This document shows positions 1-64,000 of a stretch of 64,000 nucleotides of DNA, piece after piece (positions within the stretch are counted from its first letter, which is position 1; every line of letters starts with the position of its first letter). A program made the position numbers and the translations under genes. Origin of the DNA: an uncultured delta proteobacterium (lineage in GTDB: Bacteria > Desulfobacterota > Binatia > UBA9968); NCBI GenBank assembly GCA_963737905.1, contig CAVTUQ010000012.1, forward strand, positions 128,001-192,000. The letters are read 5' to 3'. The notes under the pieces are model-generated. The model searched no databases. It worked only from the letters and a program-made list of their open reading frames with translations, and had not been told where the DNA came from.

Positions 1-630
1 TTGTACCCGGCAGCCCGAAGCCGGAAATCGATATAGGGATTCACTTCTTCGTCCTTGAGGGGAACCAGCCGGCATTGAAGGGCCACACGCTGCTTGAGCT
101 GGCGGAGACCGGGTCGATCGAGTCTCGTCTGAAGCTCCGGTTGTCCCATCAGCACAATTTGGATTAGCTTTTCCTGATCGGTCTCCAGGTTGGAGAGAAG
201 TCGGAGGCCTTCGAGAGCCTCATCGCTTAGGTTTTGAGCTTCGTCGACTAGCACCGACACAATGCGGTTCTGCTTGAGCTGCGTGATCAGATACTCGTTC
301 AGCTCCTGAAGCATCGTTACCTTATTGGGTTCTTTAGGAGTCAAGCCCAGATCGTAAAGGATCGCTTGGAGCAATTCGGGAAAGTTTAAATAGGTGTTAA
401 AGATAAAGACTGAATCTACGCGTTCCCTCCAGATTGTGCATCAGTTTACGTAGCAGGGTGGTTTTCCCTGTGCCCACCTCTCCGGTGATGAGTATGAAGC
501 CCTTTTTGGCTTCGATCCCGTAGCGCAGATTAGCGTAGGCTTCCTCGTATACCGGGTTGGTGTAAAAGAAACTGGGATCGGGGGTAACGCTAAAAGGTGA
601 TACCGAAAATCCAAAATAGCTGTTGTACAT
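1..630 (-). CDS. ExeA/GspA-type AAA ATPase (frameshift near 420; runs off the window)
   Basis: Starts MYNSYFGFSVSPFSVTPDP with Walker A GEVGTGKT. After a 1-nt shift near 420 it continues VDSVFIFNT...VLVDEAQNL...LRLLSNLET...IVLMGQPEL...LRQLKQRV. Confidence 0.85.
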
Positions 631-816
631 CGTACCTAGACCCTCCTTGGATTGGCTGATGGAGTCGTAGGCTTGGTGAAGCAGTAGGACGAACCTACCC
701 TTGCCGTCGATTTTCCTTCAAGCTCTTTTGGAGCCGGGCGATTCACAGGTGGGGAAATAATTCGCCACGAATCAGGATAAGCCCCAACACTTCTTGAATT
801 GGACCCTTTCAGCGCG

Positions 817-832
817 TGCAATGCTGATGCCA
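817..832 (-). promoter_or_regulatory. sigma-54 (-24/-12) promoter upstream of the ExeA-like gene
   Basis: Minus strand TGGCATCAGCATTGCA matches TGGCA-N6-TTGCA with GG-N10-GC spacing. Confidence 0.6.
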
Positions 833-1064
833 TTAGGCAAAGTTGTGCTTTTGCCAACGACCGTCACGATTAAAGCTAGCCATAGCGCTAATGGTCGTAA
901 GGATTTTTGGTACGCATCTGGATGCTCCATCCTACAGTTTTTTTCACCAGACTATTGATCAGCCATACCGCGAGTTCGGCAAACTTTGCTATAGACCGAG
1001 CTTTTGCTTGCCAACTTGTGACACCCACCATAAGATCCGAACCCGCGCATCGAGGAAGTCAAGC

Positions 1065-1877
1065 ATGGATCTCGAACAGATAACCAGAGACTGGAATAGT
1101 TCCGGGCTGGTGGTCATTTCCGGGTTCCTTGATCGCTGGGAAATTGCGGACCTGAAGCGCATTTGCGATCATGTTCTTCAACAGGCGATCGCAGAAGCTC
1201 CGGATCGCGCGAATGCATCGAACATTGCGTTTTTGACGGAACCGAGGTATTTCCACTCACGCGAAGCGGATCTATTACGTTTACTCGAATTTATCGCGGA
1301 TCAGAGAATCGTTACGCTCCTGACCCACTTGGCCGGCGGACCGCCGCTGTTTCATAACACGCAGTATTTTTACAATCCCGCCAGTATGTCATGGGATGGA
1401 GATTGGCATCGGGACACGCAGTTTCTGGCTCCCGAGGTCGCGCTCGAACAGGAACGCATGAAGCAGCACACTGGCGTACATTTTCGGGTCGCCTTGGTGG
1501 CGGATTCCCAACTGGAATATGTTCCGGGGTCGGAGCGTCGCTGGGATTTACCCGACGAATTGGATATTCGCAAAGGCCCTCAGCCGAACCGTTCAGACAT
1601 GCCGCACCGTAGAACGATAGCGCTTGGAGCAGGCGACGCATGCATTTTTCACGCCTGGGGCATTCATCGCGGCACTTACCGAGCGGATGTTCCGCGGCGG
1701 ACGTTGGACATTATCTACGGTTGGGGTGGAACAAGCGACTACTGCCCGCCGCCGCCAATGTGTTTTACCCAGCGAGAATTACTGGCACGCCTGAGCCCAG
1801 GCGCCCGAAACTTTTTCAACTATTTCATTAGTGCTTATAGCGGTACTGGAATCGGGAACACTTCTAAATTGAGATGA
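1065..1877 (+). CDS. phytanoyl-CoA dioxygenase (PhyH) family Fe(II)/2-oxoglutarate oxygenase
   Basis: WHRD and HRG facial-triad motifs and YVPGS. ATG 1065 follows GAGGAAG. Confidence 0.85.
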   Translation: MDLEQITRDWNSSGLVVISGFLDRWEIADLKRICDHVLQQAIAEAPDRANASNIAFLTEPRYFHSREADLLRLLEFIADQRIVTLLTHLAGGPPLFHNTQYFYNPASMSWDGDWHRDTQFLAPEVALEQERMKQHTGVHFRVALVADSQLEYVPGSERRWDLPDELDIRKGPQPNRSDMPHRRTIALGAGDACIFHAWGIHRGTYRADVPRRTLDIIYGWGGTSDYCPPPPMCFTQRELLARLSPGARNFFNYFISAYSGTGIGNTSKLR

Positions 1878-2122
1878 GTTGAGCGCGCCTCGGTAAATGT
1901 TCCAGGCCGGTTTCTCAGTGATTTCTTATTGAGCTGTTTCACTCCGACTTCCGGTTCTGATAGATAGACTTCGTTTGCTCGTTTGACAGCGGCTAAACCC
2001 GTTATTGCGCTGATGCGAAGCCGGCAACGTTTGGTGAGAGGCGAAAGGGTGGTCTTCTTGCGAAGGCCTCAGAGTCGAATTAATACTAGGGGCGTCTAAC
2101 CGGGTGCCCGACGGAAGAACGG

Positions 2123-2902
2123 ATGTTGCGGAGATTACTTTTTTTCCCTTATCAACTTTGTCTTATTGTCTTGTTTCTCCTTCTTGGGGTCTCGTGGGGA
2201 ATCGGCTGTTATTTTGCCAGTCTGTTTTCCAACGGTGAAGATCGTGCTCAGAGATATCTCAACCATTGGGCGAGAATTAGTCTCAGGTTTGCGCGCCTTG
2301 AGATTACGGTTGCGGGTCTGGAACGCTTGGATCTGAGCCGACCCTACGTCTTTATGCCTAATCATTCGAGCTTTCTTGATGTTCTCCTAGTGTTCGCCTT
2401 CATTCCGCATAATTTTCGCAGCATTGTTAAAGAAGAGTTTTTTTCGATTCCTCTTCTGGGTCTGACGGTCAAGAGCTCGGGACAGATCCCGCTGGATCGG
2501 AACAGTCCAAGGAAGGGCCTGCAGAGCATCAAGCAGGCTGCGGAGTTGATTAGGCGGGGGGTGTCAATTGTCGTTTTTCCCGAAGGAACGCGGAGCCCCG
2601 ACGGAAAAATTCACGAGTTCAAGACTACGCTTTTCGTATTGCCTATTCGGACGCGAACCCCAGTTGTGCCCGTCCTGATCGAGGGAACCTTTGAGGCATT
2701 GCGAAGCGGCAGCATATTACTTAAGCACTCTCCGGTGAAGGTGACCTTTCTCGACCCGGTTTCGCCGGATTGCTTTTCCGACAAAGACCGAGGTTTATAC
2801 GCAGAAAAGGTACGCCGGCGCTTGATCGAATCCAGTCAAAACCCCATGGCGACTGGAAAAACAACAAGCGGATGCAAATCACGGGAATTTAGCCCCAACT
2901 GA
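2123..2902 (+). CDS. plsC: 1-acyl-sn-glycerol-3-phosphate acyltransferase
   Basis: NHSSFLD (HX4D) and FPEGTRS motifs. Confidence 0.9.
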   Translation: MLRRLLFFPYQLCLIVLFLLLGVSWGIGCYFASLFSNGEDRAQRYLNHWARISLRFARLEITVAGLERLDLSRPYVFMPNHSSFLDVLLVFAFIPHNFRSIVKEEFFSIPLLGLTVKSSGQIPLDRNSPRKGLQSIKQAAELIRRGVSIVVFPEGTRSPDGKIHEFKTTLFVLPIRTRTPVVPVLIEGTFEALRSGSILLKHSPVKVTFLDPVSPDCFSDKDRGLYAEKVRRRLIESSQNPMATGKTTSGCKSREFSPN

Positions 2903-3031
2903 ACTCTACACTATTGACCACGTGCTAATTCCAAACGCGTTCCTCGGTCTTGAGATCGAGCGCTTGCTCGTTGGCGCGGACGACACAGATTTGATCTTTG
3001 GCGAAATTTTACGAGGAGAGGATAGGTTGCG

Positions 3032-4375
3032 ATGATCTTCCGCAAGCAAACGATTGTTGTTTTTGCACTGTTTTCCGCGCTGGGGCTGAGCTTGCTTGCA
3101 ACTCCGAGTCCGGCGGATCTGGAACAGTATGTCCGGAAGCCCGAAGCCGAGTTCGGTTGGAAACTAAAAGAAAAAATCGAGCGCGAGCAGTCTGGAGACC
3201 GGATCTACGATCTCCATTTCGTGTCACAGACCTGGCAGGGCAATACCTGGCAGCATCAATTGCAAGTCTATCAGCCGCGAAACGTTGCGCCGAACTCGAC
3301 CCTGTTTCTATGGGTCACGGGCGGTTCGGCCAGACCGGCCTATGTCTCCTTGGGTTTGGAGCTGGCCCGGAAAATTAACGCTCCGGTGGCCATTCTTTAC
3401 CACATTCCGAATCAGCCGCTGCTGGAAAGTAAACTGAGTGAAGACGATCTGATCGCCGAAACGTTTGTCCGTTATCTCAATACCAAAGATGAAAACTGGC
3501 CGCTGCTCTTGCCGATGGTCAAAAGTGTCGTCAAAGCGATGGATGTTTTGCAGGCGTTTGGCAAACGAGAATGGGACAGTCCGGTAAATAGCTTCATCGT
3601 ATCCGGGGCGTCGAAGCGCGGCTGGACGACCTGGCTCACCGCGGCCATCGACCCGCGAGTTCGTGCCATCGCTCCGGTGGTCATTGATACGCTCAATATT
3701 CGCGCGCAGATGCCGCGACAGCTCAAAGCCTTCGGCGCCTATAGTGGCCCGCTCACGCCTTATACCAGTCGTGGATTGGTGCCGATACCGGAAACACCCG
3801 AAGGCCAGCGCCTCTTGAGCATGGTCGATCCCTGGGAGTACCGCGAAAGGCTGGCCTTGCCCAAGTTGATCGTTAACGGCACTAACGATTTCTACTGGGC
3901 CACAGACGCGCTCAATCTGTATTGGAACGAGCTCACAGGAAAAAAGTGGGTAGTTTACGTGCCGAACGCCGGACATGATTTGAAGCGGCGGGACAAGCCT
4001 GAACCGGACCAGTTGACGGATCTCGTCAATAGTCTCGCGGCTTTCTCCCGTTATCAAATAAGCGGCCGGTCCATGCCGAACCTGGCGTGGAAGCATGAAA
4101 CCATAAACGGCAAACTCCGTCTGACGATCGACGCGACCCCGGAACCCACGGGCGCAAGGCTCTGGGTGGCAGAGACACGAACTCAAGATTTTCGCACGGC
4201 TAAATGGCGAGAGCAGGCCGTGACTCTTTCGAACGGTGTAGTTATCGGCGAAGTGACTCCACCGGAGAAAGGCCATATCGCGTTCTACGGCGAGCTGGAC
4301 TACGAAATCGACGGCCTGAAATATCACCTCTCTACTCAGGTGCGGATGACGGAATGCAATGTGGAGCAATGTTAA
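3032..4375 (+). CDS. PqaA family (PhoPQ-activated) alpha/beta hydrolase-like protein
   Basis: Signal peptide plus SQTWQG, PNQPL, GASKRGWTTW and VPNAGH motifs. Confidence 0.85.
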   Translation: MIFRKQTIVVFALFSALGLSLLATPSPADLEQYVRKPEAEFGWKLKEKIEREQSGDRIYDLHFVSQTWQGNTWQHQLQVYQPRNVAPNSTLFLWVTGGSARPAYVSLGLELARKINAPVAILYHIPNQPLLESKLSEDDLIAETFVRYLNTKDENWPLLLPMVKSVVKAMDVLQAFGKREWDSPVNSFIVSGASKRGWTTWLTAAIDPRVRAIAPVVIDTLNIRAQMPRQLKAFGAYSGPLTPYTSRGLVPIPETPEGQRLLSMVDPWEYRERLALPKLIVNGTNDFYWATDALNLYWNELTGKKWVVYVPNAGHDLKRRDKPEPDQLTDLVNSLAAFSRYQISGRSMPNLAWKHETINGKLRLTIDATPEPTGARLWVAETRTQDFRTAKWREQAVTLSNGVVIGEVTPPEKGHIAFYGELDYEIDGLKYHLSTQVRMTECNVEQC

Positions 4376-4416
4376 CTACTATGGGTCGTTGAAAAATCAT
4401 TGGCGGGCGCGATGCC

Positions 4417-4734
4417 TCAACACAGCGATTTCTTCACGATACCCAAAAACGTAACAAGCTCTGCGGTCGCCAAAACGCTAGCGCCGAAACGCGCAAGAAT
4501 CAGATACTCCAGAGTGCCGGCGAAGTAGCAGAGAAAAACTGCGATACTGAAGTTGATGTAGAATCTGGGTTTAGAAAGCCCGACTGCGGGAGAGCCGAAA
4601 AACAACTCTCGATCGTGATCTGTGAATGCCGGTCTGCCGCCGGCTTTGCGCCGCAGCACCAACACACCGGTCGCGACAAATAGGATCGTAAAAAATGTGA
4701 TTCCCTCCCACAAATAATAGCCGATACGTTCCAC
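4417..4734 (-). CDS. hypothetical membrane protein
   Basis: 105 aa with three hydrophobic segments. Confidence 0.55.
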   Translation of the reverse strand: MERIGYYLWEGITFFTILFVATGVLVLRRKAGGRPAFTDHDRELFFGSPAVGLSKPRFYINFSIAVFLCYFAGTLEYLILARFGASVLATAELVTFLGIVKKSLC

Positions 4735-4924
4735 TGGGGCCCCTTGGATTTACCTGCCACGGCGTTAACTTCCCAATTTTCCGAGGCTGGCAACGTTTAT
4801 CGAGGAGCCGATTCGATGTCAAGAGATGCTTGTCGTCCGCCCATCTCAGCGTCCCGACTTTCAAATCTCGATTGGCTCAGGGTCTTGGTGATTGTAAGAG
4901 TTTGATCTGCGTGCTTTCATCCGG

Positions 4925-6127
4925 GTGATGAGAGTGTTCTTGAGCTATGCTTCCGAGGATCGCAACCAAGCGGAAGCCATCTACTTGTCTTTGCGCGGCC
5001 AGGGGCACACCGTATTCTTCGACCGCACAAATCTGCCGCCGGGGGAGGAATACGATGCGCGGATCCGGCGCGGGATCGAGCGATCGAAGCTTCTAGTCTT
5101 TCTTGTAAGCCCGTACTCCTTGGATGCCGGCAGCTACACGCTCACCGAACTCGACATCGCTCAGAAGACTTGGGCACACCCCACCGGAAGAGTTTTGCCG
5201 GTGGTCCTTCGGCCGACTCCGTTGGACCTCATCCCGCCCTACCTGAAGTCGGTTACCCTGCTCGAAACTGAGGGCAACGTGGTGGCCACGGTGGCCGATG
5301 CGGTGCACCGGATTGCTCTGGAGCGACGTCGCGCGATGCTGGGGACCGTCGCCAAAGGAGTGGGAATCGCAGGCGTCGTCTGCGCGGGAGCGTATTTTTA
5401 TTTTGCGTATCGCCAACCGTCTCCAGAAACCATCGGCAAGGATGGCGCCCCCGCGGTAGTCGTACCCGCCGGTAATTTCACGATGGGAGACGACGAAGAG
5501 TCGCCGCTTCGAGATATTTATTTGGACGCTTTCTATATCGACAAGTACGAGATAACGGTGTCTCGCTATGCGAAGTTTTTGAAGACAACCGGCGGCGTGA
5601 GAGCCCCGGAAGGCTGGGCGGAGGCGACCCGCGACGGCGCCAATGATTTGCCTGTGGTCGGCGTGGATTGGTACGACGCCGACGCCTACTGCAAGTGGGC
5701 AGGTAAGCGCTTGCCGACCGACGCAGAGTGGGAAAAAGCGGCGCGTGGCACGGACGGGCGGAGGTTTCCCTGGGGCGATGATGAGCCGACCTCGACACGC
5801 GCGAACTTTGGCAAGTCCTCAGAGGGGAATGCTTATAACGGAGGGCTCGCGCCGGCAGGTGGGCGCGAATCCGGTAGCAGCCCGTACGGCGCGCAAGATC
5901 TTGCGGGCAATGCTTCGGAGTGGGTGGCGGACTGGTTCGCGGAAAGCTTTCTGCGCGGCGACGTCAGAAATCCCAAGGGTCCGGAGAGCGGCACGGCGAA
6001 GGTGATTCGGGGCGGAGGGTGGTACGACCCTCCCGATAGATTGAATACGACCCGGCGTATGCACGCAAACCCAGGTCATCGCGACGACGACCTCGGGTTC
6101 CGTTGCGCCAGGGACTTTAACCGGTAA
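4925..6127 (+). CDS. TIR domain - transmembrane helix - SUMF1/FGE-sulfatase (C-type lectin fold) protein
   Basis: N-terminal VFLSYASED...YTLTELDIA (TIR), TM GVGIAGVVCAGAYFYFAY, C-terminal RLPTDAEWEKAARG, GNASEW, RGGGW and GFRCA. Confidence 0.9.
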   Translation: MMRVFLSYASEDRNQAEAIYLSLRGQGHTVFFDRTNLPPGEEYDARIRRGIERSKLLVFLVSPYSLDAGSYTLTELDIAQKTWAHPTGRVLPVVLRPTPLDLIPPYLKSVTLLETEGNVVATVADAVHRIALERRRAMLGTVAKGVGIAGVVCAGAYFYFAYRQPSPETIGKDGAPAVVVPAGNFTMGDDEESPLRDIYLDAFYIDKYEITVSRYAKFLKTTGGVRAPEGWAEATRDGANDLPVVGVDWYDADAYCKWAGKRLPTDAEWEKAARGTDGRRFPWGDDEPTSTRANFGKSSEGNAYNGGLAPAGGRESGSSPYGAQDLAGNASEWVADWFAESFLRGDVRNPKGPESGTAKVIRGGGWYDPPDRLNTTRRMHANPGHRDDDLGFRCARDFNR

Positions 6128-6297
6128 TGCTGATGTTGAATGTCCATCGATGGGCTTTAAGCCATCGGTATAACCTGCCTCTTAAGACGTGAACTTCCTT
6201 GCCAAGATCGGTAAATGCAAATAGACTTCAGGCAACAAAAGACTGGCAGCCATATGCGCCAACAATTCTGTGGCCGTCAGGTGAAAAGGAGGAAACC

Positions 6298-6702
6298 ATG
6301 TCCGATCAAACGCTGCGAGGAAGTTGTCTTTGCAAAGCGGTGCGCTATGAAGTGACGCCGCCATTTATCCGATTCGTTCATTGCTATTGCTCCCGTTGCC
6401 GCAAGGCCACGGGGGGAGTGCGGGCGACAAATATCGCGGTGGTCCCCGATCAGTTTCGCTGGGTGTCTGGAGAGGAGCTTATCTCGCGCTACGATCTGCC
6501 GGAAGCGAGAAGCTTCGCGAGGCAGATCTGCAAACGTTGCAACTGCCCCGTGCCTCACAAGTCGCGTAGCGGCGAACAGGTCATTGTTCCCGCAGGCACC
6601 TTGGACGACGATCCCGCGAGTAAGCCGTCGGATCATCGGAATTGGGGAAGCCGGGTTTCCTGGGCCACGATAGACGAATCCCACCTGCCGATTTCCGAAT
6701 AG
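6298..6702 (+). CDS. GFA/CENP-V family zinc-binding protein
   Basis: GSCLC, HCYCSRCRK and CKRC motifs. SD AGGAGG precedes ATG 6298. Confidence 0.9.
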   Translation: MSDQTLRGSCLCKAVRYEVTPPFIRFVHCYCSRCRKATGGVRATNIAVVPDQFRWVSGEELISRYDLPEARSFARQICKRCNCPVPHKSRSGEQVIVPAGTLDDDPASKPSDHRNWGSRVSWATIDESHLPISE

Positions 6703-6862
6703 CCGGTGAACGACGCCCGGCGGCAAGATTGATGAGCTCATCATTCGTGTCCCGAAGAATCCGCCCTGCGAAAAAGAGATGTGTTTGCTGCAAAGGGTTG
6801 GGATAGAAGTATGCTGTTAAATGCGTTTTGGAAGAAACCAAATTTAAGCACGCTTTGGACAT

Positions 6863-6903
6863 CTGTCAAGAGAGTTGACAGCTTTGGAGGCCGTGCTTAT
6901 CTT
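6863..6903 (+). promoter_or_regulatory. sigma-70 promoter of hsp20 with overlapping palindrome
   Basis: TTGACA (6875-6880), 17 bp, TATCTT (6898-6903). Inverted repeat CTGTCAA-N5-TTGACAG at 6863-6881. Confidence 0.6.
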
Positions 6904-6939
6904 TTTAGCAATAAACACAAGGTCTAAAGGAGGCCGATT

Positions 6940-7362
6940 ATGGAAGTAGTAAGATGGGAACCGTTTGAGAGTTTAAACAAGATGCACGCGCGGATCAATG
7001 ACTTATTCGGGGAGAGCTTCGGTCGTTCTACCACGTGGTATCCAGCCGTGGACGTTTTGGAAGGTAAGGATGCTTATCTGATTCGGGCCGAGCTTCCGGG
7101 AATGAAGAAGGAAGATTTCCATCTGGAAGTTAAAGATGGAACACTGACTCTGACCGGGGAGCGAAAATCCGAGAAGGCAGCGGACGGCGTCGAATATCGC
7201 AGCGTGGAACGGGTTAACGGAAAATTCTGGCGATCGTTTTCGCTTCCGGAAACCGTAAAGCACGACGGCATCCAAGCCACATATAAGGACGGCATTTTGG
7301 AGATTCATGTTCCAAAAGCCGAGGAAGCCAAGCCGCGGCAAATCGAAATAACCGTGCACTAA
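6940..7362 (+). CDS. Hsp20/alpha-crystallin small heat shock protein
   Basis: WYPAVDV...AELPG...GKFWRSFSLP...ATYKDGILEI. Confidence 0.95.
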   Translation: MEVVRWEPFESLNKMHARINDLFGESFGRSTTWYPAVDVLEGKDAYLIRAELPGMKKEDFHLEVKDGTLTLTGERKSEKAADGVEYRSVERVNGKFWRSFSLPETVKHDGIQATYKDGILEIHVPKAEEAKPRQIEITVH

Positions 7363-7385
7363 TCTCAGCGTTTCCTAAACAGGAT

Positions 7386-7419
7386 AAAAAAGGGGAAGCA
7401 TCTTGCTTCCCTTTTTTTA
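7386..7419 (+). terminator. intrinsic terminator, likely bidirectional
   Basis: A-tract, GGGAAGCA-TCT-TGCTTCCC stem-loop, T7. Confidence 0.85.
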
Positions 7420-7458
7420 TTTGTGCGCGCATTGTATTAAGGTCTGGATTATCGTCCT

Positions 7459-7869
7459 ATGGCTAAAGCAAACGCACGGAGCGACCCTCGTTTGCGACTG
7501 ATCGAGTATACACTACCAGGGCATTGGAAAGCCTTGGTCGGTCGCACTGACGCTGACAACGACGAGCTGAGCCTGACGTTGGCTCGACCGGACGACTGGT
7601 GGTTCCACGTTCGCGGTGTGCCCGGCGGCCACGTGATACTGCAAGGGCCAGCAGGAGAGGAGCCCGATCGCGCGACACTGAAGCGTGCCGCCGCCATCGC
7701 GGCGTACCATAGCAAGGCCAGACGCGCTGGCCTGGTCGCGGTCTCATGCACCCGCGCTCGTTATGTCAGCAAGCCTCGCCACGCAAAAACGGGAACCGTG
7801 CAGATTCGCAAGGAGGTCGTGCTTAAGGTCCGCCCGGCAGCAGCTGCGGAATTACAACCTGGAAAATGA
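7459..7869 (+). CDS. stand-alone NFACT-R (DUF814) RNA-binding domain protein
   Basis: VGRTDADND.L...DWWFHVRGVPGGHVIL...AAIAAYHSK...VSKP. Confidence 0.85.
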   Translation: MAKANARSDPRLRLIEYTLPGHWKALVGRTDADNDELSLTLARPDDWWFHVRGVPGGHVILQGPAGEEPDRATLKRAAAIAAYHSKARRAGLVAVSCTRARYVSKPRHAKTGTVQIRKEVVLKVRPAAAAELQPGK

Positions 7870-7948
7870 ATCCAGTCAAGACAACTGGAGAATTCTGAAA
7901 TGGCAGCACCGGCAGATATCACTTGGAGAGGTTACTCCTTAGCGGAAC

Positions 7949-8182
7949 GTGATTGGCGGTGGCAGCGGGTACGGCGACGACGGCCCGCTCTTGAAGGCGA
8001 AATCTCCGGGCGATCACTTGCGCGACTTAGGTATCGAGAAAGGTAACGCGTTTATTTGGAAGCCCATCAGCATGACAACCGACGAGCGCATTCGATTCAC
8101 TTGGGGTGGCCCCGTGATCGTGACTGACAAAGGTGCGGAAGCGCTGTTCACTCGTTCTCAAGGAATGGTTTCCATATGCTGA
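7949..8182 (+). pseudogene. C-terminal remnant of an M24 (Xaa-Pro) peptidase-like gene
   Basis: GDDGPL...FIWKP...WGGPVIVTDKGAEAL with no N-terminal part. Confidence 0.5.
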
Positions 8183-9228
8183 GCTACGACGTCGTCGAAT
8201 GGGGTAAGCCGCTCGAGAAGACTGAGCGCGAAACACCGGCGCCGAAGGGCAGCGAGGTGCTGCTCAAACTCAAGTATTGTGGCGTGTGCCACAGCGACGT
8301 GCATATCCGGGACGGCTATTTCGACCTGGGCGGCAGCAAACGACTGCCCATGAGCGAGCGCGGCATGACCTTACCCGCAACTTTGGGGCATGAGCCCTAC
8401 GGCAAGGTTGTCGCTGCGGGACCCGAGGCCGGTGATGTTGCGATCGGAGCAGATCGACTCGTCTACCCATGGACAGGCTGCGGGGCGTGCGCGCGCTGCC
8501 GCGAGGGATTGGATAACTTCTGCATGGCGCCGCACTGCATGGGTCTTCAGTGTCCGGGCGGATATGCGGATCATCTCCTGGTGCCTCACCCGCGCTATCT
8601 TGTCGATAGTAGCGGTATTGATCCGGCTTGGGCGGCGACGCTATCTTGTTCGGGGCTGGCCGCTTATTCCGCCGTGTCGAAGTTGAATCCCCTCCCGCGG
8701 CAAGAATGGGTGATCGTGACAGGCGCGGGCGGACTCGGACTGTCCGTCATCTCTATTTTGCGGGCGCTGTCCCACGAGTGCATTATTGCGGTGGATATCG
8801 ATAACGCCAAGCTAAATGCGGCAAAAAAGGTAGGCGCTGCTTTAGTTGTGAATAGCCGCGATCAAGATGTCGCAGAGAAAATAAGACAGATCGCCGGCGG
8901 ACTCTTATACGGGGCGGTGGATTTGGTGGGCACCGCCGAGACGGCCAGTTTTTCTCTCGACGTTCTGCGCAAGGGCGGCCGGTTGATCCTTGTCGGCTTG
9001 TACGGCGGTGTGATTCCGCTGTCGCTGGTGAGGACGATTCAACGCGCGATCACGATCCAGGGCTCCCACCTCGGTAGTGTCCATGAGTTGAAGCAGGTCC
9101 TTGCACTCGCGCGCGAGGGCAAACTCCAGCCGATCCCAATCCGGAGGCGGCCGCTGTCGGAAGTCAGCCGCACTCTCGATGAGCTGAAAGCGGGAGCTGT
9201 TGTCGGCCGGGTAGTGGTTGAGATGTAG
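8176..9228 (+). CDS. zinc-dependent alcohol dehydrogenase
   Basis: CGVCHSD, GHE, CGACARC..C and GAGGLG motifs. Confidence 0.95.
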   Translation: MLSYDVVEWGKPLEKTERETPAPKGSEVLLKLKYCGVCHSDVHIRDGYFDLGGSKRLPMSERGMTLPATLGHEPYGKVVAAGPEAGDVAIGADRLVYPWTGCGACARCREGLDNFCMAPHCMGLQCPGGYADHLLVPHPRYLVDSSGIDPAWAATLSCSGLAAYSAVSKLNPLPRQEWVIVTGAGGLGLSVISILRALSHECIIAVDIDNAKLNAAKKVGAALVVNSRDQDVAEKIRQIAGGLLYGAVDLVGTAETASFSLDVLRKGGRLILVGLYGGVIPLSLVRTIQRAITIQGSHLGSVHELKQVLALAREGKLQPIPIRRRPLSEVSRTLDELKAGAVVGRVVVEM

Positions 9229-9267
9229 GGAGGCCGAGGCTATTCCCTATTCACCGGCAACGACTAA

Positions 9268-9417
9268 ACGACGACGGCGGGAATATGGATGACCGCGGCG
9301 GTTGGAATTGCCGCTGGTTTGGGACGCTTGGGGCTCGCCTTGGTGAGTACGATTCTGACATGGATAACACTCTCTCTCATGGGAAAAATAGAGACTTGGA
9401 TGAATGAAAAACAATGA
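9268..9417 (+). pseudogene. MgtC/SapB family C-terminal fragment
   Basis: Hand translation TTTAGIWMTAAVGIAAGLGRLGLALVSTILTWITL resembles the MgtC TTAA.IW.TAA.G motif. A stop lies immediately upstream. Confidence 0.6.
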
Positions 9418-9606
9418 CGAGGGCAGGTTGAATTTTCTTGCTAATCACTTGGGAATCACAATACAATCATTTTTCCGCACCCCGCTGTTGGGCGGGCGTG
9501 AATCGTACTCTAGAGTGGACAATGCCACCGCGCTTGCTGGTGCGGTGGGTAAGATGAACGCGATAAAGGAATTTCGCATCTCTTCCACCCAAGACCGGGT
9601 GTTTCA

Positions 9607-10002
9607 ATGATTTCGCCATTTTATATGTACGCCGGCGTCGTCATTTTACTGATGACCTTAGGGCGAGTCGTTTGGCATCGTGGCAGCAAACCAGTGGATT
9701 GGGGCTTGATTGTTGCGTTCATTCGGCTAGACTTTCCCTCGCATCAACGGGACCTCGCGCAGAAGATAGCCGCGGGACTGGCAGAGATCGTCGGACTGAA
9801 GATTAAACAACTCCGCCCCGAACACACGATCAAACAAATTGCTGATTGGACGACCGATCCCGTAACGGGAATGGATTTGATCAAGATATTTCATGCGGCG
9901 TTCAACATCACGTGTAGTGAGGAAACAACATTTCGAACGCTCGTGGAAATGATTGCCTTAAAACAAATGGAGGCCGGCAAGGATGACGCGCTCAAAACCT
10001 AA
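9607..10002 (+). CDS. hypothetical protein with N-terminal TM helix
   Basis: 131-aa ORF directly upstream of the next gene on the same strand. Confidence 0.6.
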   Translation: MISPFYMYAGVVILLMTLGRVVWHRGSKPVDWGLIVAFIRLDFPSHQRDLAQKIAAGLAEIVGLKIKQLRPEHTIKQIADWTTDPVTGMDLIKIFHAAFNITCSEETTFRTLVEMIALKQMEAGKDDALKT

Positions 10003-10005
10003 CGG

Positions 10006-11016
10006 ATGGAGGTTGTGCTAGCGATGATGCTACGCGTTCTGACCGGTTTGATCGTTGTTTGTTTCGGTCTTGGTTCGACGGCCATGGCTCAATCGCCGCT
10101 GGAAAAACTGCGCGTGACCTATAGCGCCATCGGCGGTTCGCAAGCGTCGGTTTGGGTTCCCTATGAAGCAGGAATCTTCCGCAAACACGGCCTGGACGTC
10201 GAGCTTCTCTATGTCGGAGGCGGCGGTCGCGCCGCACAGGTGGTGCAATCGGGCGAGGTGCCGATCGGTATTTTCACCGGCGGCGCCGTGATCAACTCAA
10301 ATCTTGCGGGCGGCGACCTGGTGATGATCGCCAGTTCGATGAATGTTATGACGTTCGCGGTCATCGCCCGGCCTGAAATCCGCAGCGTCGAGGAACTGAA
10401 AGGGAAAAAGATCGGTATTTCACGTTTCGGCTCAGCTACCGACTTTGGCCTGCGCTATGCTGAACGACAATGGCCGATCAAGCGGCAGCGCGATTTTGCC
10501 GTGATCCAGATAGGAGGCATGCCCGAGCAATTGACCGCCCTTAGAACCAAAGCGTTGGATGCTGCCGTGCTCAATGCAGAGCTTACGATTGTCGCGCGCA
10601 AGGAAGGGTTTAGAGAACTGACCAACTTGGCCAAGGTCGGTCTCAATTTTCCCACGTCCTCCATTGTCACGACGCGTTCCTTCATCAAGCGCAACGAAAA
10701 CACGGTGCGGAAATTTGTCCGCGGTTATGTCGAAGGAGTGCACTACGGCAAGACGCAGCGGGCCTTCGGCGTTCAGGTGCTGAAAAAATATTTGAGGAAC
10801 GACGACACTGCCTTCGTTAACGATCTCTATGATCTTTATATCCTGCAGAACATCCCGCAAATTCCGCGACCTTCACCCGAAGCCTTGAAAACCGTCTTGG
10901 ACCAGATGGCTGAATCCGATTCCCGAGTGGCGAGCCTGCGTCCGGAGCAGTTTATCGACGCCCGCTTTTTCCAAGATTTGGAAAAAGAGGGTTTCCTACA
11001 ACGTCTTTGGAAGTAA
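10006..11016 (+). CDS. ABC transporter substrate-binding protein, NMT1/SsuA family
   Basis: Signal peptide, GIFRKHGLDVEL, ELKGKKIGISRFGS. Confidence 0.9.
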   Translation: MEVVLAMMLRVLTGLIVVCFGLGSTAMAQSPLEKLRVTYSAIGGSQASVWVPYEAGIFRKHGLDVELLYVGGGGRAAQVVQSGEVPIGIFTGGAVINSNLAGGDLVMIASSMNVMTFAVIARPEIRSVEELKGKKIGISRFGSATDFGLRYAERQWPIKRQRDFAVIQIGGMPEQLTALRTKALDAAVLNAELTIVARKEGFRELTNLAKVGLNFPTSSIVTTRSFIKRNENTVRKFVRGYVEGVHYGKTQRAFGVQVLKKYLRNDDTAFVNDLYDLYILQNIPQIPRPSPEALKTVLDQMAESDSRVASLRPEQFIDARFFQDLEKEGFLQRLWK

Positions 11017-11179
11017 AGATTACCGAGACATCCTGGTTTTCGACTGGGGTAGACATCTCGCGATTCCGCGAGCACTTCATGAGTCTGCTTGCGGCGGTTT
11101 CCCATCGAGGTTCCCTTTGTGGCTTTGCCGGGGGCGGTCCGGTTGCTATCTCGGCTCGCGGATAGCGGAGTGTATTAGG

Positions 11180-11773
11180 ATGAGTCGTTTAAGGGGAAAT
11201 ATCTGTGTCTTCACCGGATCGCGCGCCGGCAGGCGATCCGATTATGTGGATGCGGCACGGGGAATCGGCCGCGAGCTTGTCGAGCGCGGTTATGGCTTGG
11301 TGTACGGCGGCGGCAATGTCGGTCTTATGACCGTCGTCGCCGATACCGTGCTGGAATATCATGGTTACGTTACCGGCGTGATTCCGGAAGCTTTGGTTGA
11401 GAAAGAAGTCGTCCACCGGGGGCTCTCGGAGTTGCAGATTGTGCCGTCGATGCACGAGCGGAAAGCTACAATGGCCGAGCTGTCGGACGGCTTTGTCGCT
11501 TTGCCGGGCGGTCTTGGAACAATGGAAGAGTTTTTCGAAGTCTTAAGCTGGGCTCAACTCGGGATTCACAATAAGCCCTGTGGATTGTTAAATGTGTGCG
11601 GCTACTATGAGCGGATCGTTCAGTTTCTCGACTACGCGGTCGAGCAGGATTTCCTCAAACCAAAACATCGCGGGCTGCTGATTGTGGAAGCAGAGCCGCG
11701 CCCATTGCTTGACCGTTTCGAACAGTTCATCGCGACACATGCGACCCAGCGATTCGACCCGACCAAGACTTGA
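11180..11773 (+). CDS. LOG family nucleotide phosphoribohydrolase (TIGR00730)
   Basis: YGGGNVGLM, MHERK and PGGLGTMEE motifs. Confidence 0.95.
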   Translation: MSRLRGNICVFTGSRAGRRSDYVDAARGIGRELVERGYGLVYGGGNVGLMTVVADTVLEYHGYVTGVIPEALVEKEVVHRGLSELQIVPSMHERKATMAELSDGFVALPGGLGTMEEFFEVLSWAQLGIHNKPCGLLNVCGYYERIVQFLDYAVEQDFLKPKHRGLLIVEAEPRPLLDRFEQFIATHATQRFDPTKT

Positions 11774-11827
11774 GGGTGGGACCGCGCCGAGCCACACGTT
11801 CAACTCTTTCGGCGGGCTTTGCGATCC

Positions 11828-12886
11828 TTATTGAATGAAGAGTTTTTTAATCTGCTCGATTACTTCGGGTGGCTGGGTCATGACTTCCTTCGCCATCGAC
11901 TGCAGTTGCTCGCCCCGCACAGGAGTAACGTCCATGCGAAGCTTCTTTGCCTCAGCCAGAAGTTCAGGGTCCTTGACGGCCTTGTCGAAGGCGGCCCGGA
12001 GGATGGCAACACGGTCCGCGGGCGTTCCCGGACCCACCATGTAGGGGCGTGCCCATTCGCCTCCCTGGAGCAGAGCCTCGGCGACGCGACGCTTGGTGGC
12101 GGATGTTTTGTATTCATCCATTAATTCATAAATCGTCGGTGCCTCTTCGACCCGCGGCTGTCGTTTGTGACCGCTCTGCGCGAGGAAGCGGACGAATTTG
12201 GTTTTGAGCCAGCTCAAAAACGGCTCACGCCCAAAGTACGTAGAAATCGTGAGCCCCATGCATGCGACCTCGCCTCGCTCAAGCGCGATGGCGATTTCGC
12301 TGCTGCCGGGATAGCCGGTGACGGCGGTGACCTTGGCTCCGATGGTCTCTTCCAGGATCTTCGACATGACGTAGTCCGAACTTCCGACTCCAGTGGAGCC
12401 GCACTTGGGAGGCTCTTTCGCTCGGACGATATCGCCCATGGATTTGAAGGACGCATCGGCTCGCCCGAAAAGAATCATGTCGTCGTTTTCTAGAGAACCG
12501 ATCCATTGGAATTTCGGAAGGTCAAACTGCACTTCTTTTTGTCCCGAAAGCTGGCCCAGATATACGTTGTTGTGCGGCGCGAGAATCGTCAACCCGTCCG
12601 GCTTGGCGACGCCCCACACATAGTTCGCAGCCGTGACCGAGCTCGCGCCCGGCATATTCTGGACCACAACGTCCGGGCTCCCCGGTATATATTTGGCGAT
12701 ATGCCTGGCCACCATTCGTGCCGCCCGGTCATATCCTCCGCCGCTGCTGAGCCCCACGATGATACGGATCTGTTTTCCCTTGTAGAAGGGTTCACCTTGG
12801 GCTCTGACTGGAGATGCAAAAAACGGCAAAACTAATATAAGCGACAAAGAGAAAAACAGAGTCGTCAAGAATCTGGGATTTTTCAT
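11828..12886 (-). CDS. TctC/Bug tripartite tricarboxylate transporter substrate-binding protein
   Basis: GGGYD..AR, QNMPGA, KPDGLT and GYPG motifs. Confidence 0.9.
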   Translation of the reverse strand: MKNPRFLTTLFFSLSLILVLPFFASPVRAQGEPFYKGKQIRIIVGLSSGGGYDRAARMVARHIAKYIPGSPDVVVQNMPGASSVTAANYVWGVAKPDGLTILAPHNNVYLGQLSGQKEVQFDLPKFQWIGSLENDDMILFGRADASFKSMGDIVRAKEPPKCGSTGVGSSDYVMSKILEETIGAKVTAVTGYPGSSEIAIALERGEVACMGLTISTYFGREPFLSWLKTKFVRFLAQSGHKRQPRVEEAPTIYELMDEYKTSATKRRVAEALLQGGEWARPYMVGPGTPADRVAILRAAFDKAVKDPELLAEAKKLRMDVTPVRGEQLQSMAKEVMTQPPEVIEQIKKLFIQ

Positions 12887-13096
12887 AACAACCTTTCGCG
12901 GTAATCAAAACCGAGCATCGCGGCAAAATTTCCAGTGATCTGCCGAGCGTGACTAAAAAAAACAGAATTTATGGCCCAGTCTAACGGGTGCTTCGCTGGG
13001 TCACCGTAATATAGCGCCGAAGGTTGACTTGTCAAGATTGTTGGATCAACTTTGGAAAAGCAGACGCCTCTTTCTTTGTCGCTAGGAGCCAAAGCA

Positions 13097-13288
13097 ATGA
13101 AAAGAACGGTGATCGGAGCCGTTTGGGGTATGGTATTGTACCTGATCGGCTATAGTCTCGTTGGCGCGATTCTAGGAAGCCCGGCGGCCGAACCCTGGAG
13201 ACCAATGATCGCGTTGCTCGCAGCCGCCTTGGCGGCAACCGGTAGTTGGAAAGGATGGTTACCGGGGACACAGAACTCGAAGGATTAA
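13097..13288 (+). CDS. small hypothetical membrane protein
   Basis: SD AGGAG and two hydrophobic helices. Confidence 0.55.
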   Translation: MKRTVIGAVWGMVLYLIGYSLVGAILGSPAAEPWRPMIALLAAALAATGSWKGWLPGTQNSKD

Positions 13289-13399
13289 ATGGGAGTGGAT
13301 GATGCCATTCACGATTTATTGTCTTCGACTTCTGGAGGAGCTTTATCAAAAAGGATCGTTGTCTGTTTCGATGGGACGCGGAACAAGCCAGCCGGCGCT

Positions 13400-15547
13400 T
13401 TAGCGAACTAACCCGAAGTCGATCTCGCTTCGGAAAGCGTTGATGCGGACGACTTTCACTCGCACGGCGTCGCCGAGGCGGAATTTTCGGCCGTGGCGGC
13501 TGCCTTTGATGACGTATTCCTTCTCGTAGTAGTGATAATCGTCGTCCGTTAGTGTAGAAACGCGCACGAGTCCCTCGACAAAATAGGCGTCTAGTTCCAC
13601 AAAAAACCCGAAGTTGGCCAGGCTGGTAATGACGCCAGCGAACTCCTCGCCCAACTTGTCCATCATGAACTGGGCTTTCTTAAGATCCACCATTTCACGC
13701 TCGGCGTCCATGGCGTTTCTTTCACGTTGGGATGTGTGCTTGCCGGCTTCTTGCAAATATTTCTCAAGCTCGTCGCGCTCGCTGGGTTTCAACTTGTCGC
13801 CCTGAAGGGCTCGATCCAGCATGCGGTGCACCATCAAATCGGGGTAGCGCCGGATGGGCGAAGTAAAGTGCGTGTAACAGATCGAAGCTAAGCCGAAGTG
13901 GCCGATATTTTCCGGTTGATAGTGGGCCTGTTTCATCGCGCGAAGCAAAACATGATTGATCACTTTTTCCTCAGGCTTCCCGCGGCAAGCCTCAAGAAGC
14001 CTTTGAATCTCCGGCGGCGTGATGGGTTCTCGTTTCATAGGCAAGCGATAGCCCAGACTGAGAAGGAACGGTGCGATGGCTTCCAGAGCCTCGGCATCCG
14101 GACCCTCATGGACGCGATAGAGCAACGGAAGGTCTTGCGCTTTGAGATGCCGGGCTACGGCCTCATTGGCGGCGATCATGAATTCTTCGATGATCCGGTG
14201 GGCAATGTTACGCTCGGCGCGCACGATATTCTCGGGCATCCCTTGAATGTCGAGGATGATTTCGGCCTCGGGGAGGTCAAAATCCAAGTTTCCTCGGGCT
14301 CTACGATTTTCGTAAATCAGCAGTGCCAGCTCTTCCATCAGTTTGAACTGATCCCCAAGATTTCGATAACGCTCTAAACACGCGGAGTCTTTGTCCACTA
14401 AAATCCGCCTGACGGCGGTATAGGTCATGCGTTCCTGGCTGCGAATCACTGAGTTGAAGAAGCGGCTGTGGACGACTTCGCCTTTGCTGTTGATTTCCAT
14501 GGCCACGGTCTTGGTCAGCCGATCCTCATTGGGGTTCAAGCTGCAGATGCCATTGGAGAGAACCTCAGGAAGCATCGGGATGGCTCTATCCGGAAAATAG
14601 ACGCTCGTAGCTCGGCTGAAGGCCTCTTGATCGATGGCGGTTCCCGGTCGAACGTAGAAGGCAACGTCGGCGATACAGACGAAAAGCTCGTAGCGGCCGT
14701 TTGTTTTTCGCACGCAAACGGCGTCGTCAAAGTCCCTAGCTAGCTCGCCGTCAATGGTGACGATCGGTAAATTTCTGAGATCGGTTCGCGCGGCAATCTC
14801 GCCAGGGCTAATGGAGAACGAGGCGCTCGCAATTTGCCGGCGGACCGGTTCAGGAAAGCTCGTCGCGAGACCGTATCGGAAGACGATCGATTGAGCCTGA
14901 ACCTCCGGATCATCGGGATTCCCCATCACCTGCACGAGTTCTCCCTCGGGTCCCGACATGGCCGTCCCGTAGCGGGAAATTTCCGCAGCGACGACTTTTC
15001 CCTTTTCCGGCTTAGCCTTGGTTTGGCGCAGCGGAATGGCGGTGGCGATTCGCGGATCCATCGGAATCAGATAGCCCCTGCCATCAAATTCATCGTAGGT
15101 GCCGATGAGCCGTTTCTGCGCGTGCTCGAGAATTTGCACGACGTGAGCTTCTACGCCGCCCTGTTTCTTTCGATCGGCGCGTACCATGACCCGGTCTCCG
15201 TGCATCACACGGCGCATTTCGCGGCGATTGAGGTAAAGATCCTCCACACTCTTATCGTCGGGAATGAGAAAACCGAAGCCGTCCGGGTGGGCGTGGACTC
15301 GTCCAATGACCAGGTTCTGTGCGTCCGGCAGCGCGTAGTGATTTTTCTTCAAGCGAACGATTCGGCCTTCGCGTGCGAGTTCCCTCAAGGCGTCGACAAT
15401 CTGCTGAAGTTCGGCGCGCCCAAATCCCCCGCGCTTCTGTATTTCGACGGGCGTCAACCGGGTTTTCGGTCTTTTGGCGAAGAGCTCCAGAATTCTCTTC
15501 TGCGTCCGTTCTGGAGCCAAAGCCGTGGGTGGAGAGTTAACCGTCAT
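13400..15547 (-). CDS. rnr: ribonuclease R
   Basis: HPDGFGF, TIDGELARDFDDA, HFTSPIRRYPDL and C-terminal S1 domain. Confidence 0.97.
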   Translation of the reverse strand: MTVNSPPTALAPERTQKRILELFAKRPKTRLTPVEIQKRGGFGRAELQQIVDALRELAREGRIVRLKKNHYALPDAQNLVIGRVHAHPDGFGFLIPDDKSVEDLYLNRREMRRVMHGDRVMVRADRKKQGGVEAHVVQILEHAQKRLIGTYDEFDGRGYLIPMDPRIATAIPLRQTKAKPEKGKVVAAEISRYGTAMSGPEGELVQVMGNPDDPEVQAQSIVFRYGLATSFPEPVRRQIASASFSISPGEIAARTDLRNLPIVTIDGELARDFDDAVCVRKTNGRYELFVCIADVAFYVRPGTAIDQEAFSRATSVYFPDRAIPMLPEVLSNGICSLNPNEDRLTKTVAMEINSKGEVVHSRFFNSVIRSQERMTYTAVRRILVDKDSACLERYRNLGDQFKLMEELALLIYENRRARGNLDFDLPEAEIILDIQGMPENIVRAERNIAHRIIEEFMIAANEAVARHLKAQDLPLLYRVHEGPDAEALEAIAPFLLSLGYRLPMKREPITPPEIQRLLEACRGKPEEKVINHVLLRAMKQAHYQPENIGHFGLASICYTHFTSPIRRYPDLMVHRMLDRALQGDKLKPSERDELEKYLQEAGKHTSQRERNAMDAEREMVDLKKAQFMMDKLGEEFAGVITSLANFGFFVELDAYFVEGLVRVSTLTDDDYHYYEKEYVIKGSRHGRKFRLGDAVRVKVVRINAFRSEIDFGLVR

Positions 15548-15604
15548 GAAAGCGCCAAAAAGCTACTGGCTTGCTGCCGGTGGGTAAGCACGGGGTCACT
15601 GGAG

Positions 15605-15874
15605 CTACGAAGACTCCGCCGACAGCTCTGTCATGAGCCAGTCATCGCCCACGTTCTCCGGGCGTGGGATTTCCACGATCGGCACGTCGCGGCGGATCGA
15701 GTCCAGAATGCTCCGTGCCGTGTCTAAAAAATCACCCATGGCCAGAAGCACGATGATTGCTTTCTTGCGGTCGACCGTTCGGATAATTCCCACTTCTTCG
15801 TAGGACTCGAAAATAAACTTCACATAGGCGATGTGTTCAGGAAACGTTTCGAGATAGATTTCTCGTAATTCCAT
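15605..15874 (-). CDS. DUF4911 family protein
   Basis: IAYVKFIFESYEEVGIIRTVD; start at MELREIYL. Confidence 0.75.
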   Translation of the reverse strand: MELREIYLETFPEHIAYVKFIFESYEEVGIIRTVDRKKAIIVLLAMGDFLDTARSILDSIRRDVPIVEIPRPENVGDDWLMTELSAESS

Positions 15875-15887
15875 AGCAACACAAGAA

Positions 15888-18557
15888 TCATTGCTTGAGC
15901 AATTGTTCGAGCGACTCCGGAAGCCAATTTTTTCTTTCGTTCTTGTCGATGCCCTTGCCACCGGACTCGGGAGGTTCGCCGGCCTTTTGCGGAAAACTCC
16001 GGCGCAACACTTGGGCCACTGCACGGTTTTCCGGTCTCACCTGGACATTGGGGAATTTGCCGTCTGCGCGGAAAGAGATGGACAGTCTTCCGCGGCGATC
16101 GAGCAGATAGCGGAACAATTTATACTCGCGCTGGAGTTCTTGCGTGATGCGGGGCGAAAAAACCAGCAGCCCATTCCATTGCGTCGTCCTGTCAAACCCG
16201 ATCCAGCCTGCTCCGGTGATCGTGTAGTCGGGAGTCACGAGTAACAGATCATCGGTGCGAATCCGTTCTCCCTCAACCTTGAAGTTGGCCTTGAGGGTGT
16301 CAAAGGGCGTATACCCGCGATCCACTAAGGCCGCGAGGCTGGGCGGGAGGCGCGATGGCCCCTTGGACGGGGAGTCGCCGCCTCCTCCGGGGATAATCTT
16401 CGCAATCAAATTGAAATCTTTAATTGTGCCGTCATGAATGACGCTCTCGCCCGATCCTTGAAGGGTTTCCGTGACCGGCGCCCCGTTTCGCGTTACGGCG
16501 TCGAACTCAGCGCGAAAGTTCAGTTGTCCTTCGAGTCGATTTTTTAGCTGGGGAAATTTTTGTTTTAGAACGGATCCCACATCGATCGATTCAATTCGAG
16601 GCTTAAACATGAAGCGTTGTGGCGGCTCGGTGGCAGCGGGCCAATATCCGTCGGAGCGAACCACCCCGTCGAAAGCCTGGAACGAGAGATTTTTGAAACT
16701 CATAGCCTTGGGCGACCACGTTACATCTCCATGCAGTTCCCGGTAAGGAATATCTTCCAGACTCCCTTCGGAAGAGGCAAGGGTTCCCTTGAGCGAAGGG
16801 GCGTCGTCCTGCCATTGAATTTCACCGATCGCGGTCACGTTCCTGATCCGGTTGGGTTTGCTAGCAGAAAAGGTGGGCAGATCCACCAGATTGATTTCCG
16901 GCGATCGTAATTGGTAACGTGCGCTTGGTTGGTTTATGTCTTTGATTTTGGCCACGACCGTAATAAGGGATGAACCCATACGAAAAGAACCATTTTCCAG
17001 GAGAGCTTCTTTTCCTAAAAACGAAATATCTGCTTTCAGACGGTCGATCTTTCTTCCGGTTTCCTTTTGCCTGAACTCGGCGTCGGCAAGACGCAGTTTC
17101 CCATGAACATTCCAGTCTTCCGGCGACGCAAAGTTCTTTCGCAATACAATGTCCCAATGAATGGTTCCACCCACATCTTGAAACGTCAGCGGAGAAACCA
17201 GCCGCCACCACGTTGGCAAATCGCTTGAATCACTGCGCAGCCTAAGTTGCAGGCGAGGTTCCGGTCCCTCTTCGACAACGCCTGAAAGTGTCATTTTGGA
17301 ATCGCCAAGACTTAACTCGGAGTCGTGAAGAACGAGTCCATTTTTTTGCCGCGAGATCTGAGCTCTGAGTTCAGCCGGACTACCCGGAGGCTTGCGGAGC
17401 CAATCCCGATAGCGAAATTCGCTCTTCTCCCCCTTGATCAAAACGCCCGCGCGCAAGTTACCCCAGGTTCCTTCGAACTGGCTATAGGCATTCACGGAAC
17501 CTTCTGTCGCTAGGGCAACGGGCAAAATTTGTGTGAGAAAGGGTAAGTTACGAAGTTGCATCAGATTGATCGAGCTCAAGGTCAGCCTTCCTTTGAGTTG
17601 CGCTTCTGCCCAGGGATGGCCTTCCGGAACTTCCATGGAACCTTCCAAAATGGCGTTGTAGTTTGAAGAGCCGAACAAAGGGATCTTCAGGGCAACGTCT
17701 GTGATTCGAGGGTGGCTGAAAGTGCCTCCAAGTCTTGCCTGGAGCGACAGAGGACCGGTTACCTCCAACTCGCGGGGAATTCTGTCTCTAAGAAAAGGTA
17801 AGGCGCGGGCGAGCAGCATAGCGGACAGGGAGTCGAAGCGCATTTCAAGCTCCACGGGTTGCTGCGACCAGTCATGGGGTTGCCGAAGCGGGCCCAACTC
17901 TCCATCGATCCTGACATCGTGACCTAGCCCCTCGGTCACCGCCGCAGCGAATTTAATGCTGGTCCTTTGTGAAGGATTGAGTCCTTTGATTTCCATCTCT
18001 ACGTTTTTGACGCGAATCTCCGCGGGCTCCTTGACCGAGCGGTCGATGAAATCAACCCGACCGTTCTTTACATTTATTTTCGCCACTAAAAAATATACTG
18101 TTACTAGCTTTCTTTCCGCTGAAGGCGTTTGTGATCTGGGCAAGGCTCTGGTTTCCTTCTTTTGGCCTGCCAACTCGGCCAGGTTCAACAGACCTCGCTC
18201 GTCCGTGATGATTTGGAATTCTGGCGCTTGGAAGGTCAATGAGTTGATGACAATTTTGCCGACCAATAGCGGCAGAAAGCTCACCCCCAGCCTTAATTCT
18301 TGTGCCCGGACGACTGGAGTCGCGGCAAAACGAGGATCGTCAGCAATGCGAAATTCCTTTGCAGAGAAGCCGAGCCCACCCCACAAGCTGGCCTCGAGGC
18401 GATCGAAGGTGGCGTCCTTGCCTAGAAATCTCTGCAGTTCTTGATGCACCTGTTCACGGTTCTTGGCCGCCAGTGTGTTGAAGGTCTTAATGAAAGCAAC
18501 TATCGCCACTCCAGACGCAATCAGAAAAAACAACAGAAATTTGTGCGATTTTCTCAT
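15888..18557 (-). CDS. AsmA family protein
   Basis: N-terminal anchor, long beta-rich body and AsmA-like C-terminus (GTIKDFNL...TPFDTL...ITGAGWIGFD). Confidence 0.85.
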   Translation of the reverse strand: MRKSHKFLLFFLIASGVAIVAFIKTFNTLAAKNREQVHQELQRFLGKDATFDRLEASLWGGLGFSAKEFRIADDPRFAATPVVRAQELRLGVSFLPLLVGKIVINSLTFQAPEFQIITDERGLLNLAELAGQKKETRALPRSQTPSAERKLVTVYFLVAKINVKNGRVDFIDRSVKEPAEIRVKNVEMEIKGLNPSQRTSIKFAAAVTEGLGHDVRIDGELGPLRQPHDWSQQPVELEMRFDSLSAMLLARALPFLRDRIPRELEVTGPLSLQARLGGTFSHPRITDVALKIPLFGSSNYNAILEGSMEVPEGHPWAEAQLKGRLTLSSINLMQLRNLPFLTQILPVALATEGSVNAYSQFEGTWGNLRAGVLIKGEKSEFRYRDWLRKPPGSPAELRAQISRQKNGLVLHDSELSLGDSKMTLSGVVEEGPEPRLQLRLRSDSSDLPTWWRLVSPLTFQDVGGTIHWDIVLRKNFASPEDWNVHGKLRLADAEFRQKETGRKIDRLKADISFLGKEALLENGSFRMGSSLITVVAKIKDINQPSARYQLRSPEINLVDLPTFSASKPNRIRNVTAIGEIQWQDDAPSLKGTLASSEGSLEDIPYRELHGDVTWSPKAMSFKNLSFQAFDGVVRSDGYWPAATEPPQRFMFKPRIESIDVGSVLKQKFPQLKNRLEGQLNFRAEFDAVTRNGAPVTETLQGSGESVIHDGTIKDFNLIAKIIPGGGGDSPSKGPSRLPPSLAALVDRGYTPFDTLKANFKVEGERIRTDDLLLVTPDYTITGAGWIGFDRTTQWNGLLVFSPRITQELQREYKLFRYLLDRRGRLSISFRADGKFPNVQVRPENRAVAQVLRRSFPQKAGEPPESGGKGIDKNERKNWLPESLEQLLKQ

Positions 18558-18725
18558 GTGGCTGGTTCGTGCGAGCCCGACATCCTGTTTTTCGGAACTA
18601 CCCGATTGAAGAAGTATTTCGACGGTGAAGTGGGATCAACAGCATCGATCAGGGTTGCTCATATCCCTGATTCTCAGAACAGCGGAACACGGGGACCCGG
18701 TGGTCTTTGCTTCGGAAATTGTTGC

Positions 18726-19928
18726 TTAATGGATGCTTTCGACAACGGTGGCGATGCCTTGCCCCACGCCGATGCACATGGTCGCGAGGCCATAACGGCT
18801 GCCGCGCTTTTTCATTTCGTGAATGAGTGTTGTCATGATCCTTGCGCCGCTGCAGCCGAGGGGATGGCCGAGAGCAATCGCCCCGCCGTTAACGTTCAAT
18901 TTCTTAGGATCGATCCCAAGCTCCCGCGTGCAAGCAATCACCTGGGAAGCAAAAGCCTCGTTCAATTCGACCAGATCGATCTGTTCCATGGTCAAACCGG
19001 CTCTTTTCAGCGCTTTCTGCGTGGCGGGAATCGGTCCAATACCCATGTAATTTGGATGAACCCCGGCGGCAGCCGATGCCACGATTCGAACCACGGGCCT
19101 CAGTTTGAGTTGCTCGGCCTTTTGCGGCGTGGTCAGCAAAAGGGCCGCCGCGCCATCGGAAAGAGGAGAGGAGTTTCCAGCCGTGACCGTCCCCCCTTTT
19201 TTGAAAGCGGGTTGCAGCGCTGCGAGCTTTTCCAAAGATGTGTCGGCCCTGGGTCCTTCGTCTTTGCCGTAGACCAGGGGCGAGCCCTTTCTTTGGGCCA
19301 TTTCGAAGGGAACCAGCTCATCCTTGAGGCGCCCTTCTTCGTGGGCCTTGAGGGCTTTTAGGTGACTTCCCAAGGCGAACTCATCCTGTTCTCGCCGGTC
19401 GATCTGATATTTTTCTGCGACGTTCTCTGCGGTCTCGCCGTTATTGATCAGGGAGTAGAGTTCTGCCATACGGCGGTTGGGAAAGCGCCAACCCAGCGAG
19501 CTGTCGTACAACGTTACGTCGCCACGCTGGAAGGCGTTCGACGGCTTGGCCATCACCCAGGGTCCGCGGGTCATGCTCTCGACACCGCCGGCGACAAAAA
19601 GGTCGCCGTGGTCGGTTTGGATGGCTCGTCCAGCCTGATTGATCGCCTCCAATCCGGACCCGCACAAACGATTTACGGTGGCGCCTGGGATCGTATAGGG
19701 CAGCCCTGCGAGAAGCGACGCGTTGCGCGCGACGTTGCGGGAATCCTCGCCCGCTTGGTTTGTACAGCCGAAGTAGACGTCTTCGATTTCATCTTTGTTG
19801 ATTCCGGTCTTGTCGATCAATTTAGCGATGATATAGGCGCCCAGGTCGTCGGTTCGAACGTCTTTCAAAATTCCACCGTGGCGGCCCATGGGCGTGCGCA
19901 CGGCTTCAACGATGACGGCTTCTTTCAT
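18726..19928 (-). CDS. acetyl-CoA C-acyltransferase (PaaJ/PcaF-like thiolase)
   Basis: NRLCGSG, NEAFA, GHPLGCSG and MCIGVGQG motifs. Confidence 0.95.
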   Translation of the reverse strand: MKEAVIVEAVRTPMGRHGGILKDVRTDDLGAYIIAKLIDKTGINKDEIEDVYFGCTNQAGEDSRNVARNASLLAGLPYTIPGATVNRLCGSGLEAINQAGRAIQTDHGDLFVAGGVESMTRGPWVMAKPSNAFQRGDVTLYDSSLGWRFPNRRMAELYSLINNGETAENVAEKYQIDRREQDEFALGSHLKALKAHEEGRLKDELVPFEMAQRKGSPLVYGKDEGPRADTSLEKLAALQPAFKKGGTVTAGNSSPLSDGAAALLLTTPQKAEQLKLRPVVRIVASAAAGVHPNYMGIGPIPATQKALKRAGLTMEQIDLVELNEAFASQVIACTRELGIDPKKLNVNGGAIALGHPLGCSGARIMTTLIHEMKKRGSRYGLATMCIGVGQGIATVVESIH

Positions 19929-20671
19929 GGCTTCACCTGACCTTCGTTATAGGAATAAAAACCTTTGCCGCGAGTCTCGCCGAGAAATCCCGCGATGACC
20001 AATTTCTTCAGCAGGGGCGCCGGCCGGTAACGATCTTCTCCCGTTTCACGCTGCAGACCTTCGAGGACCGCCAGGACTTCATCCAAACCTATCTGATCCG
20101 CCCAGCGAAGTGGACCGTTGGGATAATTCACACCGAGCCGCATAGCGACGTCGATCTCCTCCGCGGTGGCGACTCCTTCTTCTAGACTCCTCGCCGCTTC
20201 ATTGATGATCAAACTTAGAATGCGCGGGAAAGTCAACCCCGGTGTATCTTTGACACGAACGGTCTCCTTGCCGATGGATTTGAAGATTCGCTCGGCGCTT
20301 TGAATCGCGCTCTCCGCGGTTCGCATGCCCGCCGCCAACTCAATGACTTTTCGGTCCTTGAACGGGGAGAAAGTCGCAAAACCCACGATGCGTTCAGGTT
20401 TCGTCGTCCACGAAGCCATCAGGGTAGTTGCAAAACCAAGGCAAGAAGTGATGATCACGGCCGGGGCAGGCATCGCCAAATCGAGCCGTTGAAGAATCGA
20501 TTTTTTCTTCTCAATAGGACTCGAACTTGTCTCAATGACCACGGGTGTCGTCGGAGTAAGCTCAGCCAGATCCGAAAGCAGGACCGCGTCCTGCCCCGCT
20601 CCGCGACTGAGTTCGAGCAGCTCTTGACACAAACGGCTTTCGCCGATAATGGCGAGACTATTTTTTGTCAT
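19925..20671 (-). CDS. 3-hydroxyacyl-CoA dehydrogenase C-terminal-half-like protein
   Basis: IINEAA...[23 protein letters not shown]. Degenerate NAD-binding part (no GxGxxG). Confidence 0.85.
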
Positions 20672-21524
20672 AGACGTAAAAACCCCGACCCGTTTTCCTT
20701 CCGAGATTTCCACCCATGACCATTTTGTACTGAATGGGGCTTGGGCGAAACCTCGGATCTTCAAAAAAAGATCGGTAGAGCGACTCCGTCGCCGCAAAGT
20801 TGACGTCGTGCCCGATCAAATCCATCAACTCAAAAGGACCCATGCGGAAATTACCCGCCAGTCTCATGATGCGATCAATGGTTTCAACCGTGGCATCCCC
20901 GTCACCCAATATCCGCAGCGCCTCGTTATAGAAGGGACGGGCAACGCGGTTAACGATAAAACCTGGAGTGTCTTTGGCGCGGGCTGGGGTTTTGCCCATC
21001 TGGCGGATTAGGTCAGCTGCCTTGTCGATCGCTTCTGAGGCTGTGCGGTCGCCCTGAACGACCTCCACCAATGCCATCAGCGGCGGAGGATTGAAGAAGT
21101 GCAGACCTAGAACTCTTTCCGGATTTTGAGTGTTCGCCGCGATGGCCGTAACGGAAAAAGAAGACGTGTTCGTGGCCAGCAAGGTCTCCCGGCCGCATAT
21201 TCCGTCCAGTTGCTTGAAAACATCACGCTTGAGCTCTAATTTTTCGGGGACCGCCTCGATGACTAGACTGCTTCCTTCGAAGTTTTCGAGTTTGGTTGTG
21301 CCGTGAAGCCGGTCAAGAATTTGTTTTTCCTGATCCGCCGCGATTTTCCCTCGCTCGCGGCTTCCCTGAAGGAAACTACGAATACGTTCTAAGCCTTTGT
21401 CGATAAATTCTTGAGAGATATCATAGAGTAAAGTTTCAAAGCCCGCTTGCGCGGCCACCTGGGCGATGCCCGCGCCCATGGTGCCGGCTCCCAGGACGCC
21501 GATTTTTTCAAGTTTATCGCTCAT
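20658..21524 (-). CDS. 3-hydroxyacyl-CoA dehydrogenase (PaaH N-terminal-half-like)
   Basis: GAGTMG, ATNTSS, HFFNP and PGFIVNR motifs. Confidence 0.93.
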
Positions 21525-21535
21525 GCTCGTCGAGT

Positions 21536-22319
21536 CTATTTCCCCGTGAATATCGGCGCGCGTTTCTCCAAAAATGCGCGCACTCCCTCGTCATAGTCAG
21601 TGCTTCTTCCGGCGATCTCTTGCAAATGGGACTCGTATTCCAGGTCGGCCTCAAGACCTGGTAGAATCGCGTGGTTCAACGCTCGCTTGATAAGACCTAC
21701 GCCGCGGGGCGCGCAAGCGACTCTTGCCCCAATTTCCTTGGTCGCCTTGACAAATTCTCCTGCCGGGAAAACCTTAGCGACGAGTCCGATACGCTGGGCC
21801 TCGCGCGCATCTACCGTCTCGCCGAGAAGGAGCAGCTCCATGGCTTTGCTCAGGCCCACGAGGCGCGGCAAGATAAAACTACCGCCCGAGTCCGGCGCCA
21901 ATCCGACGCGCACAAAGGACTGTATAAATTTCGCTTCTTCCGAAGCGACCCGCAAATCACAGGCCAGAGCCAAATTACAACCTGCGCCGGCGGCGACGCC
22001 GTTGACGGCGGCGATGACGATCTTTTCCATCTGCCGGATCTGCCGGATCATCGGGTTGTACTTCTCGCGCAACGAAGCGCCGAGGGAACCTTTCTGATCC
22101 GGCGTCCGGCCCTTGAGATCTTGTCCGGCGCAAAAGGCCCGTCCTGCGCCGGTGATGACGAAGCAACGGACTTCTTTATCGCGGTCCCCTTCTTTCAATA
22201 CATCTAGCACTTCCTTGTTCATTTGTGGAACAAAGGCGTTGAGGGCTTGCGGGCGATTGAGCGTAATGGTAGCGACGCCGCCTTCTTTCTTTCGTAAAGG
22301 ATCGGTTTCGTAGTGCCAC
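21536..22319 (-). CDS. enoyl-CoA hydratase/isomerase (PaaG-like); 5' end broken by small indels
   Basis: [21 protein letters not shown] and PDSGGS. Upstream of the called ORF the sequence reads approximately [26 protein letters not shown] across frameshifts at ~22285-22315. Confidence 0.85.
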
Positions 22320-22336
22320 AGCGAAGTCTCGACTAC

Positions 22337-23110
22337 TTACCTGCCTTTGAACTCCGGCTTACGCTTTTCGAGAAAGGCTTTCATCCCTTCTTTGCGATCC
22401 TCTGAGGCGAACAACATGTAAAACGATTTGCGTTCAAACTCGAGGCCTTCATCGAGAGCGGTGTTGGCAGACTTCAGTACAGCTTCCTTGACCGCTTTTA
22501 CGGCGAGAACGGGCTTCGCGGCGATCTTCTTCGCGATGTTCTTGGCTTCGTCGAGCAGCAGCTCAACGGGGACAACGCGGTTCACTAAGCCGAAGCGTTC
22601 GGCATCGGCAGCGCTCATCGTTTCTCCCGTCAATACCATTTCCATGGCCCGATATTTTCCCACGGTTCGGGTGAGCCGTTGGGTTCCGCCGCTACCCGGA
22701 ATGATTCCCAGATTAACCTCCGGTTGGCCGAAGCGCGCAGTCTCCGAAGCGATAATGATGTCACAACTCATGGCGAGTTCACAGCCGCCCCCTAAAGCGA
22801 AGCCGCTCACAGCGGCAATAACGGGCTTAGTAATGCGGTTGATGCGATCCCGATACGCCAATCGCTCTTGAATTCTTGCATCGAAGGGACCTCGATCGGC
22901 CATTTCTTTGATGTCGGCGCCGGCAGCAAACACTTTCTCTCCGCCGGTAACGATCATGACTCGGACTTCGTCATCATGATCGAGCTCCTGCATCGCCAGG
23001 GACAGGTCCTTGACTAGGTCGTAGGAGAGGGCATTCAGTTGCTGGGGCCGGTTGAGAGTGAGGACTGCAATGGAAGTGTCTTTTTCAACGATGACGTTTT
23101 CAAATTCCAT
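22337..23110 (-). CDS. enoyl-CoA hydratase (PaaF-like)
   Basis: [20 protein letters not shown] and PGSGGTQRL motifs. Confidence 0.93.
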
Positions 23111-23287
23111 ACAATCCAGACTTTTATAAATACACCATGGAACCAGGGGATTCAAGGTAAGTGAGAGTGCGCGTGCCGAGGAGAAAGCCTCGTAAAATCA
23201 TTGGCCTATGAAACATTTGGTCTTAGAACCGGCCAGGATCGTGAAGTTGACACCCCCCGGGTGATTTGCAAATATAGAGGCTCATCC

Positions 23288-23971
23288 ATGTCCAATCGGC
23301 TCGAACCCACTTCCCGTAGTTATGACGAAAAACTCCAGCGTATATTAAAAATTTCGGCAAAAATCTTTGCCGAAAAAGGATTTCACCGCACCTCGGTGCG
23401 GGACATCTCCCGCTCGACAAAAATGAGTTTGGCGGGGCTCTATTACTACTTTTCGACCAAGGAAGAGCTGCTTTATCTCATTCAAGAACGCTGTTTCGTT
23501 ACTCTACTACAGCGTTGGGAGCGCGCCGCGACGCCTGATATGGACGTCCGTACTCGCATTCGACTTTTTGCTGAAAACCATTTGAGTTTTTTCTGCCACA
23601 ACATGCACGAGATGAAGGTGATGGCGCACGAGGATGAGTCCCTCACGGGCGAATTCCAGGTCAAGATCTTGGTCCTCAAGCGGCGCTACGTAAAAGTCAT
23701 CATGGATCTTATCCGGGAACTCCAAGATCAAGAAGGTGGAAAGGGCATGGATCTACGGGTGGCGACTTTCTCTCTGTTCGGCATGATGAACTGGATCTAT
23801 ACCTGGTATCAGCCAAAACGAGACTTAGCGCTTCCCCAACTGATGGAGCAGATGCTGCGGATCTACTTCTTCGGTGTCCTGCAGGGAGGAGCGGTTGAGG
23901 CGCCTTGGTTCAATGCAACTTCTGGTACTTCGAGCAAGGAAACGTTTTCTCTCTGGCATAATAATCAGTAG
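23288..23971 (+). CDS. TetR family transcriptional regulator (PaaR/KstR2-like)
   Basis: HTH FAEKGFHRTSVRDI...LYYYFSTKEELL and GMMNWIYTWY. Divergent from the acyl-CoA cluster. Confidence 0.9.
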   Translation: MSNRLEPTSRSYDEKLQRILKISAKIFAEKGFHRTSVRDISRSTKMSLAGLYYYFSTKEELLYLIQERCFVTLLQRWERAATPDMDVRTRIRLFAENHLSFFCHNMHEMKVMAHEDESLTGEFQVKILVLKRRYVKVIMDLIRELQDQEGGKGMDLRVATFSLFGMMNWIYTWYQPKRDLALPQLMEQMLRIYFFGVLQGGAVEAPWFNATSGTSSKETFSLWHNNQ

Positions 23972-23974
23972 ACG

Positions 23975-24020
23975 TTACCCCTCACCCCTCACCCTTCACG
24001 TAAGGGGTTAGGGTTGAGGG
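23975..24020. repeat. 7-bp tandem repeat with inverted counterpart
   Basis: TTACCCC-TCACCCC-TCACCCT-TCAC followed by GGGGTTA-GGGTTGA-GGG. Confidence 0.7.
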
Positions 24021-24034
24021 AAATCTAAAAGACT

Positions 24035-24562
24035 ATGATTCGTATTGGCGATAAGGCACCGAATTTCACCTTGAAGGGAATTTTCCAAGGAACGGTCGCG
24101 GATTTTACGATTCAATCTTTTCCGGGGAAATGGCTGATCCTCTTCTTCTATCCCGCTGATTTTACATTCATCTGTCCCACTGAAGTGGCTGGATTCAGCA
24201 AGGCGGCACATGAATTTCGCGCCGAGGATGCCGAAATTCTCGGGGTCAGCGTTGATTCGCTGGAAAGTCATCGAAAATGGGCGGAAGAATTGGGCGGCGT
24301 GAACTACCCACTTCTCAGCGACGACCAAAAAAATGTCAGCCGCGCCTACAACGTGTTGGACGAGAAAGATGGGGTCTGTTTGAGAGCCACGTTCATCATC
24401 AATCCTGCCGGAGAAGTCAGTTATTTAGTCGTAAGCCACACTAATGTGGGACGCAGCGTGGAAGAAACTCTGCGCGTGCTCAAGGCGCTGCGCACGGAGC
24501 GTCTCTGTCCCTCCGACTGGAAACCCGGCGAAGCCACCGGCGATCTCACGCTCAAGTACTGA
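24035..24562 (+). CDS. 2-Cys peroxiredoxin (AhpC-type)
   Basis: FYPADFTFICPTE, GRSVEE.LR and LCPSDW motifs. Confidence 0.93.
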   Translation: MIRIGDKAPNFTLKGIFQGTVADFTIQSFPGKWLILFFYPADFTFICPTEVAGFSKAAHEFRAEDAEILGVSVDSLESHRKWAEELGGVNYPLLSDDQKNVSRAYNVLDEKDGVCLRATFIINPAGEVSYLVVSHTNVGRSVEETLRVLKALRTERLCPSDWKPGEATGDLTLKY

Positions 24563-24634
24563 TGGCAAGATAGAAAGATAGCGGATAGAAGATAGCGACG
24601 TTTGATTTTCTTTCCGCCATCTCAAATTTAAACA

Positions 24635-25363
24635 ATGTCTCTCGAGGCCATTGAGCAAAAGAAAGACCTCATCGAAAGTCGGGCTCGCATACGCGAGTTC
24701 GTTTTCGGCATTCAAGACGGTTTGATGAGCACCGTGGGGCTGCTGACCGGAGTCCAGGGTGCCACCGAAAGCACTGCAGTTGTCATTATCACGGGCTTCA
24801 CGGCGATGTTTTCGGGGGCGATTTCCATGGCGGCCGGATCTTACCTTTCATCGAGCGCGGAGAAAGATATCTTCGACAAGGAACTGCGCGATGCCGAAGT
24901 GCTGGCGGAAAGGGAACCCTATTTGGCTGCCGAGGGATTGCTGAAGGCTTTGAATCAGGAAGGTTTGGCGCGGGAGCAGAGTTATAACGTCGTCAAGGTT
25001 CTCTTGCGCCAGCAGCACGCATTTCTAAGGACTTTTCAGGAAAAAGTCTTCGGCCTCGGATCGGCGGAAATTAACCGGCCTCTCCAAGGGGCTTTGGTCA
25101 TGGCAGCTTCGTTCGTGATCGGCGCTTCCGTGCCGATCGTGCCTTATCTGCTGGTCGCAGGCCGAACCGCTTTGATTCTTTCGATTGTGCTCTCGGGTTT
25201 CGTCCTCTTTGGGGTGGGGTTCGTCAAAGGCCGCTTGGCGGCGAAGTCGCCGGCGCGGTCCGGCGCCCAGTTCTTCGCGATTGCCGTGGGCGCTGCGCTC
25301 CTGGGATATCTGATCGGCTTGGTCGTCCAACATTTCTTTCCTGACATTTCGATTCCGGCGTGA
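24635..25363 (+). CDS. VIT1/CCC1 family Fe/Mn transporter
   Basis: VFGIQDGL, GAISMAAGSYLS and multiple TM helices. Confidence 0.9.
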   Translation: MSLEAIEQKKDLIESRARIREFVFGIQDGLMSTVGLLTGVQGATESTAVVIITGFTAMFSGAISMAAGSYLSSSAEKDIFDKELRDAEVLAEREPYLAAEGLLKALNQEGLAREQSYNVVKVLLRQQHAFLRTFQEKVFGLGSAEINRPLQGALVMAASFVIGASVPIVPYLLVAGRTALILSIVLSGFVLFGVGFVKGRLAAKSPARSGAQFFAIAVGAALLGYLIGLVVQHFFPDISIPA

Positions 25364-25384
25364 CGGCGACTGGTTTTTTTCCTC

Positions 25385-25613
25385 TTAGTCGATCAGACTT
25401 CTAAGCAACGTTAGATTTTCCCGATCCTCGGCTAGGTCCGGCCCTTTAGGCGTTTCGAGGCACATGGGGAGACCCCAGAAGCGTTTGTCGTTCACGAGAA
25501 ACCGGAACGCGTCGACGCCGATGTGGCCTTTCCCGATGTGCTCATGACGGTCTACGCGAGAATTGAACTCCTTCTTCGAATCGTTCAGATGGAACCCACA
25601 AAGCGTTCGATCC
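25385..25613 (-). pseudogene. duplicated 3' fragment of endonuclease IV (nfo)
   Basis: GFHLNDSKKEFNSRVDRHEHIGKGHIG...CLETPKGPDL...LLRSLID* matches the C-terminus of the gene at 29191-30066. Confidence 0.92.
25518..25564 (+). repeat. 47-bp perfect direct repeat, copy 1 (copy 2 at 29327-29373)
   Basis: CCGATGTGGCCTTTCCCGATGTGCTCATGACGGTCTACGCGAGAATT is identical at both sites. Confidence 0.95.
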
Positions 25614-25643
25614 TGACAAAACGGGCTCACGATAGGGGGAACA

Positions 25644-28475
25644 ATGGTTGTCACCCAAGAACTTTTCGCTGCATACCTGAACTGCCCGACAAAGGCATAT
25701 CTCATGAGCTCAGCAATCCCAACGGAGCAGACTAAATTCAGGAGGTGGAAAGCGGATATTCAAAATAGGCTACGACAACAAGGAGTAGAGTTACTTCGAA
25801 AACAAAGCCGCCTCGAAATCAAAGAAAGTCCTACGGCAGACGATCTTTCAGCGAAAGAGTCTGCTCTTTACGTAAATTGCTCTATTGGATTTGAAGAGCT
25901 GAGATCGGTGATTGACGCTGTTGAAAAAATAGACTTACCAGGCAGAAAGAGTCAATTGCTTCCCTGTCGATGTCAATTAGACAAACGCGCGGAGAGACAT
26001 GAAAAGCTCCTATTGGCTTATGATGCCCTATGTCTACAAGCCTTCACAGGAGTACCTATCCGTGCGGGCAAGTTGGTCGACGGGATTAGTAAACGTGCAA
26101 AGAAAGTTCAACTAAATAGCCAGCTCAAAGCGGTGCAGGACCATGTTCGACGACTGACAGAGCTGCTTGGACAAGCAAAGGAACCGCCGCTGATCCTGAA
26201 CAGACATTGCGTCGAATGTGAATTCCGAGCGCGGTGTCGTGAGAAGGCTGCGGAGACGGACGATTTGAGCCTCCTTTCCAAAATGAGCCTTAAAGAGCGA
26301 CAAAAGTTACAAGGCAAAGGAATCTTCACAGTCCAGCAACTTTCCTACACGTTTAGGCCAAGGAGACGACGCAAAAGCCCCCGTTCAAATGCAGACAATT
26401 TCTCCTATGCCCTAAGAGCACTGGCGATTCGAGAAAATAAAATCCATGTCGCCGGAACGCCCACTTTTACGATTCAAGGCGATGACTGCTTTTTGGACGT
26501 GGAGGGCATTCCCGATTATGGATTCTATTATCTCGCCGGGCTACGGTTTCGTCTCAACGGCCAGCCAATCCAACATTCATTTTGGGCGGGCGACCGTTGC
26601 GACGAGGAAACTATGTGGAACGACCTAGTCACGAACTTACGTGCGAGTGGGTTTCGCCGAATTATTCATTTCGGAAACTTCGAAAAGGAGTTTCTGATAG
26701 CCATGACCAAGCGTTATTGTAAGTCAAAGGAACAATCGGAATATGTTGAAAGTTTGGTCCAGCAGACGGTTAACCTTTTGTCGGTAATCTACAGCCGAAT
26801 CTATTTTCCGACGTCTTCGAATAGCCTAAAAGATATTGCTCGCTACCTGGGACACAGATGGCCGGATGAAATTGGAAGCGGCTATGAAGCATTGCTCGCC
26901 CGTCATTACTGGGAAGCCTCAAGAGAGCTGAGCGTCAAGGAAGCCCTCCTGAGTTATAACATCAGCGATTGCGAAGCTCTCCATTTGGTTGCGGACTGCG
27001 TCTCTAAAATGTGTGGTCAATTATCAACCGCGGGACCGAATGACGATTCTAAATTTGTCGATACCAATAAATTGAGGGGATGGGGACCGTTCAAGTTTGG
27101 ACAGCTGAATTGTGCGATACCAGACTTTGAATACATCAATCGCGCCTCTTACTGGGACTATCAGCGCGAGCGAATCGTTTTTCGGTCGCGACGCTTACGC
27201 AAGCGGATTCGTATGCACACCTCTAGTAGACGGATAAAATACCGGGCAAATAAGGCAATCGCTCATCGACGAACTATTGCTTGTCCCTACTGTAAGTCGC
27301 GAGAGATTTATAAGTGGGGACCGAGAAATAAGACGGTCTATGATCTCAAGTTTTCTCCAGCCGGCGTAAAGCGTTGGGTCGTAAATTATCAATTTGATCG
27401 GCACAAATGCTGGCAATGCAGGAAAACTTTTATGCCTCCAAGGAAACCTTGGACGCGAAGCAAATACGGAGATGGTTTGATACGATACTTAGTTTTTCTC
27501 ACGGTTGACCTGCAAATTTCACAAAGAGCCGCAAAAAAGTTAATAAATCAGTTCTTTGGTTTGGACCTATCAGGGGAATCTGCCGGGAGGTTTAAAAAGA
27601 CTGCCGCCGCCTTTTATAAAGTAACTTACAACAAAATATTGCAAAATATAGTCAAGAGTCCCTTGGCCCATGTTGATGAAACGAAGGTTAGTCTCAATGG
27701 TCGAAGTGCTTATGTCTGGGTCTTAGCGAATCACGAAGATGTAGCTTACTTTGTTTCAGAGAGCCGCGAGGGCGCAAAGGTTCAAGATATCCTGAATAAA
27801 TTCAAGGGTATCTTGGTTTCTGACTTTTACAGTCTTTACGACTCTTTCGAATGTCCACAGCAAAAATGCCTCATTCACTTGCTGCGGGATTTAAACGATG
27901 ATCTCTTGCGTGAACCATTCAATGAAGAACTTAAGTCGGTAGTCAACGGTTTTGCGTCTTTGGTTAAACCGATCGTTGAAACCGTGGATCGATATGGACT
28001 CAAGTGTCGTTTCATGAAAAAACACAAACGGTCAGTGGGCAGGTTTTACCGTTGGCTGACAAGGACCAATTTTGAGACGGAAGTGGGCGTCGGCTATAAA
28101 AAACGATTTGAGAAAAATAGACAGAAACTTTTTACTTTCTTGGAATACGATGATGTCCCATGGAACAACAACGCGGCGGAGCATGCCATTAAAGCCTTCG
28201 CGACGCTCCGACGCGTGTTTGGAGGTAGTAGCACGGAACGTGGCATCCAAGATTATCTTGTTCTGCTCAGCGTGTGTGAGACATGTCGTTATCGAGGAAT
28301 AAAGTTTTGGGACTTTTTGTGTTCTGGTTACAAAGACGTGGACGCCTATGTCAAAAGTCAACGGCTTCATAGACGCCGGGTTACCAAGACAAGTATGCTG
28401 AAATCCAGAAACGCAATTATCTCGCAAAGCGATGGCAATGTATGCCAAGTTGGGGAGGCTTCTGAGCAGTATTAG
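25644..28475 (+). mobile_element. IS66-family DDE transposase fused to N-terminal TM0106 (Cas4/RecB-like + RNase H-like) domains
   Basis: YLNCPTK...HCVECEFRARC (Cas4-like Cys set); FLDVEG, IHFGNFE, SLKDIA.YLG, YNISDC (RNase H/DnaQ-like); CPYC..CWQC zinc ribbon; HVDET, LVSDFY, QKCLIHLLR, NNAAEHAIK (IS66 DDE). AT-richer than the flanks. Confidence 0.88.
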
Positions 28476-28594
28476 GATTCCCGATCTTCCGCCGGACCAT
28501 GCGCTGTTTCGAGGCGCATCCCGATGCCGATGTGGTGATGGAAAGCTGCTTCTGGTATGCTTTTGCTGCTGACGAGAGGGCGAAAAGTCTGTTT

Positions 28595-28822
28595 ATGAAT
28601 ATGCCTAGCCATGAAGAATTATATGATCGCTTCGTAAAAGGCCTGGAGTCTAAACACAGAGGAGCCTTTGCTGCCGTTCGCCCGGACGGAAAAGTTATTG
28701 TTGACAAGGACGATGTCAAAGTCGTGGACCGAGCGCTTAAGCAATTTGGCCCCGGTAATTTCGTGTTGTTAAAGGTTGGCAGTAGGGGAGTGGGGAAATG
28801 GCGCAGTCAACGACGGTTGTGA
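28595..28822 (+). CDS. small DUF5678-like protein
   Basis: LESKHRGAFAAVRPDGKVIV; overlaps the downstream protease gene. Confidence 0.6.
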   Translation: MNMPSHEELYDRFVKGLESKHRGAFAAVRPDGKVIVDKDDVKVVDRALKQFGPGNFVLLKVGSRGVGKWRSQRRL

Positions 28823-29163
28823 CGCCCGCATATCCGTATGTCGAGGTCGAGTTTGCCGTCGGCGCTTTTCGTTCTTCAACCGTTCTCGCCTATGTCGATA
28901 CAGGCTTTGACGGTTATCTGATTATTCCCAATACACAAACATCGCTTCTTGGTCCGCCACAATTCTTTGCGCCCTGGGAGCTTGGAGATGGGTCGGTCGT
29001 GCAGGCGCAGGAATACCGCGGTGATATCCTGATCTCCGGATTGAGCATAAGCATTCCCGCCCGCATTACACTAATAGGGGAAGAATACCTGTTGGGTCGT
29101 GGCGTTGTAGACCACGTGCGTATGACGTTTGATCATGGCCAGCGGCTGTTGTTGGAAGCGTGA
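28798..29163 (+). CDS. retropepsin-like (clan AA) aspartic protease
   Basis: AYVDTGFDGYL catalytic motif, LGDGS flap, LLGRG. Confidence 0.85.
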   Translation: MAQSTTVVTPAYPYVEVEFAVGAFRSSTVLAYVDTGFDGYLIIPNTQTSLLGPPQFFAPWELGDGSVVQAQEYRGDILISGLSISIPARITLIGEEYLLGRGVVDHVRMTFDHGQRLLLEA

Positions 29164-29190
29164 AGCCCCTCCCCTTGGCTCACTGTTTCT

Positions 29191-30066
29191 CTAGTCCTGA
29201 ATCAGGCTCCTCAGCAGCGTTAAGTTTTCTTTATCTTCTTTCAGGTCCGGGCCCTTCGGCGTCTCCAAGCACATGGGTAATCCCCAAAAGCGCTGGTCGT
29301 TAAGCAGTAGACGGAAGGCTTCGACACCGATGTGGCCTTTCCCGATGTGCTCATGACGGTCTACGCGAGAATTAAATTCCTTCTTTGAGTCATTCAAATG
29401 AAAAGCCGCTAGGCGGTCAATGCCGATCTCTTCATCGAAATCCGTGAACGTTCGCTCGTAACCTTCCTTTGTCCGAATGTCATACCCTGCGGCGAAGGCA
29501 TGCTCGGTGTCGAAGCAGACTCTGAGCCGATCGCTTTCTTTGGTTGCGTCAAACATTCTAGCGATCTGTTCGAAGCGGTAGCCGAGATTGGAGCCCTGGC
29601 CGGCCGTGATCTCGAGTGTGACCTTCACATTATAGCCGGGGCAGGCCTTGTGGACCTCGTCCAGTGAATGAGCAATGGTCTTTATACCTTCGTCTTCGCC
29701 GGCGCCCACGTGGGAGCCAGGATGAGCGATCAAATTCGACACGCCCAGGATTTCGCACCGTTCCAACTCGTCGATGAAGGCGGCTACCGAACGCTTTCGC
29801 AAAGAACCATCGGGCGAACCCAAATTGAGCAGATAGGAATCATGGGCAATCACGGTGGTGATTCCGGTGGCTTTCCGATTCAAATCAAACAGCTCGATTT
29901 CTTCCTTTGTGCAAGGCTTGGCCGCCCATTGGCGCGACGACTTCGTGAAGATCTGAATCGCGTCGCAATCTACAGTCTTACCCAGGAGCAGGGATTTATC
30001 GACGCCTCCCGCGATGGACATATGGGCGCCCAGGAGCGGGCGGGGCGGTTTCTCTTTCTGTTTCAT
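29191..30066 (-). CDS. nfo: endonuclease IV (AP endonuclease)
   Basis: LGAHMSIAGG, QIF, HDSYLLNL, HPGSH, EITAGQG, DTEH, HLNDSK and DRHEHIG. Confidence 0.97.
   Translation of the reverse strand: MKQKEKPPRPLLGAHMSIAGGVDKSLLLGKTVDCDAIQIFTKSSRQWAAKPCTKEEIELFDLNRKATGITTVIAHDSYLLNLGSPDGSLRKRSVAAFIDELERCEILGVSNLIAHPGSHVGAGEDEGIKTIAHSLDEVHKACPGYNVKVTLEITAGQGSNLGYRFEQIARMFDATKESDRLRVCFDTEHAFAAGYDIRTKEGYERTFTDFDEEIGIDRLAAFHLNDSKKEFNSRVDRHEHIGKGHIGVEAFRLLLNDQRFWGLPMCLETPKGPDLKEDKENLTLLRSLIQD
29327..29373 (+). repeat. 47-bp perfect direct repeat, copy 2
   Basis: Identical to 25518-25564. Confidence 0.95.
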
Positions 30067-30072
30067 AACATT

Positions 30073-30167
30073 TTGAACGTCTTGAACTTTTTGAACGGTT
30101 TGAACCATTGCTATATTCCGCCCGCGTTCAAACCGTTTAAGCCGTTCAAAGCGTTCAAGTCGTTCAT
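30073..30167. repeat. 9-bp-period tandem repeats arranged as a palindrome
   Basis: TTGAAC at 30073, 30082, 30091, 30100. GTTCAA-like at 30126, 30135, 30144, 30153, 30162. Confidence 0.85.
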
Positions 30168-31774
30168 CCAGTAAAGTGTCTCTTTTCTACCAGCGGTAGC
30201 GAAATACTGCCGGCGCTTAGCAACTTGTCGTGAAACTCACGGAGATTGAAGCGCGATTCGAGGCGGATCTGCTCCCGGTCCCGCAACCGATTGATGATCG
30301 ACCAACCCAGGGCATAGCCCATCGGCCCGGAGGGCGATTGGCTGTACCAGTTCAAATCTGCGCAGGCTTGAGCGCGCGGGAAATGGAGTTCTCGGACCAT
30401 CAACTCCGCGGCCTCGTCATAGGTCATCCGGCCGGTCTGTGTTTTGACGTCGATGATGATGCGCAGCGCGCGCCAAAGCCGATCTTTGAGCATGACAAAC
30501 CGGTGCTCCTTGGTTTTTAGAAAACCTTGCTCCTGCATAAGCTGCTCACAATAGAGTGCCCAGCCTTCGTAGAACACAGAGGACTCGTTCATCAGCCGCG
30601 GCAAGGTGGAGGCTGCGGCGATCGAGTTGGCAACCGAAAACTGCAGGTGATGGCCGGGATAGCTTTCGTGGACCGAAGTATTCTCCAACCCTACCCAGTT
30701 GTGCTCCCTGAGCAAATCATCATCCGTTACCGGTGTAACATAGTAGTAGCCGACCTGATCGGGATCTTTCGGCGAGGGCGATAAATAAGCGGCGAAGGGA
30801 ATCTCATGGCGGCGAAACTCCGGTGTGTGGACGACGTGCAGCTCTTCTTTCGGCGGAAAAGAGACCAGATCCTTTTCTCTGACAAACTCGCGCGCGGATT
30901 CCATCGCTTTCTGGTAGGCGGAAAGGATTTGATCGATGGGCGGATGGTTGTCCTGGATCTTACGGGCGACCTCTTCGATGTTCTTCCCGGGCGCCAGTTC
31001 ATCCGCGAGAGCTGTGAGTTCTCGCTTCGTCTTGGCAAAAAGCTCTTCACCCAGAGCCAGGAGGCTCTGCGCATCATGATTCAGAAAATGTTTTTTCTTT
31101 AGCAGGAGATTGTAATGTTCCTCGCCGACCGCATAGACGCCTTGGCTCCGCGGCAAAAGCTCGTGCTCGAGAAAGTTCGCGTAGCGATTAATGGCGTGTT
31201 TTGCAGTATCCACCGCCGAGCGAAGCGCTACGGTGTCCCTAACTCCACTTTGAACTTTCGGATGGTCCGGCAGGCTATCGAGAAAGCTCACCCCGCCCTT
31301 GGCGCTCTCGATGGCCATCTCTGTCCAAAGGCGTGGTGGATTAGCATCGGGGCGGCTGAGATTAGCGATGCCTTGCTGGATCACAGCGGGCGTCCGGTTC
31401 AGCCGGTTCAATAGATTTCCAGCCAGATCGTTGGTTGAGCGCACCGTGAGAATATAGATTGCGTCCACTGGCAGATAAGTGTCGGGCCACTTCAGGCGGT
31501 AATCTTCTTTTGTGTGTTCATAGCGTTGAATGGTTAGACGACCCTCGAGCAGGGCGTAATCGATGACCTGATCTCTGTCGAGCTCTCTGACGCGAATTTG
31601 CTGGAGCGTTTTTAACGACTCTTCTACGAAGATTTTTTCGGCTCGATAGATCTCCTCGGAGTAGTCATTGAGCAGGTGATCGTAGCCTTCGATGCCATAG
31701 TAGATAGCCTCGCTGGGATGAAGCTCAAAATATTTTTTAAAGTAGTCAGTGCAGAAATCGGTGAAAGAAGACAT
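30164..31774 (-). CDS. DUF885 family protein
   Basis: HESYPGHHLQ, FYEGWALYCE, RALRIIID and FHDKLL..GS motifs. Confidence 0.92.
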   Translation of the reverse strand: MSSFTDFCTDYFKKYFELHPSEAIYYGIEGYDHLLNDYSEEIYRAEKIFVEESLKTLQQIRVRELDRDQVIDYALLEGRLTIQRYEHTKEDYRLKWPDTYLPVDAIYILTVRSTNDLAGNLLNRLNRTPAVIQQGIANLSRPDANPPRLWTEMAIESAKGGVSFLDSLPDHPKVQSGVRDTVALRSAVDTAKHAINRYANFLEHELLPRSQGVYAVGEEHYNLLLKKKHFLNHDAQSLLALGEELFAKTKRELTALADELAPGKNIEEVARKIQDNHPPIDQILSAYQKAMESAREFVREKDLVSFPPKEELHVVHTPEFRRHEIPFAAYLSPSPKDPDQVGYYYVTPVTDDDLLREHNWVGLENTSVHESYPGHHLQFSVANSIAAASTLPRLMNESSVFYEGWALYCEQLMQEQGFLKTKEHRFVMLKDRLWRALRIIIDVKTQTGRMTYDEAAELMVRELHFPRAQACADLNWYSQSPSGPMGYALGWSIINRLRDREQIRLESRFNLREFHDKLLSAGSISLPLVEKRHFTG

Positions 31775-31903
31775 TCCAATCCCTTATCACCTTAGCCCAC
31801 ATGCTTCAATTTTGGGGTGGAAGCCCTGAATCTGGTTTGTGCTTTCTGTAGATGCAGGATGATGCCACGCCACTTCCGTCAGGTGAAACCGCAATCTGAG
31901 GCG

Positions 31904-33334
31904 CTACGCGTAAATTTGTCGTCTTAGGTATTGGCCGACCGAAGCATCGGTAACTTTGGCCCGGGGTTCGCCCTCTGGCCATTCCATGACGATATGGCCC
32001 CGAACCAGGGTCATGACCGGCCAACCGGTTACTTCCCAACCTTCATATACCGACCAGGGTGTTACGGTGTGGAGAAGATCTTTCGTGATCTTGGCCCGCC
32101 GTTTCAAATCGACGACGATCAAATCTGCGTCGGCTCCCGGGACGATCGCTCCCTTTTTTGGATAGAGACCGAAAATCCGCGCGGGATTTTCGCTCGCGAC
32201 CTCCGCCAACCGTTCGATGGATATTCGTCCCTTGTTCACTCCCTCGCTCAACATCATCGGCAGCATTCCCTCGACGCGGGAAGGAAAGCCGCTGATTGTC
32301 GTCCAGACATTCCCGGTCTCCATCGACTCACGGGTTCTGGTGTGGGCGACATGGTCGCTGCCGATGCAGTCGATGGCGCCGGAAGCAAGCGCTTGCCAAA
32401 GCGTCTGATGCGTCGAGCGATCGCGCAGCGGCACGTTGATTTTCCAGGCGTCTTTGTGCAGCACGAGGTAGTGCGTGCCGATTTCGCTGTACACCGTCAA
32501 ACCTTCAGCCTTGGCCTTTTCAATTTCCGCGATAGTTTCCTTGGTCGTCACATGGACGATGTAAATCGGACAACCTGCAACTCGGGCATAGTAGAGATAG
32601 GTCCTGGCGTGTCCGGCTTCGGTGAATGCCGGCGAGCGATCATCCCACGCGCCCATGTCGGTACGGCCCGCATCCACCAGACGTTGCTGCAGGACGCGGG
32701 CAATCTCCCAGTTCTCGCAGTGGAGCAGAGCAATCGCCGGTGTACCTAGCTTGGCTACGGATTCGAAAGTGGCGTAAATGCTGCCGTCGTCAAAGGCGTA
32801 GGCGGGCCACGAAGATTTCCAGGGTCCCTGCATCTGCAAATGCAATTTGAAAGACGTGATTCCATGCTCTCTCGCCAAGTACGGGATCTCTCCGACATGC
32901 TCGTCGGTGCCGAGGATGGGCGTCAGGAAAAAATCGATCGCCGCGCTGCGCGACGCCTCATAGTATAGCGGCATGGATTTGGTGAACGACGGAATATCCG
33001 CCGGGCCTTTGACCTTGTCTGCCCCGCCCGTAATCGCGAGACTCACGAGCTGCATGCCCCAGGTCGTCACTCCCGTGGCCGCCGCCGCTCTGGTCTCGGT
33101 TTGGAAATCATCGGCCAGCGGGCGATGGCTCCCTAGGTGGCATTCGGGGTCGATTGCGCCAGGAAGGAGATATTTGCCGGCGAGGTCGATCTGGCGATCC
33201 GCGGCGGGTAAAAAGCCGTCGCTTCCGACAGCCGCGATCTTACCGTCGAGGATCGCGACGCCGCCTTCGATCGTGCCGCCGGGCGTGACAATCAAGCCAT
33301 TTCTAAAAACGAGGTCCGCCGCTTTGTTGGCCAT
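31904..33334 (-). CDS. dihydroorotase/allantoinase/hydantoinase family amidohydrolase
   Basis: LPGAID, LHCEN, VHVT, GSDH and NPARIFGLYPKKGAIVPGADAD. Confidence 0.9.
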   Translation of the reverse strand: MANKAADLVFRNGLIVTPGGTIEGGVAILDGKIAAVGSDGFLPAADRQIDLAGKYLLPGAIDPECHLGSHRPLADDFQTETRAAAATGVTTWGMQLVSLAITGGADKVKGPADIPSFTKSMPLYYEASRSAAIDFFLTPILGTDEHVGEIPYLAREHGITSFKLHLQMQGPWKSSWPAYAFDDGSIYATFESVAKLGTPAIALLHCENWEIARVLQQRLVDAGRTDMGAWDDRSPAFTEAGHARTYLYYARVAGCPIYIVHVTTKETIAEIEKAKAEGLTVYSEIGTHYLVLHKDAWKINVPLRDRSTHQTLWQALASGAIDCIGSDHVAHTRTRESMETGNVWTTISGFPSRVEGMLPMMLSEGVNKGRISIERLAEVASENPARIFGLYPKKGAIVPGADADLIVVDLKRRAKITKDLLHTVTPWSVYEGWEVTGWPVMTLVRGHIVMEWPEGEPRAKVTDASVGQYLRRQIYA

Positions 33335-33348
33335 GAGTGAATCTACCC

Positions 33349-34338
33349 TTATTTTCTTGCCTCAGCCAAGTAACTGAGGTCGATCATGCTGTCTATCGGT
33401 GGAGGCATTTTCTGCAGGCCAAATTCCTTCCAATTCTCTGCCACTCTGCGCGCCCCCTGCATGTCCACACCGCCATCCCGCGGTATGGTTTTTTGGGTTT
33501 TCATGTAAAGGGCGTAGGTTTTTTCCGCTTCTTCTTTGTCCGCCTTGGTACGTTCCGCCAGCGCGCGAACTGCTGCTTCTTTGTTTTTCGGTTCATAGAA
33601 GAACTCGCAGGCTCTCACGTAGGCGCGCAGGAACCGGACCACTAAGGCGTGATTTTTCTTCGCCCAGTCGCGGCGAACGCCGGTGATCGTATACTGAAAG
33701 TTATCCACGTAATCGGTCGAGAGTCCGAGAGAGCCGAAGCCCGACGCAAGGGCAATGAAATCCGAGGGCTGATTGATCAGTGCGCCTGCGACGCCCTCCT
33801 TTTGCACCGCCGCCAGGCGTTGCGGCGCGCCGCCAAGACCGATCATCTCATAATCATTGGGCGTGAGCCCGTTGGCAGCCAGCATGCGCGCGAGGATGTA
33901 ATTCAAGGGGTCCGTCGGACCCGTTACGGCCAGACGCTTCCCCTTCAAGTCGGCGTAGCTCTTAATCGACGGATGGACGATGAGAGTGTAGATGGGCACC
34001 GTGGAGTCTCCGCCAACGACGATGAGGTCAGCGCCTGCGGAGTTTGCCGCGAGCACGTTGACTAAATTCATCTGCGCAAATTCCGTGGAACCGGCAACGA
34101 GGGCCTGCGTGGTGGCGGTCGTATTACCACCGATCACCCTTTTGAAATCGATGCCCTCTTTTTGAAACAGCCCTTCCTGCTCGGCGATCAGAAATGGCCA
34201 GGTCGAAGCGGTGAGAACGATATTGCCGTAGTTGACCGGCGTGAGCTTGGGATTTTGTTGCGCTTGAGTTCGGGAGGCCGAGGTTAACAGCAGGAGCAGC
34301 GCAAACCCTAGGAAGTGGGCACGAGCAAAACGTATCAT
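33349..34338 (-). CDS. ABC transporter substrate-binding protein, NMT1/SsuA family
   Basis: Signal peptide, GLFQKEGID, DLKGKRLAV. Confidence 0.88.
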   Translation of the reverse strand: MIRFARAHFLGFALLLLLTSASRTQAQQNPKLTPVNYGNIVLTASTWPFLIAEQEGLFQKEGIDFKRVIGGNTTATTQALVAGSTEFAQMNLVNVLAANSAGADLIVVGGDSTVPIYTLIVHPSIKSYADLKGKRLAVTGPTDPLNYILARMLAANGLTPNDYEMIGLGGAPQRLAAVQKEGVAGALINQPSDFIALASGFGSLGLSTDYVDNFQYTITGVRRDWAKKNHALVVRFLRAYVRACEFFYEPKNKEAAVRALAERTKADKEEAEKTYALYMKTQKTIPRDGGVDMQGARRVAENWKEFGLQKMPPPIDSMIDLSYLAEARK

Positions 34339-34388
34339 TCGCCCTCCTCTGAGCGTCCGTTCATTTGCCTTAGCAAGTTTCCTGTCGT

Positions 34389-35381
34389 TCATTGCTTTAG
34401 CCCTTCCGCAAACCGTTCCTGTTTCAGCCGTTCAATGATCGAACCGTCGACAAACTCCTTCGGGTCGCGGCGCGGAGCGTCGGGATACTCCTTGCCGAAG
34501 TTTTCCAAAATCAGCCGAATGCCGTCGAGAGTAGGCGCGGGATAGTCGGGTATGAGGGACGAGACGAAGTCGAATTCGGTGGCGGCGAGCTTTGGGTCGG
34601 TGATTTTCATGTACTTGCTAATGATGCGCTCGGCGTCGGTGCGGTTGCGCTTCATGTAGACAATCGATTCAATCGCGCATTTGAGATAGCGGGTAGCGAC
34701 ATCCCGATGGCTGGCGAGCCAACCCTCATCGACAACCACCGAGGTCCAAGGGAAAGGAATTCCCATCTGCTGCGCAGTGGCCATTACGCGAAATCCCAAA
34801 GCGCGGGCCTGATCGGTAGCCGCGGCGCCGAGAAATGTATATTGAATTGTGCCGGCCTTGAGCGCCGCGACGCGGCTCGAATCGCCGCCCATCTGCAGCA
34901 TCTTCAAGTCTTTGTCGACATTCAAGCCGTTCTTCCGAAACAGATAGCGAAAGCCTTGGTCGGTGGACGAGCCGAAGCGCGAGATGCCAGCGAATTTTCC
35001 AGCGAGCTCCGGGATGCTTTTTATATCGGGGTTTGTAATGAGGTTCGAGGCTAACCAGGGCAGGGGATTTCCGAGGATCAAGAGTTTGACGCCCCTAAGC
35101 CGAGCCTCGATCGAAACCGGACCGCCGCCGGCCACCTGAACGCTGCCGCCGACCAGCGCGGCAATGTTCATGGAGCCACTGTTGATATAAAGCAGCTCGC
35201 CTTCCAGTCCGTGTTTGGCAAAGAATCCCTTCTCCTGCGCTACCCAAAGAAACGCCTGGGTTGCATTCACCGCGGAGTAGGAAATGCGCAAACGATCGGC
35301 CGCCGAAGTCTTCGTCGCTACGTTCAATGCAAGGCAAATAGCAACAGCAAAGGTCCCGATTCGACAAATACTGGTATGCAT
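34389..35381 (-). CDS. ABC transporter substrate-binding protein, NMT1/SsuA family
   Basis: GFFAKHGLE and GISRFGSST. Confidence 0.88.
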   Translation of the reverse strand: MHTSICRIGTFAVAICLALNVATKTSAADRLRISYSAVNATQAFLWVAQEKGFFAKHGLEGELLYINSGSMNIAALVGGSVQVAGGGPVSIEARLRGVKLLILGNPLPWLASNLITNPDIKSIPELAGKFAGISRFGSSTDQGFRYLFRKNGLNVDKDLKMLQMGGDSSRVAALKAGTIQYTFLGAAATDQARALGFRVMATAQQMGIPFPWTSVVVDEGWLASHRDVATRYLKCAIESIVYMKRNRTDAERIISKYMKITDPKLAATEFDFVSSLIPDYPAPTLDGIRLILENFGKEYPDAPRRDPKEFVDGSIIERLKQERFAEGLKQ

Positions 35382-35477
35382 ATTAACCGCCTGGATATAG
35401 CAGACCCGGTCTGTCGTCAAGGGTTTGTATTGCGAGTCGGTGCTGTTTTATAAGTCGACTATGGGAGGACGATCGCC

Positions 35478-35888
35478 ATGGCCAATCGCTGGTTATTCAA
35501 GACGGAGCCGTCCGTTTATTCGTTTCAACAACTACAAAAAGACAAGAAGACGATGTGGGATGGAGTGAAAAATAATCTCGCCCTAAAGAATCTCAAAGAC
35601 ATCAAGAAGGGCGATGAGATTCTCATCTATCATACCGGCGATGAAAAGGCGGCAGTGGGGATTGCGCGCGCTTTGGGTGGTGCCTATCCGGACCCGAGCC
35701 AGAAAAATCCGCGGATGTTGGTCGTCGACATCGAAGCAGTGAAGTCGTTGCCTAGGCCGGTGACCCTGGCGGAAGTGAAAGCCAACAAAAAACTAGCAAA
35801 TTTTGATCTGGTCCGATTATCGCGTCTTTCAATTATGAAGGTTAGCGACGAGCAATGGGACACGATGGAACGGATGGCGAAGCAGTGA
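35478..35888 (+). CDS. EVE domain protein
   Basis: WLFKTEP, WDGVKN, YHTG and RLSIMKV motifs. Confidence 0.93.
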   Translation: MANRWLFKTEPSVYSFQQLQKDKKTMWDGVKNNLALKNLKDIKKGDEILIYHTGDEKAAVGIARALGGAYPDPSQKNPRMLVVDIEAVKSLPRPVTLAEVKANKKLANFDLVRLSRLSIMKVSDEQWDTMERMAKQ

Positions 35889-35912
35889 GCTAAGGAAAAT
35901 AATAGCGGGTAT

Positions 35913-37121
35913 CTAAGCACTCTTCGTGCCCTTTTCAGGCTCCTGCTGGAACATTATATCGGCGTCTTGAGGCAAGACCCATTTTTTGAGGGGCCGTCCC
36001 TCGGCCAGAGCACGCAGCTCCCTTTCCCAGATCTTGCGGAAAAGAATAATGCCGATGTCGGAGCGGCCAAGATGTTCCTGCGCGCGATCTGCTACTGCAC
36101 CCTGCCCAACTTGCGCCACATAGTCCTGCGAATGCACCAGGGAGATCTTGTCCTTGAAGAAGCTATCCAGGTCCTGAAAACGTAACTTACCCGAGAGCAC
36201 TGCCTCGCCCATTTGCGCGACGGAAATTTTTGGCTCTGCAATCGAAGCGGCATGGCGGGCTCGGTATGTTTCCGCCGCTTGGCCGGTCAAAGGTAGTCGG
36301 CGCAGACGAAACTCTAAGGAGTGCTCATCGTCGAGGGGAACATCCCATTGCATACGGTCTTCCCATGGACACTCCGGTTCGGGGGATGGATTTCGAAAGG
36401 CGTAGGTGTTGGGCATGAAAAATTGAAAGACGTTCCTCCAGCCGGCGCTAAAGCTGGCGTAGGACGTCGTACCCCATGGGCTTTCTTCCTTGGAAATCTC
36501 AGGCAGACCGCTGCGGTTGTTGGCGGCGGAAGCCGAATAGGCGTCGCGGTGCACGAAGGGCACGTGATACGTGTCGCCGTTATTGTCGATACGCTGAAAA
36601 AAATTGCAGGGCCACACTTCGGTTGACAGAACTTCGAATACCCCTTCCTCCTCCATATGCGTATAGCGCGGAAAGGCGGGCGCGTGACCCTCCCCAAAGT
36701 AAGTGAAGATTAAGCCAAGATACTCCCGAGTCGGACAGTTCCTTATGCGAACCTTACTTGCGAAAGATTTCTCCTCCGCCGGTTGCTCTGTGCATTGACC
36801 CGAGCCGTCAAATAGCCAACCGTGATAGACGCAGCGGATGCAGTCGCCTTCGACCCAGCCGGCGGAAAGCTGCGTGCCGCGATGCGGGCAGCGAAAGCCG
36901 ACGACATGGGGTGTTCCGCTCTCGCCACGATACAGCGTAAATCGTTCGCTCATGATCTCGATAGGTTTGGCCTCGCCGGGACGGAGCTCTTCGGCGTGAT
37001 ATATGGGATGCCAAAACCTGCGCATGAACCTCCCGGCAAGAGTCCCAGGCCGGGTGGAGACGAGATCTTCGTAGCGAAGTTTTTTACGGCTACCGTTACT
37101 CTTACGTTTGGCCGGTGTCAC
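35913..37121 (-). CDS. Rieske non-heme iron oxygenase (phthalate 4,5-dioxygenase-like)
   Basis: CPHRG...CVYHGW, DTYHVPFVH and QD..AQVGQG. Confidence 0.92.
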   Translation of the reverse strand: MTPAKRKSNGSRKKLRYEDLVSTRPGTLAGRFMRRFWHPIYHAEELRPGEAKPIEIMSERFTLYRGESGTPHVVGFRCPHRGTQLSAGWVEGDCIRCVYHGWLFDGSGQCTEQPAEEKSFASKVRIRNCPTREYLGLIFTYFGEGHAPAFPRYTHMEEEGVFEVLSTEVWPCNFFQRIDNNGDTYHVPFVHRDAYSASAANNRSGLPEISKEESPWGTTSYASFSAGWRNVFQFFMPNTYAFRNPSPEPECPWEDRMQWDVPLDDEHSLEFRLRRLPLTGQAAETYRARHAASIAEPKISVAQMGEAVLSGKLRFQDLDSFFKDKISLVHSQDYVAQVGQGAVADRAQEHLGRSDIGIILFRKIWERELRALAEGRPLKKWVLPQDADIMFQQEPEKGTKSA

Positions 37122-37285
37122 AGAATTTTCTCCCGCGTTCTTTTAAAAGAGCCCGTCACTCATTTTATCGCGAAGATGAGTCGGCAAATCAACGGCTTGT
37201 CCGCCATCACAACAGAACCTCTTGTCTGAGTTTGCATTTGGTCCGGTCGGGGAACTATAGATGCGGTTGCTATATATAACATCCA

Positions 37286-38050
37286 ATGAAACTTTACGAC
37301 AAGGTCGCTCTGGTCACGGGGTCGGCAAGAGGCCTGGGGTGGGAGATGATACAGGCATTTGCGCAAGAAGGAGCGAAGGTCGCGATCTGCGATCTCTTGC
37401 AATCGGATGTGGACGCAGCCGCTGCGAGACTGGGATTGTCGCCCAATGAAGTCCTGGCTCTCGAAGCGGATGTGACTTCGGAACGGGATGTTAATGATCT
37501 TTTGAGCCGGACGCTGAAGAAATTCAAGCGCCTGGATATTTTGGTAAACAACGCCGGCTTCGCCTGGCCGCGCGGCGGACCGGTTAATCTCGAGCTTGCT
37601 GAGACGCCGTTGGAAATATGGCTCAAGATTCTCGATACCAATCTTACCGGAACGTTCTTGTGCAGTCGGGAAGCTCTCAAAATCATGCGGCCCCAGAGAG
37701 GCGGGTCGATCATCAATATTTCTTCGCCCCAGGGAAAAAAGGGGAAACTTCTCAGAGGTCCTTACTCTGCGGCCAAGTTCGGCGTCGAGGGATTGACGCA
37801 GGTGCTGGCGCTGGAGAATGCCGCCCACAACATCAAAGTGAATTGTCTCGATCCCGGAGGGATCGTCGCCACGGAGGCGATAAGAAACATTCCCGGCAAT
37901 CGCGGTATGAAAATGCTTAGCCCGGAAATCGTCCGGCCTTGCGCCGTTTATCTGGCTTCGGATGAGTCAAGCGGAATAACGGGTCGCTCCCTTGTCGCGA
38001 CTGACTGGAATAAGGAGCGCGGCCTTGAAGTTCCCTATACCGTGGCTTAA
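37286..38050 (+). CDS. SDR family oxidoreductase
   Basis: TGSARGLG, NNAG and YSAAK motifs. Confidence 0.93.
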   Translation: MKLYDKVALVTGSARGLGWEMIQAFAQEGAKVAICDLLQSDVDAAAARLGLSPNEVLALEADVTSERDVNDLLSRTLKKFKRLDILVNNAGFAWPRGGPVNLELAETPLEIWLKILDTNLTGTFLCSREALKIMRPQRGGSIINISSPQGKKGKLLRGPYSAAKFGVEGLTQVLALENAAHNIKVNCLDPGGIVATEAIRNIPGNRGMKMLSPEIVRPCAVYLASDESSGITGRSLVATDWNKERGLEVPYTVA

Positions 38051-38072
38051 CGGTGCCTATCGGGAGAAGTTT

Positions 38073-39059
38073 GTGCGACAAAAATCGGGACTGAAAATCT
38101 TTGCCTGTCTTCTATCCATCGTTGGCCTTTTTGCCGGCGCGGAAGCGAGAACCGTCCGCATAGCGGTGCCGACCCTCAGCATGGTCGTGATTGCCTTCAC
38201 GGCTGCCAAAGAGAAAGCTTATTACCGGGACGAGGGTTTGGATGTGGACCTGGTCGTGATGAGGGACACGCTGGGCATATCGGCATTGATTGGTGGGAAT
38301 GTGGATTTTGCTTCCATGAGCGGCGCTGGGCTGACCGCAATTCTCGGCGGTGTGCCCCTTCGTTTCGCCTTCAGCAGTTTTTATCGCCCGATGTTTTGGA
38401 TCTACGCCAAGCCGGAGATTCAGGATATCAAGACGCTCAAGGGAAAAAGGATTGGTGTGACGGGTCTTGGCAGTGGCCCGGATAATCTCCTGCGCGAGAC
38501 GCTCAAGAGAAATGGTATCGAAGGAGGCCGTGATGCCGTCATCCTGGCCCTGGGCTTGCCATCAACTGTCGCCACAGCGCTACGCACCGGAACCGTAGAT
38601 GCGGGAATGATTAGCCCGCCTTTTAACTTTATGGTGAAAGATGCGGGCTTTCGTGAGCTGGTCTCCTTCCTAAAGGAAGATTTTGTCGAGCTGCAGGGGA
38701 GCATTCTTGCGCATGAAAGACTCTTGCAATCTGATCCTGTCTTGGCCGAGAAATTTGTTCGGGCGACATTGAAAGGGTTGCGCTATGCCCGAGAAAACAA
38801 AGCGGGCACGATTCCGATTTTACTCCGCACCATGAAAATCAAAGAAGATCTCGCCGGGCAATACTACGATCAGGTGCGCACAATCATGACCACGGACGGC
38901 AGCGTGAACGCAGACATGCAGAAAAAATACCTCGACCAAGCGCTCAAAGTCCTGGCGCCCAAGGAGTCGCCGTCCGCGGAGAAGATTTTTAATAACTATT
39001 CCTTGGCGCGCAAGATCAATGCCGAGCTAGATTCCGCGGGGTGGAAGCCGGGAAGGTAA
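38073..39059 (+). CDS. ABC transporter substrate-binding protein, NMT1/SsuA family
   Basis: YYRDEGLDVDL and LKGKRIGVTGLGS. Confidence 0.88.
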   Translation: MRQKSGLKIFACLLSIVGLFAGAEARTVRIAVPTLSMVVIAFTAAKEKAYYRDEGLDVDLVVMRDTLGISALIGGNVDFASMSGAGLTAILGGVPLRFAFSSFYRPMFWIYAKPEIQDIKTLKGKRIGVTGLGSGPDNLLRETLKRNGIEGGRDAVILALGLPSTVATALRTGTVDAGMISPPFNFMVKDAGFRELVSFLKEDFVELQGSILAHERLLQSDPVLAEKFVRATLKGLRYARENKAGTIPILLRTMKIKEDLAGQYYDQVRTIMTTDGSVNADMQKKYLDQALKVLAPKESPSAEKIFNNYSLARKINAELDSAGWKPGR

Positions 39060-39311
39060 GGGACCTTCGACATCCGATCGATGTAGTTGCCCCGGTTTCG
39101 CGAACCGGTTAGCGCCTGGGTCTCAAGCGGATTCTTGGGGGGCAATGGGATGCTCCGCGGCGGGTGAGTTTCCTTCGGCATGACTCGTTTCGAAAATTGA
39201 TCGGCGACACGCGAGGCATACACAATGAACTCAAAAAATAGCCGGGCGGAAATGGAGCCGGTGGCAGCGGTAGGGGCAATTTGCCCAGTCTTCGCATCAT
39301 TCGGCCTGACG

Positions 39312-40709
39312 ATGGTCCGGAAGTTGAAATACGGGCTATATCGATCGTTGGTATTGGCGGCACTTCTAGTCGGGCTTTGCCAAGCGAGCCAGGCGCAAGA
39401 AGCGCTGAGTGCGGCACCTTCCACTACTTCTACGGGCGGCGCGGTCACCCTCTTTCAGGACGTCCGCATCTTCGACGGTAAGAGGGCGGCGCTCTCGGCT
39501 CCCTCCAATGTCCTGGTTAGAGGCAACACCATTGAGCGCATATCTGTGAACCCGATCACCGTCGACACGAATGCTAATGTCCGCGTCATCGCGGCAAACG
39601 GGCGCGTGCTGATGCCAGGCCTCATTGACGCGCATTGGCATGCGTTCATGGCGGCGACACCTCAGCCGCTCCTCATGACCGCTGACCCCTCCTACCTTCA
39701 TCACTTGGCCGCGCGACAGGCTGAGGCGACGCTGATGAGGGGTTTCACAACCGTGCGCGACCTGGGTGGTCCGGTGTTCGGGCTCAAGCGCGCCATTGAC
39801 GAAGGCGTCATGATCGGTCCGCGCATCTATCCCTCGGGCGCTTTCATCTCGCAAACCTCGGGACACGGAGACTTTCGGTTCTCCTTCGAGGTTCCGCGGA
39901 CGCTTGGCGGTCCGCTAAGCCACTCCGAGGTCGAGGGCGTCGCAGCCATTGCCGACAGCCCCGACGAGGTCCGGCTGCGAGCGAGGGAGCAGTTGAGAGG
40001 GGGCGCGAGTCAGATCAAGCTAATGGCCGGCGGCGGCGTTGCCTCCCCCTACAATCCGATCGAATCGACCCAGTACACCGAAGCGGAGATTCGTGCCGCG
40101 GTTGAGGCAGCCGAAAATTGGGGTACCTATGTGACCGTCCACGCGTATACGCCGCGTGCGATCCGGCAAGCTGTTGCCGCCGGCGTCAAGTGCATCGAAC
40201 ACGGTCAGTTAATCGACGAGCCCACCGCCAAGTTGCTGGCGGATAAAGGCATCTGGTGGAGCTTGCAGCCTTTTCTGGATGATGAAGACGCCTCTCCGCT
40301 AGTGAACCCGGTGTCCCAGAAGAAGGCACTGGAGGTGTTCGCCGGAACGGACAACGCCTACAAGTTAGCGAAGAAGTACAAGGTCAAGACGGCTTTCGGA
40401 ACCGACGCTCTGTTCGATGCAAGGGTTGCCAGCCGGCAGGGAGCGCAGCTCGCCAAGCTGGTCCGCTGGTACACGCCTGCCGAAGCGCTCAAGATGGCCA
40501 CCGCAGACAATGGCGAGTTGATGGCCCTCTCCGGGTTCATCAATCCCTATCCCGGCAAGCTTGGCGTCGTGGAAGAGGGCGCGCTCGCTGATTTGCTGCT
40601 AGTCGATGGCAATCCATTAGAAAATATCAAGCTCATCGAAGACCCTAACAAGAACTTTCCGGTGATTATGAAGGATGGCAGGATCTACAAAAATGCACTG
40701 CGCAAATGA
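39312..40709 (+). CDS. secreted amidohydrolase (prolidase-like subtype); start uncertain (39225 or 39312)
   Basis: MPGLIDAHWH, GFTTVRD.GG, HAY, IEHG, FGTD and GALADLLLVDGNP. Confidence 0.9.
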   Translation: MVRKLKYGLYRSLVLAALLVGLCQASQAQEALSAAPSTTSTGGAVTLFQDVRIFDGKRAALSAPSNVLVRGNTIERISVNPITVDTNANVRVIAANGRVLMPGLIDAHWHAFMAATPQPLLMTADPSYLHHLAARQAEATLMRGFTTVRDLGGPVFGLKRAIDEGVMIGPRIYPSGAFISQTSGHGDFRFSFEVPRTLGGPLSHSEVEGVAAIADSPDEVRLRAREQLRGGASQIKLMAGGGVASPYNPIESTQYTEAEIRAAVEAAENWGTYVTVHAYTPRAIRQAVAAGVKCIEHGQLIDEPTAKLLADKGIWWSLQPFLDDEDASPLVNPVSQKKALEVFAGTDNAYKLAKKYKVKTAFGTDALFDARVASRQGAQLAKLVRWYTPAEALKMATADNGELMALSGFINPYPGKLGVVEEGALADLLLVDGNPLENIKLIEDPNKNFPVIMKDGRIYKNALRK

Positions 40710-41042
40710 GGCCTTGTCCACAGGTGACTCGATTCCGACAAACAGATGCGTACAGAACTCACACGTTAATCCTCCAATTGAATTGATTCTCCTTTCGCTG
40801 AATTCCGCCAACGAATTTTTCAGTTCTCACCGCTGTCTCGCGTCCGCGTCCCAGTGTGTAGATACGCCATGGCTCTCCAAGAAAACTGATGATGGATTAA
40901 TCTTGAAGGAAACTGGCCTTATGGGATAACTTGGTGAGGTAGACGATTATAGACTCGCTGGAATGTGGAGCCTTTGCTGCGCCATCTAGAACTTGGATTA
41001 GCGATAAGAAATTGAATTGTTGATTGAAGGGATAATAAAGCC

Positions 41043-42022
41043 ATGAGCGAAGAACATAAACACGACCATAAGCATGATCACAAAGAGGGCGATCACGACG
41101 ATGGGCATGATCATGAACACAGCCACGGGCATGCTCATGATCACGGAGCACGGCCGACGATCACGAACATGGACACGATCATGAGCACGCGCACGATCAC
41201 GAACACGCTCATGACCTCGGGCATGGCCATGGGCACAAAACTCGTTTCCATGATCCGCAACACGCGGCAGAGTTCGATCGTCGAATCTCGGGGATCCGCA
41301 GCGATCTCGCCGAGAAACTGGCTGAAATGCTCGTTTTGCAAGGAAATGAACAGATTCTCGACGTGGCAACGGGCACCGGTCGAGTAGCTCGGCCGGTGGC
41401 GAAGCGCCTCAAGGGCGGCAGGGTCATCGGTGTTGATCAGGCGCTTGCCATGCTCGACGTCGGACACCAACACGCAGATCCGATTCCTGCGTATTGTCAG
41501 AGCGCTGGAGAGGCGGATGCGCTGCCTTTTAAGTCTAACACTTTCGATCGCGCCTTTGTGTCTTTTAGCCTGCATCACTTTCGTAATTCCGAACGGGTGG
41601 TGAAGGAAGTGCTTCGCGTGTTGAAAAATGGCGGTCGATTCGTCGTTCTCGATCCTGTGGTCGAGGATGCCAAGGACTCCGTAGACATTGCGCTTGAGGC
41701 GAAGATCAATAAGGTGTTCCGGCGCACGCATGGCGACGATTTCCGTTTTCACACCGCGAGCACTATTCAACGTTTGCTGACCAAGGCGGGATATCGCATC
41801 CCGCGGACCAACGTTCTGTCTTATTCGTTCAATCAGGAAGGCATGGACGGTATTCCCACCGGCCAGCACTGGCTGGAGGCCGCTGAGGAGTTGGAAACCG
41901 AGGCACCAGAACTGGCGGCTCGGTTGAAGAAGAATTACTTCACGTGGCACCGGCACGGCGACCATGTGCACGTCAAAGGCAGCTTTTCTTATGCCCTGAT
42001 CTGCGGGGTGAAGCCGGATTAG
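41043..42022 (+). CDS. class I SAM-dependent methyltransferase with His-rich N-terminal tail (frameshift ~41145-41155)
   Basis: His/Asp/Glu-rich leader continues after the shift into ILDVATGTG...GEADALPF...SLHHF...LKNGG. Confidence 0.8.
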
Positions 42023-42028
42023 ATTCGT

Positions 42029-42063
42029 GGTTTCGGGTGTCGGGTTTCAGGTTTCGGGTTTGT
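42029..42063 (+). repeat. 7-bp tandem repeat (GGTTTCG)n
   Basis: Five units just after the stop codon. The same unit occurs at 60516-60547. Confidence 0.8.
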
Positions 42064-42103
42064 AGGTCTTCAGGCTTTCCTGTGAAGCAGAATTTGGAGA
42101 TTG

Positions 42104-42188
42104 CACCGCGGAGGCGCGGAGGACGCTGAGTAAAAAGTGCTTGATGAAAAAAATTCTCTATCTCTGCGAACTCGGTGCCTCTGTGGTG
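42104..42188. repeat. imperfect inverted repeat (REP/MITE-like)
   Basis: CACCGCGGAGGCGCGGAGGACGCTGAG ... CTCTGCGAACTCGGTGCCTCTGTGGTG. Confidence 0.7.
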
Positions 42189-42265
42189 AATCCTTCTTCA
42201 CAGAAGGCCCGAAATAACCATTTCCAGACCTAGGGACGGGTCGAATCCGAAAGGAGTGATGTATT

Positions 42266-42526
42266 TTGAAGCGAGCTGATTTTCGTCAATTCTACCGTGA
42301 CGCCCACGCTGTCGAATGTCTAACAAACCGCGAAAAGATGCTCATCGGCTTGACAGTGGCGATGATGCGACTCTGCGATCCATGAGTCGAACGGCGCCTT
42401 GCGGACGCAAGGAAAGCGGGGATGACGGAAGAAGAGCTGGACGCGGCGGTGGATGTGATTGCGGCCGTTGATGCGGGTGTTTTACAGTCGCTGAATCAGC
42501 GGATCAAACAGCGGCAGAAATCATAG
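42266..42526 (+). CDS. AhpD/carboxymuconolactone decarboxylase-like selenoprotein (CxxU), 86 aa
   Basis: SD AAGGAG at 42251 and TTG start. MKRADFRQFYRDAHAVECLTNREKMLIGLTVAMMRLCDP-U-VERRLADARKAGMTEEELDAAVDVIAAV...; TGA at 42383-42385. Confidence 0.8.
42397..42412 (+). promoter_or_regulatory. putative bacterial SECIS hairpin
   Basis: CCTTGC-GGAC-GCAAGG starts after an 11-nt spacer following the in-frame TGA. G-first apical loop. Confidence 0.65.
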
Positions 42527-42538
42527 GCAAGAGGTCGT

Positions 42539-43975
42539 ATGAAATTCGTACAGCTCCCATCCGGGCCGCTTTGGCTATCGCAATGTTTCTCGTTGCTTCT
42601 TCGCCCGGATGGACACAAACCCGGCCGATCGTCCTACAGGGCGGCATCCTGATAGACGGGACCGGCCGTCCTGCGGTTGAAGATGCGGTGATTGTCTTTC
42701 AAGACGGGCGTATTCGAGAAGTCGGCAAGCGCGGCGAGGTCACGATACCGCAGGGCGCCGAAATGATCGATGCCAAGGGCAAGACCATCTTGCCGGGGTT
42801 GATCGATGGCCACTGCCATTACCGCGACTGGATGGGAGAAGTATACCTCGCCTATGGGGTTGTCACCTGCCCGAATATTTCCAACAATCCCGTTGACTGG
42901 ATCATCGCGCAGCGGGAAGGCGTGCGTAACGGCAGCATCCGCGGTCCGCGGGTGTGGGCTTCCGCCAATATCATCGATGGACCGCCGCCGGAGGGTACCG
43001 GCACACTCAGGCGCCAGCGCACAAGTATTATCGTCGACAGCGAAGAAGAAGCACGAAAGGCTGTGCGAGGACTGGTCGAAAAGGGTGTGGACGGCATCAA
43101 ATTGTTCGAACGCCTCAAGCCGCAGGTTGCCAAAGCCGCGGTGGACGAAGCGCACAAGCTCGGGCGGCCAGTGTTCGGTCACTCGCTGGATATTTTTACC
43201 GCGGCGGCGAACGGCTATCAGTCGGTCGAGCATTCGTGGTCGGTGGTCTACACGTCGATCCAAGATCCAAAGAAGAAACACGATCTCGACATCGGGCGTA
43301 TGCTCGGCAAAGTCGATACGGCGGACGTGCACGCGCAGATGGAGCCAGCGATGTTCGACAAGATCATCAAAGTTATGGTGGAAAAAAACGTTCATTGGAG
43401 TCCCACCTGGGCTACGTGGTTCCGACCGCTATCGAGCCATGCCGCCGATATGAAGCAGCGCGAGCTGGCATTGCTGAGAAACCCGCAACTGAAATATTTG
43501 CCGGCCTACATTCTCAAAGACACGGAAAGCTTCTTTGCGAAGTACGAGAAGATGGCGCCCGAGAAGCGCAACGCGGTTATATCCGGTTACAAGATGCTGC
43601 AGGATTTCGTGCGCCGGTTCGCTGCGGCGGGAGGTAAAATTCACTCTGGCTCCGATCCCAACCACGTTGTGCCCGGCTATGCCGTCCATGCCGAGCTGGA
43701 AATGCTCGTCGAAGCGGGCCTAACGCCGCTACAGGCCATCCAAACTGCCAGCCTCAACGTCGCGCAGGCGTGGGGAAAAGACAAGGACTATCGGCAGCGT
43801 CGAAAAAGGCAAGATCGCGGATCTGGTGATCGTCCGCGGGGATCCGCGCCAAAATATTTCGGACACGCAAAACGTCGAGAAGGTGTTTATCGAAGGAACG
43901 GCCATGGACATCTCGTATCATCCGGACTACAAAAATCCGATCCCACGCCCGATAGAAGATCGGCCGGGACAATAG
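42539..43975 (+). CDS. amidohydrolase family protein (frameshifts near the 5' end and ~43792)
   Basis: LPGLIDGHCH, SVEH, GSD, ELEMLVEAGLTP. After a +1 shift it continues GSVEKGKIADLVIVRGDP...NVEKVFIEG to TAG 43975. Confidence 0.85.
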
Positions 43976-44006
43976 GGGTCGATTTCCCGCATTTGGGTAC
44001 GCGGAA

Positions 44007-45143
44007 ATGAACATCCAGATTTCTAAGAGGCCGTCATTCCCAAATGCTTTTATCGGGAATCCAGGCGAAACTCTGACCGGACCACCGATAAATACTTTCG
44101 AGGGTGACGATCCTCGGATAGGTTCTCTCAAATATTTTTTGATAGTCTCCTTGTTTCTCTGGATGATCCCGGGACTGGCACAGGCTGCTGAAGTTCAAAC
44201 CCTGACCGTTGTCTCCTATCCCGCTCGCCCTGCAAAACTGCCACTCTGGCTTGCGCAAGAGGCCGGGTTGTTCGAGAAAAATGGGCTCAGAGTTACGATC
44301 AAAGAGCTCAACTCCAGTGAAGCACTGGTTGCGTCCATCGAAAAACGCGAGGGCCAGATTTACGCCGCGACGGCGAACTGGCTGGTGTCCGGCATTGGTG
44401 ACGGATTTGACCTCGTCTTTATCGCCAACACGGGCTACAGCGTTCTCAAGCTTGTGGCTCGACCGGATATTCGTCACCCGCAAGAGCTGAAAGGAAAAAA
44501 AGTCGGTACCGGCGAGCCCAACAGCAGCCAGGACCGGATCACCCGCCAGGCGTTGCAAAGGCTCGGATTGAATCCTGACCGAGATGTCAATCTGGTACCG
44601 TTTGGGAGCCGGAGCATTCAGCGTTTAAACGCCCTCTTGAAAGGTGAGATCGACGCTACGACCAGTAATGAAGACAACCTCTTCAATTTAGAGAGAAGAG
44701 GTGAGATCGGCAAAGTCCGTGTTCTCGCCGACAATGAAAGCTTGAAGCTCTTTATCGGCGCGGGCGTGGATTTCGCCGTTTCACGCGCACTGCTTGTCAA
44801 CGCTCGCTTTGCCGTAAAGGAATTTGTTAAATCGCTTTGCGAAGCGATCGCGCTGGCACGGGATGATCGTTCGTGGGCCGACCAAATCTATGGGCGCTAC
44901 CTGAACGTCAAAGACCCGGCATTGCTGGATTTCATGTACCGGACTTACGTGGAAGGAGCGATCCCGCAGCGTCCGTTTCCCAAAGCAGAGAACGTCGCGT
45001 TGGGAATCGAAGAGTTCGCAGGGAAACCTGGACTTAGGAACAAGAAGGCGGAAGATCTCGTGGATAGTAGTATCGTTGAGCAGCTGGAAAGCGAAGGCCT
45101 GTTCCAGCGCCTTTACCGAAAGCCGCGGGAACATACCGAATAA
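44007..45143 (+). CDS. ABC transporter substrate-binding protein, NMT1/SsuA family
   Basis: GLFEKNGL and ELKGKKVG; the start is uncertain. Confidence 0.85.
   Translation: MNIQISKRPSFPNAFIGNPGETLTGPPINTFEGDDPRIGSLKYFLIVSLFLWMIPGLAQAAEVQTLTVVSYPARPAKLPLWLAQEAGLFEKNGLRVTIKELNSSEALVASIEKREGQIYAATANWLVSGIGDGFDLVFIANTGYSVLKLVARPDIRHPQELKGKKVGTGEPNSSQDRITRQALQRLGLNPDRDVNLVPFGSRSIQRLNALLKGEIDATTSNEDNLFNLERRGEIGKVRVLADNESLKLFIGAGVDFAVSRALLVNARFAVKEFVKSLCEAIALARDDRSWADQIYGRYLNVKDPALLDFMYRTYVEGAIPQRPFPKAENVALGIEEFAGKPGLRNKKAEDLVDSSIVEQLESEGLFQRLYRKPREHTE
44032..44109. repeat. 78-bp palindromic REP/MITE-like element
   Basis: CGTCATTCCCAAATGCTTTTATCGG ... CCGATAAATACTTTCGAGGGTGACG form ~25-bp imperfect inverted arms. 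Confidence 0.7.
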
Positions 45144-45205
45144 AGTTGACACTGAGAACGCTTTCTTAGTACGCTCGCGGCGATTCGTTGTCACAAGGAG
45201 GAAGC

Positions 45206-46120
45206 ATGAAAACAAAGCTGATGCCGTTTCTTGCGTTCGCGCTTTCCTTGCTATTTGTCCGGGTACTCTCGGCTCAGGATCTCGGCCCGCAGATCAAACA
45301 AATCAAAGAAGGTATCTACGTCTATGTGGGTAAAGAGTTCAATTCCAATTGTGGCATTATCCTGACTCAGGACGGTGTCGTGCTCATCGATAGCGGGCAT
45401 AATCCTACCGATTCACGGGCGATCTTGGCTGCCGTGAAAAAACTCACGCCATTGCCGGTGCGTTTTTTGATCGACACCGAACCCCATCCTGATCACACGA
45501 CAGGTCATTTTGTCTTTTCACCTCCCGCCACCATAATCGCTCACGAAGGCGCCACCGAGTCTATGAAAGGTCGCGAACGTGAGAACCCGGAGCGCATCAA
45601 AAAAATGATGACCGTCTCGCCGGAGATGCGAGCTGCGCTTGAAGGTTATCGATTCGTCCCGCCGCAAATCGAATATCGTCAAAAGATGACACTCAACGTG
45701 GGGGAAAGAACTTTCGAGCTGATGTACTTAAAAGGCGTGCATAGCGAGGCGGATACGGCTGTCTGGCTACCTAAAGAACGGGTGCTCTTCTCGGCATCTG
45801 CCGCCGTCGTCAATCAGTACAACATTCTTCGCCCCTTCGTTACCATCCCGGATATTTTGGCGGCGATGAAAATGATGAAGGGTCTCAATCCGGAGTTCGT
45901 CATTCCCGGACATGGAACGCCCGGCACGGTCAAGATATTCGAGGATTCTGAGCGGTATTACGCTCTGCTGGTGGAACGTGTCGGCAAGATGGCGCGCGAA
46001 GGCAAGTCGCTCGACGAGATAAAAAAGGAGCTTCGCATGCCTGAATATGACGGTTGGGCCAGTAAGGATAGAATACCTTCCAATATCGATGCCGCATACA
46101 AAGTAGTGAAGGGGAACTAA
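45206..46120 (+). CDS. MBL-fold metallo-hydrolase (cyclase-like)
   Basis: TEPHPDHTTG, HSEAD and IPGHG; SD AAGGAGG. Confidence 0.88.
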   Translation: MKTKLMPFLAFALSLLFVRVLSAQDLGPQIKQIKEGIYVYVGKEFNSNCGIILTQDGVVLIDSGHNPTDSRAILAAVKKLTPLPVRFLIDTEPHPDHTTGHFVFSPPATIIAHEGATESMKGRERENPERIKKMMTVSPEMRAALEGYRFVPPQIEYRQKMTLNVGERTFELMYLKGVHSEADTAVWLPKERVLFSASAAVVNQYNILRPFVTIPDILAAMKMMKGLNPEFVIPGHGTPGTVKIFEDSERYYALLVERVGKMAREGKSLDEIKKELRMPEYDGWASKDRIPSNIDAAYKVVKGN

Positions 46121-46422
46121 CGCAAGGCCAAACTCGTCAGCGACCCAGGGCTCGGTGAATCTGTTTTAGAAAACTCCTTCCGGACTGCCTTCATACATGA
46201 CACCGCTACAGATGATTCGCTTACCATATAAGTCAGTAACGTCGAGATGCCACTTTGCCGGAAACATGCGCCAAGCCATCAACTTCTCAGATATTACGCG
46301 GTCGTAGTTCTCAACGTAGGCGCGCATTATCGGATATAGTGGCGTGTGCTGCGCGTCTGTTTCAAGTCCCATAGCACTAAGACTCTCAATACAGAGTGAG
46401 GAACGTTCGAAGACTATTTAGC

Positions 46423-46596
46423 TCACTGCATGATTCGCTGATACGTTGCCCGTTCCTCCGAAATCCTCTGCATAAACTCTTCTCGGATAATCAGCCGGTT
46501 CTAAATCAGGAGCGTCGCCAGTGCGTCGGTCTGCGCGAAGAAGCTAGAGACAAGAAGTTCTTCCAACGTGACAGGTCTTTTATCTGATTCTGCCAT
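46423..46596 (-). pseudogene. small hypothetical protein gene with in-frame TAG
   Basis: MAESDKRPVTLEELLVSS..AQTDALATLLI*NRLIIREEFMQRISEERATYQ; SD GAGGAAG. Confidence 0.45.
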
Positions 46597-46634
46597 TCTG
46601 CTTCCTCATTTGATTACTCGATTCGCCCGCATCA

Positions 46635-46775
46635 TCACCATCGGGGAATCGTCAGGCCAAGACTTTGGCGGTCTTTAGATTGATCATCAGCTCGAACTTG
46701 GTGGGCTGCTCGACGGGAATGTCGGCGGGCTTGGTGCCCTTTAAGATTTTGTGCACATAGGTGGCAGCAGGACGC
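46635..46775 (-). pseudogene. 3' remnant of a PF04392 ABC substrate-binding protein gene
   Basis: [35 protein letters not shown] then LGLTIP; paralogous to the C-terminus of 48160-49140. Confidence 0.8.
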
Positions 46776-46848
46776 CGTTTGAGGTGTCAACCGAATGTCG
46801 CCCAATGTCAAGACAAACACGGGTTAAGGGACTTATTTGTAGATGATT

Positions 46849-47010
46849 ATGACCCGCCAAGAGATGGAAGAACGGCTAGATGAACTCAGCCGCAAATGTG
46901 ACGGACTCGGCCGCAAATATATAGAAACCCGCGACGACAGGAAAATCGTAGAAGAGCTTTACGAATTGGTGTGGGAGCTACAGAAGCTAAAAAACGAATT
47001 ATTAAACTAG
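46849..47010 (+). CDS. 53-aa helical mini-protein (paralog 1)
   Basis: MTRQEMEERLDELSRKCDGLGRKYIETRDDRKIVEELYELVWELQKLKNELLN*. Confidence 0.55.
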   Translation: MTRQEMEERLDELSRKCDGLGRKYIETRDDRKIVEELYELVWELQKLKNELLN

Positions 47011-47048
47011 AACCCCTGGCCCCTTGCGCAATCCAAGTGACAGTGACC

Positions 47049-47177
47049 ATGACCCGCGAAGAGATACACAGACGACTGGACGAGTTAGCCCGCAAGTATG
47101 TCGAGACACACGACAAAGAAATCGTACCAGAGCTTTACCGATTAGCCCGCGAGCTTGAGAAGATCCAGAAGGAATGA
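47049..47177 (+). CDS. 42-aa helical mini-protein (paralog 2)
   Basis: MTREEIHRRLDELARKYVETHDKEIVPELYRLARELEKIQKE*. Confidence 0.6.
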   Translation: MTREEIHRRLDELARKYVETHDKEIVPELYRLARELEKIQKE

Positions 47178-47562
47178 AGATCAAGTCAGCGGTGACCACG
47201 TTGTCGGCTCGAGCCGGATTGCTGACCGAAGGATGATTCCTGCGGGATACCGACTGGCGGATCTGCTGATTCGGGTACCCAAACTTTGATTGAAGGAGAA
47301 GTCTGGCCAATTGCGCCTAATTTTCAATTTGACCGATATCTCTACCATCTCTCAGCGTATTTGGTGATTTGATCCCAGGTCACCCGGTATGGCTTTTTGT
47401 CCCTGTAGGGCGACCAGCGCATACCCCCAAACGCTTACGATTACTTTCCGAAAGGTGTGTCTTGCCCCACTTGTCCCAGATCTGCATGTTGATTCCAACG
47501 CGAACGTCACAGCTTTCACCCGGTGGAAAATTTCTCACGGTATCGCGACTATCTGTCCTGAG

Positions 47563-47745
47563 TTAAAAAGTGGTTTCTTGGGATCCTCTATTAAAAGTTT
47601 GTTCCATCACTTTGACTAACGCCAAATTTTCTTTTGCCCCGCACCGTTCGCACCTATCTCTCTCTCCTTCACTCTGCATATTGAATCCGGTGAGAGCTAG
47701 GCCATGTAGAATCCAAGCGCAGTAATTGCATAGTTTCTTAGTCAT
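47563..47745 (-). CDS. small zinc-ribbon-like hypothetical protein
   Basis: CNYC...CERC; purine-rich SD upstream. Confidence 0.5.
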   Translation of the reverse strand: MTKKLCNYCAWILHGLALTGFNMQSEGERDRCERCGAKENLALVKVMEQTFNRGSQETTF

Positions 47746-48159
47746 AGGTTCTTCCCCCTTCCTTCTCGATTATCTTCACTAGGTTGTTCCTCTCAGTGGA
47801 GATGGAGAAGAGCAAGTGCGAGGCCGCTCCAAATAATGCTCAGAAGTGCGCAGATTGGCGGAGGCTCGGTGAAAAGTCTCAAGACGGCGAGCGCCGCGAT
47901 GCCTCAGCTCTATGGGTAAGAGATAACAACGGGCGAATTAGCCCAGGTGACGGCGACACTAGGTCACGCGGATTTTAGAAAGTCCCCTTATGAAGATGAT
48001 TTATAGAAAGTTATCAAAAGCAGCGTCACTACCTGTCTTGGGGGAGTTTTCTGAACCGCTAGCGCATACATCGGCTCGACAAAGCGAACCTTGGCCGAAA
48101 GGAGGGAATTGACGTCCTTTGGTTTCACAAGGAGCGGCGTCAGTGATGCGTTCAGCGTC

Positions 48160-49140
48160 TTACTTAATCAACTTATCCGCCCGGTAAAGCACGGACGGTG
48201 GAATTGTCAGACCGATTTGCTTCGCGGTGTTCAAGTTGATCACCAGCTCGAACTTCATCGGCTGCTCCACGGGAAGGTCGGCTGGTTTGGTGCCCTTCAA
48301 GATCTTGTCGACATATCGAGCAGCGTCTCGCCCTTCGGCAACGTAACTGGGTCCGTAGGACATCAGGCAACCGTTGTCCACATAATCTCCCCGAGCGCAC
48401 ATCGCCGGCAGCCGATTTTTTATCGCGAGGTCCGCGATCGGTTTTTGATTAGAATTGGACACCGGGTTTAGCGTCACAGCGAGAGCGCCACTGCGCGCTT
48501 TAACTGCCTCTTTGAAAGCGCCCTCGTATTCGCCGACGCTGCTCGCCTTCATAGAATAGAGTTGCAAACCTAGTTCTGTCGCCACGAGTTCGGTTTCTTT
48601 CCATTGTGGTACGGAGCCTGGAGACTGTGGATCCCACAGCACCGCAACACGGGAGAGTTTTGGAATAGTTTCCTTGAGCAATTCGAGTCGTTTGCCAGAC
48701 AACACCGGCGCAATGTTGGTGAACCCCGTGAGGTTTCCCCCGGGACGTGCCAGGCTGTTAACCAGCTCAGCCGCCACAGGGTCAGACACGCCAATAAAAA
48801 TAATGGGGATCGTCCTTGTCGCGGCCTTGGCAGCTTGAACAGCATTCGTCGTGACCCCGACAAGGACCTCAACCTTGAGATCGACCAGCTCGGCCGCGAA
48901 GCTAGGGAGCCGATCGAACTTCCCTTCCGCATGTCGGTACTCAATGGCAATGTTCTGCCCCTCAACATGGCCGAGATCGCGTAGCCCTTGCCGGAATGCG
49001 TCAAACCGAGGCAGTTCTGCCGAAGAAGTGTTGGACGTTAGATACCCTATCCGATGAACTTTCTTCGCCTGTTGGGCCTCAGCGAAGGTGCCTATGGCGA
49101 GAAGATGAAGCGCGATTACCCACAAAAATTTCTTTTTCAT
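48160..49140 (-). CDS. ABC transporter substrate-binding protein (PF04392 family)
   Basis: AFRQGLRDLG.VEG.NI.IEYR, SLARPGGNLTG, KRLELLKE and PADLPVEQP.KFELVIN. Confidence 0.93.
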   Translation of the reverse strand: MKKKFLWVIALHLLAIGTFAEAQQAKKVHRIGYLTSNTSSAELPRFDAFRQGLRDLGHVEGQNIAIEYRHAEGKFDRLPSFAAELVDLKVEVLVGVTTNAVQAAKAATRTIPIIFIGVSDPVAAELVNSLARPGGNLTGFTNIAPVLSGKRLELLKETIPKLSRVAVLWDPQSPGSVPQWKETELVATELGLQLYSMKASSVGEYEGAFKEAVKARSGALAVTLNPVSNSNQKPIADLAIKNRLPAMCARGDYVDNGCLMSYGPSYVAEGRDAARYVDKILKGTKPADLPVEQPMKFELVINLNTAKQIGLTIPPSVLYRADKLIK

Positions 49141-49644
49141 GCCCTTTATGTATGTCGCAATGGATATGCCACAAAAATAAGCCTATGAAATCGCAGTCTG
49201 GCGGAAGGCGAAGCAAGGGAGCGTCTCATTATGGATACTTCTAATGTATGAAATTTGATTCACTCACTGCGGAAATGCTTAGGCGGTTTAACGAGCGTTG
49301 AAACACCGTGCACTTACGTTACCAACGTTCTGTGCCGAACCAACACCCACGCAAGTCGGTACCCACATTTCAGGCACCGTCTATTTATCGCCTGCACAGG
49401 CGCCTTGGTCTTCCGCTTTCCGTCAGGGCACTCCACAACGAGATTAACGATCGAGTACCTCACAGAGACAGATCAACAAGCACGCCCTCCGTTACCGTTG
49501 GATTTGCGTCCATCGTGCGGATCCGGCCATTAGGACAAAAGGAAATATGTGAACAGCAGCGAAAGAAAATAACGTGCACAGTACATGCACAAAGACACTG
49601 CCGTTGACTTGGGTGCGGATTCTAAGCTATTGATTTCACTCTAT

Positions 49645-49721
49645 GGTCGCATAGCTCAGCTGGTTAGAGCGCTCGCCTCACATGCGAGAGGTCGTAGGTT
49701 CGAGTCCTACTGCGACCACCA
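49645..49721 (+). tRNA. tRNA-Val (anticodon CAC)
   Basis: GGTCGCA/TGCGACC acceptor stem, D-arm, CTCGC-CTCACAT-GCGAG anticodon arm, GGTTCGAGTCC T-arm, encoded CCA. Confidence 0.96.
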
Positions 49722-49933
49722 TAAAAATCAACCACTCTGTTGTTATAGAAATTTCGGGGCCGTACTAAAACTACTGATACCTTGTAAGAGATTGACGCAT
49801 AAGGAACCGCGCTCAGGCCTGAAGCGGATGGAAGAAGCTATTGGCCGGTCAGACAATCAAAACGTAGATTTTTAGGGCATGGACTGAAGTAGTGGTGACA
49901 ACAAAAACGCCGCTTGTAATGCTGCTGGCCTCC

Positions 49934-51412
49934 TTACTGAGAGCCAGTGTTATGCTCATCACGTTTCTCATCATCTTGTGTCACAAAGCCGTAGAAGCCT
50001 GACCCTGCAGGGCTGCCGATGATTATGTTGGTAGGCCCGCCGGCGTTGGAAATCTTACTAAACGCATCGAAGTGAACCCCCTCGATAACATTATCCGTGT
50101 CGGTTGAGTTGGTTTGAATATCGAAGTTCCGATTCGTGGTGAGCTCAACCCCGAAGAAATGATTCCCAATGTTGGACTGCCCGCTAAACCACAAGCCGTT
50201 GTCGTTACCCGAGCCAGCGGTGTTTTGCATGGCAACGAGGTTTGTAAAGTCGTTATGTTGAGTCCTAAGTGTGATGGCAATTCCAGTTGAAGCGGAGTTA
50301 AGGCCGACTAGGTTTTCAAAGTTGGACTCAAGAAGGCCGTGAAACTTGATCCCGCGGCCATTGGCCCCCGTGCTGACTATGCGATCCCCGCTCGAATAGC
50401 TGCACGCTATCCATTGCGGGCCAAACCCGGTGGCGTTGATCGACTGGATTCCCTCGAAATGGGAATGTGTTTCAAAGGCTATATGAAAATCCGATTCGTT
50501 GGCACTTCCGCACTTCCTTAGCTTGATGTCCTCGTAGTGATTCTGATATCCCCTGAATGACCGGAGGCCCGATTCAGGACAGTTCAGAATCTCTAAGTGC
50601 TCGAATCGCCCATTGCGCACATCGTTAATCACAACTCCCCGGCGCACAGCCCCGGTGGCGGTCCCCATGTCGATTGTCAAGTCCGCTAAGCCCGGCGCAT
50701 AGAGCGGCGTCCATTCGTTGATGTTATGCGTATCGTTCGTGTTGATTGTAATCGGTGCTGGTACCTCAAGCGTCACGTTTAGGGATGCAATGCGCGTTAC
50801 TTCGGCAATTAGGGCGTTGGTGGCGCTTTGGCCTGGGGGGACCGTAACCGTTGCGTCAAGGTAGAGAAGTTCGCCGACCGCAAGACCCGACACGCTTGTC
50901 AGCCCCGCAACCTTACTGCCCCTGGTAAAATTCCTAGTCAGCGCCCCAAGCGCGGGGCCTAAGCCGGCACCCTGGAACGTGATGGCGTTAAACGGCGATA
51001 TCGCCCCGCTGCCCTTGAGAATCGTTACGCCTATGCCCGCGCCTCTTAGCGATACCTTTTGCTGATCGACAACTAGGCCAGCTGTGATTCGATATGTGCC
51101 CCGAGGAAAATACACTACACCACCACCGGCTGCCTCAACGGCGTCAATCGCCGCCTGTATTTCAGCCGTGTCGTCGGCCACACCATCGCCCGCCGCGCCA
51201 TAATCCAATACACTAAACGCTCCGAGGAAATCACCATGCGTGTGGTCGGACCTTGACGCCTCGTTTGAAAGGGCCGGCGCTCTTGCTGATTTGACCCGCT
51301 GCGGCGTGTCGTTACTCAGTGAGTCGGCACGGGTCTCATGATGCCCGCTTAAGAGTCTGAGAATCAGTGAGCAGAGGAAGATGGTATAGCAACGGTTACG
51401 ATTAGAACGCAT
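49934..51412 (-). CDS. right-handed beta-helix (pectate lyase 3/GH28-like, tailspike-like) protein
   Basis: SVLDYGAAGDGVADDTAEIQAAID...VYFPRGTYRI followed by Asn/Gly-rich beta-helix repeats. Confidence 0.85.
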   Translation of the reverse strand: MRSNRNRCYTIFLCSLILRLLSGHHETRADSLSNDTPQRVKSARAPALSNEASRSDHTHGDFLGAFSVLDYGAAGDGVADDTAEIQAAIDAVEAAGGGVVYFPRGTYRITAGLVVDQQKVSLRGAGIGVTILKGSGAISPFNAITFQGAGLGPALGALTRNFTRGSKVAGLTSVSGLAVGELLYLDATVTVPPGQSATNALIAEVTRIASLNVTLEVPAPITINTNDTHNINEWTPLYAPGLADLTIDMGTATGAVRRGVVINDVRNGRFEHLEILNCPESGLRSFRGYQNHYEDIKLRKCGSANESDFHIAFETHSHFEGIQSINATGFGPQWIACSYSSGDRIVSTGANGRGIKFHGLLESNFENLVGLNSASTGIAITLRTQHNDFTNLVAMQNTAGSGNDNGLWFSGQSNIGNHFFGVELTTNRNFDIQTNSTDTDNVIEGVHFDAFSKISNAGGPTNIIIGSPAGSGFYGFVTQDDEKRDEHNTGSQ

Positions 51413-51870
51413 GTTTCCTTTCTCGCTGCGGTGACTTCGAAGACCTATTGTTGCGGTCGAGCCGATGATAGAAGCAATTCATAGTCCAGATTCTCGGTTG
51501 TGCGGATGCAACGGCTTTAAGAGGTGACCAAGTTACAGTCGAGAATGAGCCGTTAGAGAATTTTTTTTGGTGGTCACATGAAGCCTGGGTGGCATCCCAA
51601 AACGTTTGTCGTAGCAGACACGAACGTTGGAGGTTGCCTACACTTAAGACAGTATTTAGTGCTATCTCCAGGGACCATGACCGTCTTGGAAGCCCTCGCG
51701 ATCTCAAAATCCGCTCCGGGCAGGCGTTTGAGAATTTTCTACTGTGCCGTCTTTTGTCCGTGTGAAGCTGGCGAAACGTTGCAAAACTCGGCAAGGACTC
51801 AACTGCACTGCTTATCGTTTGCTTAGGATTTTCTAGGAAGGCTTGTCTAAACTTAGCGATAGGTTGTAGA

Positions 51871-51914
51871 CTCACATGCGAGAGGTCGTAGTTCGAGTCC
51901 TACTGCGACCACCA
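51871..51914 (+). repeat. att-like duplication of the tRNA-Val 3' half
   Basis: CTCACATGCGAGAGGTCGTA-GTTCGAGTCCTACTGCGACCACCA equals 49677-49721 minus one G. Confidence 0.93.
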
Positions 51915-51983
51915 AATAAATCCATCTTCACGTCCCCGTTCCATGGTTCACACTGCGAATCATGCCTAAGGAGATATTGAAAG

Positions 51984-52862
51984 ATGAGCATTATTGACAC
52001 CCCGTTCAATACGGAATCCAGAATATCCTGCCTGTTATCACAAGGTGTGCGAACGGTGATCCGCTATTACAACTTCAGCAATTCAGGGATATTGCCCGAA
52101 AAGCGCATGGAGCTTGCCGAAGCTCAAGCGCTGGCAGGGCATGGGATGCAGATCGCCGCGGTATTCCAACAAAGACAGAATCAGCTAACCGACTTTACCA
52201 AATTGAAAGGGGTTGCCGCCGGGCGTCGAGCTTATCGCTATGCCCAGGACAATATTGGCCAACCAGATCGCTCGGGAATCTATTTCTCTGTAGATTTCGA
52301 CGCGAGCAACGACGAAGTCGAGAACAATGTCGCGCCCTACTTTGAAGGCGTAAAGCAAGCATTCTCCGAAGAAAGCGGGGGAAACCCTGAATACCGTATC
52401 GGAGCCTACGGGTCGGGATTGGTCTGCACCGCCCTTACTGGAAAGGGGTTAATTGATTTCACTTGGTTGGCGATGTCGCGTGGTTTTCGGGGTACCCGAG
52501 AGGCATTGAGCGCGGGTGAATTTCACCTGGCTCAACGCGCCCCGGCTGCGACACTCTGTGGACTCGGCGTTGATTTCAATGATCCCAACCCAGATCGCCC
52601 CGATTTTGGCGCATTCACACTCGTTGACGACACTACGCCGCCCGGCCCCGTTGCTACCATTGGCCAGCGGTACAGGGTAGTCGCGCGTAGCGGATTACGA
52701 CTGCGCGAAGGCCCTGGCACCCAATTCGACATAATCGGCGGATTGCGCCCTGGGCAGATGGTTTTCGTGGCGTCGATCAGCGACGGATGGGCTCGCGTGG
52801 ATGCGGAGGGCGATGGCCACATCGACGGCTTTGCCTCTGCTGGTTTCCTGGAGCGTATCTAG
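51984..52862 (+). CDS. DUF1906 (Rv2525c-like) glycoside hydrolase with C-terminal SH3b domain; putative peptidoglycan hydrolase
   Basis: VIRYY...IYFSVDFD...IGAYGSG..C...WLA, then GLRLREGPGTQF...GWARV...GFASAGFL. Confidence 0.85.
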   Translation: MSIIDTPFNTESRISCLLSQGVRTVIRYYNFSNSGILPEKRMELAEAQALAGHGMQIAAVFQQRQNQLTDFTKLKGVAAGRRAYRYAQDNIGQPDRSGIYFSVDFDASNDEVENNVAPYFEGVKQAFSEESGGNPEYRIGAYGSGLVCTALTGKGLIDFTWLAMSRGFRGTREALSAGEFHLAQRAPAATLCGLGVDFNDPNPDRPDFGAFTLVDDTTPPGPVATIGQRYRVVARSGLRLREGPGTQFDIIGGLRPGQMVFVASISDGWARVDAEGDGHIDGFASAGFLERI

Positions 52863-52871
52863 CGTTCATTT

Positions 52872-52910
52872 GCGATAGGATATAGACCCACACGAGAGAG
52901 GTCGTAGGTT
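52872..52910 (+). repeat. second, degenerate att-like site
   Basis: GCGATAGGATATAGACCCACACGAGAGAGGTCGTAG is 31/36 identical to 51856-51891 and continues as the tRNA sequence GAGAGGTCGTAGGTT. Confidence 0.75.
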
Positions 52911-52969
52911 GTCTGCGAAAATTGTTCTGCTGCGGCTACACACTGCATTTCAACTTCAGTGATAACTAG

Positions 52970-53782
52970 ATGGCCGAGCTGATTGAAGAGAGAGGGTTGG
53001 TAAGGCCCGTTTCGCGCAAGCTTCGGCTCGACCTGCTTACCCAGCGCATTGTACTGGTGGCGGTGGTCGGTGGTATCTGGTGGCTATTATCGCTGTCGGT
53101 GCCCCATTACATCCTACCCGGACCGGCGCGTGTGTGGGAAGCACTGCAACTCATTGCCCGCAATGGCGATCTGTGGAGCAATCTCGGCATCACGTTCTGG
53201 CGTGTGACCGTCGGTTTTGCGTTTGCGACGTTGGTGGGACTCCCCTTCGGCATAGTGCTTGGAGCGAACAAGCGCGTTGGCGATTTCTTCGAGCCCGTGA
53301 TTCCGGTACTGAACACAGTCTCCTCTGCAATCTGGGCAATTTTCGCCATTATCTGGTTCGGCATTTCCAACGCCACGACGATTTTTGTCGTGTTCATGAC
53401 CGCGATGCCTTTGATTGTTACCAACGTTTGGCAGGGTACGCGCACGGTGAATGCCGATTTCATCGAGCTTGCCCGCGTCTTGCGCATGCCGGATTGGAAG
53501 ATCATGACCAAAATCTACCTGCCGACGATACTTCCGCATTTTTTCTCCGGCGCCCGTCTCGCATTCGGCTTCGGCTGGCGAGTTTCGCTTGTCGCCGAAA
53601 CGATCGGCTCTTCGAGTGGCGTCGGCTATCGTTTGCGCCAGGCGGCGGACTTGATCAGAACCGATCAGGTGTTTGCCTGGACCTTGACCTTGGTCATCAT
53701 GATGGCCACGATTGAAATGGGAATCCTGAAGCCTCTGGAAAACCATCTGTTTCGCTGGAAGAAGGATGCGGCAGCGGAATGA
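52970..53782 (+). CDS. ABC transporter permease (SsuC/TauC-like)
   Basis: Multiple TM helices, LPTILP..FSGARL and VAE.IG.SSGVG. Confidence 0.92.
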   Translation: MAELIEERGLVRPVSRKLRLDLLTQRIVLVAVVGGIWWLLSLSVPHYILPGPARVWEALQLIARNGDLWSNLGITFWRVTVGFAFATLVGLPFGIVLGANKRVGDFFEPVIPVLNTVSSAIWAIFAIIWFGISNATTIFVVFMTAMPLIVTNVWQGTRTVNADFIELARVLRMPDWKIMTKIYLPTILPHFFSGARLAFGFGWRVSLVAETIGSSSGVGYRLRQAADLIRTDQVFAWTLTLVIMMATIEMGILKPLENHLFRWKKDAAAE

Positions 53783-53940
53783 GACCTCCGGAGTCGTGGA
53801 TGATATCTAACAGGCTGCTCAAAAAGATCTGGCCGAAATCGCGTACGGCAGACCGCTTATGGCATATAGGGGGAACCCAGGAACCACATGCTACAAGCCA
53901 TAGGCCATAGGCCAGCCGACAGTAAGGGGATACTCCTGCC

Positions 53941-54729
53941 GTGGACGGCCTAACTCAGGAAGCTCATACCGACGTGGAGCGCGGCTCTTTTGCGATCCGG
54001 GTTGACGGCATCGACAAAAGCTTCGCGAACTCAGGGGAGCCGCTCGAGGTACTCAAGGATATCAATCTCACGGTTGCCGAGCACGCGATCGTGGGATTGC
54101 TCGGTGCCTCCGGCTCCGGCAAGAGCACTTTGCTCAATATCATCTCAGGCATCGTCAAGCCCGACCGCGGAAAGGTCTGTCTCTGCGGCGCTTCTAGCGA
54201 CCAGTTCAACGACTGGTGTGCTATCGGCTACATGTTCCAGGATGACCGTCTGTTGCCGTGGCGCACGGCGATTGGCAATGTCGAATTTGCCCTGGAGGCA
54301 GGCTCACTTTCGAAGGTGGAGCGGGTTCGGCGCGCGGGTGAAACGCTGGAGCTCGTCGACTTGGGTGGATTCGAAGAGGCGTTCCCCTATCAGCTATCCG
54401 GCGGCATGAGAAGCCGTGTAGCGCTGGCGCGGAGCCTCATAACGGAGCCGCGCATTCTCCTGATGGATGAACCTTTCTCGAGACTCGACGCGCAAACACG
54501 GACACTCATGCATTCCGAGCTGCTACGCATCCACGAGTTAAAACGCATGACCGTTGTGTTTGTAACCCATGATGTGGCGGAAGCCGTGCTGCTGGCCGAT
54601 CAAGTCGCGGTCATGTCGCCGCGGCCGGGGACGATCCGCGAAGTTGTTGAGATTGCGCTTGAGCGTCCCCGCGATGCCACACAGCCCGAAGTTACGAGCT
54701 ATATTCAGAGACTGCGGGCACTTATCTAA
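53941..54729 (+). CDS. ABC transporter ATP-binding protein (SsuB/TauB-like)
   Basis: GASGSGKST, LSGGM, LMDEPF and VTHD motifs. Confidence 0.95.
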   Translation: MDGLTQEAHTDVERGSFAIRVDGIDKSFANSGEPLEVLKDINLTVAEHAIVGLLGASGSGKSTLLNIISGIVKPDRGKVCLCGASSDQFNDWCAIGYMFQDDRLLPWRTAIGNVEFALEAGSLSKVERVRRAGETLELVDLGGFEEAFPYQLSGGMRSRVALARSLITEPRILLMDEPFSRLDAQTRTLMHSELLRIHELKRMTVVFVTHDVAEAVLLADQVAVMSPRPGTIREVVEIALERPRDATQPEVTSYIQRLRALI

Positions 54730-54746
54730 TTCAAGGGAGGGTAGAG

Positions 54747-55733
54747 ATGAAAACAAGAAAATTAATCATTGGGATATCTGCTTTAGCGGTGGTGTTATCG
54801 TTGCCCGGCCCGCTATTTGCGCAAAAGATGAAGGTTGGCTATTGGACCAGCGGCTTCAGCCTGGGATTCGGCGCCGTCATGGAGCAAATGAAATTCGCCG
54901 AAAAAGAAGGCCTCAACGTCGAATGGGTGAAGTTTGCCGAGGTGAACGGACCAACCCGCGCGATCGTCTCTAACGCGATCGACGTCGCCTTTGCTGCGCC
55001 CTCTACCAATTCCATCGGCATCGCCGCCGACGGCGTCCCGGTCAAGATCGTGCTCGCGACCCAGATCGCTGAGGCTCAAGTCGTTGTTCCCGAGGGTTCG
55101 CCGATCAAAGCCATAACCGATCTCAAAGGCAAGAAAATCGGCATGTCGCCCGCTGGAAGCGCCACCCACGCCATTGCCACCGCAATTCTAGATCACAATT
55201 TCGGTATCAAGCCCAGTGAATACAGCATTGCGCCAGGCAACGAAGCGCAGCTAGCGCAGTTCTTGACCCAGAAAGAAATCGATGCCGGCGTGCTCCGCTC
55301 AGTGACCATCGCTCAAATGGGGGATGCCAAACTCAGGCGGCTTGGGAGTATCGTGGAAGAGTGGAAAAAGCTGACCAAGGGCAACGCACCGCCGATTCTC
55401 GCGGTTACCATCGTATATAGCGATTATCTTCTTAAAAACCAGGATGCAGTCGCTAAATTTATCGCCGCCACGCAAAAGGGTCTCCAGTATGGTTCGAAGA
55501 ACAAGCCGAACGTTGCAGAAATACTTCAGAAGGCGGCGAACATGAATGCCACCGATGCACGCGCTTATGCCGATCAATGGGACGGCGCCTACATCGCGAG
55601 CTTCGAGCCGCAGGACATCGCCTCGCTGAAACGGATGTACGATATCGTTAAAACGGTAGGCGGGGCTACGAAGGATCCGCCGGATGGCGTCTTCGACACC
55701 GGGCCGTATACCCGCTCCAAGCAGATCAAGTAG
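54747..55733 (+). CDS. ABC transporter substrate-binding protein (SsuA-like)
   Basis: Signal peptide and DLKGKKIG; operonic with the permease and ATPase. Confidence 0.9.
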   Translation: MKTRKLIIGISALAVVLSLPGPLFAQKMKVGYWTSGFSLGFGAVMEQMKFAEKEGLNVEWVKFAEVNGPTRAIVSNAIDVAFAAPSTNSIGIAADGVPVKIVLATQIAEAQVVVPEGSPIKAITDLKGKKIGMSPAGSATHAIATAILDHNFGIKPSEYSIAPGNEAQLAQFLTQKEIDAGVLRSVTIAQMGDAKLRRLGSIVEEWKKLTKGNAPPILAVTIVYSDYLLKNQDAVAKFIAATQKGLQYGSKNKPNVAEILQKAANMNATDARAYADQWDGAYIASFEPQDIASLKRMYDIVKTVGGATKDPPDGVFDTGPYTRSKQIK

Positions 55734-55806
55734 TCCTTGCCGGGATTATTTACGTGAAGCGACGAACAGGGGGCGAGCCCTCCGGATCAAGTGGGGAGGG
55801 ACTAGA

Positions 55807-55834
55807 GTTCAATGTTCAAAGTTCAACGTTCAAC
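55807..55834 (+). repeat. 7-bp tandem repeat (GTTCAAN)4
   Basis: GTTCAAT GTTCAAA GTTCAAC GTTCAAC. Confidence 0.75.
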
Positions 55835-56108
55835 GTGCGCGGCGCGTGGACTATGATGGCAGCAGGAATGCAAGCCAGGTTTGGGCCAGGAGATCAAGAG
55901 GGTTCCAGGGCGGGCAACGACATGGCCACCGTGATTGACTTGGTTTCAGACTAGTAATAATCGATAGAAGAGCGCCTTTCCATGCGACCTGCTCCCATAG
56001 GATTTCACTTGTTGTACAAACGCAAGAAGTAATCTCGCCGATATTCCCCGTGTGGGACCGGGAACACGGCGGTGAATGGCTAGCAGAAGCTACTGAATAG
56101 GAGAAAAC

Positions 56109-57000
56109 ATGATTCGAGGAGTATTGTTGCCGATCATCACGCCGTTCGATGAGAAAGTACGGGTTGACGAACAACTCATGCGCCAGCTCGTGGACTTTCA
56201 TATCGGCGCAGGCGTTCAGGGGCTTTTCGTTCTCGGCTCGACGGGCCAAGGGCCGGCGATGACGATAGAAGAACGCAAGCAGGCTGCCGAGATCACCCTT
56301 GACCAGGCGAAAGCGCGTGTGCCCGTGGTGATCCATATCGGAACGGCGGACGCCGGAAGCACAGTGGAGCTGGCGGAACATGCGGCGGCGCACAAGGCCG
56401 ACGCCGTCGCTATTGTGCCGCCTTACTACTACTCGGATCATACGGAATACGAGATCATCGCCCACTACAAAGCGGTCGCTAAAGCGGTGCCGTTGCCGAT
56501 CTATATTTACGAGAATCCTAAGTACTCGGGTATTTCGATACCTCCCGGATTGGCCTTGCGCATGAAGGAACAGGTGCCTGCCCTCAAAGGGATCAAAGTC
56601 GCTTATGGCCAGGGAGCATTACTCGAGTATGTGAGACTATTGCCGGACGTTTCCGTTTTCACCGGCAACGCGGATTTGTTCGGCCTGGTGCCTTTCGGCC
56701 TGGCAGGGATGATCAATCCGCCGACCAGCTTTGTCCCGGAACTCTGCGTGGAGTTATTCGATGCTCTCGATGGCAAGGACTACGCGCGTGCGGTGGAAGC
56801 GCAGAAAAGAGTCGATACTGCCGTCCGGCTGGTGGCAGGCGCGATTGCGTAAATATGGACGCGTTCCCCTGCAAGAAGTGTTTCGGATGCGCGGCTTTGC
56901 GGTGAAACGTTTTCCAAAATGGGAGACGGAACAAATGCCCAAAGATGAAGTGGCGAAGTTAGAACGCGAACTCAGGGAAGCGGGGATTCTGGGACAGTGA
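56109..57000 (+). CDS. DapA/NAL family aldolase (frameshift ~56838)
   Basis: ITPF, GSTGQG, PPYY, YENP and GIK Schiff-base Lys. Continues in a shifted frame as RLRKYGRVPLQEVFRMRG...LREAGILGQ*. Confidence 0.85.
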
Positions 57001-57051
57001 CCGCGGAGACTTCTCGGATCACAAGCCTACTGATAATTAACGATACATTCG

Positions 57052-57558
57052 ATGAACGACGAACTCGCAAAGCGCTTGGTGCAAGGTCTCAAAGACGCGG
57101 CAATTAATTTTGTCACCTACTTACCCGAGACCCGGCTCAGCCAAATCGTACCGTTGATCCAACAGGATCCGGAGATCGAACTGATCGCCGCCGCCAGCGA
57201 ACAGGAAGCGGTGACGATCGCTGCTGGCGCGACCCTCGGCGGGAAGCAGGCGGCCGTCTACATGGAAAATACCGGCATCTTTGTATCGAGTTACAGCCTG
57301 CTCACGGTGGGCAAACAACTCGGGGTGCCCATCCTCCTCGTCGTAGGCTATCTGGGTGGCGTTCCCGATCAGCGCAACAGTTTTCTCTACGCCACGATCG
57401 GTAGCCACACGATGCCAGTGCTTCAGGGCTTGGGAATCGAATACATGGTTCTCGAAGACGGTGATAAGCTGGAGGCCAAGATCAAAGACGCGGTTCGCGC
57501 CGCCAACGCATTACGCGGTCCTTTTGCATTGTTATTTGCCGGGGAGTTTTCCATATGA
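57052..57558 (+). CDS. TPP-dependent decarboxylase alpha subunit (ComD/phosphonopyruvate decarboxylase-like)
   Basis: YLPET...SEQEAV.IAAGA.LGG...MENTG. Confidence 0.8.
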   Translation: MNDELAKRLVQGLKDAAINFVTYLPETRLSQIVPLIQQDPEIELIAAASEQEAVTIAAGATLGGKQAAVYMENTGIFVSSYSLLTVGKQLGVPILLVVGYLGGVPDQRNSFLYATIGSHTMPVLQGLGIEYMVLEDGDKLEAKIKDAVRAANALRGPFALLFAGEFSI

Positions 57559-58157
57559 TTCGTCACCAATGTCTCGAACTGCTCGCCGGCAAAATGAACG
57601 ATCAGCTGGTCGTGACTTCACAGAGCGGCCAGCGCATCGAGTGGTCACATCTATCGAAGCACGAGGGAAATCTGCTGGTCGGAATGATGGGCTGCGCAGT
57701 CGGCGTCGGGATGGGTTTAGCTCTGGCATTACCGCATCGCAAAGTGATCGTCCTCGACTCGGACGGGAGCGTGCTGCTCTCTCTCTTCAATCTCGCGACA
57801 TTGGGTAACCTGCGGCCGAAAAATCTGATTATTTATGTATTCGATAACGGCGTTTATAGCGGTAGCCGGATCAGTTATCCTACGGCGACATCTGGAAACA
57901 CCGATCTGGAAGCGATGGCGCGTGGAGCGGGGATCAAGAATGCGCACACGATTCGGGATATCGAAGGATTCAAAGGAAAAGGATTAGGCGCGCTGGAGCA
58001 AAGCGAATTAGCGTTGTTTGTTTGCAAAGTTGAAGAGAGTCTCATGCACCGGGAAATTCCCCGTCCGAACACAGACCTCGCGGAGAACAAGTACACATTC
58101 GTGAGATATCTGGAGCGGACGGAAGGGAAACCCATGCCGTTTATCGGCCGGGGCTAA
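57555..58157 (+). CDS. TPP-dependent decarboxylase beta subunit (ComE-like)
   Basis: GMMG...GLALA...DSDGS...FDNGVY; overlaps the alpha gene. Confidence 0.8.
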   Translation: MIRHQCLELLAGKMNDQLVVTSQSGQRIEWSHLSKHEGNLLVGMMGCAVGVGMGLALALPHRKVIVLDSDGSVLLSLFNLATLGNLRPKNLIIYVFDNGVYSGSRISYPTATSGNTDLEAMARGAGIKNAHTIRDIEGFKGKGLGALEQSELALFVCKVEESLMHREIPRPNTDLAENKYTFVRYLERTEGKPMPFIGRG

Positions 58158-58177
58158 ATTGAGTTGGGGAGGTCGAG

Positions 58178-59209
58178 ATGCGAGAGGTTTTAGGAACATT
58201 GGCGGTGGTTGTCGCTGCGGTTTGGATTACCGGCAACCGGACACCCGCGAACGCGCAAGATTTCTACAAAGACAAGACTGTTCGTTTCATCGTCGGTTAC
58301 TCTGCCGGAGGTTCATTTGATCTTTACACCCGGGTGATCGCGCGCCATTTCTCCAAGCATGTTCCGGGAAATCCAACCACCGTTGTTGAAAACATGACCG
58401 GCGCCGGCGGGATCATCGCCGCGAATCATATCTATAACCGCGCCGCGCCGGACGGTGTCACCATCGGCGCATGGGCGGCGCCGCTGGTATTGCAGAATGT
58501 CATGGGCAATGATGCGACAAAATTCGACGGGCGCAGGTTCGGTTATCTCGGCGTTCCGAGTCCTTATGATACCGTCTGCACGTTCAATGAAAAAAGCGGC
58601 GTCGCGAACATGAGCGACTGGATAACTGCCAAACGGCCGATGAAGATCTCGGCCATCGGGCCCGGCACCAGCACGTCGGATATTCCGAAGCTGCTCAAGG
58701 CGGCGCTCAACTTGCCGCTGGAAGTCCTTGACGGCTACAAAGGCGGGTCCGACGCGCGCTTGGCGGTTGAATCGGGAGAAGTCGACGGCTATTGCGGCTC
58801 CTGGCAAACGGTGGAAACCGTCTGGCGGAGTGCTTATGAAAGCGGAAAAATCCGCGCGGTTCTTCAGGCCTCGCTCGAGCCCTATTCAAAGTACAAGGAT
58901 GTGCCGCTGGCGATCAATTATGCCAAGACCGATCTCGCGCGCCAGCTTGTCACAGTAGCGGATAGCGCCCACGGCGCGCAGTTTCCCTATACGGTTCCGC
59001 CGGGGCTGCCTAAAGATCGGCTCGAGCTTTTGCAGAAAGCGTTTGTCGAGACGCTAAAAGACCCGGAGTTGCTGGCGGAAGCCAAGAAATCGAAGTTGGA
59101 TATCGAAGTCATCGACGGACCGACGATAGCAAAAAAGTTGGGGCAGCTGTATGATCTTAAGCCCGAGGTTGTGGCGAAGCTTAGAGAAATCTTGTTGCCG
59201 AAAAAATAA
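58178..59209 (+). CDS. TctC/Bug family substrate-binding protein
   Basis: GYSAGGSFD, ENMTGAGG, PDG and GYKG motifs. Confidence 0.9.
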   Translation: MREVLGTLAVVVAAVWITGNRTPANAQDFYKDKTVRFIVGYSAGGSFDLYTRVIARHFSKHVPGNPTTVVENMTGAGGIIAANHIYNRAAPDGVTIGAWAAPLVLQNVMGNDATKFDGRRFGYLGVPSPYDTVCTFNEKSGVANMSDWITAKRPMKISAIGPGTSTSDIPKLLKAALNLPLEVLDGYKGGSDARLAVESGEVDGYCGSWQTVETVWRSAYESGKIRAVLQASLEPYSKYKDVPLAINYAKTDLARQLVTVADSAHGAQFPYTVPPGLPKDRLELLQKAFVETLKDPELLAEAKKSKLDIEVIDGPTIAKKLGQLYDLKPEVVAKLREILLPKK

Positions 59210-59556
59210 TCGGTATCGCGAGCGTGACCCGTGATCGTGCCCGTGGTCATGAAAGCGAAGCAAAATGGAGAGCGGTGTTGGTTCGACAATAGTCACAAGC
59301 TTGCATCGATAAACGCTACGGGCAAATTTCGTAGGATCGAGTCGTCGGAGAATTCAATTCAGATACAGGGCTAAAACGTTCTTGTTCAGATCTTAGCAAA
59401 ACGCTATTGCAGGTGCACGATGACAATAGAAGTCCTGGCGTCAAGCCATCGAAACCATGACTTGCTTGACAGAGAGTGAGCTTTGCTTGTAGACCTTTTT
59501 TGTTGGTACTTTGACTTCCCGCCCGGTGGGGAAGCCTGTGGAGGAGTGAACAAGTC

Positions 59557-60513
59557 ATGGCACAAATCGTAATCGGTATCGGCACATCGCATAGCCCGCA
59601 GTTGAGCATCCGAGCGAAGGATTGGGCTTATTTGCTTAAAAAAGACGAAACGGACCCGCGGCTCGACTATCCGGGCCTGTTAAAACGGGCCAAGCCGGGC
59701 ATTCAATCCGAGCTTGGCGAAGAAAAGTTTCGCCAGCGCGATGAAGCGTGCTTAAAGGCGGTTAGCCATTTGGGTGATGCGCTGCGCAAAGCCAATGCCG
59801 ACGTGGTGGTCATCTTCGGCGATGATCAACATGAGCAATTCGGCGACGATAACATGCCGACCTTCGCGATATACCATGGCAAGTCCATCCCGGTCGTGCG
59901 GGATTCTGGTGTGCGGCCTGCGGGTTGGAAAGACGCCGAGCGCAATGGCTGGGCTGAGACCGCCGATGAATATGCGAACGAAGACGATCTGGCCAACCAT
60001 TTAATTCGCGCGCTGAACGACGAAGAGTTCGACATTGCCCGGTGCAATCGTTTACGCAAGGAAATCGGCGTGGGACATGCGTTTAGTTTTCTTTACCGGC
60101 GTCTCGTACCCGGCAGCAAGATTCCCATAGTGCCGATGATGGTGAATACTTACTATCCGCCGAATCAACCGACGCCGAAGCGGTGCTACGCCTTTGGCCA
60201 AGCGGTGCGCCGGGCTATAGAATCTTGGCAAACCGACAAGCGCGTTGCGCTGATGGCTTCTGGGGGCTTGAGCCATGTTGTTATCGACGAGGAGATCGAT
60301 CAGATGACGATCGACGGACTCAAGAATAAGAAGCCGGAAGTTTTATTTCGACTGCCGCGCGAAAGGCTGGAGGGTGGAACTTCGGAAATTCTCAACTGGG
60401 TGGCGTTGGCGGGGGCGATGGAAGACCGGGAAATGAAATATTTGGAATACGTGACGACATATCGGTCGCCGGCGGCGACGGGTTGCGGGATGGGATTCGC
60501 GCATTGGTCATAA
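59557..60513 (+). CDS. LigB-type (class III) extradiol ring-cleavage dioxygenase
   Basis: GTSHSP, GDDQHE, GHAF, SGGLSH and SEILNW motifs. Confidence 0.88.
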   Translation: MAQIVIGIGTSHSPQLSIRAKDWAYLLKKDETDPRLDYPGLLKRAKPGIQSELGEEKFRQRDEACLKAVSHLGDALRKANADVVVIFGDDQHEQFGDDNMPTFAIYHGKSIPVVRDSGVRPAGWKDAERNGWAETADEYANEDDLANHLIRALNDEEFDIARCNRLRKEIGVGHAFSFLYRRLVPGSKIPIVPMMVNTYYPPNQPTPKRCYAFGQAVRRAIESWQTDKRVALMASGGLSHVVIDEEIDQMTIDGLKNKKPEVLFRLPRERLEGGTSEILNWVALAGAMEDREMKYLEYVTTYRSPAATGCGMGFAHWS

Positions 60514-60515
60514 TA

Positions 60516-60547
60516 GGTTTCGGGTTTCTGGTTTCGGGTTTCGAGTT
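60516..60547 (+). repeat. 7-bp tandem repeat (GGTTTCG)n
   Basis: GGTTTCG GGTTTCT GGTTTCG GGTTTCG AGTT right after the stop codon. Confidence 0.8.
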
Positions 60548-60579
60548 GGAAATATCGAGTACCTCAAAAAGTAATTCTA

Positions 60580-61251
60580 ATGATAAGAGAGCCCATCGTT
60601 GAACGTTTATTGAAGCTCGACACGTGCGCCGTGTCGGACGGTATGGACCGGTTGGGACTGGTGGGGGCGACCTATGGTGTTCGGCCCATGTGGTCTTGCC
60701 CGAAGATTGTTGGGCGAGCAGTGACCATGAAGATCAAGCCGGTGGGCCTGGAGAAACCGAAGCACCACCTCGGGACTTTGCCGATCGACGCGGCTAAGCC
60801 GGGGGACGTGATCGTGATCGATAACGGCGGACGGCCGGATACTTCTTGCTGGGGCGGGCTTCTGGCGCTTGCTGCGAAAGCCAAGGGAATTAGCGGAGTC
60901 GTCATAGACGGCGCGTGCCGGGATATCGACGAGAGCCGCGACCTGGAATTTCCAGTATACGCGCGCGGCGCGGTGCCGATGACAGCGCGCGGCAGAATCA
61001 TGCAAGAATCCTATAGTCAGGAGATCGAGTTTGCCGGAGTTCAAGTGCATCCGGGTGACCTCGTGATCGCGGATGGCAGCGGCGTGGTGATCATTCCTCG
61101 GTCCAGGGAGGAAGAAGTTGTTCGAGAAGCGGAAGCGGTAGCGGCGACGGAAGCCAGAATGGCGGAGGGGATACGACAGGGAATGTCCGTTCTCGAGGTC
61201 CTCGAAAAGCTCGGCTACGAGCAGATGTTGGATAAAAACAAGGCGAAATAG
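60580..61251 (+). CDS. RraA/HMG aldolase (LigK-like) family protein
   Basis: GRAVT, WGGL, DGACRD and PGDLVIADGSGVV motifs. Confidence 0.88.
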   Translation: MIREPIVERLLKLDTCAVSDGMDRLGLVGATYGVRPMWSCPKIVGRAVTMKIKPVGLEKPKHHLGTLPIDAAKPGDVIVIDNGGRPDTSCWGGLLALAAKAKGISGVVIDGACRDIDESRDLEFPVYARGAVPMTARGRIMQESYSQEIEFAGVQVHPGDLVIADGSGVVIIPRSREEEVVREAEAVAATEARMAEGIRQGMSVLEVLEKLGYEQMLDKNKAK

Positions 61252-61428
61252 GTCGACTGTGGTATGCTTTGTTGCGCTCGATCGCCTCGCTGCAGTGGTT
61301 TATGGCTATGGCTTATAGCGTATGGTTCGTATGTCCCAACTATATGCCATAAGCTATCAGCTATATGCGAAGTATGCGCGACTTACCTCTGAGATATTTT
61401 GAGCAACCGCAGACGAAGTGGATATGAC

Positions 61429-62613
61429 ATGCTGACTCGCGAGGAGAACGAACTCTTAACCCGCGTAGGACGCGGTACCCCCTGCGGGGAGCTGTTACGG
61501 CGCTATTGGCACCCGGTTGCCGCCGCCGGTGAACTTACTGAACAGACGCCTATCAGGCCAGTGAAGATTCTGGGCGAAGAGCTGGTGGTTTACCGCGACA
61601 AGCAGGGAAAGTACGGGTTGGTCGGCGAGCATTGCCCGCATCGGTTGGCTTCTTTGGCATACGGGAGAGTCGATGACGAGGGAATTCGTTGCCCGTATCA
61701 TGGCTGGAAATTTGACGGCACGGGCAAATGCCTGGAGCAGCCCGCGGAGCCGGCAGGCAGCACGTTCAAAGACCGGATCAAGCATGTCGCATATCCGGTG
61801 GAGGCGCTCGGCGGATTGATTTTCGCCTACCTCGGTCCTGAGCCTAAACCTTTGTTGCCACGATGGGATGTGCTCATTTGGGAAAACGGGAAACGCTGGA
61901 TCGTCAAGGAATCGATCATCGATTGTAACTGGCTGCAGCCGATGGAAAATTCCGTGGACCCGGCGCATTTGTTTTGGCTGCATGGTGATACCGCCCACCT
62001 CGCGCGCCGGGTGAAGAAGTATGGCGAAAAACATGAATTTATTCCTTTTGAGTTTGGCATCAAAAAACGACGAACCAGCTTGCCGGTTACGACGGGAGAA
62101 GCTCCCCAGCTGGATGAGCATCCGCTGCTGTTCCCTACCACATTGCGCCATGTAGCGCCGTATGAGGATGGCAAAGGGCACCGTCATAATTTACAGATTC
62201 GTGTTCCTGTCGACGACACTCATACGCAGGTGTTCCGCGTGAATTTTGTGCCGTCGGATGTGGAAAAATCCCCCGCGGAGATTCCAGCACCGTTTCGTTA
62301 CAGCCAACTAAAAAAAGGACCGCGGGAGTACGACATGCGCATGGTTTCCGCGCAGGACTCGATGGCATGGGAAACACAAGGCGCCGTCACTGACCGCACG
62401 CAAGAGCGACTTGGCGCTGGTGACGAAGGCATCATTTTGTTCAGGAAGATTCTCAAAGAGCAGATCGAAAACGTTAAAAAAGGCTTCGATCCTATCGGCA
62501 TGATCCGAGATCCGGAGAAAAATCAAATTATCGAACTCAATGTCATTAACGAGCGCATCGGGCTTTATCGGCCGCTAGGTTGGAACGACACCGGAACCGC
62601 TATAGCATCCTAA
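61429..62613 (+). CDS. Rieske non-heme iron oxygenase (phthalate 4,5-dioxygenase-like)
   Basis: MLTREENELLTRVG...CPHR...CPYHGW...ENSVDPAH..WLH...QD.MAWETQG. Confidence 0.93.
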   Translation: MLTREENELLTRVGRGTPCGELLRRYWHPVAAAGELTEQTPIRPVKILGEELVVYRDKQGKYGLVGEHCPHRLASLAYGRVDDEGIRCPYHGWKFDGTGKCLEQPAEPAGSTFKDRIKHVAYPVEALGGLIFAYLGPEPKPLLPRWDVLIWENGKRWIVKESIIDCNWLQPMENSVDPAHLFWLHGDTAHLARRVKKYGEKHEFIPFEFGIKKRRTSLPVTTGEAPQLDEHPLLFPTTLRHVAPYEDGKGHRHNLQIRVPVDDTHTQVFRVNFVPSDVEKSPAEIPAPFRYSQLKKGPREYDMRMVSAQDSMAWETQGAVTDRTQERLGAGDEGIILFRKILKEQIENVKKGFDPIGMIRDPEKNQIIELNVINERIGLYRPLGWNDTGTAIAS

Positions 62614-62771
62614 GTCAAGCAGCAATGCCCTAACATGAGCGCATCTATTCTTTTCTCGACCCGCCTTTCGCCCGCGTTTTCCACAATCCTCTAAAAGTTT
62701 TGGTTTCGGAGCTTGCTTCGGCCGTTGCCTTAATCGTAAAAGGTTCATATCTAAATATTTCATACCTTACA

Positions 62772-62802
62772 TAACTTATTGATTTTGCGGCACTTTTATT
62801 GC
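62772..62802 (+). promoter_or_regulatory. IHF site plus sigma-54 promoter
   Basis: TAACTTATTGATT (62772-62784) matches YAANNNNTTGATW. It is followed by CGGCACTTTTATTGC (GG-N10-GC). Confidence 0.55.
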
Positions 62803-62908
62803 CCAAGTTCTTGCATTGGTCACACGCTTTTTGGGTACGATTTGTATCTAATGCTTATCGCATAGTTGGTTTTCGGCATCGAGCACATCAACTACGGAGG
62901 ATGAGGTT

Positions 62909-64000
62909 ATGCTGACAAGAGAAGAGAACGAGAGACTAACGCGCGTGGGACCGGGAACAGCGGCGGGTGAGCTGTTGCGGCGTTATTGGTATCCGGTGGG
63001 AGTTGCCGGCGAGCTCACGGAGGAGGCTCCCACGCAGCTCGTCAGGATCCTCGGCGAAACACTGGTCCTGTTTCGCGATAAAAAGGGCCACGTCGGTTTG
63101 CTCGAAGATCGCTGCTCGCACCGCGGCGCGTCCCTTTCCTATGGTCGCGTCGAGGAACGGGGGATCGCTTGCCCTTATCATGGTTGGTTGTACGACACGA
63201 AAGGGAATTGTTTAGAGACGCCGGCCGAACCGTGCGGCAGCAAATTTCATTTGACCGTAAGACAGCGGTCTTATCCCGTGCAAAAACTAGTCGGCCTTTA
63301 CTGGGCCTATCTGGGCCCGGAGCCGCTGCCGCTCATACCGAATTTCGACGTGTGGTTTAGAAAGGATGGACATCGAAAAATCTTTATTCAGCCTCAGCTC
63401 GACTGCAATTGGTTCCAGGCGATGGAAAATTCGATGGATCCCGCGCATCTGCAGATCCTCCACCAGGAGACCGCGGGCCGCGGGCGTGCGATTCAAAACA
63501 CCACTCGAGGGCTCACCGACGACGTTGAGAAATTTGAGTTTTACGAGGTCCCCTATGGCCTCATGAAGCGACGAATCTACAAAAACGGAATGATAGACGA
63601 GCACCCGGTCATTTTCCCTAACATTTTACGCCAGGGAAACGTGGGACAAATCCGCGTGCCGATGGATGATACCCACACAAAGATTTACTTTGTGCGATTT
63701 TTCCCAAATGAAGATGGTTCAGTCGTGGAGAATGACGAGCCGCCCGTGGAATATATCAAGCCATACAAGGACCCGCCGGATGCGCTTCACCCCTATACGA
63801 AATTCCGCATGGATGCGGTTCAGGCCCAGGACCACATGGCGTGGGAAACTCAAGGGCCCATCGCCGATCGCACCCGTGAACGTTTGACCTCATCGGATCG
63901 TGGCGTCATCATGTTGCGAGAAGTCATGATGCGTGAGATGAAGCGGGTCCAGGAAGGACTCGACCCTATGGGAGTGATCAGGGATCCCGGTCAAAATGTT
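62909..64000 (+). CDS. Rieske non-heme iron oxygenase (incomplete, runs off the window)
   Basis: MLTREENERLTRVGPGT...CSHRG...CPYHGW...ENSMDPAH...QDHMAWETQG. Missing from the ORF track because there is no stop in the window. Confidence 0.92.
   Translation, partial: MLTREENERLTRVGPGTAAGELLRRYWYPVGVAGELTEEAPTQLVRILGETLVLFRDKKGHVGLLEDRCSHRGASLSYGRVEERGIACPYHGWLYDTKGNCLETPAEPCGSKFHLTVRQRSYPVQKLVGLYWAYLGPEPLPLIPNFDVWFRKDGHRKIFIQPQLDCNWFQAMENSMDPAHLQILHQETAGRGRAIQNTTRGLTDDVEKFEFYEVPYGLMKRRIYKNGMIDEHPVIFPNILRQGNVGQIRVPMDDTHTKIYFVRFFPNEDGSVVENDEPPVEYIKPYKDPPDALHPYTKFRMDAVQAQDHMAWETQGPIADRTRERLTSSDRGVIMLREVMMREMKRVQEGLDPMGVIRDPGQNV

Follow-up and report, generated by a model that had tools for sequence, protein, structure and literature searches.

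The locus and its three nfo ends

We analyzed a window of 64,000 nt (positions 128,001 to 192,000 of contig CAVTUQ010000012.1, from an uncultured member of the Binatia), in which an insert separates the deoxyribonuclease IV gene nfo from a second copy of its 3' end. Between the VIT1-family gene and nfo we annotated the following features (window coordinates):

24635..25363, + strand: VIT1-family gene, the conserved outer flank of the locus (Pfam VIT1, 1.1e-49; synteny in relatives)
25385..25616, - strand: copy C, displaced nfo 3' end, ~residues 229-305 (repeat and protein alignment; Pfam AP_endonuc_2, 2.1e-11, on the ORF holding it)
25518..25564, - strand: 47-nt block in C, identical to 29327-29373
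25636..28424, + strand: transposase unit of ~2.79 kb (boundaries from a 93%-identical copy elsewhere, L047 and L069)
28425..28457, no strand: spacer of 33 nt from the unit's right end to B', conserved in related contigs
~28458..28535, - strand: copy B', decayed nfo-end remnant with indels, ~residues 277-301 (repeat search; alignments with the 89-nt fragment B of the congener G001 and with six contigs)
28538..28822, + strand: o1, small ORF of 94 aa from this start (no Pfam match above cut-off; the G001 copy is 91.6% identical at the aa level)
28798..29163, + strand: o2, clan-AA aspartic-protease-like protein of 121 aa (TIGR03698, 3.7e-8, below its cut-off)
29191..30108, - strand: intact nfo, 305 aa (TIGR00587, 292.6 bits against a cut-off of 129.65; Pfam, 2e-54)
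29327..29373, - strand: 47-nt block in copy A (nfo), identical to 25518-25564 and encoding the conserved NSRVDRHEHIGKGHIG stretch

The match of nfo to TIGR00587 is full-length and above the curated cut-off, and the 305-aa ORF contains no stops. Its final 230 nt, copy A, lie 3.8 kb from copy C, with ~78% identity between the two. A sequence-only reading of this DNA had noted that the last ~70 codons of nfo occur twice in direct orientation, and both a repeat search (25392-25594 against 29201-29403; 203 nt, 79% identity) and a protein-level match (nfo residues 233-303 against contig positions 153603-153391, window 25603-25391; 88.7% over 71 aa) bear this out. It had placed the end of homology at ~25613; in our alignments, clear homology stops at ~25616, and a possible extension with a 19-nt gap reaches the transposase unit. 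Copy C has a 1-nt deletion close to its upstream edge, and its stop codon lies 22 nt from VIT1. In most relatives VIT1 is convergent on nfo, and the order prx-VIT1 then nfo-DUF885 was found in 9 of the 11 relatives' loci examined.

On the stop-codon side of the repeat, A and C differ at 40 of 133 aligned nt (codon positions 11/2/27), in agreement with the earlier estimate of ~72% identity and largely synonymous change, and the entire repeat has 47 differences in 210 (12/2/33). A similar tendency toward third-codon change is seen between the paired nfo ends of three other family genomes (G001, 5/0/6; G003, 6/2/9; G565, 4/1/6). The alignments support the divergence of A and C as working genes in separate lineages, and because third-codon positions hold 33 of the 47 differences, at least one of the two ends is foreign.

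The remnant B', a third nfo end that the sequence-only reading had overlooked, provides the stop codon of the transposase ORF and underlies the start region of o1, whose alternative upstream ATG at 28499 sits on it. With this third, decayed end at ~28458-28535, the insert is composite. Both in the window and in five of the six contigs that were aligned, B' has the diagnostic codons of C. The two nfo copies on either side of the transposase may therefore have started out alike, a pattern expected of an in-genome duplication and one that counts against the capture of foreign ends proposed below.

The transposase unit and the o1-o2 module

The sole ORF of the transposase unit (25644-28475, 943 aa) starts 8 nt from its left end, has no stop within the unit and joins a Cas4/RecB-like nuclease, an RNase_H_2 domain and an IS66 DDE domain. 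Residues 4-451 match the TM0106 family of RecB-like putative nucleases (TIGR03491, 175.3 bits against a cut-off of 97.45), and the other matches are to Cas4 (PF01930, 9.2e-7), RNase_H_2 (PF13482, 2.9e-12) and the IS66 transposase (PF03050, 9.8e-31; NF033517, 186 bits against a cut-off of 180). The unit has a GC content of 0.42-0.50, against 0.51-0.60 in the flanks, and is single-copy in the window genome; a 93%-identical unit stands at another locus with no nfo DNA (L047/L069). The transposase thus lies in a discrete unit.

Insertion sequences of the IS66 family end in terminal inverted repeats and produce a short target duplication of 8 nt, and the canonical three-gene form carries accessory tnpA and tnpB upstream of the transposase. 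The unit shares the IS66 DDE domain with the single-ORF members of this family and the TIGR03491 domain with TM0106 nucleases, here in one protein. Unlike the canonical three-gene form, it holds one ORF without tnpA or tnpB, whose start lies 8-16 nt in from the left end and which, among members of this subfamily, overruns the right end. Local alignments of the unit ends gave just weak matches of 11-22 nt, the best (an 18/22 inverted match in L048) pairing the spacer upstream of the unit with a position within the unit, 11 nt from its right end, and no target duplication was evident at L047 or L062. Judged by these alignments, the ends do not resemble the termini of an ordinary IS66 element.

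The sequence-only reading had suggested, as one possibility, an element that carries a conserved-gene fragment as a homology arm. Such flanks speak against this by their absence: direct repeats within 2 kb flank none of the eight homologous transposase loci elsewhere, a set in which two entries represent a single locus sampled twice and another three include a flank shorter than 700 nt. The reading itself had named this outcome as one that would count against it.

The o1-o2 module is 91-94.5% identical across loci, while the nfo body there is 78-87% and VIT1 75-89% identical. Homologues of o2 numbered 83 among 88 candidates, some of them labelled 'predicted aspartyl protease' by JGI, and a search for a toxin-antitoxin domain pair in o1-o2 returned no Pfam match above cut-off. 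Among the ORFs of the insert, family matches were confined to the Cas4/RNase_H_2/IS66 fusion and the clan-AA aspartic-protease-like protein. The Pfam and NCBIfam scans found no tyrosine or serine recombinase in the window insert, consistent with the earlier statement that it has no integrase and that the nuclease-IS66 fusion is its sole mobility gene.

Recurrence in relatives and the identical block

The full architecture recurs, with the same junctions, in independent soil-metagenome contigs 83-94% identical to the window: L048 spans from the end of VIT1 through C, the unit, B', o1 and o2 to the nfo end, L052 and L074 cover prx-VIT1-C-unit, and L058 covers unit-B'-o1-o2-nfo-DUF885. As the architecture is common to diverged relatives, the event need not have occurred in the window genome. 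The same-genus genome G001 contains VIT1, an 89-nt nfo end, o1, o2 and nfo without the transposase, and its locus is 90.4% identical to the window over 1403 nt; the contig L050, conversely, has the transposase between nfo-end repeats (70 nt, 84%) without the o1-o2 module.

Cargo between direct nfo-end repeats was found in four other family genomes (G001, G003, G565 and G791), and a fifth has an inverted copy 34 kb away. G003 carries a MazE/PIN pair (MazE_antitoxin, 6.8e-10; PIN, 3.5e-14), a toxin-antitoxin domain pair, and G565 the same transposase subfamily as the window, between 115-nt repeats with a 69-nt exact block. In G791, a phosphoketolase, an acetate kinase and a VIT1 stump lie between the repeats, and the inside of VIT1 is fused to the inside of nfo, a plainly illegitimate junction. 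No integrase was matched in the inserts of these four genomes, where the long ORFs scanned belonged to other families and the remainder were listed.

Three contigs (L053, L055 and L056) present a joined form consisting of o2, a hybrid nfo end and the transposase. In L053 and L056 the hybrid end is C-like upstream and A-like downstream and connects o2 directly to the transposase, while L055 has a 56-nt exact terminal overlap. These contigs can be a circle, a tandem copy or amplification, a collapsed repeat or an assembly cycle through identical repeats; our material on a circle or an empty site consisted of assembled contigs of public runs, which are uninformative across a 47-nt repeat.

The 47 identical nt between C and A, claimed by the sequence-only reading, were confirmed by alignment. 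An identical run of at least 47 nt arose five times in 100,000 free shuffles and once in 100,000 shuffles keeping codon position. The longest identical runs between the window nfo end and 14 other full-length ends were 12-33 nt, and each of the 16 further nfo ends compared departs from the 47-mer at 4-15 of its 47 positions. The 47-mer is thus due neither to chance nor to conservation, and in this comparison it is private to the window genome. Two states inside it are common to A and C alone (against 16 and 17 other sequences), and they would fit a later conversion patch equally well as a crossover scar. The longest exact blocks measure 47 nt in the window, 69 nt in G565 and 32 nt in both G003 and G001. 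They occupy differing nfo positions, and that of the window, at residues ~243-258, overlaps none of the others and falls outside the nfo fragments of G001, G003 and G565; such varied positions fit homologous rather than site-specific recombination.

Compared with G001, nfo has 27 differences in 174 nt before and within the 47-mer and 9 in 133 after it (p=0.02, a value that depends on this single reference genome), a drop that is absent from the five other pairs compared. At three-way sites, A agrees with G001 at 3 and C at 4 before the 47-mer, and at 35 and 2 after it (p=0.003); the comparison is a weak one, with an upstream informative region of just 30 nt and seven sites and one reference genome. 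The data support an intact and probably mosaic nfo, and the switch in affinity together with the drop in differences points toward a reciprocal exchange of flanking markers.

Proposed capture at the nfo 3' end and its alternatives

With nfo ends present three times, foreign DNA from related soil bacteria, among it the little-studied transposase gene and the two-gene module, has probably recombined into this gene end more than once. The reading we favor, to which we give about an even chance, is repeated capture at the nfo 3' end by homologous recombination of the Campbell type, with the transposase as cargo and not the engine. The nfo 3' end would serve as a landing pad, within which at least two insertions took place of segments from diverged relatives that bore their own nfo 3' end, most likely by single crossover of a circularized or tandem segment (insertion-duplication). 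Every event would restore an intact nfo from the host 5' part and the incoming 3' end and shift the former end outward, where it would remain as a dead fragment. In the window lineage, one event may have put the transposase unit between two nfo ends and another delivered the o1-o2 module with its own nfo end, leaving B'; the 47-nt block would be the tract of the latest exchange between A and C. This reading builds on what the sequences show: three nfo ends, their nesting, the foreign-allele signature, the mosaic nfo, the recurrence in relatives, the discrete transposase unit and the lack of an integrase; we infer from these the circular intermediate, the order of events and the reliance on the host recombination system. 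The sequence-only reading had proposed single-crossover integration of one circle carrying a foreign nfo end and giving a chimeric nfo: the foreign end, the mosaic gene and the hybrid ends favor the crossover, but the single insert gives way to two nested acquisitions, the transposase unit and o1-o2 each having its own displaced nfo end. Repeated capture offers no account of how the first circle formed.

Campbell-type insertion-duplication is known, for example, from non-replicating plasmids with one homology arm and from IS26-type translocatable units that rejoin by homologous recombination. The present locus likewise has direct arm repeats around the insert, a regenerated chimeric target, no dedicated recombinase and a variable crossover position, and a circle excised through the repeats would carry a hybrid arm (compare L056 and L055). 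It differs in that the arm is a piece, 75-230 nt long, of a diverged orthologue (78-90% identical) instead of identical sequence, that the pattern recurs at one housekeeping gene end in several genera with a postulated circle, and that no replicon or transfer function is present. Integrative elements and islands enter gene 3' ends with a replacement end, show tandem accretion and leave integrase-less remnants, as at fda in Streptococcus thermophilus. The regenerated target with its old end displaced, the tandem modules parted by gene-end copies and the small addiction-like modules resemble these, whereas the inserts read have no integrase and no common core position, and the G791 junction is plainly illegitimate. 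In homology-facilitated illegitimate recombination of naturally transformable bacteria, one end is anchored by homology and the other joined non-homologously, and the textbook result is that recipient DNA is replaced or deleted while the anchor stays single. Foreign DNA anchored in a conserved gene and the VIT1-inside to nfo-inside fusion of G791 are similar, but the duplication of the anchor here would require a circular or two-step route.

It is possible, though we think it doubtful, that the composite locus is old and arrived whole, vertically or by an ordinary double crossover in prx/VIT1 and nfo/DUF885, and that the 47-nt identity is a later non-crossover conversion patch between the repeats, unrelated to the arrival of the insert. 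The same architecture and junctions in contigs 83-94% identical imply a structure older than a tract with no differences, the two A/C-private states lie within that tract, and L055 has its own exact tract of at least 56 nt, overlapping the window block in shifted position and with four differences from it, which points to recurrent homogenization; recombination breakpoints are also visible in the flank, between prx and VIT1, in G001 and L052. A patch without crossover, however, would not be expected to shift the three-way sites from 3:4 to 35:2 or the similarity to G001 (27/174 to 9/133) at the tract edge, and it gives no origin for the duplications. The nfo-end repeats could also be attL/attR remnants of site-specific elements with an nfo 3' end in attP, which accreted in tandem and later lost the integrase and most genes; we regard this as improbable. 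Such decay is familiar from cis-mobilizable remnants beside integrative conjugative elements, in which the integrase is lost and small modules are left, often addiction-type ones like the MazE/PIN pair of G003. Direct nfo-end repeats surround differing cargo in five family genomes (one more having the inverted copy), five fragments have their upstream edge somewhere in residues 268-281, and every pair has an exact or near-exact block bordered by diverged sequence. But the inserts read (window, G001, G003, G565 and G791) hold neither a recombinase gene nor a fixed identical core, the marks of a site-specific element, the window block lying away from the other fragments, and the G791 junction is not an att structure.

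Duplication by the transposase-nuclease fusion itself, either through target cuts staggered so widely as to leave a very long target duplication or through excision with adjacent nfo DNA and reinsertion, seems to us quite improbable. The same subfamily does lie between nfo-end repeats in two genera (the window genome and G565, whose proteins share 69% aa identity), with matching relative orientation, and likewise in contigs without o1-o2 (L050). In all of these the left end of the unit adjoins the upstream edge of the fragment, and ordinary inverted ends or a short target duplication were not demonstrable. Against this, none of the eight loci elsewhere has the repeats, G001, G003 and G791 have nfo-end repeats without such a gene, and the repeat lengths vary (230, 115 and 70 nt). 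Fusion of two strains at the shared 47-mer during assembly is very improbable: the source is a metagenome-assembled bin with 6.7% contamination and a 47-mer would collapse in a short-word graph, but independent assemblies from other samples cross each junction (L048, L052, L074 and L058), contradicting the chimera that the sequence-only reading had allowed for.

A stronger version of repeated capture, which we consider unlikely, makes the 3.8 kb an integrase-free unit (arm, transposase-nuclease, nfo remnant and o1-o2) that cycles between a joined form, circular or tandem, and integrated forms. Its captured repair-gene fragment would be the homology arm by which it enters diverged relatives at nfo, always repairing the gene, and the nuclease-transposase may make the circle or the break. 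If end fragments of conserved genes routinely act as portable homology arms, no integrase would be needed for small modules and insertion sequences to spread among diverged soil bacteria, and the target gene would be left unharmed. Tools seeking recombinases or short target duplications would overlook such a route. The locus offers a natural series for reconstructing the process, running from the empty stage through one and then two modules to the joined form.

The nuclease-RNase H-IS66 fusion is abundant but apparently undescribed: our literature searches found no description of it, and we obtained 1771 matches among 8000 candidates scored. As many as five copies occur in a single genome of the family, and plasmids of Acaryochloris and Calothrix carry it at full length.

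The displaced nfo end and its identical block

The intact nfo gene is separated from the convergent gene VIT1 by a second nfo end, a transposase gene and two small open reading frames.

Features of the nfo/VIT1 locus (window positions)
25385-25616: displaced nfo 3' end (C)
25644-28475: fusion ORF, 943 aa, with a Cas4/RecB-like nuclease, an RNase_H_2 domain and an IS66 DDE domain
about 28458-28535: decayed nfo end (B'), right of the transposase unit after a 33-nt spacer
after B': o1, small ORF, no family
between o1 and nfo: o2, small ORF, clan-AA aspartic-protease-like, below the cut-off
29191-30108, minus strand: nfo, intact, TIGR00587 at 292.6 bits against a cut-off of 129.65

As the sequence-only reading had claimed, the 3' end of nfo occurs twice in direct orientation: its last 230 nt (A) recur as C, whose stop codon lies 22 nt from VIT1. 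The repeat extends over 203 nt at 79% identity in a repeat search and over 71 aa at 88.7% in tblastn. A and C differ at 47 of 210 aligned nucleotides, with 12, 2 and 33 differences at codon positions 1, 2 and 3, and this third-position bias shows that the two diverged in separate lineages while still functional; one of them at least is therefore foreign to the gene now adjoining it.

The reported 47-nt identity between the two ends (25518-25564 and 29327-29373) is exact. Free shuffling of the A/C differences produced an identical run of at least 47 nt in 5 of 100,000 trials, and shuffling that preserves codon position did so in 1 of 100,000. All 16 other nfo ends covering the stretch differ from the block at 4-15 of its 47 positions, the congener G001 at 6, and two third-codon states within the block are private to A and C (against 16 and 17 other sequences). 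The comparators include an unpublished genome, G012, of which the outcome is independent. The block is not explained simply as a stretch of conserved DNA.

The proposal of a chimeric nfo is also supported: the gene is intact and mosaic, its differences to G001 dropping from 27/174 as far as the block's distal edge to 9/133 beyond it (p=0.02), and a comparable drop was absent in five other pairs (p 0.39-0.89). At sites informative among A, C and G001, the counts upstream of the block were three with A and four with C matching G001; within the block, A and C agreed at all six; and downstream, A matched G001 at 35 sites and C at two (p=0.003). Judged from these sites, the reciprocal switch of affinity is suggestive of the crossover at the block that would predict it, the upstream segment being only 30 nt long. 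The low identity of VIT1 to that of G001 (75%) was considered as a possible mark of a foreign VIT1-C-unit block, but the regional identities form an indecisive mosaic.

At the other end of the gene, 30067-30166 contains runs of 9-nt units (TTGAAC plus 3 nt), direct and inverted, straddling the nfo start, and the direct run is in phase with a VQ-rich N-terminal extension, MVQTVQKVQDVQNV. In metagenome contigs, this region shows a spike in depth (47.5 in X1) and many loose ends, like a dispersed repeat.

A nested insert

The DNA between C and nfo had been read as a single insert; it is instead nested, consisting of a transposase unit, the third nfo end B' and the o1-o2 module. Two metagenome contigs (L047 and L069) carry a copy of the unit, 93% identical, at a locus unrelated to this one; there, homology to the window starts at 25636 and ends at 28424, with nothing beyond on either side. 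These limits define a mobile unit of ~2.79 kb without nfo DNA. The unit is single-copy in the window's genome and has a G+C content below that of its surroundings. The fusion ORF starts 8 nt from the left end of the unit and contains no stop codon within the 2.79 kb; it runs past the right end by 51 nt in the window, where B' supplies its stop codon, and by 26 nt in L047 (1494-4301). The unit showed neither clear inverted ends nor a short target duplication, and a search around it for inverted repeats or target duplications gave nothing convincing in the window, L032, L033, L047, L048, L050, L052 and L062. A spacer of ~195 nt between C and the unit, conserved in L048, L052, L055 and L074 and absent from the window, L053 and L056, was considered as the missing left end of the unit and dropped, since a second subfamily, too, has its left end close to the start codon, 16 nt before it. 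Among the four contigs with the spacer, C is cut off at three different points.

The fusion is abundant (1771 matches among 8000 candidates scored) and occurs at full length on two cyanobacterial plasmids, annotated as TM0106 nuclease or putative IS66 transposase; the titles and abstract openings returned by literature searches contained no description of a nuclease-RNase H-IS66 fusion. Homologues are present in 7 of 90 genomes of the family, the window's subfamily only in the window's genome and G565, and one genome (G783) has five distant copies. A scan of genome contigs returned only two distant loci. A second subfamily, with ~40% amino acid identity to the window's, occurs as adjacent pairs of diverged copies in several soil contigs (L064, L065, L067 and L078).

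In G001, the order is VIT1, 380 nt, an 89-nt nfo end (B), o1, o2 and nfo, with neither transposase nor C, and the locus matches the window at 90.4% identity across 1403 nt. As this genome has o1-o2 and a displaced nfo end without the transposase, the module, with a displaced end of its own, is a separate acquisition. The 380-nt stretch (L021, 4279-4660), corresponding to the 22-nt gap of the window, has no Pfam match. In G002, of the same genus, o1 directly follows nfo and o2 is absent, the contig ending within o1 (L023, 4712-4898); this o1 is 92.6% identical to the window's, the nfo only about 80%. Among loci whose nfo bodies are 78-87% and VIT1 genes 75-89% identical, o1-o2 is 91-94.5% identical, a conservation in keeping with a recent spread of the module between divergent backgrounds or, possibly, with a stronger constraint on it.

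In the window, and in five of six aligned contigs, B' shares the diagnostic codons of C. The transposase may therefore once have had similar nfo ends on its two sides, and the A-type end may be a later arrival that came with o1-o2. This sharing cuts against a simple account of the locus. An Rfam search of 23000-32000 gave no matches.

Recurrence in metagenomes and relatives

Of 32 metagenome loci encoding transposase relatives, 15 were aligned to the window with blastn; 12 of these lie at the nfo/VIT1 locus. L048, L052 and L074 contain VIT1, C with varying truncation, the ~195-nt spacer and the unit; in L048, L052, L054, L055, L056 and L058 the unit is followed by the same 33-nt spacer, B' and o1, and in all of these but L052 by o2 (partly deleted in L055). 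L058 extends through nfo to DUF885. The unit stands beside a complete nfo without o1-o2 in L049, L050 and L057, and L050 retains a decayed C as a 70-nt repeat of 84% identity. This recurrence in separate contigs excludes an assembly chimera at the 47-mer, and the structure, being common to other contigs, predates the difference-free block of the window's genome.

We searched the whole nfo in 40 relatives and its last 76 residues in a class sample of 401 genomes. In the latter, 205 genomes had a match and 12 of them two, six belonging to the window's family; the other six are G616, G793, G752, G584, G724 and G744. The loci of the six family members and of G616 and G793 were examined, and the last two have second full-length nfo copies.

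Loci with a second nfo end in relatives
G003: MazE/PIN pair between nfo-end repeats of 100-110 nt
G565: transposase of the window's subfamily (69% aa) flanked by 115-nt repeats, 90% identical and containing a 69-nt exact block, then a MazE-like gene
G791: nfo and a 75-nt nfo end enclosing phosphoketolase, acetate kinase and a VIT1 stump of 41 residues
G643: TetR gene and nfo end, inverted copy 34 kb away

In G791, the inside of VIT1 is joined to the inside of nfo, which needs an illegitimate join, such as that of a circularised fragment. The inverted TetR gene and last 34 nfo codons of G643 (L081, 1243-2181; L082, 16170-17963) bound a 34-kb segment, and an inversion or a large insert is possible there.

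The loci of 11 relatives were checked for duplication of the resident nfo end, which was present in G001 and G003 alone; the larger inserts of G006, G008, G010 and G016 contained no second nfo end, and three of these four include, by the look of the ORF translations, a two-component system. The unpublished genomes G006 and G012 contributed only synteny rows to this comparison.

Joined form and origin of the locus

Three contigs contain a joined form. L056 has the 3' part of the unit, B', o1, o2, a single nfo fragment (X) and the 5' part of the unit, and L053 has VIT1, a complete B, o1, o2, X and the unit; L055 begins and finishes in the nfo fragment, with an exact terminal overlap of 56 nt. 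X resembles C upstream of the block and A downstream: with X of L053 as reference, it agrees with C at five and with A at two upstream sites, and with A at 27 and with C at nine downstream sites. Such a hybrid would be expected alike from a circle after excision, from tandem copies or from an assembler walking through identical repeats. The 24 public runs listed for the stretch consist only of assembled contigs, the best containing 0.43 of the sampled words. Among the contigs of four runs, none spans the whole stretch; one has a weak joint from 25053 to 29234, its shorter side 20 nt long, and one of 3874 nt covers 25802-29412 and then continues with 267 unlike letters. These contigs neither support nor oppose a circle, an empty site or a chimera.

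The likeliest explanation, held with about as much doubt as belief, is capture of the Campbell type: DNA of relatives carrying an nfo end would have entered repeatedly at the 3' end of nfo, the transposase unit and o1-o2 riding as cargo, and the 47-mer would mark the most recent exchange between A and C. The main rival, clearly less probable, gives the duplications the same origin and has the locus inherited whole, with the 47-mer a later conversion patch; the states private to A and C favour this, as does an exact tract of L055's own, shifted in position, but the coincidence of the affinity switch with the block is evidence against it. An origin of the repeats as decayed integrase-borne elements is improbable: in line with the sequence-only reading, no insert that we read has an integrase match, and the position in nfo of the longest exact block differs among the four repeat pairs, which together argue for homologous rather than site-specific recombination.

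A duplication made by the transposase itself is, if anything, slightly more doubtful still. The suggested test for duplicated gene ends around other fusion loci was negative: none of eight homologous loci elsewhere (L032, L033, L047, L059, L060, L062, L063 and L065; two represent a single locus from different samples, and in three a flank is shorter than 700 nt) has flanking direct repeats within 2 kb. The nfo-end duplication is a property of the locus rather than of the transposase. An assembly artefact is by far the least probable origin, given the architecture shared by the metagenome contigs.

Established precedents are insertion-duplication through one homology arm, islands that bring a replacement end for a gene, and homologous capture on one side only. 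Unusual beside the capture that we favour are its recurrence at one housekeeping gene end across genera, the short and diverged arms, the lack of a recombinase and the apparent joined form; gene-end arms of this kind were not described in the titles and abstract openings returned by literature searches.

Self-comparison of the window's genome gave 307 local direct-repeat pairs, most of which, at a glance over their unsorted coordinates and identities, resemble paralogous families. On the window's contig (C12), outside the window, a direct repeat of 462 nt (197606-198067 and 200700-201161) has 97.6% identity, its copies 2.6 kb apart.

What the first reader, a model, noticed from the sequence alone, without database searches (positions are those of the whole stretch)
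25644..28475. Cas4/RecB-like + exonuclease + IS66 DDE transposase in one 943-aa protein, without tnpA/tnpB or classical TIRs
Seen: a Cas4-like 1+3 Cys arrangement (C14 ... CVECEFRARC) around a RecB-like core whose ExK and QxxxY motifs look degenerate (PCRCQ, LLLAYD); an HhH-like segment; an RNase H/DnaQ-like domain with acidic motifs (DVE, NFE, YNISD); a zinc ribbon; and an intact IS66 D-D-E triad. Established: canonical IS66 elements have GTAA-type TIRs, 8-bp target duplications and usually accessory tnpA/tnpB; none are visible here. Inference: the fused Fe-S/exonuclease module replaces the accessory proteins and may resect or recognise DNA ends, echoing Cas4-Cas1 and DnaQ-Cas2 adaptation fusions. 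Similar fusions probably exist in databases, but I know of no mechanistic description.
Basis: partly seen in the sequence, partly recalled or inferred. Interest (0 to 1): 0.72.

Follow-up and report, generated by a model that had tools for sequence, protein, structure and literature searches.

The report
Nuclease-fused IS66-type transposase, lone gene
This is one intact copy of a widespread but undescribed kind of selfish gene, in which an IS66-type transposase carries its own DNA-end-binding and exonuclease domains and lacks the end repeats and helper genes of ordinary IS66 elements.

Summary
ORF 25644-28475 (+) encodes 943 aa. It has a Cas4-like four-cysteine domain with a degenerate nuclease site, a DEDDy-type 3'-5' exonuclease domain, a zinc ribbon and an IS66 DDE domain.

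- **Not an artefact.** The same collinear fusion was confirmed in 574 of 599 candidate stretches across many phyla, and on two cyanobacterial plasmids.
- **Not a canonical IS66.** I found no terminal inverted repeats, no tnpA/tnpB and no conserved partner gene. Nine of ten other genomes checked hold one full-length copy, one holds two.
- **Signs of mobility.**
  - Presence is patchy (9 of 123 genomes in its order).
  - GC is the lowest in the window.
  - Copies 87-93% identical lie in unrelated contexts and phyla, with homology limited to about the ORF.
  - Broken copies and tandem pairs occur.
- **Local context.** The gene lies in a variable hotspot, between a fragment of the endonuclease IV gene's 3' end and the intact gene. 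Similar long imperfect direct repeats flank 10 of 59 relatives, against 2 of 174 controls.

How it moves is unresolved. No description was found in six full-text searches. Verdict: new variant of a known kind, moderately high interest.

The parts
25644..28475 (+). ORF of the 943-aa fusion protein (P0001)
25636..28424 (+). Stretch shared at 93.2% nucleotide identity with copy L085, which lies in an unrelated gene context. This is the best estimate of the mobile unit. It starts 8 nt before the ATG and ends inside the variable C-terminal tail.
25644..26255 (+). Cas4/RecB-like PD-(D/E)XK-fold domain (aa 1-204). It has four cysteines (C14, C189, C192, C198), but the catalytic ExK and QxxxY positions are not conserved.
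26256..26486 (+). Conserved basic linker (LSYTFRPRRR; S234, R238, R240, R241 invariant). It was modelled with low confidence.
26487..26996 (+). RNase_H_2 / DEDDy-type 3'-5' exonuclease domain (aa 282-451; D285, E287, E347, Y438, D442)
   Evidence: PMC3985635 passages
27252..27428 (+). Zinc ribbon (aa 537-595; C547, C550, C589, C592 invariant)
27531..28250 (+). IS66-type DDE domain (aa 630-869; D678, D727, E846 invariant) with a helical insertion
25391..25603 (-). DR1: fragment of an endonuclease IV (nfo) gene, aa 233-303, abutting the left side of the unit. It is 79% nt and 89% aa identical to the intact gene's 3' end.
28455..28530 (-). DR3: short remnant of the nfo 3' end just after the unit. 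It supplies the last codons and the stop of the ORF. It is also present in the Tnp-less relative G040.
28499..29163 (+). Two small ORFs (107 aa of no family; 121 aa resembling a clan AA aspartic protease, below cut-off). They are not part of the unit, being absent from L005, L091 and L093 and present without the transposase in G040.
29191..30108 (-). Intact deoxyribonuclease IV (nfo). Its 3' end, 29201-29403, is DR2.

Best explanation
**What it is.** It is one intact copy of a large, uncharacterised family of single-gene selfish elements derived from IS66. The family's transposase has replaced its usual N-terminus with a TM0106-type module.

**Shown**
- Architecture: a nuclease-dead, four-cysteine Cas4-like domain, a DEDDy-type 3'-5' exonuclease domain with its acidic residues conserved, a zinc ribbon and a DDE domain.
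- All three main domains are under purifying selection.
- The unit is about the size of the ORF. It has no terminal inverted repeats, no accessory genes and no conserved partner gene.
- It is normally single-copy. It is patchily distributed, has moved between phyla, and is found broken or in tandem.

**Inferred mechanism**
- The DDE domain does the strand cleavage and joining.
- The zinc ribbon and helical region recognise sequences at the extreme, asymmetric ends of the unit, which largely lie inside the coding sequence.
- The fused module stands in for TnpA/TnpB. The Fe-S domain would hold a DNA end or single strand. The exonuclease would trim 3' ends or flaps on donor or target DNA, so that ends without inverted-repeat symmetry can be joined.
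- Movement to new sites is rare. Most spread among related genomes is by homologous recombination of the flanking genes.

**This copy.** In this lineage it sits in a variable hotspot at the 3' end of nfo. It probably came in with a foreign nfo fragment attached.
For: **Architecture and conserved residues:**

**Purifying selection.** pN/pS is 0.16-0.57 per domain in four pairwise comparisons.

**Family size and spread**
- 1771 hits at E<=1e-3 among 8000 candidates scored. 119 of the 120 listed carry both PF03050 and PF13482.
They cover Acidobacteriota, Planctomycetota, Verrucomicrobiota, Proteobacteria, Nitrospirota, Bacteroidota, KSB1, Hydrogenedentota and Binatia.
- Full-length copies lie on plasmids of Acaryochloris marina and Calothrix.

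**Patchy presence**
- 9 of 123 genomes of the order, in 7 of 27 genera, counting G000. The other 2 genomes of the genus have none.
- 2 of 201 genomes in another order, counting the centre genome G125, already known to hold a copy.
- 2 of 401 genomes in a phylum sample, counting G000.

**Foreign composition.** GC is 0.437 at 27001-28000, the lowest 1-kb value in the window, against 0.52-0.59 nearby.

**Mobility**
- L085 is 93.2% nt identical over 25636-28424 only. Its neighbours are different genes.
- L033, L038, L041 and L126 are 88-91% identical. Three come from MAGs labelled Beta- and Gammaproteobacteria, and L126 from a genome of the window's own order. Homology starts 0-77 bp before the ATG, by pair (0-38 bp in three of the four pairs). 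In the three pairs not cut short by a contig end it stops within about 40 bp of where the protein match ends.
- L050 and G129 share a 3.1-kb unit at 92%, on a different contig from the flanking gene.

**Decay and tandem pairs.** Broken copies: L139, the G083 pieces and L125 with 2 stops. Tandem pairs: L096, L060 and the partly deleted L097.

**No canonical IS66 features**
- TIR search of 80 loci plus the window gave only two hits better than E 0.01. Both are a multi-copy REP-like 24-mer.
- No TnpB_IS66 and only one PF03050 match in the genome.
- No shared downstream gene in 12 tightly linked cases.

**Contrast within one genome.** G353 holds 14 copies of a short canonical IS66-type transposase but only 2 diverged fusion genes.
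Against: **No direct sign of activity**
- There is no sign of transposition. The copy is single in this genome and in most others.
- No target-site duplication or common terminal motif was seen in 12 pairwise boundary comparisons.
- No empty site at high identity could be found.

**Points that fit a host or defence function instead**
- Within this clade the gene stays at the nfo locus in relatives. Its divergence roughly tracks that of its neighbours: Tnp 69% aa against nfo 79% and DUF885 76% in L005.
- The ORF remains intact at dS about 1.1. For a single-copy resident this fits a host-level function, or repeated re-invasion, as well as it fits a transposon.

**The flanking repeats may be unrelated to the protein**
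- G040 has an nfo remnant, the small ORFs and nfo with no transposase.
- Several repeat-bounded islets carry other mobile genes.

**Untested steps.** The roles assigned to each domain are inference. The Fe-S cluster, the exonuclease activity and the binding of ends were not tested.
Confidence: 0.5

Rival explanations
1. It is a domesticated or host-beneficial gene. On this reading a transposase-derived nuclease complex works in DNA repair or in defence against foreign DNA, and spreads passively as a single accessory gene in variable islands.
For: - One copy per genome in most cases.
- The ORF is intact and under purifying selection at the same nfo locus in relatives at dS about 1.1.
- Neighbours are often defence-like or toxin-antitoxin-like:
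  - a VapC pair in L147;
  - Schlafen/AlbA_2, ParB-HTH and IrrE-HTH proteins;
  - a YhcG nuclease and a Phd antitoxin.
- No transposon ends were found.
Against: - PADLOC gives only generic Cas4 matches to aa 4-200 and no known system.
- There is no conserved partner gene.
- Homology between 87-93% identical copies stops at about the ORF, not at a larger transferred block.
- Broken copies and head-to-tail pairs of diverged members occur.
- The family is rare: 2 of 401 and 2 of 201 sampled genomes, each count including the genome the search was centred on, already known to hold a copy.
Confidence: 0.25
2. It is a passenger or relic. The protein no longer moves DNA, or never moves its own gene. 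The gene is shuffled by homologous recombination, by Campbell-type integration of circles that carry a piece of the target gene, or by other elements acting at integration hotspots.
For: **Long imperfect direct repeats of flanking genes bracket the gene**
- Found in 10 of 59 loci, against 2 of 174 shuffled pairs, and in 18 of 79 loci at nucleotide level.
- The repeats differ mostly at synonymous sites. For the window pS is 0.75 and pN 0.08. pN/pS is 0.31 for L005 and 0.23 for L050. This fits two functional alleles brought together by recombination.
- The window's fragment is 91% identical to the intact nfo 3' end of L094.

**The same repeat structure arises without this protein**
- G040 has it around the small ORFs alone.

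**Recombination is active at this locus**
- pS is mosaic along the gene: 0.20 in the N-terminal part against 0.52 in the IS66 part, window against L086.
Against: - All catalytic residues of the DDE and exonuclease domains are invariant or nearly so in 72 members, and selection is purifying.
- Near-identical copies occur in different phyla and contexts with ORF-limited homology. Flank-driven recombination cannot produce that.
Confidence: 0.2
3. It is an assembly or gene-calling artefact that joins a TM0106 nuclease gene to an IS66 transposase gene.
For: The genome is a metagenome-assembled draft of 46 contigs, 87% complete and 6.7% contaminated.
Against: - The same collinear protein appears in hundreds of independent assemblies.
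- It appears in two complete plasmids of cultured cyanobacteria.
- A 3874-bp contig of an independent soil run spans 25802-29412 (record 3).
- The linker regions are conserved.
Confidence: 0.01

Closest known systems
IS66 family insertion sequences (canonical tnpA-tnpB-tnpC elements, and the tnpC-only ISBst12 group; group features recalled, not from a call)
   Same: The C-terminal 537-893 matches the IS66 transposase models above their cut-offs. It includes the zinc ribbon and the invariant D, D and E.
   Different: - Identity to annotated IS66 transposases is only about 22-26%.
- The N-terminal 450 aa are a nuclease-like module.
- No TIRs were found.
- There is no tnpB in the genome and no accessory gene nearby.
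- Copy number is low, while a canonical short IS66-type gene has 14 copies in G353.
TM0106 family RecB-like putative nuclease (TIGR03491; COG2251; family F.13 of Majorek et al. 2014, PMC3985635, passages seen)
   Same: aa 4-451 match the model over its whole length at 175 bits. Both have a DUF83/Cas4-like domain followed by a PF13482 exonuclease-like domain.
   Different: - Here the module is fused to a transposase.
- The PD-(D/E)XK catalytic positions are not conserved.
- The TM0106 family itself has no tested function that I could find. A search for 'TM0106' returned 3 papers, none with a title or abstract on it.
Cas4 (CRISPR adaptation nuclease) and Cas4-Cas1 fusions
   Same: Same fold and same four-cysteine arrangement. 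As in Cas4-Cas1, an end-handling domain is fused to an integrase-like enzyme.
   Different: - It scores 29.3 against the TIGR00372 cut-off of 65.
- The ExK and QxxxY positions are lost.
- No cas genes are adjacent.
- The genome's real Cas4 lies elsewhere, on contig C37.
IS256-family transposase ISCth4 (PDB 6XGX), a copy-out-paste-in DDE enzyme
   Same: It is the best structural match of the model, with E 6.6e-9 and TM 0.44 on the target.
   Different: Sequence identity is 14%. ISCth4 acts on inverted-repeat ends and has no nuclease module.
Genomic islets integrated at the 3' ends of tRNA or protein genes by tyrosine integrases
   Same: The geometry is a gene fragment, then the insert, then the intact gene, with imperfect direct repeats. 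It is seen in the window, L005, L050 and L055, and at tRNA-Asn in L042.
   Different: No integrase lies inside these segments. The repeats are seen in only a minority of loci.

Membership tests
IS66 family (insertion sequence) | Transposase matches the IS66 DDE models above their curated cut-offs | tested here: met
   PF03050 scores 107.6 bits against 23.1. NF033517 scores 186 against 180, only just above.
IS66 family (insertion sequence) | Conserved D, D and E catalytic residues | tested here: met
   D678, D727 and E846 are invariant in 72 sequences. That these are the catalytic triad rests on family knowledge.
IS66 family (insertion sequence) | Terminal inverted repeats of roughly 15-30 bp, typically starting GTAA (recalled) | tested here: not met
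   None in the window or in the two plasmid copies. In 80 loci plus the window only L051 and L071 scored better than E 0.01. That motif is a multi-copy REP-like 24-mer.
IS66 family (insertion sequence) | 8-bp target-site duplication (recalled) | tested here: inconclusive
   No filled and empty pair at high identity was available. No consistent short repeat appeared at the boundaries of 12 pairs.
IS66 family (insertion sequence) | Accessory tnpA and tnpB genes upstream of the transposase (canonical group) | tested here: not met
   The neighbours are an nfo fragment and two small ORFs. PF05717 has 0 matches in the 87%-complete genome. A tnpA model was not searched separately.
IS66 family (insertion sequence) | Several copies per genome or other evidence of transposition | tested here: inconclusive
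   Single copy here. Copies in unrelated contexts exist elsewhere.
TM0106 family RecB-like putative nuclease (TIGR03491) | Full-length match to the family model above cut-off | tested here: met
   aa 4-451 match model positions 2-460 of 462 at 175.3 bits against 97.45.
Cas4 (TIGR00372 / PF01930) | Score above the equivalog cut-off | tested here: not met
   TIGR00372 scores 29.3 against 65. The Pfam domain model passes, 29.5 against 22.7.
Cas4 (TIGR00372 / PF01930) | One N-terminal and three C-terminal cysteines for an Fe-S cluster | tested here: met
   C14, C189 and C192 are invariant and C198 is present in at least 90%. The three C-terminal cysteines align to those of the genome's own Cas4.
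Cas4 (TIGR00372 / PF01930) | PD-(D/E)XK catalytic residues (D, ExK) and the QxxxY motif (motifs recalled) | tested here: not met
   The ExK place reads P107-x-R109. The motif II position is D only in the window's subclade and H in most members. The Q position is L. The upstream motifs were placed by register, not by a significant alignment.
Cas4 (TIGR00372 / PF01930) | Location beside cas1/cas2 or a CRISPR array | tested here: not met
   No cas genes among the neighbours within about 3 kb. CRISPR arrays in the window were not searched.
DEDD 3'-5' exonucleases (PF13482 RNase_H_2) | Domain match and conserved acidic residues of Exo I, II and III | tested here: met
   47.3 bits against 22. D285, E287, Y438 and D442 are invariant and E347 is present in at least 90%. 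Activity was not tested. The fold match to family-B polymerases is weak, E about 1e-2.
Homing endonuclease genes (free-standing) | A selfish ORF without ends of its own, copied into a cleaved cognate site by repair | not testable with these tools
   It fits the ORF-sized unit and the recurrence at nfo in one clade. No cleavage site or allele-conversion data are available.

The most novel reading that the evidence does not exclude
The fusion defines a separate class of DDE element that moves without inverted-repeat ends.

- The exonuclease and Fe-S module would open or trim the donor and target DNA. Integration would then occur through long staggered or homology-assisted joints at the ends of genes.
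- That would leave direct repeats of target sequence 25 to about 240 bp long.
- In small repeat-bounded islets at the 3' ends of tRNA and protein genes that hold no integrase, this protein would be the only recombinase.
Probability: 0.15. Interest if true: 0.85.

Novelty: new variant of a known kind. Interest (0 to 1): 0.62.

Why it matters
IS66 is one of the least understood large IS families. The roles of its TnpA and TnpB are unknown.

- **A natural experiment.** In this widespread branch the accessory genes and the inverted repeats are both gone, and a Cas4-like/exonuclease module is fused on instead. It points to end-processing as the step that needs help.
- **A single-protein system.** One protein would be simpler to reconstitute in vitro.
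- **Parallels.** It echoes the Cas4-Cas1 and DnaQ-Cas2 fusions of CRISPR adaptation.
- **Annotation.** Pipelines name members either 'IS66 family transposase' or 'TM0106 family RecB-like putative nuclease'. Each name hides half of the protein.

Tried and rejected
- **TIRs.** Blast-short searches of upstream against downstream flanks in 80 loci plus the window and the repeat finder on the window and two plasmid loci gave nothing specific. The L051 and L071 inverted repeats are a REP-like 24-mer with 8, 3, 3 and 2 copies in L051, L071, L072 and L084.
CTGACAAAAC has no partner.
- **Common terminal motif or short duplication.** None in 12 pairs of copies in different contexts. The apparent 9-15 nt similarities I saw by eye in three pairs were not consistent, and I do not rely on them.
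- **Empty sites.**
  - The same-genus genomes G040 and G041 lack the gene, but the locus is rearranged, not simply empty.
  - Relatives of G123 and G354 were too divergent or rearranged.
  - L085's flanks match G000 only at scattered paralogous places.
- **Circular forms.** L087 and L031 have exact terminal overlaps of 56 and 44 bp. A cycle in an assembly graph also arises from identical flanking repeats or from tandem copies, so I do not count this as evidence of a circle.
- **Insertion-site rule.** Neighbour orientation is unbiased: 25 plus against 28 minus downstream, and 27 against 28 upstream. tRNA genes lie within about 1.3 kb downstream of the gene in only a few of 60 loci.
- **Conserved partner gene.** None among 12 tightly linked downstream ORFs.
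- **Solved-structure relatives by sequence.** 0 hits for the family profile and 0 for the N-terminal 210 aa.
- **Non-coding RNA.** Rfam finds only a tRNA, at 49645-49718. Promoter and terminator scans were no better than shuffles.
- **Standalone N-terminal relatives.** The short proteins found are truncated halves of the same family, with the same P-x-R and KLLLAF motifs. They therefore say nothing about canonical TM0106 proteins.
- **Sequencing runs.**
  - Only assembled contigs were available, so transcript ends, circles and excision could not be read.
  - Contigs from an RNA library lie on 25624-25930, 26723-26975 and 27497-27686, which does not show transcription.
  - One contig joins 25356 to 28492, and another joins 25595 to 29432 with 27 other letters between. 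I read these as alleles without the transposase, at a likeness of 90% or more.
Full report
**1. The observation**

The ORF at 25644-28475 (+) is open for 943 codons. Pfam finds three domains above their cut-offs:
- Cas_Cas4 at aa 87-198;
- RNase_H_2 at aa 282-451;
- DDE_Tnp_IS66 at aa 630-869.

NCBIfam reads aa 4-451 as a full-length TM0106 family RecB-like nuclease (175 bits, cut-off 97). It reads aa 537-893 as an IS66 family transposase (186 bits, cut-off 180).

An AlphaFold model was built on 72 family members (pLDDT 75.3, pTM 0.46; low confidence at 205-251, 505-531 and 910-943). Its best PDB matches are the ISCth4 (IS256-family) transposase, Cas4 within Cas4-Cas1-Cas2, Dna2 and Hermes. 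Matches to family-B polymerases are weak.

- C14, C189 and C192 are invariant, and C198 is present in at least 90%;
- D285, E287, Y438 and D442 are invariant, and E347 is present in at least 90%;
- the zinc-ribbon cysteines C547, C550, C589 and C592 are invariant;
- D678, D727 and E846 are invariant.

The PD-(D/E)XK core is degenerate throughout the family:
- Where Cas4 has ExK the family has P107-x-R109.
- The motif II aspartate is present only in the window's subclade.
- Where Cas4 has QxxxY the family has KLLLAF/Y.
- A profile alignment to this genome's own canonical Cas4 (contig C37) aligns the three C-terminal cysteines and puts a leucine at the Q position. That alignment is weak (E 8e-4, probability 25%).

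The Cas4 motifs themselves are recalled knowledge.

**2. It is a family, not an accident**

- A protein search gave 1771 hits at E<=1e-3 among the 8000 candidates scored. 119 of the 120 listed are proteins of about 620-990 aa that carry both PF03050 and PF13482. Sources name them 'IS66 family transposase', 'TM0106 family RecB-like putative nuclease' or 'predicted RecB family nuclease'.
- Twenty members at 43-82% identity align collinearly over the whole length.
The best 80 come from Binatia, Acidobacteriota, Planctomycetota, Verrucomicrobiota, several proteobacterial classes, Nitrospirota, Bacteroidota, KSB1 and Hydrogenedentota.
- Full-length copies lie on complete plasmids of Acaryochloris marina MBIC10699 and Calothrix sp. 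PCC 7716.
- A 3874-bp contig of an independent soil run covers 25802-29412.

An assembly artefact is therefore excluded.

**3. What it lacks**

- The flanking genes are an nfo fragment and two small ORFs.
- The genome is 87% complete in 46 contigs. It has no match to TnpB_IS66 and only this one match to the IS66 DDE model. A DNA search finds no second copy.
- No inverted repeat joins the two ends in the window or in the two plasmid copies.
- Among 80 loci plus the window, only L051 and L071 gave inverted repeats better than E 0.01. That 24-mer is a REP-like repeat with 8, 3, 3 and 2 copies in four verrucomicrobial loci, some inside the gene.
- Twelve tightly linked co-directional downstream ORFs share no family, apart from one pair of related loci.
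- Neighbour orientation is unbiased.

**4. Evidence that it moves**

*Patchy presence*
- 9 of 123 genomes in its order (7 of 27 genera), counting G000. The two other genomes of its genus have none.
- 2 of 201 genomes in another order, counting the centre genome G125.
- 2 of 401 genomes in a sample of its phylum, counting G000.

*Composition.* The gene holds the lowest GC of the window, 0.437 at 27001-28000.

*Copies in other contexts*
- The metagenome copy L085/L107 is 93.2% identical in DNA to 25636-28424 only. It lies between an unrelated 251-aa ORF with no NCBIfam match (not scanned against Pfam), a small HTH protein and a further unrelated ORF.
- At dS about 0.18 between these two copies, neutral flanks would still align if they were homologous. 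The breakpoints are therefore real.
- The last 17 codons and the stop of the window's ORF are supplied by flanking DNA.
- L033, L038, L041 and L126 are 88-91% identical over roughly the ORF. Three come from MAGs labelled Beta- and Gammaproteobacteria. L126 comes from genome G090 of the window's own order.
- L075, L079, L083 and L096 behave likewise.
- A 3.1-kb unit is shared at 92% between L050 and a broken copy in G129, away from L050's flanking gene.

*Decay and tandem pairs.* Further broken copies and head-to-tail pairs of diverged members (L096, L060 and the partly deleted L097) complete the picture of a selfish gene.

*Copy number is low*
- Nine of ten other genomes hold one full-length fusion gene (some with an in-frame stop) and G353 holds two. 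G126 and G355 also hold fragments.
- G353 has 14 copies of a short canonical IS66-type transposase beside its two diverged fusion genes.

*Selection.* All three domains are under purifying selection, with pN/pS 0.16-0.57.

**5. The local setting**

The gene lies in a variable spot downstream of deoxyribonuclease IV (nfo, 29191-30108, minus strand; TIGR00587 at 292 bits). The order along the window is:
1. a VIT-family gene;
2. an nfo fragment (25391-25603, aa 233-303);
3. the unit;
4. a short remnant of the nfo 3' end (about 28455-28530);
5. two small ORFs;
6. the intact nfo gene;
7. a DUF885 gene.

*The fragment is not a decayed fresh duplication*
- Against the intact gene it differs at 35.7 of 47.7 synonymous sites but only 13.3 of 165.3 non-synonymous sites, with no stop.
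- It is 91% identical to the intact nfo 3' end of relative L094.
- A soil contig joins it, across 27 other letters, to the body of nfo.
- It is therefore a piece of another lineage's working allele.

*Relatives show the same order, with or without the small ORFs*
- L086, L087, L088, L089, L093 and L112 show the fragment and the transposase. L005 and L093 show both repeat copies. L091, L092 and L094 show the transposase beside nfo.
- L095 and L099 show a different order, with the small ORFs ahead of the fragment.
- The same-genus genome G040 has no transposase: VIT, 395 bp of REP-rich spacer, the nfo remnant, the small ORFs, then nfo.
- G041 lacks still more.

*Two further observations*
- pS along the gene is mosaic between alleles, so recombination among related genomes is frequent here.
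- The divergence of the transposase roughly tracks that of its neighbours. In L005, which shares the nfo and DUF885 flank, the transposase is 69% identical against 79% for nfo and 76% for DUF885.

**6. Long direct repeats elsewhere**

*How often*
- At the nucleotide level, 18 of 79 loci have a direct repeat between the flanks at E<=1e-3 (no control).
- At the protein level the figure is 10 of 59 loci, against 2 of 174 shuffled pairs.

*Where the transposase is the only gene inside the repeats*
- The window.
- L005 (115 bp at 90%).
- L050 (218 bp at 84%, the 3' end of a DUF3047 gene).

*Where other genes share the repeat-bounded segment*
- L042 (an exact 25-bp repeat of the 3' end of tRNA-Asn).
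- L040, L008 and L055.
- The cargo comprises ParB-HTH, Schlafen/AlbA_2, IrrE-HTH and YhcG nuclease proteins and an IS110 fragment, but no integrase.

*Divergence.* The repeats of L005 and L050 also differ mainly at synonymous sites, with pN/pS 0.31 and 0.23.

*Reading.* I take this as a real association whose cause is open. It fits spread by recombination between diverged alleles, or Campbell-type integration of a circle that carries a piece of the target. G040 shows that the same structure can arise around the small ORFs with no transposase present. Most loci show no such repeat.

**7. Mechanism**

What is shown is the architecture, the conservation, the missing IS66 hallmarks, the ORF-sized unit and the horizontal spread. 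The inferred mechanism is as follows:
- The DDE domain cuts and joins.
- The zinc ribbon and helical region read asymmetric ends that lie largely in the coding sequence.
- The fused module replaces TnpA/TnpB. The Fe-S domain would act as an end or single-strand clamp, and the exonuclease would trim.
- New insertions are rare, and flank recombination does most of the spreading.

I put this at 0.5. Against it stand the lack of any junction signature, the single copy, and the long retention of an intact gene at one locus. The last point equally suits a domesticated or defence role (0.25). A passenger role is also possible (0.2).

**8. Comparison and novelty**

- It passes the sequence tests for IS66 and TM0106. 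It fails the structural tests for a canonical IS66 element (TIRs and accessory genes) and the catalytic test for Cas4.
- A 2012 survey lists, in a table, four 'transposase IS66' genes of Candidatus Solibacter usitatus with pfam03050 plus COG2251, without comment (PMC3469429, passages seen).
- Majorek et al. place COG2251/PF13482 among predicted 3'-5' exonucleases joined to DUF83 (PMC3985635, passages).
- The Cas4 phylogenomics paper has no occurrence of 'transposase' or 'IS66' (PMC5704561, term search).
- Six full-text searches turned up no description of the fusion or of its mobility. ISfinder could not be consulted, and supplements were not read.

I class it as a new variant of a known kind, with interest 0.62.

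Noticed in passing
window 30062-30175 (between nfo and DUF885): A REP-like palindromic repeat of about 35-45 bp matches dozens of places on both strands in the same-genus genomes G040 and G041. It is where many metagenome contigs break off (loose ends at 30072-30166). G040's spacer after the VIT gene holds similar CCCCCTTTGAAAAAAGGGGG-type palindromes.
   Followed up: partly
window 28499-29163: Two overlapping small ORFs: 107 aa with no family, and 121 aa with a weak match to clan AA aspartic protease TIGR03698 (33.7 bits, cut-off 57). They lie between an nfo 3' remnant and nfo, with no recombinase. The same arrangement is in G040, and only the first ORF is in G041. This may be a small addiction-type cassette.
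   Followed up: partly
L051, L071, L072, L084 (Verrucomicrobiota loci): A 24-nt REP-like motif (GTAGCAGCCGA...GAGGCTC) occurs in clusters and in both orientations around the fusion genes, and even inside their 5' part.
   Followed up: partly
L096 1536-4277 and 5001-7733; L060 6001-8802 and 9485-11677; L097: Head-to-tail pairs of two diverged members of the family lie about 0.5-0.7 kb apart. In L097 the second copy is partly deleted.
   Followed up: partly
L042 3795-3819 and 9220-9244; tRNA-Asn 9222-9297 (-): An exact 25-bp repeat of a tRNA-Asn 3' end brackets a 5.4-kb islet. The islet holds a ParB-HTH protein, a Schlafen/AlbA_2-HATPase-wHTH protein and the fusion gene, and no integrase.
   Followed up: partly
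G353 (genome of L008): There are 14 copies of a short (about 419-508 aa open frame) canonical IS66-type transposase, 26-28% identical to aa 513-890, beside only two diverged fusion genes.
   Followed up: no
L002 1351-1848 (G000 contig C37): The window's own genome encodes a canonical Cas4, with the CDVVE, EYK and QLCAQ motifs and the cysteine cluster. An open frame follows it. That frame was not compared with any family; I only suspect a cas gene.
   Followed up: no
window 24635-25363 (VIT family gene): This gene is only 81% aa identical to its G040 counterpart, while its neighbours TetR, AhpC and nfo are 90-95%. It is 91-94% identical to the copies in L086, L088 and L099. It may have arrived together with the nfo fragment and the transposase.
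   Followed up: no
window 49645-49718 (+): The only Rfam match in the window is a tRNA gene.
   Followed up: no
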